From: Chiloscyllium plagiosum
Taxonomy: Eukaryota
Reading direction: 5' to 3'
Length of the DNA stretch: 64,000 nucleotides
NCBI RefSeq assembly: GCF_004010195.1
Contig: NC_057730.1
Span: forward strand, 32,961,152-33,025,151
Shown here piece after piece: positions 1-64,000 of this stretch. The first letter of the stretch is position 1. Every line of letters starts with the position of its first letter. A model generated the notes under the pieces. That model was not told the DNA's origin. It did not search any database and saw only the letters and a program-made list of their open reading frames with translations. The translations under genes were made by a program, and so were the position numbers.

Positions 1-470
1 ACGATAGCCCCGTTTTGATCCTGGCCTTAGATTTATTGAACTTTTCTTATGGTTTGTTCTTGTACTTTATCCCCATACTTTGACTCCTTGCATAGGTTCT
101 CATCCTCTGCAATTTTAATTTAAAGCCTTCCAATCACTCCACCAGGGCATCAGTCTCCAACCTGCATAGTTGTAACCCATCCAGATGGTATGATTCCCAA
201 CGCCCCAGAACCAAATCCAGTGCCCCAGGAATTTGAAACCTGACCCCTCTTCAGTCACGTATTCATTCGATAGATGCTGCTGTTTCTACACTGACTAGCA
301 CATAGAACTGGCAACAATCCAGAGATCACTTCCTAACTCCCTATATTCTCCATTTAGGGCCTCATCTCAATTTTTAAAAATTAATGTCATCTTTACCAAT
401 GTGTACCATGACCACTGATTATTTTACCCTCTCCTTCCAGCATGTCCTGTAGCTACCAAGACATATTTGA
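1..470 (-). mobile_element. CR1-type LINE fragment, ORF1 esterase-like region
   Basis: Minus-strand GFKFLGHWIWFWG motif near 195-240, typical of CR1 ORF1 SGNH esterase; degenerate. Confidence 0.55.
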
Positions 471-476
471 CCCTAG

Positions 477-1083
477 TATAGAACATAGAACAGTACAGCA
501 CAGAACAGGCCCTTTGGTCCACGATGTTGTGCCAAGGATTAATCCTAATGTAAAAATAACCCACGCACCCCTCAATTCACTGCTATCCACGTGCATGTCC
601 AGCAGTCGCTTAAATGTCCCTAATGACTCTGCTTCCACCACCACCAGCAACGCATTCCATACATTCACAACTCTCTGCATAAAGAACCTTCCTCCAACGA
701 TCCCTCTATACCTTTCTCCTAATATCTTAAAACTATGACCTCGCGTGCCAGTCAATCTTACCCTGGGGAAACGTCTCTGGCTATTCACTCTATCCATAGC
801 CTCTAATCACCTTGTATATCTCGATCAGGTCACCTCTCTTCCTCCTCCGTTCCAGAGAGAAAAGTCCGAGCTTAGTCAACCTCTCTTCATAAGGCAAGTC
901 TTCCAGTCCAGGCAGCATCCTGGTAAACCTTCGTTGCACTCCCTCCAAAGCCTCTGTATCTTTCCTACAGTAGGGTGACCAGAACTGGACACAATATTCC
1001 AAGTGTGGTCTCACCAGGGACTTATATAGCTGTAGCGAAACCTCACGGCTCTTTAACTTGATCCCCTGTTAATGAAAGCCAAA
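477..1083 (-). mobile_element. CR1/HER1-like LINE 3' end
   Basis: [14 protein letters not shown]...[16 protein letters not shown]...[27 protein letters not shown] followed by NVWNAL; short-repeat tail at 477-495. Confidence 0.9.
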
Positions 1084-1085
1084 AT

Positions 1086-1552
1086 ACCCCCTCCCACAGA
1101 CACACACAAAGTTTGAGGGGTGAATTTGTACTTGCAGAGTTACATTGTACTTTGCTCAAAAACTGCATGAATCCACCTAAGACTCTGCTAACTCATTTTT
1201 TAGATTAGAATCAGTCGAAACATTACGGCACAGACAACAGCACAGAGGGCAAACACCTTCAACACATTACCTGGACTGACACCAATTGTTAAAGTTAACC
1301 TGAGAACGTAACTTTTGAAAAAAATGCTTTGTGATTTACATATGAAAGAAGTGAAACTAACATGGTCATTCCACTTAAACAATAAACGTATTTTTCAATG
1401 TCTAATTTCAGTTACATCACACTAAACTTTTGCTAGAAATTGTGTTACAATTGTGTACTCCACAACCACCTGAAGGAGCAGCGTTCAGAAAGCTAGTGCT
1501 TCCAATTAAACCTGCTGGACTATAACCTGGGTGTTGTGTGTTTTTTAAACTT
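1086..1552 (+). mobile_element. Penelope-like element 3'/pLTR fragment
   Basis: Ends cacctgaaggagcagcgttcagaaagctagtgcttccaattaaacctgctggactataacctgg, a decayed hammerhead-like terminus related to that at 19190-19274. Confidence 0.6.
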
Positions 1553-2868
1553 TAAAGATGGATCACAACTGCATTGGTGAAATCTCAGATTTTGGGAATC
1601 TACCAAGGGATGTCAGCAGAAACCAAAGCAAGTAGTTTTGGATTATTAGAGTATTTTGTCAGGTCAGTCAATAAAAGTAGCTTATAGTCAATTTTTACAC
1701 AGAAACACAATGTTTATCTTCCATAAAAGCCTTCTTCATCAAACCCCATTGTATTTGCTTCATCATTTATCTAGTTTGTTTTGCATTTTAACCACCATTC
1801 AGTAGCACAACCACAGGGTAAAATAACCACTTCTGATTTTTCAATTTGATTCATAACTACATTTATCACCCATTGATCTGGTCCTTTTTGCATATGGAAA
1901 CCATTCACCATTTTTTCTTTATTAAACCTTTCTATATTTTTCTTGAAGAATATGATCATGTTCAATACTTCCTCAGATATAATTTCTGGGAATGCGCAAT
2001 AAATTCTGGTTTGCCAGTTGCCTATACCCTATCAGCAAAATCATTTACCATGATCTGTGACTGACTGCAGCTGTATACACAGGCAATAAATGCTATCCCA
2101 GCCAGCAAAACCTACATGCCATAAAAGTGAAAATAAAAAAAACGCATAATAGTATTCAGGACTGTTTTCCCAACAGCTATCCCAAGGTTAACCTCATGAT
2201 ACTACTCTATGCTGAATGAAAAAAAATCTGAAATTCAAAGATTTGTCAAAAGGATGGCATTTACCACAGAACAAAATTTACTATGAAGCATTTTGGGTCC
2301 AACAGTGATCTGCAAGGACAGCAACACGTTTGGCAGTGTTTGATTCCTGTTGCTTCCAGTTACCTATCCTCACCAAGTGGGATTCAAATCAGTGACATTA
2401 ATAGCTCAACTAGGAAACATGATTAGTCAAGGTGGTTGAGTAGGTTTTTATATACGTTGACATTGCAAATACATCTGGAATTAAACAAATGTCAGACAGT
2501 ACTCAGTCTAAAAAAGTCCGAACACTATTTAGGTCATTGACAGTGTTAGAATTAGATTCCATTGGCATAAAATCAAAGCAATGCAGGAGCTGCTCTCCAG
2601 TCTTACTGTCTGCAGTCACAGCTCAAACCCTACGTTTAGAATTCAGAATTTGCACAAATCAGCAAATGTTGTCCACTGATGACAAAGGTTTTTTAACGTT
2701 CTGTATCTTTAAAAATCTTCATTTAAGCTTCTTCATAATAGCTGGATAGTAATTACACTTATCAGTAGTACTGAAAGAGCAGGAAATGACTAGTTAACAC
2801 AGCAGAAGAAATACTCAATATTACCTTATTCGTGAGAAACCCTACGAGCACATGCATTAATCCCCACT

Positions 2869-3424
2869 TTTATTGCATGTAAAATGCTGGATGGCATGTG
2901 AAACTCTTAACTTCTGCCTCACTAATGAAACCAGTATAATCAACTCGATGTCACTAATCAAAAATTAAATATTAATACAGTGAGAGAGAAACCCTTGGTC
3001 ATACACTAGTGTCTTTTTGGTGGTGCGAGGGCTGTGGAGTTTGGAACAGCATAGTGACACATGGTATTTGCAATGACTAATGAATTCAATGAAAATTTAT
3101 TCAGTCAAAAGATGACACAGTGAGGCTTTACTTTATACTGCAAATCATCAGGCAAAACATTTACATTAATTACACTGTTAGCTTGTATACACAGCTATAA
3201 AAAAAAGTTTAGTGAAAAATTTTCACAGTAGTTCCCAGTGTAGTCTGATAGTTCACTTAAAAATGCTGCAGGATAATCTGCCCATACACATGGTCAAACA
3301 TAATTCTGTACAAAAACTAATTTATAAACCCTCAATATTACAGAAAACAAAATCTCCAAAGTTGCAGTGGACTCAGCGCAGAATAGCAATGTCCGAGTGA
3401 ATATTTACAAAGCTTCTATTTATT
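2869..3424 (-). promoter_or_regulatory. RBBP6 3'UTR with tandem AATAAA signals (3419-3424, 3096-3101, 2869-2874)
   Basis: TTTATT hexamers on the + strand downstream of the stop, in AT-rich repeat-free sequence. Confidence 0.55.
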
Positions 3425-3455
3425 ACAGGATCAGATCAAATGCTCCAGCCACTGT

Positions 3456-5028
3456 CTAATCAGTTTCTGCTGTTCGTAAGATGACAGATGATCGGACCTT
3501 CTGGTCACTGTCCTTGTCCTTTTCTTTGTCCTTGCTTTTTTTAGACTTTTTCTTTTTGTGTTTGTGTTTCTGTGTTTTGTCAAGTTCAGAATCAATGCCC
3601 AAATGTTTCTTGTGCTTTTTATGCTTCTTGTGTTTTTTGTGTTTCTTTTTCTCTTTTTTCTTCTTTTTCTTTTTGCTATCTTGAGTGTCCCCTGAACTGA
3701 CACTGCTACTGCGGCTCCGAGTCTGGCTCTCACTTGGGCTGTGACTCCGACAACAAGTCGGGCTCATGCTGTTTTGGGTGAGACTTTTAGTGCTGTTATT
3801 TCTGGAACCTATGGATGTCCCCTTGATCTCTCTTGTTTGGTGCATAATCTCTTTTGCTTCCCTTCCCTCTCTCGGTGTATGCTCCTCTTCAACTTCGCTT
3901 TCACTCTCATTGTAGTCAGGTTCAAAGGCTGCCTCATCAGTTTCTCTGGCCAGATCCAGAGAGTGGCGAGAATGTCGGACAGAGCGGCTAACTGGTCCAG
4001 CGGGCTTGTTGCGGCTGTGATCTTTGTCACTTCGGCCAGAATGCTCTTGCTCATTCTTTTCTGCTGATATTTCAGTCCGGTGAGAGACCATTTTCCCAGA
4101 GACTTGCCTCTCCTTACTGCTCTTGATTTCCAACATATATTTCTCCTTCTCTCGGCTGGAAAGGGATGATGATTTTGGTTCTTCAGTGGCACTTTTGGAC
4201 TCAGAACTACTTCTGTGGTCTGTATGCAGTCTCCTTTCCTTCCCAGGACTGTGGTCATTTTTCTTGGGCTCTGAGCTACTTTTCCTGGTGTCTATCTGTT
4301 GCTCCTTGCCTTTTAAGCTTGGTGCCAGTTCTTCACATTTACTGGGAGAATCTCGCTTCTTAATATCTCGAGTTCGCTCCTCTCTGCGTTTGGAAACAGA
4401 GACCTGCCTGTCGACATTTTCCACCTTTCCATCAACAGAAGGACCAGAGTCTTTGTTTGATGCTCCTCTATTGCCTGGATCTAATTTTTCAACCAACCGG
4501 TCTTTTGAAGATTGAGGGACATTATTGGCAACTGCTGACTCTATATCCCGCTCTGTAACTGTTGGCTTGTCAGGCTGAATTAGAGCTTTCTTCTTGTCTG
4601 GAGTCTCTTTGTCTGACCCATGCTCTTTATCTTTGGTCTTCAAACCTTTCTCATTTAAATTTTTTGCCGTTGTTTTGGGCTCCTGTTGAGTCTCATCCAG
4701 ATTTGGCTCTTTAACAGTTTTTGGGAATCTCTCAGATGGAACCTCTTTATCGGTTTGCTTTGCTGGGTTGAAAGACTTCACAGTGGCACTTAGTCCACAG
4801 CCAGCAGCTTTCCCAATATTTAACGCAGCAGCTGTTTTTCCTTCATCTTCATCAGTCTCGTAATCCTCCTTTTCCCACTTGGAACGAGGAACTTGGACAA
4901 TAACAATCTCATCTTCAGCTGGGGGTCTAGTATCACTGTTGTACTCTTCCATTGTCTTGATCACGGTTTTCTTTGTGTCCAATTTCTCTTCAGCTTTCCT
5001 AATGGGGCTGCCTCCAGCAGAACTGGTA
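3456..5028 (-). CDS. RBBP6: RBBP6 last exon coding part (p53-binding region, Lys/His-rich tail)
   Basis: ctttccatccccag|; TSSAGGSPIRKAEEKLDTKKTVIKTMEEYN...KKKHKKHKKHKKHKKH...; TAG at 3456-3458. Confidence 0.95.
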
Positions 5029-8000
5029 CTGGGGATGGAAAGATAACAGCTCAATTACATCATCTTGACTGCCAGCTTTCCCTCCACCACTTCAGTAGCT
5101 ACAATTCCTAATTATGGTCACCTTGGAAAGGCTCATCTAATGCAACACAGAAACAGCATGCAATCAAGCACTAACCTGAAATAGCACGTGCTGCACACCC
5201 ACAACTTACCCCACCTCCATCTCAGCTGTTGTAGGAATGGACTTCCCTACAAGGAGGAAGCCAGAGCGAGAGTCAACAGGTGATCGCACGTAGCTACCCT
5301 AAATCCCCAGGTAAAACTGGTGCACACTGAAATTGTGAAGGGTTGCTGCAATAGGGAGCAATTGGAGGCCAGATGATCTTGTCTGCATGAGTGGATGATA
5401 AAAGGGCACAGCAGTTGAGGTGTACTTGATTTTTCAGGTGCACAGGCTGGTTTATAGCTGCTGTAGTTCAACCAAACATCTGCATACGGGGACAGGATGC
5501 AATTTCCTCTCTGCTCCCACCAGTGGAATCACAATTTTAATAATATGTTCAACATTCAGCTCTCTTTTGTTGAAGGAAAACAGGAAGTCAAAGATTTTGA
5601 AAATCACTCATGTGGATTTGGGAATTTTGTGGGCTTGGTTACCAAAGTTATTTAGAATCAGGAATGCAAACATTTGGCTGTGGTAACTGAACTATACCAC
5701 ACAAACACAAACTGGGCTGTTTAATATCACTGGGAGAAAGACAGGACCGCAGATCAGAATTGAAGAGTGTGGTGCTGGAAAAGCACAGGTCAGGCAGCTT
5801 CACAGGAGTAGGAGTCGATGTTTCAGGCATAAGCCATTCATCAGGAACATTTGGTGGTGGTGGGGGGATTGTGGTGGGTAGCTTGGAAAGCAAAAGGTAT
5901 GTGCAGCAGGTGGCGGGAAGGAAGATGGACAGATAGGACACTTCAAGAGGGCGGTGCTGAATTGGAGGACTGGATCTGGGATGAAGTGGAGGGAAGGGAG
6001 ATGAGGAAACTGGTGAAGTCGACGTTGATACTGGGTGGTTGGAGGGTCCCAAGGTGGAAGATGAGGTGTTCTTCCTCCAGGCATCAAGTGGCTAGGATTT
6101 GGCAGTGGAGATGACCCAGGACTTGAATGTCCTTGCGGAGTGAGAGGGGGAATTGAAGTGGTTGGCTACAGATCGGTGGAGTTGTTTAGTGCGTGCGTGC
6201 GCCAGAGATGTTCTCTGAAATGCTCCATGAGTTGACATCCTGTCTCCCCAATGTAGAGGGGGCCACATCAAGAGCAAACACAGGGTGTTTGGATGTGCAG
6301 GAAATTCTCTGCTGGATAGAGGTGGGGGGGGGGGGGGGGGGGGATAGAAGAGATGTGGGCAAAGGTTTTACACCTCTTGTGGCAGCAAGGGAAGGTGCTG
6401 GGAGTGGAAAGGAGCATGGACCTAATTAGGGAATTGGGAGAGGGAATGGTCTCTGTGGAATGCTGACAGGGGTGGGGAAGGAAATTTCTCTGGTGGTGGG
6501 GTGTGACTGAATTTGATTAAAATGGTGGAGGATAATGCGCTGTATTCGGAGATTAATGGGGTGGAAAGTGAGGACCAGTGGGGTTCTATCCTTGTCGGGG
6601 TTGGAGTTCAAGGGTGGAGGTGTGGGAAGTGGAGGATATGCGCTGGAGGGCATTGTTGACATTGGAAGGGAAATTGCGGTCCTTGAAGTAGTCGATGGGT
6701 TTGAAGTATTTGTTAGTGTCGAGTCAGTCGCTGGAAATGGAGACTGAGATGGAGGTGTCCGAGATGGTCCAGGTGAACTTGAGGCCAGAGTGGAAGGTCT
6801 TCATCAAGTTGATGAACTGTTCAACCCCCTTATGGGAGCACAAGTTAGCACCAATAATCATCAATGTAGCAGAGGAAAAGGTGGGGAATAGTACCACTGT
6901 AACTATGGAACATGGACTTTTCCACAAATCCAAAGAGGCAGGCTTAGCTGGGGCCCATGTGGGTGTCCATAGTTATTCCTTTGGTCTGAAGGAAGTGGGA
7001 GGATTTGAAGAAGTTGTTGAGGGTGAGGACCAGTTCAGCTTAAAAACACTTCAAACAAAATATAAAAAAAACACAGAACTACAATCCACCCCCCTCCCCA
7101 CCAAAGAAATCAGACATTTTAATGTTAATCATCCTAAACATAAAAGATATAATCTGAAATGTTCTAACCTTGTATAATCCACAAGTGTTGAACCAGCCAC
7201 CTCGCCCCCAGCCACTTTCCTCCTCGTCTTGGTTCGCACTTTCTCAGGTTTGGATTTCGCACCATTAATTTCTGCTAATTCTGTAGACTCTTCCAGTGGA
7301 GCTGGGGACTCTCCACTCACAATCTTTTTGCCACTTTCCCGGTTTATTTTGATTTTCCTCACTGATACATTTGGAGGAGTCGTCTTTTCCTTGTCAGCAG
7401 GCAAGTCTGTGTGTTTTTCTGTTGATTTCTCACTGCCAGAGTTAAATTTACCTTTCACTGAACTTTTTGCTCCCTCTGCTGTTTCTACTTTTGAAGATTT
7501 AGTCGGAGGTGTTCCAAGTTCTCTCTCGGGCACTTTTTCATCAGTTTTCCTTTTACGTTTATCAGCTTTTACTTCTGCTTTAGTTGGTTTTTCATCAGCT
7601 TTAATGATCTTTTTTGATTTTTCCTCTCTATTGACTACTTTATCGTGTTTTTCATGTTTAGTTTCCTCCCTGGGGTAATCCTTTCTTTGTTTTTCCTCTT
7701 TTACAATCTTCATCTCTTGGTATTCACGCCCCATTTTAAGTTGCACCTTCCTGGGTAAAAAAAACTTCTCGCTTTTTGGAAGAAGATGGATTTTTGTCCC
7801 CTCTGTTTTGGGAGGACATTCCTCTCTTACTTTCTTTGCAGTGATCTCAGTGTGAGGGGATTTCTCTCGCTCTCTCTCGATAGGCTTTTCCTGAGATACT
7901 TTTGCTGTTTTTCCAGAGGATTCCTTCTTTGGTGTGCTGCTCTCTGTTTTCCGTTTCTGTTTATCACTCTTTGCTTTTAACTTTTCCTTTCTCTCCTTTT

Positions 8001-11000
8001 CAGATGTGGCTTTGTAAGGAATAGAGTCTCCTTCCATGGGCTCATCTCTCACTGGTGTTGCATCGTCTCTGCTGAGGGGCAGAAATAAAGAGGTCCCTTT
8101 CCCTTCATCGCCAGGGGTCTCCCCAGTTTTCTTCCCATCCCGAGAAGAATCAGGGTTGGTGAGCATCTCTGTTTCATCTTTTTTCTTCTTCCTGTGTTTT
8201 TTATGCTTTGTTCCTTTGGAATCAGGACGAAGGCTTGGTGCTTCTTTTTCTTTTGAATCTCTTGATTCTTTTGTATTGTGACTCTCTCTGTAAGAGTACT
8301 TTTCTTGATAATTCCCAGTGCCAGCTATATTACGAATACGAGAGGTCTGTTCAACTGGATATTCATCTCGACGGCCCCGGCTATGCGGTGAACCGTCACG
8401 CCTAGCACTTGCAGTACCAAAGCGCTCTGGAGAGAAGTGATCCTTATTTGAGGGAGACCGTGGTCGCGGCTGATTACCACCACTGTAGCCCTTATAATAT
8501 TCGTACCATGCTCTGCATCGCCTTTCCCACTCTCTGTACCGTTCCCTCTCAAAAGAGTCTCTTGGATCACGAGGCCTTTCATAAAGTTCTCTGTAGTCGA
8601 ATGGAGGCGGTGGCTCTCTGTAGCGATCATAATATTCACGATCGTTTTCACCTTGGGGAGCATTTCGTTTGTAAGGAGAATGTGTTTTGTAATTTGGAGA
8701 TCGGGTGCGAGAGCGATAGCTTCTGTAGGATGGTGACCTGGATCTGGATCGGTGGAACCCACGTGACCTGGATCTGGATCGATAACCTCGACTCTTTCCA
8801 CTGCCTCTTCGATACGAAGGGGATCTTGAATACGAACGACTTGGTGATCTACTAACTGACCGAGAATAGGATCTTGAGGAATTAGATCGAGACTTGGAAT
8901 AAGAATAAGAGCTTCCACTGAATGATGATCCACTATATGAACGTGACCTGGACCTGAGTAGGAAATGATCAGAAAAAAAGTATTACATGTTACAACTCCA
9001 AAGTACACAAGCTTTCTCCCATATCTCTGAAGAGAGAACCCACTTAAAATTGTGACTATGTTTGAATAAAAGAAAAGCTGGCTGGGCAGGGCATCAGGGA
9101 ATCAGCCTACTGGAAAGGCAGCTTCTGGTCAAATGTTCACTGTTCTGTCTGCTGCTTTCAGATTTCTGCTGTTTAATAAGCAAAATGGTGGCAGCGAGGT
9201 GGAGCGAATAGATGAAATCCATTATTCTGCAAGCATGACGAGTGTTACACTTGGTATAGGAAACTTCTAAAGCAAGCTTTAAAAACTACAGAAAACTAAG
9301 TCCTGAAATTCATATCAAACTAAAACAGAAATTATCCGGATTACAGAATTCACTCAGTAATTCCACAATAGGGAACAGTGAAGTGCCAATCACAATACAC
9401 AAAGACTGGATCCAGAGTGTTGATTTTTCAGAAAAGAAATGAGACTCTCTCCATATAACGTACAGGCAAGAGAAGACTAAAAAAAGGTGAGGAAATATAT
9501 TTTGGGGGTGGGGGAATCATCAAGTCAAAAATTATTCACCTCAACTTTACATGAATAAAGACCTGAGGACTTTAAAAAATACACAGATGCTGGATAGCTG
9601 AAACAAGAACTGAAACTGCTGGAGAAACTCAGCATGTCTGGCAGTATCTGTTGTGAGAAACATTCAACGCTCTGGATCCAGTCACCCTTCTTCAGAATTT
9701 GATAATTTCTTGATGAACATTCTACAATTATGGCAGATTGCCATTTTACCAGCAAAATAGCCCACATGGTTGTTAGATCAGACAGCCTCTCTACAGATTA
9801 AATAAGCATAACAAACAGGTTAATCTTTATACCTGCTACAGGATTGACAAATCTGTTCATGTTCAATTTTACAATAAGCAAACTTACCTTGAGTAGGAAC
9901 GCCTGCGTTCCTTTTGAATTTTTCTATACTCCATTAACTCCTTAGCAAAATCATTGGTGAACTCATCAAGCTTGGACTTTTTCTTCTCCCTAAAATATTT
10001 GGATTTATCAGTTGGTGGTGGTGGTGATGGGGTGGGTGATGGTGGGGGTTGGGGAGGAGAAGACAGAAGTAAATTTACATAAAACAAAGATTGTAGGCCT
10101 CACATGTTTACACATTTATTACATCTACATAGTTCACTTCTGCATACCTTTTAACATGCTACTAGCAATGAGAATTGCCCACCTTTATACACAACCAGAT
10201 TTTGTTCTTTCATAAGCTGTACCATTAAAAGGAAGGGCACGCACTTCAAAATGAGTTTGGAATATAGCAAGTCTGCCCCTAGTAACTTGCTTTTTGTTTC
10301 AAACAGCTAAATAATACCCAATTTACTGAGCTGCAAAAGCCATTCCCTTCCAATTAAAATACAATTTTAATAGGAAATAAACTTGTACAAGACATTTATT
10401 TCATTTATTGAAAAGATGAGGTGCATCAAGATTAAAGTATGACGAGACAAAACTGAACCATGTCCTTGCTCAATTCCTCCTTTGATGACCATTAGCCATG
10501 GCATGCACTTTATACAGTGCATTTTTTTTCCTTTTAAATGCATTTGCTCACTGGATGTAGGCACTGCTGGTTCAGTCAGCTTATATTGCTCATCCCTGAA
10601 ACACTCTCAAGCTAGTAATGGGGAGCTGCTTTCTTCCACTGCTGTTCATGTGGCGTAGGTACACCATAGTCTTGTCAGTGAGGGAGTTCCAGGATTTGTC
10701 CCAGCAATGGTGCAGGGAGATTGATATAGGACCACATTAGGATGGGGAGACTTACAGGGGAATTTCCAGATCATAGCGTATTATCCAGGAGATGAACAAA
10801 TGGCTCAAAGACTAGTGGTGTGGGATGAGTAGATTCTGGTTCATGGGTCACTAGCACCAGTACAAAGGGGGGGGGAAAAGGGCTGTACTGTTGGAATGGT
10901 CTATACTAACCAGGCTGGAACAGAAAACACAGTACTTTTAACTCGTGTGAACATGGGATCAAATGTGGAAAGATGCAATAATACTACAGAAGTAACAGAT

Positions 11001-14000
11001 CAGAAAATAGCAAGAAGAGGCACAGAGAAAAAAACCTAGGTATACATAGAGACTAGATATTACAAAAATATCAAAAAAGATAAAGGCTTTATGTTTGATT
11101 GCATACAGCAGTTAAGTAAACAGATATGATCTGATAGCCATTCAAGAAATGTGGCAACAGGTCAATGAAAATTGGGCCCTGAATATTGAGAGGTATATGA
11201 CATTCTAGAGCAGTAGACAACTCGGTGGGATGACCTTTTTTTTTAAAAGACAGAGGTGGATATATTCTTGTTAGGCGAGAGATTTCAAAGTTAATTGGGC
11301 ATGAAAGGAAATACGGAATTCAAAATACAAAGATTAGCCATAAGCTTATGAATAGTGGAAAGCTTGAGTGACCAAATTGTCCATATGAACACATTTTTAA
11401 GCTTACATGATTACTGCCTGACATTTGGGGGACACAAATATTATGTGCCACTTAGCCAAAGCCTGGATGCTGCCCATGGCTTGTTGCATATGGACCCAAA
11501 CTATGCAAGGACCCAAGTTGTCGAATAGTGCTGAACATCTAGGTCAGTCACCTCAGCTTCATGTCATCTCTGCAAGAGGTCCTCAGGGTAGCGTCTTAGG
11601 TTCAACCATGGTCAGTGATCAGCCTTCCAATAGGTCTGAAGTGGGCAGATAATTATGCTGCTTAGCATCATATGCCACTCTGCAGATACTGATGTACTTC
11701 ATGACTAAATACACAATGCCTAGGATTGGTGCTGAAATGTCCAGAGGCTCGGAATCCTGCAGTGAGTAACTCAGCTGATTGCCCAAAGGCTGCCAACCAT
11801 CTACAAGGCATAAGCCAAGAATGTGCTGGAATACTCTCTACTTGCCTGGAAGATTACAGCTCCATTTACAGATTCTAGAGCAATAGACAACTAGGTGGGA
11901 TCTTGACACAAGAACAATGCAGCCCATTAGATAGGCACCACGTCAACTAACTTCCAATCCCTTCACTACCAACCCTCAGTAGTATTGCAGAAATTCATTA
12001 AGGCTCCTTATAGCAGCCATCCAAGCCAATGATCACTGTCGTCTAGAAGGAAAGACAGTAGATACATGGGAAAACCTTCACCTGCATGTTCCCCTCAAGC
12101 TTCTCAACACCCTGGCTTGAAAATGTTTCTGTTCCTTCAGTGTTGCAAGGTTTCTGGAACTCCCTCCCGAACAGCACAATTGGTGTCAACTACATCAAAT
12201 GGACTGGGGTGGTTTAAGAAAGCCCCCCAGCTCCTTAGGAAAGGGGGAAACTCTGCAATCCCCAGTGAAATTCACACATTTAATCTCATGATGGAAGGAA
12301 GGTAATTGAAGAAGCAAGTGAAGATGTTTTGGCTGAGGGTACTACCCTTAAGAACTCCTTCAGGAATATTGTGGGCTTGAGATGAGTGAACATCAATGAT
12401 CACAAACTTTGTAGGATTAAGATATGACCGAGGTATGACTTTCACGTTAGTGACATACAGCTTAAGGCATTCTTCATAGCAGTTACAGGATTAAAACTTA
12501 GACCAGTACTACTGAACAACATTGTATTGCATTTTTGTTTTCATTACGTGATCCCCAGTAGCACACAATGAAATGCTGGTTACATAGTGTTTTATATTTA
12601 ATATTGCTTGAAGGATTGCAGAAATAGTAGTGATTTCAAATTGATGGACATACACAGAATAGTTTATTTGACAAAAGCCATTGAAAATTGACAGTGGACA
12701 TTGAATTAAAAAAAAAAATAAATCACACGACTGCTAACTTTGGAGAGCAACTGGCTTGAAGAGGTTTTTCTTTTATCTGGTTCATTTGGAGTGAAGCCCA
12801 AGAACTAACTGAACTGGAAGAAAGGCTGCTATTAACAAGCTATCCAACAAATGTCTCCCATTTCTAAAAACAAAACACTACTTCTGTTCAGGATAATAGT
12901 GTGATTAAGGGATATTTATAGAGATACAAGCATTTATATTTGTACATGATTGATTGTGTATTTTAATGATTTGTCACTTGTATCTTACAGTGAATAATAC
13001 AGTAAAATAGTGAAAAGCTTCAACTGTCGCCACAATTAGGCGCCATTTTGAATAGTTTAAGAATAAAAAGAGCAAGATGATATTATGGAAAGACAGTCTT
13101 TGTTCCACTGACTCCACCATGAGTCCTGAGTCGCACATCTGCACCGGCAACCCTCCTCACCACTGTCTGTGCTGGACCCACTATTGTAAGGGTCACCACT
13201 CTTTTGGTGTTGGGCCAACCTTGCCATCACTGAGTTTCATGCTGAACCCAAGCTCACCCCCACAGCCAGCTGTCACCTCACTGATACCCAGGATTCCCTG
13301 CTCCAGGCCTACTGCGATCACAGCCAGGAGCTCCTGGCTCCGCACTGCCTCAAATGACGCCAGGAGTCCCTGCTCTGGGCATACCACACTGCTGCTGCCA
13401 TCTCACCAAAGCCAGGAGTCCCCAGTTTTGCTGGACTGCAATGAGTCGTCTCTGGCCCTGCTGCCAGGCTGCCATGCCAAGAGTCCTGCTTCGACAACCC
13501 TCCTTCGAGATGTTGCCTTGCTGGAGTAGCCAACTGATCTTTGGAGGAGCTTTGCGGACGCTGATAACCAGGGGTGCCGGGAAGGACATCCTTGCTGCCA
13601 CTGCCTCCAATCGCCACTCTGTGCATGGCCCGCTCTCACTGCTGTGCTGATGCCGCTGACTGACCCAAAGAGAAGAAAAATACAAAAGAAAAAAGAAAAA
13701 GAGAAATAAAACAAACAAAAAAAGAAATAAAGCACACTGGAGCAGATAATCCCCAGGCAAGAAGCCCTGCTATCTTGTTGCCATCTTGGAATCAAGACAT
13801 GGTTGATATTTTCTTTTTGTTTAAAGCCTGAAAGAATTTACTTGGTCATCTTGCTAAATGGAAAAAAAAATTTTTAACTTGTGATCTATGGAGTAGTTGG
13901 ATGAGAGAGGCAATTCAATCCTCCAGCCTGGGTGATTGTAAGATTTTTGTTTCAACTTTTGTTCTAACCAATTACTGCGGAGTGTCTAGCTATAGTCCTG

Positions 14001-17000
14001 CATTCAACACAATAAACTCTCCAAACAACATTTTTATATGCCTATACCAGGCCCACATTGTTTCTATGTACTGTACAAGATATTGGTGAGAAAAGATGTC
14101 ACCATCTCACAGGAAATCTCAGCATGATTTTTATGAGTAGCAACAATACTAATCCATACCAGGAAAACTAAGACTTGTAATGTTTGAAGTAAAATAAAGT
14201 CATAAGTATAGTTCAGTCTGAGATATCAAGTTTACTTTCTCATGCATACTGAGAAATCTACATAGAATCTACAATACGATTTTTATTTCAGATTTTCAAC
14301 AAATATGGTGCAAATAATACATCTGATGACATTTCAATTGTAGTCAGCTTTCTAATAGAATCCCATGTCATAAACTATTGATCAACCACCGAACTTATGA
14401 GCATTTCATAAAACAAGAATCACTCACTCCTCTTTCAGCCGTCGCTGTTCCCTGTAGAACTCCTCCCTGGAAAGTGGGGGTGCTTGTGTGACTGTTGGCA
14501 TTACACTCGCAGGAGTTGCTGGAGTGGCAGGAGGTACCCAAGGGGCAGAAATAGTTGCTGGAGCTGGCGGGAATCCTGGAGGAGGGATGCTAAATCCAGC
14601 GGGTGGTGGTTGGCCAGGAGGAAACTGTGGAGGGAATTGAGGAGGAGGCACTCCTGGAGGAAGTGGAACTGGGTGAGGTGGAGGAGGATATAGGGTTGGT
14701 GGATGCACGTACACTGGTGGGGGATTTGTTGCCTGCGCTCTGCTTCTTGGAACACGATCACTCTGCTGATGCCCTCTGGTGGACGGCCTAGGCAACAGAT
14801 TAAGTTAGAGATAAGCAGAAATAGTAAGTTCAGTATAGCTGCAAATCTGAAAAAGGTTCATGTTGTTTGCTATACAGTATCTACTTTCAGTACTTTTTTA
14901 AAATGGAAATGCACTGACAATTATTTTCAAACATAGTATTTCACATTAAATGCTTCAGTATCACAAAGGAACCAAGATGGCAAGGCCAAGAGATCCTTGG
15001 TTATAGCTCAACTAGAAGCCTAACTGAAAGTCATTTCTATCATAATTACACTCCCCTCTGAAGAAAACTCAATCACAAACCTATACACCCTATAATGTGT
15101 AGCGGAGATGGACTGAATCTGTGGAATCTGTATGGCTAGAGAAGAAACACCAAGGGGCAGAAGATTTTGATGGATGCTATCAGCCTGCAGCGATGTAGCA
15201 AAGGCATTAAATAATTATAAGAGATGCGTGCAATTAAACAATTAATCACAGTTAACTTCAATTTACATATGGATTGGACAAAGCAAATTAACAGTGATGT
15301 TGTGGAGAATTTCCTGGGAAAAAAAAACACATTGAGGAACCAACCAGAGAACAGGTTATTCTCAAACAAAAAAATAATTAACAGTCTTGCTGTGTGGGTT
15401 TCTCTGGGGAAAACAGCAACATAATATTGCCCACAGTCTATAATTCTTCATTAAAATGGAGAACAAAGTTGTCAAATCCAAACTGAATCTAAAAAGGGAA
15501 CCAAGAGGGTATGAAGAACATGAATTAGCTTGGGGAACCTTATTAAAATGATTGACGGTGGATACACAATGGCTAATATGCACAAATCACAATTATTCAT
15601 TCCTGTTTGGTGCAAAAATGTGACAGGAACAGTGTCCCAACCACTTAAAATTCTCACAAAAGGAATTTGGAATAGTATTGGATCAAAGAGGAGAGATGGG
15701 CGGCACGGTGGCAGTGGGCGTCACGGTGGCACAGTGGTTAGCACTGTTGCCTCACAGCGCCAGAGACCCGGGTTCAATTCCCGCCTCAGGCTACTGACTG
15801 TGTGGAGTTTGCACATTCTCCCCGTGTCTGCGTGGGTTTCCTCCGGGTGCTCCGGTTTCCTCCCACAGTCCAAAAGATGTGCAGGGTCAGGTGAATTGGC
15901 CATACTAAATTGCCCGTAGTGTTCGGTAAGGGGTAAATGTAGGGGTATGGGTGGGTTCGCTTCGGCGGGTCGGTGTGGACTTGTTGGGCTGAAGGGCCTG
16001 TTTCCACACTGTAATGTAATCTGTAATCTAATCTGTAAAGATATAAAGTTGGCAGAAAGAGTAGCAGGCTTGAGAACTGGGAGCATTTTAGAATTCAGCA
16101 AAACAGGACAAACAGGCATTTTTGGTAAGGTTCCGCATAAGAGGCTATTGGGCAAAATTAAAATGTGGGTTGAGAGTTGGCAGCCTGAATCAACGGGAAT
16201 AAATGGGTGTCTTTTTTCCAGGTGGAAGGCAGTGACTAGTGGAGTACTGCAAGGATCAGTGCTTGGGCCCCAATTACTCACGATGAATACAAATGATCTG
16301 GATGAAGAAACCAAAGGCTGATAACAAAATTGGATGGGATTACAAAATTGAGGAGGATACAAGAAGATTTCAAGGTGGTTTAGACAAGTTGACTGGGGAA
16401 TCACTTGGCAGATGTAGTATACTTCACTAAATGTGAAGTTATACACTTCAGTATGATAACAAAAACAGTTTTATTTAAATGGCCATTATATTGGGAAATG
16501 TGGATGTACAACAGTTCTGGATCTCTTGTCCACCAGCTAATTAAAGCACTTGGTCAGTTCAGTCAAGTGGAAAGCTGGTTTGCAATATGAAGGGATCCCA
16601 ACAGCATGTGTTCAATTCCCACACTGGCTTAAGTTACCATTAAGAATTCACACTCTCAACATCTCCCTGTGCCTAAGGTGTGGAGACACTCAGGCTAAAC
16701 TCCCACCAGTCATTTCTCAGAGAGCACAGTCCTCTGATCTGGCAAGATTACAGTGACTCAAAAATAAATCAGATAGACAGATGTAACAAACAATTTGGAA
16801 GGCCAATGCTATATTAGTCTTTGTTGCAGGAAGACTGCAGTCATAAGTAGGGATGTCTTACTACAGTTATACAGGACCTCAATCCTCGGTAGAACATAGG
16901 TATAGAGCATCACATGTAGCTTTGGTCTCCCTAAGAAAGAATATACTAATATAGGCATTGGAGACGAGATTTATGAGGTGGGGATGGCAGAACTGTCTTA

Positions 17001-20000
17001 GGAGGCTCAGTCAAACCACAGTTCAGAAGAATGCAAGGGCATCTGGTTGAAACATATAAACCTCTAACAGTACTGGACAGATTAGCTATTGGGAGGATGT
17101 ATTTGCTGGCTGGAAAGTCCAGAACAAGGAGTTGGCCATTTAGGACTGAGATGAGGAAAGATTTATTTACTCAAAATGGTGGTGAAATTGTGGAATTCTC
17201 CACCACAGAAGGCTGCGGAGGCCAAGTCATGGAATATATTCAAAGAAAGAGATGGATCATTTTTAGATATTAAAGGAATCAAATGGGATGAAGAGAAAGC
17301 AGAATATGGCACTTTGATAAAGAATCAGGCGCGATCATATGAAATGCAGAACAGGTTCCAAGGGTCAAATGGTCTACTCCATATCCTCATTTCTACAAGT
17401 TATTGAATAGCAAATGTAAAAATCTGAAAATGGCTATGAATACCTCAAAGGCAGAGGTTTTCACAATTCAGAACGTAGAAGTGCACACAGGAAAACCACA
17501 ATATTGTCAGATACAAACAGAAATGTTACAGTAAAAAGGCTTCTCAAAGTGGAATTATGCTTGGAGGCAGGAATTCCAAGTGGTTTCTACTTACAATTCC
17601 CAGCCAGGTCTGTTCCCTGGTGGTCGAACCCCACTGCTTCTCATTGGTTGACCTGAACAAAAGTTAACAAATTAATATTTTGCTTCATTTTATAACCAAA
17701 TCTGAAAACCATTTCCTAAAAACGAACCTGTTGTGGGTATGGACTGCCCGTGTGAAGCCGGATGACCAAGAACAGGAACTTGATAACCCTGAAATAAAAC
17801 AGTGACAATGAACCCAACCAAAGCAATAGCAGATCGCTAGTTAGTTGGACTACAAGTTAGTTCACAGTTTAAACTAATCTTTCCCAGTTATTCCAACTGA
17901 ACAGAAGTCCAGTGATTTTCAGTCCTTGGATAGGGCTCCCAATTTTTGGATGCTCATACTTAATGAGTGCAATCTTAAATATGGTGTAATTTTTAAGGTT
18001 TGACGTATGAACAGTTCCTGGACTTACGAATGGCTATTTTATACTGTCCTGCATCATATTCTGGCTTGTGTACAACTTAACTTGCAAGAAAACTGAAAAA
18101 CAGAACATGCTTGCAACCTGGGATTACTTGCATAAAATCTGAACAAACATCTTCCCATTCTAACACAACATGACTGGGTCAAAACTCTTAGTCCACTAAA
18201 TAAAATTTTGGAACAAACTATACCCCATTCATTTCCATTGTGATTGTGCGAGGTGAGAAACATCAGCTTTTTAACCTTTTAATAGGTAAAAGATAATTTA
18301 TTAGTGGGTTGATTGGACTGCAAGGAAACTTCAAAGTACATCACTCCAGTTTCAACCACCGATATACACGAGATGCACATGTTGCTTTTAGGTAATCATT
18401 GTTTCATATGCTGGAGAGCTGTGACTTCTAATTACCAAAACTCAGTTTTCAAGTTTAGGCTGATAGAGCTGAAATGAAATGCCACGCCATATGCAATTTG
18501 CTATGGAATTTCATACATGGCCCCATTTGAAAAACTTGAATCAGACGAATCATTTTACTGTATCATTTTGGTCCCTTGGCATTCTTCTACTTCTTGGCCT
18601 TTTCCATTATACCCCCCTCCCCTTTTTCTCACACCTGGGCTCAATTGATATATACAACATAGAACATTACAGTGCAGTACAGGCTCTTCGGCCCTCAATA
18701 TATGCCTGGCCTTTTCTAGTATGGTATGGTTGGACTGTGCTGGATTTAGTTACCTGAAATTAGCTATGCGAAGTTGGAGGATTTTATCAGGTGGATCAAA
18801 ATGATCCTTTATCTGTCAGTGCATCATGCAAGATAAAGGTCAAGTTGACCAAGATTGATATGGAGGTGCAATCAAATGACACCAGGTTTGAGTCCAACAG
18901 GTGCAAAAGCTTGTGATTTCAAATGCAACATAGCCCTTTTGTCAGATGAAGTGAGAGAGAAGCAGACAGAACACAGAACTTTCAGGCAGAGAAATCAAAA
19001 GAACACATGAAAGTTGTGAGTGGAGTGTCAAATAATAAGTCTCTGCAGGTGACCAAGGATGTTAAGCCAATGAGTCTAACATCCTTGGTCAGCTGCAGAG
19101 ACTTACTATGCGACACTCCACTCACATCTTTTGTATGATAATTTCATCTCTCTACCCATAAATTCTGGGTTGTGCGCTCCCCTCCCACTTCAAGCGAAAA
19201 GGCGATGTTCCAAAAGCTTGCAATTTCAAATAAACCAGTTGGACTATAACTTGGTGTTATGAGACTTTTGACTTTGTATAATGTTGACGCACAATCAATG
19301 ACTTACCTTTACGACAGAGGTACTGCTTGTAGACATCGATGGATTGCTTGTGATTGTTCCAGTTGTGGCTGTGACAACAACTGTTTTGTTGAGTTCACTG
19401 AATATGAAATAAGAATAAAACATTTCGTTTTTACAGTTACAGGTCGTTCTGCTATAACACACGTTTCGCTCAAACAAATTCACTGTAATGTGATTGAAAA
19501 GTTGAGGACACAGTTTCTCAAGTGAGAACTTTTAAAGCATTCGCTGGATGGAACGCGATTACATTGCCAATACTTTAAGCGCTGTTTCGAAGCGTGATTT
19601 TTCTATAATGGGGGGGGGGTTGCACAAGAAATGCAACCATCACGTTAAAGAAGAACTACCTGTAATTGAAACTTAATGTCACAATTCACAGCCTGTTTAG
19701 TGATTATTTAGAGAATGTGTGAACAGTGTTTGTATGAATTAGTTTTCAAGTTCTTCAGCTTACTCCCATTATTCATATTAGAAGTAACATTTTTCAAGTA
19801 GAAAAATGACAAAGAAAGGGGATTATGAAAAGCAAGATAAGCAAAACCAGGAGCCAGTAATCCCAACATGTCAGAAAATTGTTGGAGTCATAACTAAGGT
19901 TGACTTGTGAACATTTTCTGGTAAGAGAGATCCAACATGGATTTGAAAATGGCATATCACGCTTAAATCTGACAATGTTTCGAAGAGGTGACTGAGTAAC

Positions 20001-23000
20001 GAGCAGATAAAAGTTTAAAATGGACTTCCAGATAGAATTTGATGAAGTCCCTTGTCTGAGTTTTTCAAAGTTCATGGAACCGCAGACACATTAGTGATCC
20101 AGTCAGGAAATTAGCTGAGCAACTGTCAGTAGGGATCACTCAGAGGTACTTCAATTCAAAGGATGTGATGACTTGTGCCAGCAAGGAACTTGCATGGAGC
20201 TTCAACTATTCAACCTATCTATTCGTGACCAAGAGATCAGAAAAAAAGCTACATATCCAAATTTGCCACTGACAAAAAGACAAGTAGCAATAAAGGCATA
20301 GAAGGACGAGGCATTGCCAAACTAAATGAAATGGTTAAACTGTGGAAAATGGTGCATTTGCCTACTTTGGACAAATTGCAAATAGACTCAAAGGATACAG
20401 CAGGGGGTACTGCATAAATAGTGAAAAGCTAGAAAAAGTAGAAGTCAAGGAGACAACGGTCCAGTAAAATTATTCAAATGTCATGACAACAGCATAAAGT
20501 TGAGGAATATTCATTTTATATGTCGAAGAACTGAATACAAGGGGAAAAAAATCATGTTTCAGCATATAAAGGCCTGGGCTGACTGTATTTTGAGTACTGT
20601 ACTCATTCTAGGTATTACCCCTGAGAAGTTACAAATTGACTTAAACAAATAAATAAATAATGAATTTAACAGAATGGAACCTGGATTCCAAAGACTAAAT
20701 TATATGGTATAATTACACAAACTTGGTTATTTTCACTGGAATTCACAAGACTAAAGGAGGAATTGATTAAACTTCGCAGGTATCAAGGAGAACACGTACA
20801 TTAGATTGGGACAAACTAATTATGCTGGATATGGAGTCTAAATCTACAAGAGTGTTCATGGAAAGTTTGAAAATTAAACTAAAGAAGAATGAAATGAGGA
20901 AACACTCTCTCATGCAAAGTGTGACATGTTTGAAACTGGCTTTCACAATAGCAACTGATTGATATTATGTTAATCATGGATTTAAGGTTGATACTTCTGG
21001 CTGATAAAAATCTTAAGTTATCGGCAAAGATACATACATGCTGGAAGGTTGTAAAGACTGCAAATAACCCACGACTTCATTGCATGGCAAGGAACAAGTT
21101 CAGGAGGGCTAAATAACCCACTTCTACACCTAGCTTTCCAAAAATAAAGTAGAAGAATAGGTTTTGAAAAGTGCAAGGAAATGAGGCAAAGTGGCTGATG
21201 GAAAATTCCAGAACTCGGGGTGAACAGCTGAAAGTTCACCATTAATTCAAGGGATTAGCTCACAGCAGTTCAAACCCAGAATAATAAATTCGGCTGCATT
21301 ATTCAGGCTCAAAACAGTCACTTTTCACACTGATGCACATTTCCACACCACCCGTTTTAGGGAAGAGGGCAATCAAGTGAAGACCAGCTGTTAAATAACC
21401 ACAAGAAAAAAAAACAAATCGAATCACTAATATACAAAAATGGGTTTCTAAATATAATGACTCAGTCAGTCAACACAGTTTTTAGAAGCAGTGGGGAGAA
21501 GTGAGCAATCAGACTAGCTAATTTTTCATAAGGAATAATATTTACTCTTAGTCACCCAGTTTGATTATCATTATAATTATTTGAGAAGTGTAACAATGTA
21601 ATTCAGAATCAAACAGTTGGGAACCACAATTAATTCAGTCTAAAATCAGTGCTGTCTCAAAAAGGAGTGATTAATATCTAGAATGATACTCTGAAGTGCA
21701 CAGACAAAATAAAGATTTTGAAATTGCTTAAGAGATAGCTAGGTACTGTGATGATGACTTCTACAGAAGAGTGAAAGAGATAGGTAGTGAAAAATATTCA
21801 TGAGTTAGTTACAAACTAAAATTTAATCAAGTAGTCTACTTTAAAGAAGCAAGTAGTGAAATCTTCACTTATGGTCGTAACAGGTGAAACCACTTCTGCA
21901 TTTAACGCACAGCAGTGGCACTAATACCATGGCTCAGTGGCCTAGTTTTGCTCAGAAACACCCTTGCGACCTTTTAAACAACTTCTTTGAAAATCTGATA
22001 CTAAGATGTAACTGCAATCCCTAAAAGTTTGTGACAAGAACAAAACTTACATATCCCCTTCTTCGTGCTTTGGAGGTAACGGATGAACATGAACTGTGGC
22101 TGTTGACAAGTCTGGAGCAGGGTTGTTGGCAGTGGGGGGAGCTCTACTAGTTTTCACAGGAGAAGGAGCACGTACTGGGGTAGGGGCTGCACTTGGAAGG
22201 GAAGTTGGGCCAGTCGGAGGAGTGGTGGTGACTGGCGTGTCTGCTGGTTTTGAGCTAGCTGCTCTGCTTACTGGAAGAACAGGTTGAGGGTTGAGCAGGG
22301 GCAATGGCCTCAGAGCAGATTGTTGATTATGTATTTGTTGGGACGGAGCCTGTCGCTGCTGCTGAGTTGGCTGTTGCTTGCGAGCTCGTTTGGTGTAACC
22401 GGTTTCATTTTTGAAGTTGTTCACAGCCTGCAAATAAGAATACTGTGACTGAGAATAAATTTGAAACTCCCACATTCTATTCCCTACACAGACTTCAAAT
22501 ATTTATTTTGCCATTTATATCCAAACTTCCACTTTTCCTCAAACAGTAATTTGGAGATCGTTTATATCACAGACAAATCTGATGCAAACTGAGCTATAAT
22601 TTTTTGCTACCAAGAATTGTACAGGAATTATAGGCTCGTCATTCTAAAAGTTATTTATGATGATGTAATTTATGAGCAAGAACCATGTTACTTCATATGC
22701 AAGACCAAAGTTCTTAGATTTTGAATTAGGAATTTCACATTAGATGAAATACCTGTCTTAAAAATTTGTTTGCAATCAAAGCATCAGGTGAAACATCTGT
22801 CTGATGGCAAGTTGGGCAGGTGTGCTCTTCAGATTCCAGTAATGATGTTCTGATACCTGCACACAGCAATTAGATTAAATGAACAAATATAATTCAACCT
22901 TAAAAAATAAAAGTACTTAAAATTACAACTTCAACAACTACATGAAAAATGTGAAATAGAAGAAAAAAAGACTTGCTTCCTCACTGGCGTGCCTGCATTG

Positions 23001-26000
23001 ATTGTTGTGCTCTAGCCCTGGAGTGGGTCTTGAACCCAGAACCAAGTGACTCAGAGGTGAAAGTGCTACTCACTGAACCACAGCCATAAGAGGAATCCCA
23101 ATGACTGATTGCTTAAGGACCTGCTTGAATAGCAATGTGTTCCTCAGATGACTTACAATCATCACAGTAACTGTTCCCACAGCATGGTATAACAACAGCA
23201 TCCATCATAAGATCCTTGCAGATAAGGCACAACAGTTCATCAGGGATTGGATCTTCCTCTTCAGATGATGATGAGGGTTCCTCAGGCAAGAACGGCGGCT
23301 TTTCCTTCTTGCCCTGTGCATATGCTTCCCTAGAACGCAAAATATTTAATAGTAAGGTACTGAAGTTGCAGCAATGATAAACTCTAATTTTTTTTTCTTA
23401 AAGACTGCAATTTCCTATTTGATTACTCAGTGAAGAATCTACTTAAAATGGGAATTAATGCACAGGAAAATATTTAATAAAGATTATGCATAACATTTTA
23501 TAATGGGATAATTAATTGCAGTTGTTGAGCCTGGAGCCTAAACTTTGTGACTATATTCACCCTTTATATGGATTTTTAACTAAGATTGACTATCCACGAA
23601 CTAAACAGCTCAGTACTGCAGGATAATAAATATTAAATACTTACGCATCAATTGTTGGTATTGCGTATTTCCCAGTATTGGTGAGCATTGCACCCTTCAT
23701 GTTGGGGTCATCAACTTCTACCATAAAACTGCGGGGAATCCCCGTACTTTTCTTAATCCTCGGCACAGCTTCAAAATTTTTGTCCTGAATTATTGTAAAG
23801 AAAAATTGAAGTATTTATTTTTAAATTATAGAAGTGTCGCGCTGACAATGGAGCTGCTCCCATGCCCTTAGCAATCTGTTGCAGTTAGAGTTTAGTGCTG
23901 ATCTAAAATACATCCCAGAGCTACAACCTTGTTTTGAAGTTTATCTACAAGTACAAAGATTCAGCACAGTACTGAGAACCATATTAGAACCAAGCGTAGC
24001 AACTATTTTTCACAGCTCCAGATTTCACTTTGCCTGGCAAGCCCAACACCAAGACAAAAACAGGATTTTAATTATTTTGATGTTATAATTTGTTGTTCTG
24101 AAACTCTACCAAGAATAATGGATGACTGAATGAAATGGTCTAACACTGTTAGAACTGGTCACATCTTCAGAAGATGACTAAGTGCTTCAAGAGGACACCA
24201 CAAACAGAAGCATTAATTCTGGATAACACTAGGTCAATGCAAAAAAAGGTGCAGCCTCCAGCAACATTGTTCTGCTATGATAACAAATTATAAATACATT
24301 TCTGAAGTAGTTCCAGTGAACCAACTTGTTCCTCCAATTTAACCATTGGCCAGGGAAAGCAGGGGATTCAGGATTCCACTTCAAGAGGAACACAAAGTAT
24401 TGTTACTACAAAATAAAAGGTTGAACCATGTTTACCCACCCCATTTGTTGGGCAGTTTTTAATATAATGGCCAGGTTTTCCACAACGAAAACATGTATAT
24501 GTTGGAGGAGGAGGACCCAAAGGTTTCTTCATGTAACTAAGGGAAAAAAAGTAAAAACATTAATATATATTCTCAGCTTCTATTTGTGGAATATTAACCA
24601 AATTGAAATTTTGAATAGCATCTCTTTTACAACTTACTTGACTGGATCATATTCTTGACCAGACTGAGTCATCATTGCCTTAATTTTATCTTCCTCTGAG
24701 GCGTTAGCTTCAGCCAGATTGGCCGTCTGTTTGATAGGCGTGTGTTACAAAAATAATTACCATCTAGAATTTATTGTACACTGCAGTCCACATCCTGTAA
24801 AGAGTAGCAGGAAGCCCTGTCCCTTTTGCTCTTGTATAATCAATAAGTCAGTCCACTTACATAAAACCATCTTCCATCCAGCTTGTCGAATAGCTTGGGG
24901 AGGGAGGAAGAGTTCCTCAAGCCTGTAACCTGTAGCCGAATTATAATACTTTTAGGAAGTCAAAGACATTATATAATGCTCATGTTCCAAGGATTTCAGT
25001 AAAATCCCTAATGCCATGTCACGATCATACTAGGGAGGATTTTGCCAGGTCGACATTGACCACTGATCAAAAAAGTTTCAAATACCAAAACAATCCTAAA
25101 TTAACGTTAGATTATTGTCTTTTTCCTTTAAGGTGCTCTTTTGCTAAACAAGGATGGCTGGGAAGAATTTTCATTGTTGTGGACTAATTGGATGAGTTGT
25201 TAGCCCAGATGACAGTGACCCCGTTTCATGGAAGCTGGCACTTGTCTCAGAAGAAAGACAAAGCCAGTGATGAATATGGTCACTAGCAGAATGAACTGGA
25301 TGCGGATATTGCTTACTTTTTGCAATCTCAGTGTAAAAAGTTCAAAGACCCAGTTCACTAAAAATAAAAAGAAATATTCTGAATTAAATGGAGGGGCAAT
25401 GCAAGTGTGCTTAAAAGCAAAGCCAGCTGTGAAGAAAACTATTTTAAGATGGGCAAGGAATATGCCCTCAAAATCGGAATCTTGTCTATCAAATTTACAA
25501 GCAACACCTCTAACTATTGGAGAAGACCTAGCAGAGAGTTTCTTTTAATGCTCCCACAAAAGCATAACTAGCCATTTGGGTTCTAATCCACACAATTTAT
25601 GCTCTCAAACAGTAGCAGCACAGCACATGCATGTACAGTAAAACACTTGGTACGATCAACTCTGCTGACATTTCACTGGAAGTTCACAGTTAAAACTATC
25701 TAATTTCTGCTTGTGTGGGTGATCATTTAATTTCTCAATTTATAATTTCATTTGGTATTTAGATATTTTAATTAAAAACTAACTCTTCAAAATGTGCTTT
25801 TTTTCAAGGCCTACTTGCATCAAGTTAACTGGACTTGAAATAAGTACCAGGGTCTTAAAAACATGCAATTAAATTAACTGCAGTGTATAACATTACATTG
25901 GGGTGAAGATTTTGCATCAGGTTCACTATTCTATAAGCAATTGACCCTCAATTGGGCCATATTACAGAGTAGAATCAAAAAATTTAAAACAGAGGGAGCC

Positions 26001-29000
26001 CAATTAGTCCATCATCTGTGGACCAACAAGGAGCTAATTCTCAGGTCTTGCGCTAGAACCTTGCATGTTAGGACACTTTAAGTGAACGTCCAAATATGTG
26101 TTAAAATATTGAACATCTCTGCTTCTATTCGATACCAGGGGAAACTAATTTGTAAATAAACTGACAAGAGACTGTGACACAAGATCACGGTGTTAATGCA
26201 ATCAAAAGCCGTAGACCTGCCATCACGCAGTTCAATGAGATTTCAAGAAAAATCTAAAATGGGAGTAGCAAGAAATTTTATGGAATCATAGTAGTTGATA
26301 CGCTGAAAGTGATTCTAAGTCTATCATGCTGCTACTTTTTATTAAAAATTAGAAGTAAATTTCACAACTACAAAAGTAGCTCACAAACAAAAAACAACTG
26401 TCTCCATCAAGCAGAATCTGGAAATCATTAAAAAGCAAGTTGCATCATCCATTCAGAATCTGCAAAAATCACCCACACAAGTGGTACAAAAATGATTGCA
26501 TTTCCCTTATTCTGAAAAACCTAAGTACAATCCATTCATTTCTGACACAGCGAACTTGCTGTAGTTCAGGTATTACCCAGTAAAACAGCAATCTCTCAAC
26601 TGAGCATAGAACCCCTTTATAATGGAGACGGGTAATATGGACATCATAAATGAACAAACTGAAGTAAATCTTTATGATCAGCTAACCACGACTCTTAATA
26701 TTTCACACGAATGCTCAAACACAACAGATATCCTCCTCATAACAGAATCTAGCCTTGAGATAAACTCTTGACAGTGATTACTTTCATTAGAACAAAATTC
26801 CCCAACTCTGCAATCTGAATGGTTTCCTTGTCCTGTATCATAACTAGGTGATTCCCCACTTCATTCTAACAATCACGCTAATAACATAAAGATGCTTAAA
26901 TTCCCAACTTTTAAACTTCAGTACCCCTAACTATAATCTGCAATTCTCAATATCCCTTCACTATCCAGACCACTAAGATGGATAACCCAACTAAACCACC
27001 AATGCTTTTGTGAATTACCTCATGAAGTCCTACATTTACATGTCCTAATTCTGAATGGTAGCAACATTCAATCAAGTAAAGCAATTTTTCACCAAACAGC
27101 AATATATTTAACTCGTTTACACAACTATTCTGGGTACTAGAATTAGAAAAAACAACTTCAGCTGTAAATACAAATTCTACATAATAGTTACCCAAAAGTG
27201 GACCTGTTTTGATTTTGCTAATGTCAAGGAACTAGAGTACTCTCACCTTTAGTTGCAATATTCCAGATTCTTCAGATAATTCCAGACAGTGACAAAACCT
27301 AAAATCAATCCTGTCATTTAGATTTTCATTCCGACACTACTCTATTCAGCCAGCATTCCCAGATTACTTTCAGGGTAGTCTTTGTTTTAAAAGAAAACCA
27401 AGGAAGCTTAAAATTCCTGACATTCAGTTTGGAATTCAGTATACTCAAATACTGAACATTGGCAACAATTTTTATTCTAAGTTGAAGCAACTTATGCAGA
27501 GTGCAATACAGAAATTAAACCTGCTGTTATCAGCTTATTGGCAAGCTGGCAGGGCTTGGAATTTGAAATATGATGGGAAAGTTCATACAAGGAATGATGA
27601 GCACAACAGACCCAAAAGCAAATATCAAATTACCGATTTTGAAGAGCAAGGAAAATGAAAACTCTTTCCCTTATAGCTAGATAACACAGCAGAAGGTGTG
27701 TACCACACAAACAGATAGGAAAGAAATTAACATTGGTTGATCCCAATTTCATGACTAATTATTGTATTCCAAGTTGTAATCAAGATCTTCTCAAAGCCTC
27801 ATAATAGAAATAGGATTTCAGATTCAGAGTGGCCATTAAGTGGTAGGAAGAGATGAAATTCAGAAATCACAAGTTCAAGAATTTCTGTCAAGATTCAATA
27901 ACTGGTGGTCTGTGCACGCGGTAAATAATTTAAAGGGTATCAAGTGATGAAGGTATGCAATTATCTTCACCTTCCAATGGCTCAAACAGCCTGCATACAC
28001 AACTTGATATACAGACAAACCATGGATTCTTGTGCATTATCAGCTTGTGTATTTCATATCATATGCTTCAGTTATGAAGTCTAGTTTTCCAGCTGAATGA
28101 CTGAAGCCTTTTCTAGGCAGGACTCAGATGCTGCTATACTGCAACACTTACCTTTATAGAAGCAAGCTTCTAGACCTATGCACACCAAATTTAAACTTCC
28201 TTAAGTCAGATGCGTTGGATTGAATACCCAGCTGAGATACTAAGATTTTTTTCAAGTGATCCACAAATAGTCATAACATGATTTGAACATCCTTGATACC
28301 ACCCAATTAAGCAAATTGGAAATGGTCTGGATTGACGAAACGTTCCTTCCAGGTAGCATTTGGATTTCTATTGAAGTATTTGCATTTGATATCAACTCTG
28401 AACATTGTAGAGCCAGCTTTCCAACGAGCAAAATTACAGTTCTTGAGAAACACTAATCAGTTTTGATCCTCTTCTTTGTGTATAGTCCTTGGAATTTGAT
28501 GGAACCCATCAGAAGAGTGAACAGGTAAAAGTATGAGTTGCAGCTAGGAAATGCCTTCTTTGTAAGTGCAGATTTTCAAGCAGAACTCTGGAATCAATGC
28601 ATCACCTCTACTGAAGAGGAAATATTCTTTTTCTTCCATGCAATACTAAAACCACCCATGCAGATGGATGAAAAAAAGCTATCCATATATCCAAATGGAA
28701 TGCTGATACATAACAGTGAAGAGGGAGGTTACAAGCTGCTGAACATCCATTGTGACCTATCCCATTCGGCTGTCTGACCTCTGACGTAGAGAATGAAAAC
28801 ATACTCTAAAGCAACCTCTATTTCAGAGAGAATTCACAAACTGCATTTAACTACACCTCAAATAATTAGGATCAAATTACTGGGAATGGAGGCTACACAT
28901 TAAACCACATTTCAATGGTTTCAACCACAAACAAACCTCAGTGCTCGAATACCACTCAACAAGATGCAAACTGGAACTTTTAAATCAATGCCATGAGTGC

Positions 29001-32000
29001 AAATTAAGAGTTTATCAGATGAGAAGATCTCACTGTTCACCCAATCTATAAGGGTTACTCAGTAATTTAGCTTTAATTCCATGATGCAGCAAAGGGAGAT
29101 TGATCCCATCAAGGTTTAACTGTACCACTCACACAAAACAGATTTATTTGAACCCAAACAGCTTTTCACATGAGATGAAACAAATGACTACAAATGATCA
29201 ACTGCAGATACCAGAGAAAGCGTGTGGGGTTCTGTAGATTTTTTAGCCCTAAAATTATGCATTTCTTGTGCATATCGTAACACTGGGTTTAAACTAGTGA
29301 AATCTACAAACCAGGAGGGAAAGTACAATAATTTCAGATAACATAAAAATCATGTGTAATTGGTATCTGCATCTTTTCCCCCTTCATGGTACAAGCATCC
29401 ACTAATATGACTAATACTTGTCTCTCCCTAGAGATCAGCCAAGACGCAAAAACAAAATTCACGTAGATTTACACAGTCTGCGTTCAAACAAATGACCACC
29501 CATATAGACCCTTTCCAACATATGGTCTTAGAGAATATAGTTTATTGTATTTAACAGTTTACATTTACATGGTCAATGCTAAGCTATGCATGGGTCAATA
29601 CAACATAGGGGATTGGCATACACTTAATTCACGGTTAATCGATTGTAGACATTGCTATAAAATTCAGGAAAAATTTACACACAAAATTTATAGTTTCAAT
29701 AACAGAGGTAGTTTTTATTTCCTAGCCGAATTGCTGAGGTAACAGTCTTTTTGTTTACAGCCATACACTGATTTGATGGTGCTAAAGGAGAGAACCTTCG
29801 TACCAATCACGGTATCCAGTGATCTGGGGCTTTTCATTCTTCTACCACCTTCTTTATTGGAGAGATGTTCAAAGCCATCAGAGGTGAAATAACCCATCCG
29901 GCATTCACTACATCCCAGATTTAAAAAAAAACAAATAGCTCTGATTTTATCTTGCTGTATTTTCAAGGCTGACTGAGGTAGACGAGCATTATGGTAGCTA
30001 GGTGAGGCTGTCGAGGGACTCCCCTTCCATCTTCCCCATATCACTCACTCTTTACAGGATATTCAGCATATATTAATGTTTCAAGTTACTAACATTTACA
30101 CATAAAATACAATATTTTTAATGACAATATAAATGCATTTGAAAATGTAACTTTATGCAAAATATACAATGCATTACTGTAAATTTGCACTGGATAACTT
30201 GTGGGACAATTACAGATTAGTGCAACATTTAGTACAATTAAACTTTGCAATGAATTAAATTTGCAGGGAATAAACACCACTAACAGCAAAAAAAAACATT
30301 TTCTACCTTTGTAAGCTGGGCCAGAGAGATAGATGTTCCAGAGTCATCAATCTGTTAATGGAAGAATTAAATACAGACATTCACATTTAACCATGATAAG
30401 GCACATATTTCAAACCCAAATAGACAGTCTGGTCATTACTCACATTTTAGTAACAAACTCACCTGAGTAAACATTCTTTCAGAATATGCACAGTTAGTGT
30501 ACATGCATTGAGTCTGTGTGTTGGGGGAGGGGGGAATTAAGAAAAAAGTTCACACTATAATGAAATGCTCTTAAATACAACTTTTGTAATCTGACTATAC
30601 TTTAATAGATGAACAGATGAAAAACAGTACGAGCTTAACTCTAAAGCAGAAGTGACTTTACATAAAGCTGCTACACAGATTTACAAAAGGATGTAAATAC
30701 TTTGCTGAAGTATATCAATTGGGNNNNNNNNNNNNNNNNNNNNNNNNNNNNNNNNNNNNNNNNNNNNNNNNNNNNNNNNNNNNNNNNNNNNNNNNNNNNN
30801 NNNNNNNNNNAAGGAGGAGGGGGAGAGAAGGGGATGGGGCGGGAGAGTGAGAGGGGAGGGAGAGGGCAGGGCAGTGAACAGGTTGCTATTGGAGAGTGAA
30901 GCAAAGTGTCAGCTCCATTTAGAGAAACAGTCATACAGCACTGAAAGAGACCCTTACAATGTTTTGAGCTGCTAAGGATGTAGTGATGACAATGGGGTTC
31001 AAAATAAGCAAGATCCAAAACCACAGTCCAGTGATTGCAAGTTTAATTGGGGTCATAATTTTAACCCAGACAATTTCCTATTTATACATTTGAATGTGGT
31101 GGGGACATTAATCCCAAGCTACAGAATAAGTTCATTCATGTAAGTTGACTACTTCTCATTTAAGGTAGATCACAAAAAAGTGAGGCTGAAACAAGTTTGG
31201 CGCAATAAACCCATGTAATCCATCCATACAAGCTTTTATTGATAGTGGGAAGTGCTATACAAGAATATTGCTTGCAAGGATGGCAGATGTTCTCAGTGCA
31301 CTCTATTTCGATTTGGTACCATGAAACAGACTAGTAGCAATTCCACATTTCAAATACAATGAAATGGCTTTTGCCATGAAACACTACTTTACATGAAAAT
31401 AAAAATAATCAGTTGATGCCTGAATTTAAAGAATAATATCTACATGTATTGTCTATTAGATTTTTTCTTCTGCTGTTACTCCGTCACTTGTCAATGATGA
31501 TATTTCTGACTTTTATTGAATTGTACAACTGAAGTCCTGTGGTCTAGTTCACGCATTATCTCAATCATAGAAGAACAGCACAGAATGAGGAAACAACATG
31601 TCCTTTAATTGCACGAGCAACAACAGTGAGTGTTTAAACTACCCTCTCTGGAGCAGACAGTAATAGGTACTCTTGAAAACAATAGTGTTCTTTTAGAGTA
31701 GCAGACTAACTCTGGATCAAGACACAGGTTGTTAGCGTATTACCTGCTGCACAATACGACTACATCATGAATTGGGATTCAAAAACAAAAATCAGCAGGA
31801 CAGCAAACACTGAATCAAAGCAGAATATGAAATCATTCAGGTGAAATGAATTAGAGGGAGTTTGAAATGAACATTAGAGGTTGCACCATGTCAATTGGAT
31901 ATAATTTACCCCGTTCATGCACTCCATCCCTACCTGGTGTGATACAGAAACAAATCTACAAAACAGTAAAAATTTAGAATCGGGCGCTTGTGGCATAGTG

Positions 32001-35000
32001 GCAGTGTCCCTGCCTCTGGACCAGGATACCCAGGTTCCAGACGTGTATAATAACACCCTGACCTGGTTATTTAGTAAAATATCCTTAAAAGTTAGAATTA
32101 GCTGCATCTCGATGGAACCTATGAGGCACAAGATCCTTCTGCACCAACACTGGCAGAAACATGTAATTAATATGACAGATAATAATCATGGAATTGCATA
32201 CATGAAATTAAGTTCACATGGAGTCTCTTTGGGGGAAACTGTGGCAAGAGGCTGGTAGCAGAATAACTCGATTCAGACCTAGGTGAAATGGAACTATTTT
32301 GAAGTCATATTCTATTCTTAGTTTTATAAAATGTTTGATTTTATGTTATGCAGAACAGCTTCCTGTGATTTGCAAAGCAGAAATGGTTAGATTGTCTACT
32401 GCATACCCAGTGGATCTGGGACAACTAAACTAAAATACTGAGGAGACAGGAGAGGTGGAGATATGCAGTTTCTACAGAAAAAATAGACAACATTGATCAC
32501 TGGACCAGTCACATCCATGCTGACTCTCAAACTGTAACTTAGTTAGTACATTTCTTCACACTTCTCCCATTTTGCTGCCAAATCTCTTCTTTTGGTAGTT
32601 CTTACCCATTTCGTTTTGAAAAATTAAACCTGAATGTGCCTCCAACACACTTAGTCAGTGCATTTCAGACCCTAACTACTCATTATGGAAGGACGACTTC
32701 ACTCATTTCACCGTTGCTTTTTTCTTGTCATTAAGTTTAAACTGGGTGTCCTCTAGTTCTTGACTGTTTCAAAGTGAACATCTGCTCGATATCTGGACAC
32801 GCAATGATTCTGAATGACTATCAAAACTCCTCTCAAACTTCTCTCCAAAGGGAAGTAACCTGAGCTTCTCAAATCGATTCACAAATTGACCCTGGAACCA
32901 TTTCAGATTTTTTTTTTTAAAATAAAGCACTCATTCCAACACTTTCAACAGCCTTTCCAATACACCAGTTGAGGTTAAATCAGTCATTTCAAGTCTCACC
33001 TATATTTTATTGCTTGCGTACTCCACTGCCTTGATTAAAAACTCCAGAATCCCAGATATTTTTCAATCTGTTCTGGAAATTTTAAAGGTGTGCACATATA
33101 CACCCAAATTGTGTTCCTGCATCCCTTCAGAACTGTCCTCATTTTATCTTGTCCCAATCTTCCGATCAAAATGTACCACGTTACACATCTGTAACAAATT
33201 TCATCTGCCACCTATCCATTCATTCCAAGCAGATGGTTTCTCTTCTCTTCAAGTTGTCACTATCCTCCTCTCAGTTCATAATACCTACAAGTTTTGTGTC
33301 TTTGTATAATTTCAAAATTTACATTCTACACCCAAGTATAGATCAAGAATATATATAAAACATGTTGCCTTCCTTCTGCTCATCAAACCATTCACCATCT
33401 TTGCAGCTGCTCAGCCAAATTTGTACTGTGCTGCCACTAGTGTCATGCAAGTTGGCAAGATATGTAAATATTGTAAGATTTGTGTTATGGAAAGGAAGCA
33501 TGGGCCAATCTCATAATTTACCTTTATTTATGACCCACGAAACATTTTAAGATGATGATTTATTTTGAGAAAAATGCTTCGTTGCCTGTGCTTTCTACAT
33601 TATGGTCTATCTCCAACATATAGCAAAAACGTGTTTGCTTGCTAATATAATAATCTTATGCATTAAAGGACTAAATGGGAATAAGCAAAAACTCAAAACT
33701 TTCAATTCTAACATTTAAATGTACAATTTAGATGTACATATTCCAAGGTGGCCTTAAATAAAAACAAACATTTCCTTTTTAACTAATTTTAGATGAATGC
33801 CTTATTAATTCCTGCAACTGGAAGGTTTTGATCTCTGGTAACTATAAAAGGGTACTTGAAGTTGATTTGTGACCCATGACTCTTCTCCCATTAATGTGCA
33901 CATATCTCTTATATGAAATTTATCCAAAACTGCCAATCTGAAGATTTCTTCAGTGAGACACGAGGCAAAGAACAATTATTTACAATGATCAACCAGTTTT
34001 GGATATCTTAATATAATAAAGATGTTCTAAGAATAATATGGGTTAACAGCGAAGTAACAGTGGAGAAACTGAAGGCAATTTCTTGTCATGAGACCTCAGT
34101 AATTTAAAGGGAGAATTTGGTAGAATATTGCTGGACAATGAATAAATCGTGATGCAAATATGTTTGAAGCAGTTCAAAATAAGCTTACTAGATCAATAAC
34201 TGGACTGTGCAGGTTCACTTAAGAGAATAGGTTGGACAGGTTCAGGTTTTTTCACTGAAGTGAAGAATGAGGGCGACTCTATTGAAGCATATGACAGTGG
34301 TCTTGGAACAGTAAACGTGGAAAGGATGTTCTCTTGCAAGGCCAGAACTAAGGGGCACTGTTTTATAATTAGGAGCTGCTGCTTTAGGACAAATTAGAAG
34401 AAATTGCTGACAATTCTACAACTTAGCAGTTCTCTGCTTAAGACAGAGGAAGGTAAATTCTCGTCAGGAAAGGGAAATCAAAGATTAGATGAGAATGTCA
34501 CAATGAGAATGTATTTGAAAAACAAGCAGATCAAACATGATCTAACTTTATGGTAGAGGTAGCTCGAGGAGCCAAATGATCTAATTTTGCCCTCATGCAA
34601 GTAAAGGTGAGTCACTGCTCCCATAAATGCAAGGCAGATGGTAACAAAAGGGATAAAATTTGTATCACAAGTAGCCAAAAAAAAGAAGAAAATGGAATGT
34701 GCAATACTCCGCCATCAGTGCTACAACAGAAAACCTAAAATCTTAAGAGGGATTTAGTTATTGCTTAAAATATTTGCTGAGTGAATAAAGTAGAAATGAA
34801 CAAGGTGTCTCAAGTTGAGATATACTGCACAAACATTTGTCAGAATGGCTAGCTTTAGTGTTGCAAAATTCCATGATTTTGGGTAAAAATTTGCATTGTG
34901 AATAAATCTAATACACGTTTTTAACATGTGGCAAACGTGAGGTATGGGAAAAGCATTTTTTTGCATTTCCCAAAAACATATTTATGGACCAGAATGTCTA

Positions 35001-38000
35001 TAAAACAGTAAAAACCAGCTCAAAGATAAATCAATCACATATTTATAAACATGCATCAGAAACAACTACACTCTGCAAAATAATGCTGGGTGAATTATTA
35101 TTTAGATTCCCTTCTGTTCAATTCATTTTATTGAGGGGAACAGTGACAGCTGAGTAACTGGTTATTCACAAAACACAACTTCCTATGTTAAAGTAGGCTG
35201 ATACATAAAAGGAAACATACAAGAATACCAGACGAATGCCTCAGTTGAATGAAAGCAGGTTTAATACTTAGATGCTACAAACATGCCTCATTAAGCCTTT
35301 AAAGAGAAATAATCCATGCTCAATGTCACAATCATGGCATACAAGGACAAAAGTAAAGCACAGGTCTGCTAATGTAAGACCGCAATACTCAAAGCAAAGT
35401 GGTCCAAGTCTTCAGAAGCAGTGGTCTTATATTTGAACTTTGTTATCGTTGAGATTAGTCAATGACGTTCTAGTTAGGAACAACTTTCACAACTATTATA
35501 AAATAGGTCAAATACCCTCAATGGTTTTTCAAATTTCAGTACCACCATTTCCAAATGCATGTGGTTCTCCAAAATTAACAGATGTACAGAGTATACATTA
35601 AGCCTCATCTAAGTAACAGCAACATTAAGCATCTTGATGGGATAGTGCAGATGTTTTAATACATATCTACTTCACATTCTAAACTGGACTGGGAGTGCAT
35701 GGTGTGAATGTGGCATAAAATGCATTCCACTGCTCACTTAAGTTATCAAAATCAGCCAAATGTGACACCCCTTCCACCACTGCAGAACACTACCCAAACT
35801 CAAACATAAAATTGCTGATCATCACAAACCAACAAGTGTTTAAAATATTACTAGAAGACTTTGCTTCTGGTTAGTATTCCTTCCAACATTATTATTAACA
35901 ATGTAGTAAATTAACACCAATAAAACTCCAAAGTACTTGACTACAGCATTAAGAAGCACTGTTGAATTCAATAAAGTGTGTTTTATGGTCTAACATTTGC
36001 ACAGATTTAGCAAGCAAAAATACCAACACTTTGCCTGCAAAAAAAATTAATTTGAAACAGAAGAACATTTATGACTTTCAATAATGTATTAAAGGAGACA
36101 TTTTCCTTTTCAACAAATGGTTTTACTTGAGCCATTGCCATTCAGCTGCCCAAGCTGGCACAACTGGATTCTAAGATACAAAATCTGTGCAGCCTGCTAG
36201 AATTTTTTTTTACGAATTTCTTCAGCAGGAAGAAGAGCTGACAGGAATAAAACTGGCCCGAGGTCAGCAATACCAAATTATTTACTCAGTCCTGTTTCCA
36301 GCTGCATGAAATGTATCTTGGGAACTGTCAGAAACATTGCAAGCATGATTATAAAAGCAACTTGAATATCAAAATCAGATACAGCAAATTTATTTAAATA
36401 ATAAATGAAAATCTGATAGCCATCAATAATATAGCAGACATGAGTTCATAAAACAAAACCAGCAATCTCTTTCCAAAAAGGAAACAGGAATGGCTGATGC
36501 AGGAAATACGTTTTATAGTGGCAATGGAGTCCACTTCGGAATTAGGAGCTAATCACATTTGATCTAGAATGGCATTAGCTTTGCAAAACTGGAGTCATAA
36601 AATCCTTACAGTGTCGAAACAGGCCCTTCAGCCCAACAGGTCCACACTGACCCTCTGAAGAATAACCCATCTAGGTCCATTCCCCTATCACGCTACATTT
36701 ACCTTGACTAATGCATCTAACCTACGCACCCCTGAACACGATGGGCAATTTAGTTTGGCCAATTCACCTAGCCTGTACACCTTTGGACTGTGGGAGGAAA
36801 TCCACGCAGACACGGGGACAATGTGCAAACTCCACACAGATAGTGGTTAGCACTGCTGCCTCACAGCGCCAGAGACCCGGGTTCAATTCCCGCCTCAGGC
36901 GACTGACTGTGTGGAGTTTGCACGTTCTCCCAGTGTCTGCGTGGGTTTCCTCCGGGTGCTCCGGTTTCCTCCCACAGTCCAAAGATGTGCAGGGTCAGGT
37001 GAATTGGCCATACTAAATTGCCCGTAGTGTTAGGTAAGGGGTAAATGTAGGAGTATGGGTGGGTTTCGCTTCGGCAGGTCGGTGTGGACTTGTTGGGCCG
37101 AAGGGCCTGTTTCCACACTGTAATCTAATCTAATCTAATCGTCACCCAAGGCTGGAATTGAACCCAGGTGAGGCAACAGTGCTAACCACTGAGCCACCAT
37201 GCCACCCAAATGAGTCAATGAGAATCAGAGATAAACTCCTATAATGGTTGGAGTACTACCTAGTGCAAAAAGATACTTGTCATTATTGGTCAGTAATCTC
37301 AGTTCCAGTACATTGCTGCAGAGTTCTTCAGGGTAGTGACCAAAGCCCAAGCATCTTCAGGAACCTAATCAAAAGCCTTTTCTTCACCATAACACCATCC
37401 CAGCGAATAAATACTTAAGCTACCACAGTATGCCAGAGGCTTGTAATTTGTAGTTAGTCATCTTCTGACTCCACAATACAAGTCCACCAGCTGCAAAGCA
37501 CAATCAGGATGATGATGGAATACTTCCCCTTTACCTTAACGAGCATAGTCCTAACAATCATGCAGGACACAAGCAGACTGTTCGATTGGCACCCCATCCA
37601 ACCTACAACATTACTTAAGGCTCTTGCGGCATAGCAGGTATCCTTACTTCTTGGTCAGAAGTCTAAATTGAAGTCCCAGCTGTAATGGAGGGGTGACATA
37701 AAATCTGAAGTGATTAATTTTTTTTGGCAACTTTGGCAACTTCCCAACATTCTTTGGGCAGCATTTTCCAAATGCAAGGTTTTCACCTGCTAAAGGACTA
37801 AGGAGATGCATAGGAACACAACCAGCTGCATAGTCCTCTTCTTACACAGTATTCTGAGAGAATGCAGGATTGCAGATGCTGGAAAGTCAGAGCCGAAAAG
37901 GGTGTCACTGGAAAAGCACAGATCAGGCAGCATCCGAGGAGCAGCAGAGTCGACGTTTCAGGTATGAACATTTCAGGAATGGGTCATGCCCAAAACATCA

Positions 38001-41000
38001 ACTACCCTGCTCCTTGGATGCTGTCTGACCGGCTGCGCTTTTCCAGCTCTACATTCTGACAGTATTCTGATCTGAAATTATATACTGGCATTCCCATTGT
38101 CACTGTTGGCAGGCCAACATTTGGAATTCCGTGAAAAGCATTCTGGGTGCACTTAAACCAAATGAAATGCAAATGGTTCAAGACAGCTCCTTACCACATG
38201 CTAATGAGGAATTAAGGAATGTGTAATTGCTGACCTAGCTAGTGATGTCCACATCCCACTAGAGGGGCTTAAAATACTGCGGCAAGTAACCCATCTCCTG
38301 ACACTCTAAAGCCTCTCCATCACCTACAAGGCACAAGTCAGGAGTGTGATGGAATACTCCCCACTTGTCTGGATGAGTGCAGCACCAACACCATTCAGGC
38401 AGAGCAGCATACTTAATTGGCACGACATCAACAAGCATCCAATCTCTCCAGCACAGGCACACAGTAGCAGAGTGTGCCATGTACAAGATGCGCTGCAGAA
38501 ATTCACCAAGGATCCTCAGACAGCATCTCCCACCAACAACTTCCACCTAGCAGGACAAGGGCAGCAGATACACCAAAACACCACCAGCTGCAAGTTCCCC
38601 TCCAAGCCACTCACCATCCTGAATTGGAAAAATATCACCATTCGTTCAAGGTCACTTGATCAATATCCAGGAATTCCCTCCCTAATGGTATTGTGGGTTG
38701 ATCCACAGCAGGTACACTGCAGCTGTTCAAAACGACAGTTCACCACCACATTCTCAGGAGTAAGGGATGGGCAGTAAATGCTGGTCAGCCAGCGACACCC
38801 ACATCCCAAAGGTGACTTCTCCTGTACTTTGATTCAAGATTGCTATCCACCCACTTTTTAGTACAAAGCAAATCAACTCCAGTCGACAAAAGTCTTGCTG
38901 AGCTGTACAAAGCTCATACAGCACCGAGGTGCAATCACTTTTCTACCAGTCCCCAATATGTGCAAACTACTCAATGTGAACGGTTACAACTGACTGGCTT
39001 GTAAAACTGCAACCCATTAGTGTACTTTGATCTTTAAAAATAAAAAAAAAGGTGAACTAAGCAAAACAGGTATTAGCATCTCTCAACTGTAAGAGTTCAA
39101 GATCAATAAATTGAAATTTTGCACTGGCTGGCCAGCCATTTTCGTCACATCAAAACAATGTTGTCTAAATACAGTACTCACATTTTTTCCGAAGAGAAGC
39201 GTGAATGTAAACAGGTACCTTAAAGAGTAAATCTTCCACTTAAATTTGGAAACCTTGCTGTCAGCAGAAAAAAAAACTTGGAAGCAACTTCAAAACCTAT
39301 TTGTGGCCAAATTTAACTTGTGGCGTACAAAAGTTGCTTTTACAATCATGCTTACAATACTAGTTTGACCATCACCCAGGCCTCTAACAAAGCAGTCCGG
39401 TAGCAATCATTAAAAGTCAACAAGGCTGAAGCCATGATGATTTTTGCTCAAGTTATCTATATAGCTATGAAATGGCCATGCAGAGGAAACTGCAAAGAAA
39501 TGCCCTCCGATACTAGCCCCACCCAAAGATATATCAAGCTTTATTTAATTAAAAAAGATGGTTTACATTTTATGTATTTTTGCCTTCTTTGTTTAGTACT
39601 ACCAGTGAGTAGGCAGTACACAATCTATTTCTGCAGATGTGCAATGCTCAGGAGAACAAATTTAGACAACACGGCAGCTTCAGATAAAAGAAAACAGGTT
39701 TTCAGAACAGTCTGCTGAGCAACCTGAAGGAGTCATCAAAACAATCGCTCATTTCAAGAAATTGCTGTCAGAATAAGCCAAACAACAAATCTCAGTACAA
39801 AAGTGGGAGAGTTTCAACAACAGTGACTCAAATAAACGCATCAACTGGTGATGCTTTCGACAAGAACAGTTATATTGTTGTTGCTACAGCAACGTTATCC
39901 TACACCTCAAAAACTTTGGTTGATGCTGAAGATTAAGAATTCTCCTGCACTTTGATTCAAGATTGCTGTCCATCCACCTTTTTGTTACAAAGCAAATCAA
40001 CAACTCCAGTAAAAAAAGGTCTTGCTGAACTATACAAAGCTGATACAGCACCCAAATGCAATCACTTTTCTACAAGCGCCCATCATGTGCAAATTACTCA
40101 ATGTGGATCATGGTTACAGTTGACTGGCCTGAAAAACTGCAACCCATTGGTGCATTTTCATTTTGATACTAAAAATGAAAATTCCTGGTAATTCATGGGC
40201 AGACTTATTAAAAATTCCACAAGATGGTCTAAATGCCATCATGTATTGTACATATGGAATGCAATGACAAGAGAGCACTGACAGCTAGCATAAAATCTGT
40301 TAAACAATGGCTCTACATAGATTAGATCGCCAAGTGCCAAAACAGTTGGAGTTTGGACATCTTTTTCCTAGTTGTCTAAAGTTTCCATTTCTAATGCTAT
40401 CTAAAACTACACAAATCCATTTACAGTATCATCTCAACATCAATCCAGTCACTTAATCATATGGATCAGTTTTGCCAGCTACATAGTCTTTATTTCAAAT
40501 AGATGCCCATATAAGTAAGTTTCCTCCATCACAGCATGTAATGATTCCCTGTTTTGCATACTCTAATAATTGACAAGAATGGTTTTGTGCCCCAATTTAA
40601 TCTTAAGGATCAATAATAGGTAGACCTAATGCAAAGCTTGAAAACTAGGTCTGTAATGTAAAACTTGAAGGACTGAAACCAAAGTTTTGGACTTGAATTA
40701 TTTGGGATAAACAAAAAGAAATTGCAAAATTTTGTTCATAAAGTCTATGTACAAGATGTTTCTATTGAGATAAATGTAAAATATCTCAGTGCTAAGCTAA
40801 GGCTGGATATTTTACTCACATGCTTGCCAGCATCACCCTATGATCAATACCATAAACATTTGGTTACTTAATTACCCTTCAAACAATTTTTTTTCCTCAA
40901 CTGCTGTGTACAAGCTGGATCTTGCAATTAACCATACTTCACTGACTACAATAATTCATTGGAACAGAACACAGAAGCATTTGAAGTCGTTATACAAATT

Positions 41001-44000
41001 CAAGTTATTTTTAGACTGAGGGGTTAAGAATCTTAAGGGAATTCACTGAAATTTAAAAGTTTCACATTGTATCGTCACTGAACAGTTAACAAGTTACAGA
41101 TAATTTATTATTTCTAAACATGGAAACCTTCATACTCCAATAGTTTAACATATGACAATAGCACTGCCATATATTAAAACATGAAAACAACAGCTTCTGA
41201 ATTAATGGCTGAGATGTGGGCTTTGTGCCCAACATTAATGGCTGACATGTCTGTCAGTCATATTAGTGTGGATAAAACATTAATTACAGGCAGAGTATCA
41301 CCATAAAAATAGAACCCAGGGTATTCTTTTGTACCCCCTTACAGTACATGAGAAAGATATCACAAACTAAACAGTAGCTTGGGACAGGTAACGTGATAAC
41401 AAAATACTTCAAACGCCAAAATAAAATGCCTAGTTCCTGTCTCAAGTTAATTTCTACCATAACTTTAAGAAAATGGAATATTCATGAATTTGTAGCTTCA
41501 GAAAGTAAAAAGGCCGGTAGTTGGCAGAGCGTAGCAATCAAAGTGAACAGTACATGAACAAAAGGCAATAAGGGTTAATAGTTGGGTATATTATGAAGAA
41601 AATCAGGTTTTTAAATAGATCAGATTTTAAACAAGGATTTGAAAGCAATTCCTTCAAATGAAACTCAGCTTCCTCTTCCTTTTGCATCAAATATCCCACT
41701 TTATACATTTGGTTATTCCATTACCACCACTAAACACTGACCTCGCTGAGCTTTCCCTGAAGTCTGGCAACTAGGTCTGTAACCTCTTTCTCTTGCCTTC
41801 CCCTGCTGCCTCCGTGAGCAAAAGGATAAAACTTGATAAAACAGAATGAAGGAAAACTATGAATTCAAAAAACTGCAGAAAATGTGAACAGAGAAACAGA
41901 TCAAGACAAAGTAGAAAACAGTGGCACAAATACATCGCAAATGAGGTGAACATTGCTGAGTGATGGCTACTGAACATTACCACGGCAAATACTGATATAT
42001 AAAAGCCAAGTAAAGCCAGACATGTCTATAAATGAAAAAAAGTTAGAGCTTCCATCTTAGGGAAACAAACATACCATTTATACCTTACTGTTGAAAAGTA
42101 CTAAAGTTAATTATTTACTGGTTAACTTATCTTCAATACTGAGGATTTACTTTGCTTTATAAATTGCAACATGAATTTTAAACATGTTCCTTTGCAAGAA
42201 ATAATGTCAAGTGCACCCAAGAAATTTGCTAGTTGTGGTGAGGCAACAGCAAGATCATGGAAAAAAATTAACCTATAATGAAAGATTTCAACCCTTGTAT
42301 AGATGCTGTCACCCTGATAGATTAATCTAAGTATAAGAACTCCTCCAGTGCAAACTTGTCTCAATGGGCAATCTTTTCTTTCAAAAAATGCTTTCTGTAC
42401 ACAAGGCTGAGGTCATCTTAGACTGTGGTAAATTTAATAAAATTTGACTAATCTATACTTAGTTTAAATAATCTGATAAACATTTGAGCACCAAATGATC
42501 TCTCTCAATGCTGTAATCCTGTTTTCTCCACACACTCTTTGCTGCCTTTCATATTCTTAAAAAAAAAACTGTTATATTCGCAACCCCTGTGGAACAGAAT
42601 TCCACAGAGTCACTACTCAGTGAAGAAATTCTTCCTCATCTCAGTTCTAAGTGGCCTACCCCATAACTCGAGGCTATGACTCTGGCACCTGGACATCCTG
42701 AAAAGGGGAAACATCCTCTCTACATCTAGCCTGCCCAGTCACCTTAGAATTTTATATATTTCAATCAGATCTGTCTTCATCCTTCTTAACTCTAGTGATT
42801 ACAGCCCGGACAAATAATTTGCTCCTTCTGTCCCCTGTAGGAATGATGAACTGGAATCAAGAGGATTACTATTCTCTTCCTCAGGTGATCCAAGCCAAAC
42901 ACTAGAGTAGCCTGCAACATGCTGTGTTCAACGCAGTAGGCTCAATGCTTCTTTCTGCGTCTTTTTTACATTGCAACATTGTTAAAAGTTGAATAGTTGG
43001 TCTTTCAGCAAGATAGTTCGATGTTTAACTAGATTTTTCAGGTCTTGTCCATTGGATAAGACACTGAAGCCCAGTCACTGATTTTCTCCATTGGTTCAAG
43101 AAAATGCTCAAGATTGCACAATATAATTGAATACAGGAAGAAGCTCTCTGAACTTAAAACATTCCTCCTCCAAACAATAAAAAAAAAGTTGTTCATTTCT
43201 CTCAATGTTTGTGGGATTTTGTTCAAAAAAGTGGCTGCAGCACTCTGATGGCCAACAACCAGGCCACTTTGAAACAAACTTTTGTGAAGCACTTGAAGAT
43301 CTGACAAGAGAAACAATATGCCAATATATTATTAGATATTATGAAGATGTATCAAGAACATACTTATCTTTTTATAACTGACACTATAACATTTTTTGTA
43401 GTGGAAAGACTGAGAAAACGGGGAGTGTACTACCCTACTAGTCAGTGCATTTTTCAATTCATGCCCAAGCCGCAGGAAAACGAGCCTTTCATTTTTTTAA
43501 TGGAGTCAGTGGACAAAGACCACTGAATGGATTATATTCTGCTTGTTTCTATAGCTCATAAGGTCTTGGCTTTCTGGATTTTAAAAAACTATGCATGCAG
43601 AAATTTAACAGCTTGGTTAATACCATAATTAGAGTAGAAAATGTAGTGCATCCACCAGTGGTTTACTCCACTAAACCAGAGAATGCTGAGAATTCTAAAA
43701 TTCATATGAGCTCAGAAATCTCAGTGCAAGATGTATGGAACTTCAAGCATGGGTGCTATACATTGTACTGAGCTGTAAAAGTGTTCAATGTATACAAGAA
43801 AAAAATTTGAAGTCCATCCAAAGAGCATGGCCTTTTATTTGATCTTACTTATTTCTTTGAAATTTACAGTGGATTTTAAACAAGATCGAAACAACTATAA
43901 TCTTGTGTACTGGCTCCAAGTAAAGTAATGCACAGATAAAAACCTTTTTTACACAACCTAGAATTTACCTGGGCCGCAATAAAAAGAACAACTTTTACAG

Positions 44001-47000
44001 CAAACCACCCATGCACATGATTTAATCAAAATATAAGTTGGGCACTGGCTTTTGCAACAGCCCCTTTCAGGCTAAGTTGAAACATTCAGGAACGCAGTCC
44101 CAAGCCTCAAAAGTAATTCATGGGAATTAGCAAAATTTAATATAAAAAGATTCTAAACTATTTATGAAATTTTAGAATTAAACTAAAGGCTTGGTTTGAT
44201 TTTCAATTTTGACTGTTAATAGGTATAAGTTAAAGTACACTATGTTCACAATGTGCATCATAGGCAAAAACTATACAATGAGATAATTTTAGGGATTTTA
44301 TAAAATGGCTCAAACAAAACAGGATTCAAACTTTAATTCACTGGTAACACAGACAGGCAAACCAGGCAGAATTAAGCTTAATTTTTTAAAGTCAGGGGAT
44401 ATGTATGGTGTGCAAGTGACTAATCATGTACATATGGTATGGTATTGTTCTATTATCACTACAGACAACAATACCAATTTAGTTTAAGTAACACCACAAA
44501 AGCTGAATGACTTGTATGTATGTATTTGTAAAAGGTATGTAGCCAAAAGGTAAAACAAAAGAAGTCGAATATTTGTTACTGAATGATACTTGTCAAATTT
44601 TCTTTTGTTTGCTCTCAAAGTTCAAAGATGTGCTGTTATGAAAATAAAATTTTAAGAAATATAGTGTTAAAATTGTAATTCAACATCTGCTTTGTATTAA
44701 GTAGAAGAGTCTAATGTGGTTTTTTCCATGTGCCTTATCATAGTGTAAAGAAACCAGTTTCATCATTAAAAACATACCTATTAAATCATAAAAAAGTTGA
44801 GTGATACAATGTGAAATGGAAGATAATACACTTCAAACATTCTTTATTTGAATAAACAGAATGCACATAATAGCCTATACACATGTAATACTAAAGACAG
44901 ACATCACATGAACACTTTCATGTTCACCAAAGCAAACTGTTGAACCACAAACTCTGAAAATCATACACTGATCTGTACAACATCAAGTCATACAGAAATT
45001 AACTCGCATTTTCAATGTGAAATACAGTGCATTATTTTGCACCATCAGGTCACACATACAGATAATATGTGCAGATATGGGCAATTATTTCTAAATATTA
45101 TCCATCAGTATTTTTAAATACTACGAATGCATTTTTGTAGGTATTACAGAACATACCCTGGTAAGATGCGCATCACGGCATATTTAAATTTATGTATTAT
45201 TTGGAAAACTATTTTTAAAATGGTTAACATTGTCTAATGACTATTTCAAAATGGCAACTTAGATGTAAAATCAAGAAAAGAAAAAAAGGTTCAGATTGTA
45301 TTTTTGTTTTACATACTGCTTTCGATGCTCCACTTGCTGGTTCAGAACGATCTCTAGAAAGTAGAAGATGATGTTACAGTCACATGTTTTGAATTCATAT
45401 GTTGAACATAAAATACACCTTTCACAACAAGATTAACAAAGAAAATATTTTCAATACAGAATATTCCTATTATGGATTCTCAACCAAAAATATCACCAGT
45501 GTGCTTCGAAAATAGTCAAAGATTAGTCATGAGAAAACAGTTGAATAGAATTTCAAAATTAGCAGTGTCACAACTAGAATAATGCCGCTATAATCAAGCC
45601 CCACTTTCATATGCTGTTACCGACACTGAAAATTCCAATTTAATCAAGAGGATGACCAACGTGCCGAACTGCTATAAAGCACAGAAAAAAAAATTAATTC
45701 CTGTGAATTGTTTAAGATTAGATTACTTAGAGTGTAGAAACAGGCCCTTCGGCCCAACAAGTCCACACCAACCCCTACATTTACCCCTTCACCTAACACC
45801 ACGGGCAATTTAGCATGGCCAATTCACGTAACCTGCACATTTTTGGACTGTGGGAAGAAACCGGAGCACCCGGAGGAAACCCACACAGACACGAGGAGAT
45901 TGTGCAAACTCCACACAGTCAGTTGCCTGAGGCGGGAATTGAACCCGGGTCTCTGGCACTGTGAGGCAGCAGTGCTAACCACTGTGCCGCCCACAAACTT
46001 TGTAACACAAACTTTTAACAAAGGCAAACAAATGTTTCTAACATACCTTTGTGCAATTTAAACTATACCCCTCAGAAACTCCAAATATACATACTTATTG
46101 ATGATCGAGACAAGAGACAGCCAGTTCAACACATCAAGCAATATTGAAAATATCAGCAAGGTATGGAAGAACAGAAGTCTAGATTTCAAAATTTGGTTAA
46201 ATTGTCTGTTAATTGCTTTTGGATTTTCGCAACAGTTGCAATACAGTCTGTCAAGTGATTATCTTTGTCATTTCGATAGTTGGTCCAGTGGGCCTCGTTC
46301 TTTTCTGGTGACAGAGAACCATACAGCAACATTTCCAATTCACAGGCGCTGATATTACTGGCTACCCTGCACTTACAGCTTTGGAACAAACTGTAATTAA
46401 AACAGAGGGCTTTTGACAAGTAGTCTTAAAGACTCTCAGTACCACACTGTCTGAAAGTATCTCCCTTACTACTTTGCAAAGCAAACATGTTTTGCTTAGC
46501 TAAAATAAAATGTGCACCATGTGATTTTTCCAAGTTGCAAAACTCTCCTGGTATTTTAACAACAGAGCTGCACAACCTGCAGTCTGGTTAAGGAAAATTA
46601 TGTGGTGTTGTGGTTCTGTTCGCCGAGAGGGGAATTTGTGTTGCAGACGTTTCGTCCCCTGTCTAGGTGACATCCTCAGTGCTTGGCAGCCTCCATTGAA
46701 GCGCTTCTGTGATCTTTCCTCCAGCATTTGTAGTGGTTTGAATCTGCCGCTTCCGGTTGTCAGTTCCAGCTGTCCGCTGCAGTGGACAGCTGGAACTGAC
46801 AACCGGAAGGAGCAGATTCAAACCACTACAAACGCCAGAGGAAAGATCACAGAAGCGCTTCACAGGAGGCTGCCAAGCACTGAGGATGTCACCTAGACAG
46901 GGGACGAAACGTCTGCAACACAAATTCCCAGCTCGGCGAACAGAACCACAACAACGAGCACCCGAGCTACAAATCTTCTCACAAACTTTGAAAATTATGT

Positions 47001-50000
47001 GGTCCCTGATATCATAAAACATACATCTCAAAAATTTACTGATTCATTCAGTGAGCAAAAATAAGGTCAATGATCATGCTTGCCTTATCTACCCTATTGG
47101 GTGAAGGCACCTGTAAGGTGGCGGACAGGTTGTATATATTACAGACACACAACATTCTGAATACAAGTATAGTAGTTTTGAAGTCAAATGCCAATAAAAT
47201 TTATCACTTAGTGAACTAATAACAGATCTATACACAAGAGGATAGTTAATGCAATGCACTTATGTGGACTGATGGAGACAACACAAACTCAAAATTCTGG
47301 TCTACTTCAAAATAATAAGAGCATTTTTGTTTGTCTAGAACTACCAATTTCAAATTCACTTACTCAAGCAAGATGTCAGACAAATGAATCCAAACCAGCG
47401 TGCTTGAAATAAATAAAACAAATTTGAAAACTAGAGGCTGACACTAAACTAGCACTGAGTGTCATCATCTTATTCCACTAAAGGCTTGTAACCATGGTGA
47501 GCAAGAAATACCCTGCATTGCCAAAATCTCATCTTTATTCAATAACAGATTAATTATTAGTCAATTTTATTGCTGTTTGTATGATCTTGCTAAGCACACA
47601 ATTACCACAGCAGGTCAAACATATTACACCAATTTAAAACAATGTGTTGCAATGTATTTGAAAATGGTAAGGGACCGGAGAGATTGCATGCCCTTTTCAG
47701 TTACCATATATGCAGTCGACTCGATTCAAAAATCACTTAATTACCCAAATTTACATTTTGAGTACTAATGCGCACTCAGCTTTGGTATGTACACAATTTA
47801 ATTCTGAATATAACTTTGTTAATTGAAAATTAAATATTGAAGACCAAAAATATTTAGTGTAACATTTGCTAGGCAATTCCTATGAAGGCATTACTCAATT
47901 GTGCAAGAAAAATATCAATTTTTTTGAGTTAATGACTTTGTAAAATGGAGTATTGCCAGCATTTCATTCATTTAGATTTCGAGCATATACAGTATTTTGC
48001 TCTCCTTAAAATGAAATCCAGATTCAACAATATCCTTTCTTCAACATTGGCTTTTCTCCCCCATTTTTACATTTGGAAGAATTTTTTTGACACTTGTTCT
48101 TTCTACTCAGTTTCAGGTTTTACTACTTTAGCACTCTTGGGAAATTGACAGATCTGTCAGGTTGTAACTAAATTAAGCCAAAAGTCCAAGAAACTAAAAC
48201 ACATCAAAAGAAATGGAGCTTCTGCTGTCTTGCACAGGAATATGACAAAAGGTTCAGCCATAAGCAAAAGAATAGTTCATTTGCACTTGCTACAGGACCA
48301 CTCTATCCAACACATCCATGTTGGTGTTTATGCTCCACACAAGCTTCCTTTAAATCTCTTACCTCGCGCCATCGATAAGTCCTTATGTCTTACTTTCTCA
48401 ATTTGATATCTAATTTGGCAGTTATGGGATCTATGCCTGCTGTCTAACTACTTGCAAAGTGAGTTTTACATTCCTATTACTATGGGTAAAAATGGTTTCT
48501 CCAGAATTGCTCAATGGATTCACAAATAATTACTGCTAAAACACCAAGCTCTGCACCCATCACAAATACTTGCAATACGTCTACCTTTACACATCCCCAC
48601 ATAACTTTAATATCTTCTACCAGGTCATCTCCTCCAGTATTAAGGGAGTATCCCATCCTGTTTAATCTTCACTAATAGTAACTCAAGTTTCTGCTTCTGT
48701 GTTATCCCTCTAAAAATGTCTTGTTTACTTCTTTATAAATTATTTAACATGTGCAAGTGTATCCTTAAATGCTTTATTCCAATAATCCATTTCAACATTT
48801 TTGACAACTATTTTTTATATTTCCTACCAAAACATCCAGTTCTGAAGGATCACTGAACTTGAAATGTCAACTCTGATTTCTCCCCAGATGCTGCCAAACC
48901 TAAAATTTTCCAGCAACTGGTTTTTGAGCCAACTCAAATAGCCTTCCTATCCTTGCATTTGCAACACAGTAAAATTAAAACAATGGTCCAATCAGCAAAT
49001 ATCCATGTTATTTTTACCAAACAAGCTACTGCTCACAGTTCAAAGGTCACTTTGTGCTTTTATCATTTTTGGTTTGGAGCAAAGGTCTGAATACTTGAGT
49101 CTGCTTGAATAAGATTTCAAAAGAGAATGAGAACATATACGCAACAGGTGCAAATAACATCCGACTTATGTTTGCAGATCCAAAATTAAATACGATTAGG
49201 GATGTCAGTGAATATGACCATTATCAGCCCCATAGCTTTATAAATGTATTTTATTAGAGCATCAAGCTTCTTATTTTGCAAAGATAGACAAATCTTAAAT
49301 AGCAATATCCACACTAGTTTACACCTGCATGTTGAAACATATACAAATTAATGCTAATGTACATTTATGATCTATGCATTGGCCTAAACTGTGCATGAAA
49401 CCAAAATAACGAACACTACCTTTAAGTTGGACGCACAGGTTTATTAGCAACACATCATAACTTCAGACTTGGGTGGGAGTCTTAATTGATCGAAGTGTCA
49501 AGATTGAAATAATCAACTCAATCTGCCTTAGATTGCTCAGATAAGTTTGAGTACAGCAATGACAAAAGAGCAAAAACAATGCGCAACAATGCAATCAGCT
49601 TTCATTCTGTCATGTTCACATAAGATGCCTGATCAAAAAGAATTATTAAATGCAGTACATCAGTTACCCTTCTATATTTGTCTGTTTGGTGCAGATGATA
49701 CGATTCGAGTGAAGTGGCCAATCACCATCTTTTGTGACTGCAGTTTAGATAGCATGTGGTTTCATTTCGTCTATACAACATGCGAAAATTCACTTAATTC
49801 AAATATTTGACACAAAACACACACAGACGTGGAGGACACTAGAATGCATCAACCTTATTTACTAAAGCCTTTATTGCTGTCATTAACACCTGTAATGTAA
49901 AATCAAGGACTGCAGAATGCATCACTGGTTAAAACCACAGTCACTGTAACTTAAAAATTCTTCCTCCCTACAACAAATACAAAATTCATTTTACACTTAA

Positions 50001-53000
50001 AAATTTCAGATACTTACATGACAAATGTTTTGCCAGCAGATTTCACACCTCCAATTGGAATCCTTTTTATAATCACAGATGAATTCTTGGGGATTAAAGC
50101 ATTATCGTCTGTATATTCTGTTAAGAGTTAAAGTAAGCATTAATTTACAGGTGTCAGATACAAGTACCACTCAGACACTAGAAATATTTTGTACAACTGC
50201 AGAATGCATGTCAAATTCATTCAAGTGCTTTAATAATGTCAAAACTATATGGGTCAGACATAGTCTTCTTTCTGATTAACCTTTAAACAGAGAAAGCAAC
50301 ATTGAAGGGCTAAAACCACCTCATGAACAGTATTTTCTTTATCAGCTGTGTCAACTCTAATATTTGTTGAACAAGGAACACTTTTATTATTTACAGCTCT
50401 GATGGCTAGTTTTAATACTGCAACTTGTGAACTGGCAAAACTTCTGTGCAAAAGGAATAAGATACTCACCCCCAATGGGAAAAGCCTCATGACATGCACC
50501 CAGATCACAGTACAATTTCCCCAACTCTCTGGCTCATTTGTACATTGAAAATGATGTAGATAGCTTTCAAATCTTTAATCAAATCGATCTTTATATAGTT
50601 CTTTTTCTATTTGATCATACGCACTTTGACATTCTTACATTTAATGGTCAATATTTAACAACCTACATACCAATCAAGACCACAAAAAAGTCTGAATCTC
50701 TCAGTGAAGAGTAAAATGCTGACACAAATTTCCATTTTATAGATTTTTATAACTCTCAAAGTGACCAGCTTAAATTATAAAGTTGTAGTATATGAGGTTG
50801 TATGACACTTTTCTTGATTGTGTATTTTAACTTCTGGATTCTTGAAAATGCATTTCGGAATATTCTTGAATGCTTCCAGATGACATGTCCAATGACATGA
50901 TAACCTGGAATAATTTAATCTTCAATGACTTGCGTGATATCACAAGCCAAATAAATAGTATAATTAAAGTGCGCAATTTTCAAAACTTATTGAATTTCTT
51001 CTGATTTACTGTGTCAGCACAAGATTTATTTTATCAGTTAACCTGGTATAAGACACATATGTCAAAAGTGTGCAAGAAAATTGGAATGTAACATGGAATG
51101 TAACAATGCTGTTTTGATAGACATTGCAAATCAAGGTGTTTCTCATAGCTGTTGCGAGGTCAGATTAATGTAGATTTAAAATAAATCATCTTTCCCAAGG
51201 TGATTTAAAAAAAATCAAACCAATTTCTGATTGATGGGTCAGCTCCCTAAACACATTTTCCTTCTCTTCCCTGCCAAACCTGAATTCTACTGCTTCAACT
51301 TCCTTGACTTGAGTACTCATTTTTAAATGGCATGGTGGCTCAGTGGTTAGCACTGCTGCCTCATAGCACCAGGGACCCAGATTCGATTCCAGCCTCGGGC
51401 AACTGTCTTGTGTGGAGTTTGCACATTCTCCACATGTCTGCGTGGGTGCTCTGGTTTCCTCCCACAATTCAAAGAGGTTAGGTGAACTGGCTATAGAGTT
51501 CAGGAATGCGTAGGATAGGTATATTAATCAGGGGTAAAAGTAAAATGGTCAGGGAATGGGTCCAGGTGGGTTACTCTTCAGAGGGCCGGCATAGACTTGT
51601 TGGGTCAAATGACCTGTTTCCACATTGTAGGGAGTCTTTGAACACTGTTCATTATTATATTTGGATTTTTTTTTCAATTGGGACTTCTCTGCACAATCAG
51701 TCTATGATTCAATCTGCATTAGAGCATGATAATATCCTGGTGATGATTAATAATTTATCACTTGCTTTTCTTACTAGCGCCTGCATCAAATTACTTTTTA
51801 AACCTGGTAATTTGGAATTCATCTCAACAAAACATGCTCTTCCTCGGAATTCATTGTCATCCCATTGCCCTCGAATCTCTCCCTTCCTATAAATTCCCCA
51901 GTTCTATTTATGCTTTGGACCGTGGAAGTGAGGCCATTTGCAAATTACTCAAGACCAGTTCCAATCACTCCTTGTACCCTTGCCATCTATATATCCTTTC
52001 CATGGTGCCAGCCATTTTTCGAGTGAGCTGGGGGAAAAAAAACTACCAATTATCTCAGTTCATTTAAAATTGTACTTCAAAAATCCTAGCCAGTTAACGT
52101 TTGTCCCTCCATGTCAAAATACTTGTGCAACTACATCTTTAATTCAACCTATGAAGTTCAATTTGCCATCAAACCCATTCACATCTTACACTGGCATGGT
52201 ATAGTCTACTCCTAGTCAGAGTAGATTTGAGGGGTTGGTGGCAAACAGTTTAATCATTGATCACTAACTTGCTGCACTACATAAAGTACAATTTTCTCAA
52301 CTACCAAGATAAAAGTCACTATTTTTGGATTATTGTCCTGGAATTCAAAAATAGTTCCCCCGCTTCTTTTCTTGGACAGCAAAGTGACCAATCTTAAGCT
52401 CCTCTACCCAACCCAGTAATGTTGACCTTTAATGTGCAAGGAGCTTATTGATTTCTTCACTCCCAATGTTAAGAACAAACAACGAGAAGACTTTTGTTCT
52501 AGTAGCCCACCAGATTAAACTGAACATCTTCCAATGACTTCCATTTGAAACCACGAACTTGTTTTTTGCCACTCTCCTTCATGCCACCCTTGCAACCTCT
52601 TGAAGTTAATCTTGACTTCTTGCTCCATCTATCCTACACCACTAAAATGGTGACCATTCAATGTTCACTGCTGATGCCCCTCTATTCTTATCAGTTGCAA
52701 TCTCCCCAAAAAAACTAAAACCCTGACATGTCTTGCCCTTGAAAACTTCTGCCACATTTCCAACCTCAAGATCCTCAGCAAAAGTCCTTGAGGAAAACAT
52801 CATTTTGCAATACCCATGTGGGTATCACTTAAAAGGTTAGATCATATAGGTTTTGACCCAGAGGGCAAAGATGGGAGGAGTGAAAGGGGAAGCTTAGGGC
52901 ACAGAACAGCCATAATCCTACTGAGCAGCATCAGAGGCTACAAGGTTAACTGCCTATTTCTGCTCCAAATTTCCCTTATGTTTCCACAACTATCACTGAA

Positions 53001-56000
53001 TTCCTCATTGTGTGCCAAACAACTCTCAAAGTATCAAAACAGCATCTTAAGCAATTTGGATATGGTTTAACTTACACTTCCTTACCAGTCTGCAACCTTT
53101 GACAGTTGACCATTCCACTTTCGAGTTGGGTGGCGCCACATTTGACAGGTTCCAGTCTTAACTACCCAATTACAGAGAATTATCAGCTCTGCACGGTCAG
53201 ATCTGATACTCCCCCAACTCTTTCTTCTTGACTCTCCTGCATGTCTCACCTAGTCTGTCTCTTGGCAACTAAGACCGTGCCAGTTACACAATTACAATGA
53301 GTTAAGTTAGAGCTGCTTGTTGTCAGTTGCTTTACTTTCTCTAAACTGAGTGCATGTTCTCAACATAAAAGTGACAGCGGCAATGGATCTGCACATATAC
53401 ATTTGCACCAGTGACAAGCCACCGTGATAATATTTTAAAACTAGTTGCAAGATCTGGGAAAATACCAAACAATCAGTTTAAATTTCTTTGCCAAGAGAGC
53501 CCCTGATTTCATTGAAATTTGAGAGGTAACATCACCTGTCACTTAAAAGGCTGGGTTTGACAAGTTTTTGATCCTCAATGTAGTCAAAGAGTCAAGGGGA
53601 GAGTTGAAAAAGAGACAAAAGCTAAGGCCACAATGCTACGAGCCATAGTCTTAAAGAATGGTGAGACAGCACCTGTAGAGAGACCAGGCTATTTAATAGT
53701 CACCATAAAATATCAGTTTGCAAATAAATTTATAGAACGTTGAAGTGTTTTCTAAGCACTTACTACTAGTTTAAGATTTAATCTAAAAATTGTTGCAGTC
53801 TGCTTATTTGTTTCCTATTTAGAATTAAATTTGGTGCAACAACATTGTTACCTGGCCAGTTAGGTATAATGCTCATTTGCAGACAGCAATGCTCCACCTC
53901 GTGCCAGCATTGTCCATAATTGCTACCTTTCTATAAACTGTCAAGACTCCAAACGTTTAGATATCCAACACTGAATACTAGGAAGATCAAAACCAAAATC
54001 TGCACAAATGCTGTTTCCTATCAACTTGATCCTGCTGGCAACTGTCAGTGCCCAAGCCAGACTGTTATCAATAAATAGTTGCACCATTTAAGATCCCAAC
54101 ATGAACTTCTGACATGACCCTGCCAACACCATGAATACATTTCCACTTGTGTAACATTGCCTGTCTCTGCCCCACTGTGGCTCGTCTGCTGTTAAGGCAC
54201 TCAGCTATGCCTCTGTTACCTGTGATTATTACACTGTAATCTAGACCATCTCCCAACTTCCATAATCTTCATGTTGCTAATAGTCCTGTAGTAACTTTCA
54301 CCAAGTTCCATTCTCGCGCAACCCAAGCTCTATAATAGTCTTTGGTTAAATAATACTAATAGCAGTAATACCTAATTTTAAAATTCCTCATACTTAATCC
54401 CCAATTCTAGTCTCTTAAAAACCAAATTTAAAATGCTCATTTCTGGCATGCCTCCAGTTACCAAGACCCCAGTCAAAATACCCTCCAAAATTTTTTTCCT
54501 CCTTTCCTTCTTTAGATGCTGCTTAAAGCCAACCTCTGATCACTGTCTTAATATTTCCTTTGGTGGTTTGGTGTCAAATTTTGTTTGCTAAGAATTGGTG
54601 AAGAAGCACCTTGGGATATTTTATAGTAGAGTACATTAAAAAGGTGTAATTAAAAAGGTTTAGATTAGTTTGTATGTATGATCCATAGACACACACTTGT
54701 CTGGTTTATTCCTTCATTACTCCCAAACAACCCAAAGGGAAATATGCCTTTTTATTTTGACACAACTACCTTACTGGCTACTTAAATGAAACCAATTTAA
54801 AAAAAACAGAAGGGAGAGCTGTAGGATACTCTCCTATATTAGCAGCCATTAATACTGTACAACCACTCCTTCTTATACAATTACAGGAGGCTAAAGGAAC
54901 AAGAAAACAATTACACGACAGGTGAACAGTAAAGAAGAAACTGAAACATGTAATAAATAAAAATATGCTTTTCTGATCCCGGTTTGTAATTACAACCCTC
55001 ACCATCAGATTTTTTTTTAAGAGGCAGATAAAGTTCTATGGTGACAAATAATATTGGACAAACTATTAAAAAGTACTCTCCATATTTAAAACCTGTCAGA
55101 GCAAAATCATGTCCAGTATCATTTTGTGACATGTACACCCACCAGATTGTTCCAGCTTGAATCAATCACACAGGGTATCAAGTAGAGTCTTTAAGGAGCT
55201 CAAGTTCACAAAAATGTCTCCCACAGCAACCAATTTGCCTCCAACTGAAACTGGACGATTTAAAACAATCTGCACAAATCACTGAAGATCAACATGCAAA
55301 GTCTTAAAAAAACTAAACGGTTTTGAAATTGTTTACCAATATATTTAGCTGGTTCAATGTCCTGCTTCATAGTTTATTCCATCAGACTGGAGTTTAACCA
55401 GGACACATGCAAGCTACTTACTAATCTTGCTCCAGAATTTACTATTAAAGAAGCATCTTCAATGACAGCATATACACCAGAAAAAAAAAGTGATTATAGA
55501 CAGCTGGTACAAAGAATGACTTACAAATCAGAATGGCTTATACATACTACAGTACAACATCTCAAGGTGCTTCACTGCAGTAAAATCAAATAAAATTTGA
55601 CAGGGGATTAAAAGGAAGAGACACTAGTACAATCTCCAATGGTTTCATGAGACATAGGTTTAACAAATTTCAAGAATCAAACAGTGGGAAAGAGGCCCAG
55701 TACAGAGCCCCAAAAGTATGGTCAATGGAGGGTGAAAGAGTGCAAGATGCACAACAGGTCACAATTCATAGTCTGGAAATGTTAGAGATAAGGAGGAGAG
55801 ACACCATTGAGAGATTTAAAAAACAAAATTTGAATTTTAAAGTACAAGTGTTAACGGATTGGAGGCTAACACATCAGCAATTGTTGATGCATGAATGGCT
55901 CTTAGTGTACTTTGAATAAGGGCATTAAAGCTTAGGGCAAAATTAAGTTTATGGAGACAGTGATGGGAGGATGACCAATCAATAGGACAGGGGCAAATTT

Positions 56001-58163
56001 ATGAACTGGCTGCTTCCACCATATACACTGGCCAATTTGACAAATGAAACCAGTAGCATGAAAATTCTAATTTATGGTAGTGCTAAATATAATGATTTGC
56101 CTTCCAGGCATTCAGCAGGGGTAAACTGATCTTGCAGGAAATGATGTCAACAAGCAGTCTGATAACAAGGCCAGGCCAGATGAGATGTCAAAATGGGCAG
56201 TGAGGGATATACTGGTTTTATCAGCACACACGTGGAAACTAATATTGTGCCACAGATGATTCCAAGCTAATATTACAAGAGACTACACTTCTAGATCCTG
56301 TCAGACTCAACACAACATGAGAAGTTTTGTAGAACATTCAATGACTATGGCTACATTGGTAAAAGTGGAACTAAGCAAGGGTAATCTAAACTAACTGGAC
56401 CAGTGAAGCAAAATTATAGAGTCACAAAGTGGTACTGCATGGAAACAGATCCTTCAGTCCAACTAGTCTATTCCAACCAGATATTCTAAATTAATCAAGC
56501 CCCATTTGCCAGCATTTGGCCCATTCCTATTCAAATATCCATCCAGAGGCATTTTAAATGTCACTGTATCAGCGTCCACCCCTTCCTCTGGCAGCTCATT
56601 CCATGCACACATCACCCTCTGAGAAAAAGTTGCCCCTTAGATCCCTTATAAATCTTTATCCTCTCACCTTAAACTTATCCCCTCTAGTTTTTAAAAACTT
56701 GGCCATTCACCCTATCCATGCCCCTCATGACTTAATAAATTTCTAGATCACCCATTAGCATCCAACTTTCCAGGGAGGATAGTCCCAGCCTATTCAGCTC
56801 TCCCTATAGCTCAAACCCTCCAATCCTAGCAACATACTTATAAATCTTGTCTGCACTGTCAAGTTTAACAACATCTTTCCTATAGCAGGGAGACCAGAAC
56901 TGGGCAGTATTCCAAATGTGGCCTAACTAATGTCCTGTACATCTGCAAATGACATCCCAACTCCTAAACTTCACTACCCTGTCTTACTGACTCAACCTTC
57001 AAGGATTAGGAGATTGCCTTGGTTAACTAGTAAATGCTGCAGGCGGGTCAAAAGCAAAAAGTGCAGCATCGCCACAGTGATTGCTATTTCTGACTTATAG
57101 CAAAAAACTATAGAAATCAAATATTGCAAAATTCAGCACCATTGAAATATTAGGTCCAAATCTCTGTCATTCAACAACTTGTAACAAACTTCAGTAAAAT
57201 GACAGCATGTTTGACCTAGAATATTAAGGCCATACACACATTCTCTTCTTCCAAGATGACAGAATTTTCATTGTTGAGATCAAACATTCCAACAACAACT
57301 ATCTTAAAAATGCAGCAAATCAATTCCCACACAACTGAAGTCTTTAAAACAAGTCAATTTCCAACACAATATTTACAAATGCATTGGTATATCACAACTA
57401 TACGCCACGCAAAAATTAATCTCGAATCAATTATCAGTGCAGCCATCCATTTTTAAAACTGAGGTGTCTAAGATAATTCCAGCTGGATGCGAGAACATGA
57501 ACAAGGTTCCTACTAATTGCTACTTTATGCGCTACCAGTGCCTTCAGACCGTCATAGTCTGTCTAAAGGGCAGTCTTCGAGTCGGCGCAGCTGACAAGGG
57601 TAGATGACCTCCATGGAACATTAATTGAAAATTAAATTATTACATGATTGGTTTCTAAATGTGTCTCCGGAGGGCGAAAGGAGAGTTTGCAGATGACAAA
57701 GGACAAGGAATGCATTTTACTTATGGGGGTCGGGGATATAGATGCCGCCGTAGACTTAAAAATTCGCTATAAAACTGCAGCGAAAATTAAAGTGATTATG
57801 CTGGAAAAGTTACGTCGTAACCGGGTTTAATGCGTCTGGTTTCGTTTGTCTCAACGTATAAGATGTCCTTACGAATTCAGACCATTCCAGCAAACATACG
57901 CCATCTTGTCTAGCATACAAGATAGAAGCAACACTGAACAAAAGGACAGAGAAGTAAACATTATTTAAATGCAAATAAGTGGTTGGGGTTAATTTACCTT
58001 CCTTAGTTTGTGCGTTGGTGATCTGTAAATCGCAATCTGCCGCCTTCAGCTTCTCTCTGGCCATGATCGTCTTCTTTAGATCACTCAAAGAAATATGAAG
58101 CCCATCGAAAGTGACCGTGTCATAGTTCAGTTTAGAAGAAAATTTGTAATGTACACACGACAT
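3456..58163 (-). CDS. RBBP6: RBBP6 E3 ubiquitin ligase / pre-mRNA 3'-end processing factor, spliced CDS span (17 coding exons, 1785 aa)
   Basis: Exons join in frame with GT-AG borders (166+100+37+45+89+97+140+173+104+377+91+61+58+360+102+1785+1573=5358 nt). N-terminus MSCVHYKFSSKLNYDTVTFDGLHISL, zinc knuckle, RING, RS domain and KKHKKH tail match vertebrate RBBP6. Confidence 0.97.
5742..7038 (-). mobile_element. Penelope-like element, degenerate RT/GIY-YIG region plus terminal repeat, in intron 17
   Basis: Frameshifted peptides FHSGLKFTWTISDTS, DKDRTPLVLTFHP...LRIQRIILHHF, VANHFNSPSHS; terminus CTGATGAatggcttatgcctGAAACatcga near 5815-5845. Confidence 0.85.
7169..8953 (-). CDS. RBBP6: RBBP6 exon 17 homologue (RS domain and Rb-binding region)
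   Basis: Open from ctcag| at 8953 (SRSRSYSGSSFSGSSYSYSKSRS...ERERYREWER), in frame with ORF 7129..8166, to GSTLVDYT with AAG|gttaga; 1785 nt. Confidence 0.94.
9581..9698 (-). repeat. Short Penelope-terminus-type repeat
   Basis: cagatgctgga...ctgctggagaaactcagcatgtctggcagtatctg...cttcttcagaa; a related copy lies on + at about 48840-48918. Confidence 0.5.
9888..9989 (-). CDS. RBBP6: RBBP6 exon 16 homologue (102-nt cassette exon)
   Basis: EKKKSKLDEFTNDFAKELMEYRKIQKERRRSYS; ttttag|...AAG|gtaagt; symmetric 102 nt. Confidence 0.95.
10540..12410. mobile_element. Cluster of decayed LINE fragments (CR1 and L2/Crack-like) in intron 15
   Basis: GPQGSVLG motif near 11580; catctacaaggcataagccaagaatgtgctggaatactc motif shared with 38320-38365; esterase-like stretch 10790-10920. 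Confidence 0.6.
12960..13790 (-). mobile_element. GC-rich non-autonomous retroelement-like insertion, family uncertain
   Basis: Sharp GC rise, internal ccaggagtccc/ccaggagctcc repeats, A-rich linker 13672-13730; overlapping ORFs have no recognisable domain. Confidence 0.45.
14428..14787 (-). CDS. RBBP6: RBBP6 exon 15 homologue (proline-rich)
   Basis: PLPPGVPPPQFPPQFPPGQPPPAGFSIPPPGFPPAP...QAPPLSREEFYREQRRLKE; cctag|...|gtgagt; 360 nt. Confidence 0.94.
15698..16033 (+). mobile_element. HE1/V-SINE-type tRNA-derived SINE, young
   Basis: A box cagtggttagc, B box gggttcaattccc, core tgtgtggagtttgcac...ccggtttcctccc, taatc tail; 5' head partly duplicated. Confidence 0.9.
16035..17395 (+). mobile_element. 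Decayed CR1 LINE, RT and 3' end
   Basis: FGKVPHKRLLGKIK, WKAVTSGVLQGSVLGPQL, GHLVETYK, VVKLWNSPPQKA. Confidence 0.8.
17595..17652 (-). CDS. RBBP6: RBBP6 exon 13
   Basis: GQPMRSSGVRPPGNRPGWE; ttcag|...|gtaagt; 58 nt; preceded by a 75-nt intron. Confidence 0.9.
17728..17788 (-). CDS. RBBP6: RBBP6 exon 12
   Basis: GYQVPVLGHPASHGQSIPTT; ttcag|...CAG|gttcgt; 61 nt. Confidence 0.9.
18876..19274. mobile_element. Penelope-like inverted-repeat (palindromic) fragment
   Basis: Arms aagtctctgcaggtgaccaaggatgtta / taacatccttggtcagctgcagagactt around 19070; outer gtccaac / gttggac. Confidence 0.7.
19307..19397 (-). CDS. RBBP6: RBBP6 exon 11
   Basis: ttcag|...AAG|gtaagt; ELNKTVVVTATTGTITSNPSMSTSSTSVVK; 91 nt, phase 2 to 0 fits neighbours; peptide divergent. 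Confidence 0.82.
19440..19662. mobile_element. MITE (Tc1/mariner/pogo-like, TA target duplication)
   Basis: TA|caggtcgttctgctataac ... gttaaagaagaactacctg|TA imperfect TIRs; 223 bp. Confidence 0.75.
19880..21130 (+). mobile_element. Highly decayed CR1 LINE
   Basis: Remnants gacttccagatagaatttgatgaagtccc, ttgagtactgtactcattct and a CR1-like 3' end. Confidence 0.55.
22051..22427 (-). CDS. RBBP6: RBBP6 exon 10 (Pro/Gln/Thr-rich)
   Basis: AVNNFKNETGYTKRARKQ...PPKHEEGD; tgcag|...|gtaagt; 377 nt. Confidence 0.93.
22753..22856 (-). CDS. RBBP6: RBBP6 exon 9 (RING, second half)
   Basis: CIRTSLLESEEHTCPTCHQTDVSPDALIANKFLRQ; 104 nt. Confidence 0.95.
23157..23329 (-). CDS. RBBP6: RBBP6 exon 8 (RING, first half)
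   Basis: EAYAQGKKEKPPFLPEEPSSSSEEEDPIPDELLCLICKDLMMDAVVIPCCGNSYCDD; 173 nt. Confidence 0.96.
23645..23784 (-). CDS. RBBP6: RBBP6 exon 7
   Basis: DKNFEAVPRIKKSTGIPRSFMVEVDDPNMKGAMLTNTGKYAIPTID; cag|...|gtaagt; 140 nt. Confidence 0.95.
24440..24536 (-). CDS. RBBP6: RBBP6 exon 6 (CCHC zinc knuckle)
   Basis: YMKKPLGPPPPTYTCFRCGKPGHYIKNCPTNG (C-x2-C-x4-H-x4-C); 97 nt; donor GGG|gtgggt. Confidence 0.95.
24638..24726 (-). CDS. RBBP6: RBBP6 exon 5
   Basis: TANLAEANASEEDKIKAMMTQSGQEYDPV; cag|...|gtaagt; 89 nt. Confidence 0.95.
30307..30351 (-). CDS. RBBP6: RBBP6 exon 4
   Basis: aacag|...|gtagaa; IDDSGTSISLAQLTK; 45 nt. Confidence 0.93.
30724..30810. other. Assembly gap (87 N)
   Basis: Run of N flanked by G-rich sequence. 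Confidence 0.99.
32480..33480 (-). mobile_element. Decayed CR1 LINE
   Basis: tttcagaccctaactactc, aaatttcatctgccacctatcc and other CR1 3' remnants. Confidence 0.5.
34180..34600 (+). mobile_element. Decayed CR1 LINE 3' end
   Basis: gaagaatgagggcgactctattgaagcatat (RMRGDLIE-like), agaactaaggggcactg. Confidence 0.55.
36594..37208 (-). mobile_element. Older V-SINE-type SINE interrupted by a younger SINE
   Basis: Host breaks at caaactccacacagata (36842) and resumes at gtcacccaaggctggaattgaacccagg (37141). Confidence 0.85.
36843..37140 (+). mobile_element. Young HE1/V-SINE-type SINE, 5'-truncated, nested
   Basis: Near-identical to 15735-16030; (TAATC)n tail. Confidence 0.9.
37862..38058. mobile_element. 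Penelope-terminus inverted repeat
   Basis: ctggaaaagcacagatcaggcagcatccgaggagcag / ctgctccttggatgctgtctgaccggctgcgcttttccag; same family as the terminus at 5742-5850. Confidence 0.7.
38262..38815 (+). mobile_element. L2/Crack-like LINE 3' end
   Basis: YKAQVRSVMEYSPLVWMSAAPT; 3' end taaatgctggtcagccagcgacacccacatccca; related pieces at 37220-37620, 38060-38260 and 60500-62550. Confidence 0.75.
42575..42820 (-). mobile_element. CR1 LINE 3' fragment
   Basis: gaattccacagagtcactactcagtgaagaaattcttcctcatctcagttctaagtggcc. Confidence 0.65.
44843..44848 (-). promoter_or_regulatory. Candidate intronic polyadenylation signal (AATAAA) for the short isoform
   Basis: First minus-strand AATAAA I found after the read-through stop (about 375 nt downstream), followed by GT/T-rich sequence. 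Confidence 0.55.
45224..45316 (-). CDS. RBBP6: Alternative 3' extension of exon 3 giving the short DWNN-only isoform (isoform 3-like)
   Basis: Read-through of the exon 3 donor gives VCKTKIQSEPFFLFLILHLSCHFEIVIRQC* (TAA 45224-45226); resembles the human isoform 3 tail VCKNTISHFF... as recalled. Confidence 0.7.
   Translation of the reverse strand, partial: VCKTKIQSEPFFLFLILHLSCHFEIVIRQC
45317..45353 (-). CDS. RBBP6: RBBP6 exon 3
   Basis: tttctag|AGATCGTTCTGAACCAGCAAGTGGAGCATCGAAAGCA|gtatgt; IDRSEPASGASKA; 37 nt, phase 2 to 0. Confidence 0.9.
45715..45992 (-). mobile_element. HE1/V-SINE-type SINE with internal deletion
   Basis: Reverse complement of the 15698 family; head at 45992, tail at 45715. 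Confidence 0.9.
46607..46989. mobile_element. Penelope-like palindromic element with 14-bp TSD
   Basis: 173-bp inverted arms 46607-46779 / 46780-46952 with no spacer; TSD GAAAATTATGTGGT at 46593-46606 and 46990-47003. Confidence 0.88.
46877..46916 (+). ncRNA. Minimal type I hammerhead ribozyme motif (mirror copy on - at 46643-46682)
   Basis: GCA-CTGAGGA-T-GTCACCT-AGAC-AGGGGAC-GAAAC-GTC-TGC: CUGAnGA and GAAA cores, stem II, GUC cleavage triplet, 3-bp stem I. Confidence 0.6.
50018..50117 (-). CDS. RBBP6: RBBP6 exon 2 (end of DWNN, di-glycine motif)
   Basis: cag|...|gtaagt; EYTDDNALIPKNSSVIIKRIPIGGVKSAGKTFV; 100 nt; absent from the ORF track. Confidence 0.95.
51329..51640 (+). mobile_element. 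V-SINE-type SINE, older
   Basis: ggcatggtggctcagtggttagcactgctgcctca...tgtggagtttgcacattctcc. Confidence 0.85.
52500..56400. mobile_element. Scattered ancient L2-like LINE fragments in intron 1
   Basis: tgcaacctttgacagttgaccattcc (FDTVDH-like), tctgcaccgtcag-like PQGS remnant near 53190, aagcaccttgggatatt 3' end near 54605. Confidence 0.45.
56415..56970 (-). mobile_element. CR1/HER1-like LINE 3' end
   Basis: Similar to 477-1083 (gaccagaactgggcagtattccaaatgtggcc; ctctgagaaaaagttgcccct). Confidence 0.8.
57998..58163 (-). CDS. RBBP6: RBBP6 exon 1 coding part (DWNN domain)
   Basis: ATG at 58163; MSCVHYKFSSKLNYDTVTFDGLHISLSDLKKTIMAREKLKAADCDLQITNAQTKE; donor AAG|GTAAAT; 166 nt. Confidence 0.97.
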
Positions 58164-58799
58164 TTTTGTTTTTTTGAATGGGACAAGCCTTACCCACAAA
58201 AAAGTTTTACCCTTTTACCACTGCAAAACACAAAAACAAAAAAGTCCTCTTTTTCACAATTTAATATTTGAAATTCAAGTATTTAGACTTTGTAGTATTA
58301 AAGCAAGTTATAAAAAACACTATACTGGATGGTAAAGTCAGGAAATAACTGGCTTTCAAATGCACATTGCACAAAATTAAATACTAGCTGTTTTACTCAC
58401 TAATAAACCGGATAGTTCAAAAGTCAATGGTATAGTTTAAATGTCCAAGAAATTGTACGAAGTCCAAAGGATTTATTTCCCAAGGTAAAGAGTTCAAAAA
58501 TATTCAGTTTATTTTCCCTCTTCCTTTTAATTACAAAGCCGCAATGCAGTATGTCTCGGCACAGTTTTTTTTAAAAACTAAAAGGAATCGGATCCACGTT
58601 TGTTTCTTGACTTCCTTCCTTCGGAAAATCCTGTTCCAACGATCTCGCCCACAAATACGGTCTTCGGTAGCAGCTCTAAATATCGTTTATTTTTTAACTA
58701 AGATTGAGAGGGAGTTTTTTTTAAAACGAAAAAGGTCACTCGTATTAGTGGTGGAGTAAAAATATACACAACACACACAAGGCCCTAGTACCAACAGAG

Positions 58800-59540
58800 C
58801 TGCGCCTCCTTTTCCTCGGCAATACTCCTCAGGAGCAAGTGTGATCCATGACTTTTGCTCGAAAAGCTGAGGGATTAAATGGGAAATAAAGGGGATAGGA
58901 TGCGAGGACTGGGGAGGTGGGGGTGGGGGAGGTTGAGGTAGGGGGTTGGGAGAAAGAGGTGAGGGAAGGGGCGGGAAGGAGGTGAGGGAAGGGGCGACGA
59001 AGATGCAGGAACGCAGAATCAGCGCTCCGGACAGACGGCACAGTAGACAGGCCGGTTTCCTGGCAGGTGGCTTCCTAGGCTCAGCTCGAATCGATAGGCC
59101 CGTCAGCGTTTCTCAGATACATTTTCGCACTGCAGCTTTCTAACACTCAGTCATCACTACACCTCATTATAAACCACACTAGAAAAAAAAATAAACGCTC
59201 AAGTTCTAAAGTGATGCATAAGGACGGCACTAATGTCAAATCTGAGGCAGGTCCCACAAATTCAAACGGACACCACCTCTCAGCCACAACAATGGCGCCT
59301 CCAACGCAAAAACGCCAGGGGTCTCCTATAACTAGGAGCAGGGGCGACGATGTCACAATCACCGCGAGAATGTGTTCAGGTTGCGGAAGTGACGCAAACC
59401 TCCTGTCAATCACCTGGTTTTTACCACGCCCCTCCCCCTGACATTTCGCCAAAAAACCGCGAGATTGAGGCGAGCGCTCGAGCTTTTTTTTATTTCCTTT
59501 AGATTTAAGATGGCGTTCGTTGAAACGGCGGTGGGTATTT
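58800..59540. promoter_or_regulatory. CpG-rich promoter / 5' leader region of RBBP6
   Basis: Local CpG enrichment; ETS-CRE composite GCGGAAGTGACGCA 59383-59396; KLF/SP CCACGCCC 59424-59431; E2F-like TTTCGCC 59444-59450; YY1 AAGATGGCG 59507-59515. Confidence 0.75.
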
Positions 59541-60883
59541 CCTGATTAAAGTTGTTTTTCTTCAGGCTTTTTGTAAAAAGTGGTTGTGGTGCTGCTGTTT
59601 TTGACTGGCCAGGAATCATTAAAGAACGCTAAGCTCTGAAGTGTAGAGTGATAGTTCGTTTAGAGCGAACTATTTTTGCATTTTGTGTATTTCTCAATAT
59701 TTTAATTTGAACCATGAAGGAAGTTAACTTGTTTTATTGAAAAGACGGTGTATATTAATATATAAGTGGTTGTGTTTATACTGATATATTGCAATGGGAC
59801 ACTTTGTTTCACTGTTAGTTGTTTATCCCATTCCACCCGAGGAGCTACCCCAGCTTATTTCGGTGCCCTCACCTATGATCTCGTATCCTGTAAATCAACA
59901 CATTTTTGGTTTTCAGATAACTTTGATAAAACTGGTAAGTAACTATTTTGTTTGGAAACCTATAGTAACTGAGACGTAGATTCTGTTACCTTATTCCACT
60001 TTCTTCCCCCCCCCCCAAAAGTTTTCCTTGTGTTCATGATCTGTCATTCGGCAGATGTTCATTTAAAACAAAATGATTGAAGTAACGCGATGTAGTTGTA
60101 ACGTGAAAAGCTGTTGTTAAGTGTGCTGCCATTGATTCGTGTAATGTTGATGTCAAATGAGCAATATTCTCCCAATGACCACAATTTACTAATGCACTGG
60201 TTTGCATGTTATATGGGGAAATCACAATTGAATACTTTTAATTTCTTAATTATTTCTTAATGACTGTCAGTAAATTTCTTTCCTTGTTCTTGTGTCAAAT
60301 GTGCAATTGCTAGAACCTTAGTTTAGACAAGTCATAAATTGTCCAGGTACACAAAAAGCAGAACAAACTCAACCCTGCCTATGATGATCAAGAGAAATGA
60401 TAATATGATGGGAGATGTCCTCACTGTACTACCAAGCAGCACTTGCTTCATAATAACGTGCTGGCTGATACTCGCTTTAGCTTCTGTCAGGGCCATTTAG
60501 CTCCGAACCTCAATGTTGCCTTAGTTTAGACATGGATAAATGAGCAGAATTGAGATCTGAGGGGAGTGTGACTGTCCTTGGCATTAAGGGCATGTTTGAC
60601 TGCATGTGGCATCAGGAGCCCTAGCAAACGTGGCTTAAAGGAAGAGGTTTATGGTTGTTGGTCAATCAACTCAGTTCTGGAACATCTCTGCAGGAGTTTA
60701 TTGGAATAGATATTTTCCAACCCTGTTCAGAGATGTTATTGCATATGCTGAAGCAGGTGGGACTTGAACTGGGCCTCCTGGCTGCAAGGTAGGAACATTA
60801 CCATCGGCCACATAAGCCCTTTGAGCTACTTAGGGTAGTGTTCTGGGTCCAGCCATCTTCAGCTGCTTCATCAAGACCACCTC

Positions 60884-61240
60884 GGCATGGTGGCTCTGTG
60901 ATTAGCACTGCTGCCTCAGCGCCAGGGATCCGGGTTCGATTCCAGCCTCGGGTGCCTGTCTGTGTAGAGTTTGGGTGTTCTCCCCATGTCTGCGTGGGTT
61001 TCCTCTGGGTGCTCCGGTTTCCTTCCACAATCTAAAGATGTGCAAATTAGGTGAATTAGCTATGCTAAATTTCCCATAGTGTCCAGGGATGTGTAGGTTA
61101 GGTGCATTAGTCGGGGGTGGGGGGTAAATGTAGGCTTATAGGGGAGGGCAATGGGTGTCGATGGGTTAACTCTTTGGAGGGGTTGGTGTGAACTTGTTGG
61201 GCTGAAGGGTCTGTTTCCATGTTTGTTGGGATTTCATGAT
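60884..61240 (+). mobile_element. V-SINE-type SINE
   Basis: tRNA-like head plus V-core, inserted in an L2/Crack-like fragment. Confidence 0.85.
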
Positions 61241-61617
61241 AAGGGCAGAAGTGGGGGTGTTTGATCAGTATCATTCAAAAGAAGTCAATTACTGAAGCAG
61301 TCCATGGCCTAACGCAGCGAGTGTTAGGCAGTATTCAAGTTCAAGCTGACAAATGCCCAGGCACGTATGCATCACACAAGTGCTTGGCAATGATCATCTC
61401 TGACCAAGGAGAATCTACTAGTCACCTCATGACATTACCATCACTGAATTTCATCACTGTCAACATCTTGGATGTTGCCAAATGACTAGAAACTGAACTG
61501 GACTAGTTATATAAATACTGTGTCTACAAACATCGATGCATGGGATTGCCACCACAGCAAGTTTCTTCCCAATCTACTCGCCATCCTGACTTGGAAATAG
61601 GTCATTGTTCCTTTAGT

Positions 61618-61926
61618 GGCATGATGGCTCAGTGGTTAGCACTGCTACCTCACAGTGCTGGGACCTAGGTTCGATTCCACCCTCTGGCTCCAGTCTGTGT
61701 GGAGTTTGCACATTCTCCCCGTGTCTGTGTGGGTTTGCTCCGGTTTCCCCCCGCAATCAAAAGATGTGCAGGTCAGGTGAATTGGCCATGCTAAATTGCT
61801 CATAGTGTTAGGTGCATTAGTCAGGTGTAAATATAGGGAATGGGTCTGGGTGGGTTACTTTTTGAAGGGTCAGTGTGATTTGTTGGGCTGAAGGGCCTAT
61901 TTTCATACTGCAGGGAATCTAATCTA
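61618..61926 (+). mobile_element. V-SINE-type SINE
   Basis: ggctcagtggttagcactgct...aatctaatcta tail. Confidence 0.85.
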
Positions 61927-61942
61927 AAAAGACTTGAACCCA

Positions 61943-62016
61943 GTCTATGTGACGCAATTGGTCAGCACGTTCACCTGTTAACTGAAAGGTGGGTGGTTCA
62001 AAACCACCTAGGGATG
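61943..62016 (+). pseudogene. tRNA-Asn(GTT)-derived pseudogene
   Basis: GTCTATGTGACGCAATTGGTCAGCACGTTCACCTGTTAACTGAAAGGTGGGTGGTTCAAAACCACCTAGGGATG is colinear (74 nt) with vertebrate tRNA-Asn; acceptor, D and anticodon stems carry mismatches. Confidence 0.85.
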
Positions 62017-62052
62017 GAGTGCTCACTGTTCTCACTCTAACCACTTTGTTTT

Positions 62053-62373
62053 GGCTGGCACGGTGGCTCAGTAGTTAGCGCTGCTGCCTCAAAGCACCAG
62101 GGACCTGGGTTCAATTCCAGCCTCTGGCAACTGTCTGTGTGGAAGTTGCACATTTCTCCCCATGTCTGCGTGGGTTTCCTCCAGGTTCTCCGGTTTCCTC
62201 CCACAATCCAAAAGTGTGCAAGTTAGGTGAATTGGCCATGCTAAATTGCCCATGGTGTGCGGTGCATTAGTCAGGGCTAAATATAGGTAATGGGTCTGGG
62301 TGGGTCACTCTTCGAAGAGTCCGTGTGGACTTGTTGGGCCGAAGAGCCTGTTTCATACTGTAGGTAATCTAAT
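62053..62373 (+). mobile_element. V-SINE-type SINE
   Basis: ggcacggtggctcagtagttagc...ggtaatctaat tail. Confidence 0.85.
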
Positions 62374-63452
62374 AAGTGTTGCTGGGTCAATATTCTGAAA
62401 CACCCTTGCTAATAGCATGGTCTGTCTCACTACACCAAATGATCTGCAGCAGTTCAAGAATACAGCTCTCTACCGCCTTCTGAAGAGCATATAGGGATAG
62501 GCAATAAATGCTGGATCAGCCAGTGATACCCGCATTCCATGAATGAATTAAAACAATGTTCATTACTGATGCAATCTAAGTTGGGAAGGACGAATATTTC
62601 CAATTATGCTTTTGGTGTTTTTCCACAGCTCTGGGCCTTCATTGCTTTCGTAAGTGATATTGAAAACACAAGTACTATAAAAGTTGAAGATATTTTTATT
62701 GTACAGCAAACTTTATTTTAACCGGCACCTGATAAACCAGCAAAAATTATAAACCTAAAATATGCAAAGTTTACTGTATTATTCTGTCCAATTATGAGTA
62801 TTTTAATTTATTTACCTCAGCATAAATATAACTGTTCAATTGAATGGCCACATGAAATATTAACAGTTGATCAATTTTGAGTTAGTTTCTCCTCAAATAC
62901 CAAGAAATCCAAGTAATTAGTTGAGGGTGCGAGTGAGAAGGCTTTCTGCTGTTATGTTTTATTTATTGCAAAGTTGCATTATTATTTAAGTGATTTATGC
63001 TGCAAATAAAGTATAACAGTGATGCGTTTCAACAACTTAGTGTGTTTTTTTACATTATGTGGACCTGTAAGGTTGCAAAGGGGCTTGACCTGGAGATGCT
63101 AAGAGGACTTTTTTGTTTAAAAAGACATATGTCATTGGACCAGTATTTATTGCTTATCGCTAATTGGTAATGACATTCAATGTCAGAGGTGATGGTTAGA
63201 TTTTTCTCTTGCTGGAGACTGTCATTGCCTGGCATTTGTGTGGTGTGGATGTTAATTGCTACTTATCAGCCCAAGTCTGAATGCTGTCCAGCTCTTGCCG
63301 TATTTGGACACTGCCTGCGCCACTATCTGAAGGGTTGTGAAGCTTGCTTAACATTGTTGATTGTACACTGCCACCTCCGGGTAAATGATGGAGGGAAAGA
63401 CATTGAAGTGGCTGAAAGCTTTTGCACCTACAACACTATTGAGGAACTTCAG

Positions 63453-63882
63453 GGCTCTTATTTTGTAATAGTAGTGTCCCTCCCCCTAGACCAAGAGGCC
63501 CAGGTTTGAGTCCCACCTGTTCCAGAGGTATTTAATAACATTTCTAAACAGGGTGATTTTCGGAAATTGTCCAGCGCTATCTCATGGGTAACACATCAAG
63601 ACAGGTTGCATTTAAAAAAAGTATCCATTTACATTGCCTTTGGACTCTTGTGGCGCAGTGGTCATGCCGACTGCTGAGGGAGGAGCTCTAGGATCAAGTT
63701 CAACAGTCAAAGGTGTTTCATAACCTCTCTGAACTGGTTGATTAGAAAATGTTTGTCTTGAGCTGAGGACTCTTGTGATGGAATGGTAGTGTCCCCTCCT
63801 TCTGAGCCAGAGGTCCTGTGATCAGGTGTCACCTGCTCCTGAGGTGTGCAATTAAATCTCAGAACATGTTGATTGGAAAATC
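63453..63882 (+). repeat. Three copies of a short (~110 bp) tRNA-headed SINE-like repeat
   Basis: Units near 63453, 63642 and 63767 (ggactcttgtgg...tagtgtccc...ttgatt(a/g)gaaaat); related copies near 31983-32082 (+) and 60705-60815 (-). Confidence 0.65.
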
Positions 63883-64000
63883 CCTCCTGTGAGGGACTGC
63901 TGGGACTGAGACAATTGACTTCCACCAACCATACCCATCTTCCTTTGTACTTGGTATGATTCCAACCAATGGTGAATTTTTATCTCAATACCCACTGCTT

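Follow-up and report, generated by a model that had tools for sequence, protein, structure and literature searches.

The 64,000-nt stretch of Chiloscyllium plagiosum DNA analysed here, called the window below, probably carries the shark counterpart of human RBBP6 isoform 3, with read-through of a weak splice donor giving a 131-residue DWNN-only protein and with cleavage likely just after the AATAAA at 44848-44843, an arrangement that would cut the output of full-length RBBP6 and likely supply a competitor to it. The shark short isoform as such is already known in outline and annotated in detail, since an identical RefSeq model exists and Pugh 2006 calls the short form pan-vertebrate. What our analysis adds is the weakness of the donor, a 162-nt block in which no substitution is listed, and tails that occupy shifted frames. 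We found no paper that discusses a shark or invertebrate RBBP6 short form or these RefSeq models.

RBBP6, which is required for the cleavage of mRNA 3' ends, lies on the minus strand of the window, as read from its translation, and is identified by the presence of PF08783 on identical and near-identical proteins together with zinc knuckle and RING exons. The parts of the gene on which the argument depends are the following.

57998..58163, 166 nt, minus strand: RBBP6 coding exon 1, DWNN/UBL residues 1-55, with 52/55 residues identical to human isoform 3 in translation.
50018..50117, 100 nt, minus strand: exon 2, encoding in translation the remaining UBL with R74 and GG78-79.
45317..45353, 37 nt, minus strand: exon 3, the 5' part of the composite terminal exon.
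45224..45316, minus strand: read-through coding tail, 30 aa and TAA, identical to XP_043567660.1.
30307..30351, minus strand: exon 4, the splice partner on the full-length path.
24744-23155, minus strand: RBBP6 zinc knuckle and RING exons.

Exons 1-3, continued through the exon 3 donor (GCA/GTATGT), encode 131 aa with the tail VCKTKIQSEPFFLFLILHLSCHFEIVIRQC and end at a TAA at 45226-45224. A first-pass annotation of the window had proposed this product, which is borne out as the same protein as RefSeq XP_043567660.1 of Chiloscyllium plagiosum, and all of its coordinates stand, including those of the AATAAA at 44843-44848 and of the next one at 43834-43839. The parallel that it drew with human isoform 3 (NP_116015.2) also holds: the same three exons and phase are used, the read-through starts VCK at residue 102, the UBL is identical at 76 of 81 positions with D43 and R74 kept, and a poly(A) site lies in intron 3 in both species, that of the shark being predicted. 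The two forms differ in that the human tail has 17 aa and the shark tail 30 aa, from another frame of homologous DNA, in that shark intron 3 contains two cassette exons seen in elasmobranch models, and in that inhibition has been shown for the human protein whereas the shark form is known here from sequence and a few reads. The exon 3/intron 3 segment at 44700-45360 is single copy; its one match in the shark's own genome is the locus itself, and no processed copy marking the cleavage site was found there. The surrounding stretch had been described as repeat-free, and 43300-46500 indeed contains no tandem repeat.

The short form is older than the split between sharks and bony vertebrates, because it is found on both sides of it, in sharks and skates as well as in bony vertebrates; the first-pass annotation had suggested conservation in a cartilaginous fish and, for the feedback arrangement, such an age. 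The motif VCKTKIQSEPF is invariant in 9/9 elasmobranch read-through sequences from 10 named species (two Chiloscyllium, Hemiscyllium, Stegostoma, Rhincodon, Mustelus, Carcharodon, Cetorhinus, Leucoraja and Amblyraja), after which the tails diverge, with lengths of 13-30 aa. It occurs in the RefSeq models XP_043567660.1, XP_060696735.1, XP_072415239.1, XP_048408397.1, XP_020366725.1, XP_078096429.1, XP_041062469.1, XP_055507423.1 and XP_032896625.1, the XP models being automatic predictions titled 'RBBP6-like' or 'isoform X'. A tail starting VC and then K, N or R is present in 62 of 101 collected proteins that contain the exon-2 motif, and named VC-tailed equivalents come from reedfish, sturgeon, eels, zebrafish, frogs, snakes, other reptiles, birds and mammals, with curated entries for human (NP_116015.2), mouse (NP_778188.1) and zebrafish (NP_001003873.1). 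Of the groups named earlier for a cross-species comparison (sharks, skates, chimaera and tetrapods), sharks, skates and tetrapods have VC tails in their proteins, whereas 0/2 Callorhinchus short models among the matches listed had the VCK tail. Among the same matches, in which clusters hide members, no lamprey or hagfish short form appeared, the one hagfish protein being full-length. The preliminary analysis of Pugh 2006 (PMC1360078) already places the short form in all vertebrates and not in invertebrates, at 118-150 aa with a poorly conserved tail.

Several further observations came from the same collection of proteins. A teleost RBBP6 paralogue (P0106, P0232-P0241) also has a VC read-through form, so both teleost duplicates seem to retain the intron-3 site. 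Birds carry many divergent 'RBBP6-like' short copies (P0069, P0160-P0177), several per species and some with the isoform-3 tail, which are possibly processed or duplicated copies. Exon-1 read-through ORFs, which made up most of the unnamed protein matches, were dropped as gene calls on genomic fragments, and when metagenome contigs were scanned for the donor-region pattern, in search of vertebrate host DNA, the five matches obtained were all unrelated, microbial-looking chance hits.

The exon 3 donor and the intron behind it have features that would suit competition between cleavage and splicing. The relevant elements are these.

45311..45319, minus strand: weak exon-3 donor GCA/GTATGT, U1 duplex -3.4 kcal/mol.
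45281..45316, minus strand: conserved first 36 nt of intron 3, A-rich with ACAATCT and a U-run, encoding VCKTKIQSEPF; likely an RNA element.
41742..41831, minus strand: 30-codon cassette exon within intron 3, with 84-97% identity to RefSeq isoforms of skate and zebra shark.
30463..30513, minus strand: 17-codon cassette exon immediately before exon 4, matching zebra and whale shark isoforms.

By U1 duplex energy, the exon 3 donor is the weakest of the 11 scored, at -3.4 kcal/mol against -5.4 to -12.2 kcal/mol for the others. Intron 3 measures 14,965 nt and exon 4 begins at 30351, which upholds the earlier figure of a 15-kb intron and refines it, in that two cassette exons used in the RefSeq models of other sharks lie inside. 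RBBP6 intron 3 thus shows the combination of weak donor and large intron typical of CSTF3 and PCF11. How far the intronic site of CSTF3 is used depends on a weak donor in a large intron, and the feedback there has been tested experimentally (PMC3708835), as it has for the autoregulatory poly(A) site in PCF11 intron 1 (PMC6428223). RBBP6 intron 3 resembles CSTF3 intron 3 and PCF11 intron 1 as a large early intron of a 3'-processing gene with a weak donor, a poly(A) site and conserved sequence nearby. Both cassette exons are in frame. The 30-codon cassette (41831-41742) is common to sharks and skates and unseen in the bony-vertebrate short forms listed, and its use would leave the poly(A) site in competition with an intron of about 3.5 kb. 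An assembly gap of 87 bases (N) lies near the end of intron 3, at 30724-30810.

The candidate poly(A) site lies within the first 500 nt of this intron, in the following setting.

44843..44848, minus strand: AATAAA poly(A) signal, 469 nt beyond the donor and 375 nt beyond the stop; bin 44812-44895 is where read depth ceases.
44878..45060, minus strand: six UGUA upstream of the hexamer, putative CFIm-type elements, 6 in 212 nt where the intron average predicts 1.64.
44812..44833, minus strand: putative cleavage zone, TA/CA at 16, 19, 26 and 31 nt from the hexamer; no depth below 44812 in the poly(A) run X19.
44763..44802, minus strand: U-rich segment, putative downstream element.
44768..44929, minus strand: 162-nt block round the hexamer, free of listed substitutions in a distant organism, E.
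43834..43839, minus strand: second AATAAA, no sign of use, with zero depth in 4/4 runs.

Taken alone the hexamer is weak evidence for a poly(A) site: the chance of an AATAAA within the first 474 nt is 32-35% at the density of the intron or of the window. It rises above chance because a read pile-up stops there, because the flanking sequence is conserved and because of its UGUA and T context; none of the other 11 AATAAA in intron 3 has as many UGUA upstream (4 in 150 nt) or as much T downstream (51%) as the one at 44848-44843.

The reads in question come from X19, a poly(A) single-cell run of which about 2% was read, which shares its species label with the best DNA runs and was aligned to 43300-45800. 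Mean depth is 4.9 in bin 44812-44895 and 5.5 in 44896-44979, declines to 0.2-0.45 at exon 3, and is zero in 18/18 bins across 43300-44811 and in 3/3 repeat-free intron-2 bins; nearly all of it derives from pairs whose first mate is antisense to the gene. This profile is that of 3'-end tags ending just past the hexamer. In 84-nt bins of one sample, with some 6-10 read pairs as estimated from 1,523 aligned bases, a transcript appears to cover the beginning of intron 3 and to end at the intronic hexamer. The first-pass annotation had tied its proposal to transcripts ending at this point, and reads from a poly(A) library do end in the hexamer bin, while the second AATAAA, at 43839, has zero depth in all four runs. 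Among the end clusters and loose ends listed for X19 there was no site with at least five read ends and no poly(T) loose end at the hexamer; repeat reads at the edge of the stretch filled the tables, and 86 more loose-end rows lie outside the listing. That edge, 45705-45800, belongs to an abundant intron-2 repeat and attracts thousands of reads from other copies, many with poly(T) loose ends, so that the repeat family appears to be transcribed and polyadenylated. X20, from the same sample as X19, gave no aligned reads, even on the repeat, and so speaks neither for nor against the site. A search of sequencing runs listed none on record as RNA among those carrying the segment, which likewise weighs neither way.

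Reads of this kind could also arise if oligo-dT primed on the A-rich hexamer within a retained or slowly spliced intron 3, the real 3' end lying further downstream or being nonexistent. The hexamer does sit in an A-rich window, AAATAAAGAA, with 8/10 A, and the read ends are known at bin level; moreover, contigs from two guessed-RNA runs of other organisms, X2 and X14, extend past the site, the one from X2 as far as 44395 (depth 3.3) and the one from X14 over 2,984 nt (depth 28.8). Against such priming, six further segments of 43300-45800 have 8/10 A, several of them including longer A runs, and lack a pile-up, with roughly one read at 45311 and zero at 44610, 44387, 43858, 43501 and 43373. The sequence round the hexamer is conserved, and the human orthologue is a defined 1.1-kb mRNA (PMC1360078). 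We accordingly hold priming from the A-rich tract to be improbable. The extension of the X2 and X14 contigs, which speaks against a single fixed end, may reflect nascent RNA, longer 3' UTRs or DNA. Both contigs begin at 45346, 30 nt before the donor, a start that would fit a branch in the assembly graph where spliced and read-through RNAs coexist.

Conservation near the donor and the poly(A) site, as judged from one distant contig and from back-translation tests, seems to act on RNA rather than on peptide. Over 45281-45346 the contig of organism E is identical to the shark at 63/66 nt; some 120 nt of divergence follow before the alignment resumes across 44584-45162, where 32 substitutions are listed and none of the 32 falls in 44768-44929 (P 0.0005 under a uniform model and 0.026 when clumped changes are merged; the listing leaves out 7 of 39 differences and some X14 indels). 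Read two bases off, the shark DNA after the donor gives KNTI-stop-TFF, against KNTISHFF in human, hawk and rattlesnake, and read one base off it gives KYNLNLFF, against KKNLTLFF in eel. When tail peptides were back-translated and compared with shark DNA, the human tail fitted at 21/24 nt in a shifted frame, a fit reached by 1 of 2,104 GT-start controls, that one overlapping the site itself, and by 4 of 3,000 dinucleotide shuffles. The corresponding shuffle counts were 37/3,000 for eel, 36/3,000 for the frog Ranitomeya and a weak 157/3,000 for mouse; Staurois, sturgeon, zebrafish, Denticeps, reedfish and a platyfish paralogue gave no signal (178-1698 of 3000 shuffles), so that 3 of 10 tails support shifted-frame homology. 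We place the conservation at the RNA level because the shark DNA has to be read in shifted frames to match the tails of amniotes and eel; a conserved RNA element beside the donor is likely what is kept, with the tail peptide as its by-product. The earlier caution that VC is dictated by the donor itself is right for those two residues; conservation extends beyond them, but apparently in the RNA.

That VCKTKIQSEPF is unchanged in 9/9 shark and skate sequences might instead be taken to mean that the tail peptide itself is functional in elasmobranchs. Against this, amniotes, a frog and eel use other frames of the homologous DNA, and the human tail is protease-sensitive and poorly conserved (PMC1360078). 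With 63/66 nt identical in organism E, there is also little scope for synonymous change, and we regard a function of the tail peptide as very improbable.

What the short protein would do in the shark is suggested by its human counterpart. Human isoform 3 arises from the intron-3 poly(A) site, competes for CstF and inhibits cleavage (Di Giammartino 2014, PMC4201286), and the UBL binds the nuclease domain of CPSF73, a human D43K/R74E mutant failing to activate cleavage (PMC8887125). The shark short form retains the UBL with D43 and R74, the RNA-binding domains being absent from it. By analogy, slow U1 commitment at the weak donor of the 15-kb intron would let cleavage beat splicing in a share of transcripts, and intronic cleavage would both lower full-length RBBP6 and release a UBL-only competitor. 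This 131-aa protein, keeping D43 and R74, would bind CPSF73/CstF without RNA-binding domains, and the share of the short form would climb with 3'-processing activity, as in a negative feedback. The short protein is thus likely to act as a brake on full-length RBBP6 in the shark. Autoregulation of RBBP6 was offered as merely 'an attractive idea' in the 2014 human paper (PMC4201286) and is treated as established in a 2023 review (PMC7614891); in the available passages it is a proposal for RBBP6, whereas for CSTF3 and PCF11 the feedback is experimental. The literature considered also includes further reviews (PMC7471841, PMC11331416, PMC13226542) and a Drosophila paper (PMC4463644).

The intronic site could also be real and selected purely for early termination, as at CSTF3 and PCF11, the short protein being unstable or irrelevant. 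The spread of elasmobranch tail lengths (13-30 aa), with changes of frame following the U-run, would agree with this, as would the fit of amniote and eel tails to shark DNA in other frames and the existence of several distinct intron-3 and intron-4 short forms side by side; the CSTF3 short isoform, as described in the available passages of PMC3708835, has no apparent protein. RBBP6 differs from CSTF3 on exactly this point, as its short form is a whole folded domain in which, in the shark, D43 and R74 persist. Endogenous human isoform 3 protein has been detected and added isoform 3 inhibits cleavage, and since DWNN alone binds CstF (PMC4201286), the variable tail is no argument against a role for the protein. 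Termination without a role for the protein therefore appears to us unlikely, if less so than priming from the A-rich tract, and the brake remains the preferred reading.

A second DWNN-only family ends after exon 4, and its counterpart in the window is the start of intron 4 at 30306-29700 on the minus strand. Exon-4 read-through tails occur in zebra, whale, smooth-hound and basking shark, manakin, eel and a frog, and skates have alternative last exons after exon 4 (EVVEE, QRRW). Intron 4 of the window has a read-through stop near 30280, a VVEE-stop stretch near 29845 and hexamers at 30122, 29858, 29719 and 29546, and the exon-4 donor matches 5/9 consensus letters.

Whether the arrangement is older than vertebrates was approached through a representative-sequence protein search that yielded DWNN-only Logan ORFs, the query ending in the VC tail and so possibly favouring such matches. 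P0299 (119 aa) is 73% identical to Clavelina and Ciona; P0285 matches Apostichopus at 68% over 90 aa and is similar to coral and octopus, its placement being unsure; both have VC at residue 101-103. A tick-like group including P0308 and P0317 is 92-95% identical to Dermacentor, and one of its members occurs on 11 contigs. The tick ORFs still agree with full-length Dermacentor RBBP6 beyond an upstream junction at which a genome model ends; they part from it at the point that corresponds to intron 3 of vertebrates, where VC follows. In P0299, P0285, P0308 and P0317 the match to full-length RBBP6 ends at residue 100-103 and is followed by VC, and P0367-P0372 belong with these ascidian-, echinoderm- and tick-like ORFs. 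Among eight invertebrate-like short forms compared with full-length proteins, three lineages have VC, four have another V-dipeptide at a similar position (one of them a genome gene model) and one stops earlier.

VC in this phase demands a GTNTGY donor, in which the T at +4 is non-consensus. Tentatively, then, the DWNN-only brake may predate vertebrates, the same intron being read through behind a GTNTGY donor in ascidians, ticks and perhaps echinoderm-like animals, with selection keeping the donor RNA element (homologous between shark, eel and human in three frames) rather than the tail peptide; we consider this possible, though rather doubtful. The invertebrate-like ORFs may be partly spliced pre-mRNAs, which would look alike; no poly(A) tail was seen on these ORFs.

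For the shark itself the isoform is a small gain, one that firms up the 2006 all-vertebrate statement with named sequences and a few reads. If the weak donor, the 36-nt element and the poly(A) block are what is conserved, they would be the sequences to mutate in studying the RBBP6 autoregulation proposed in the human paper. Invertebrate short forms, if true, would contradict the published view, as given in the available passages of Pugh 2006 (PMC1360078) and of a 2012 review that describes invertebrates as having single isoforms (PMC3472776), that invertebrates have no short form. Should the ascidian and tick forms prove to be real mRNAs, RBBP6 would join CSTF3/su(f) as a cleavage-factor gene with a self-limiting intronic site across bilaterians.
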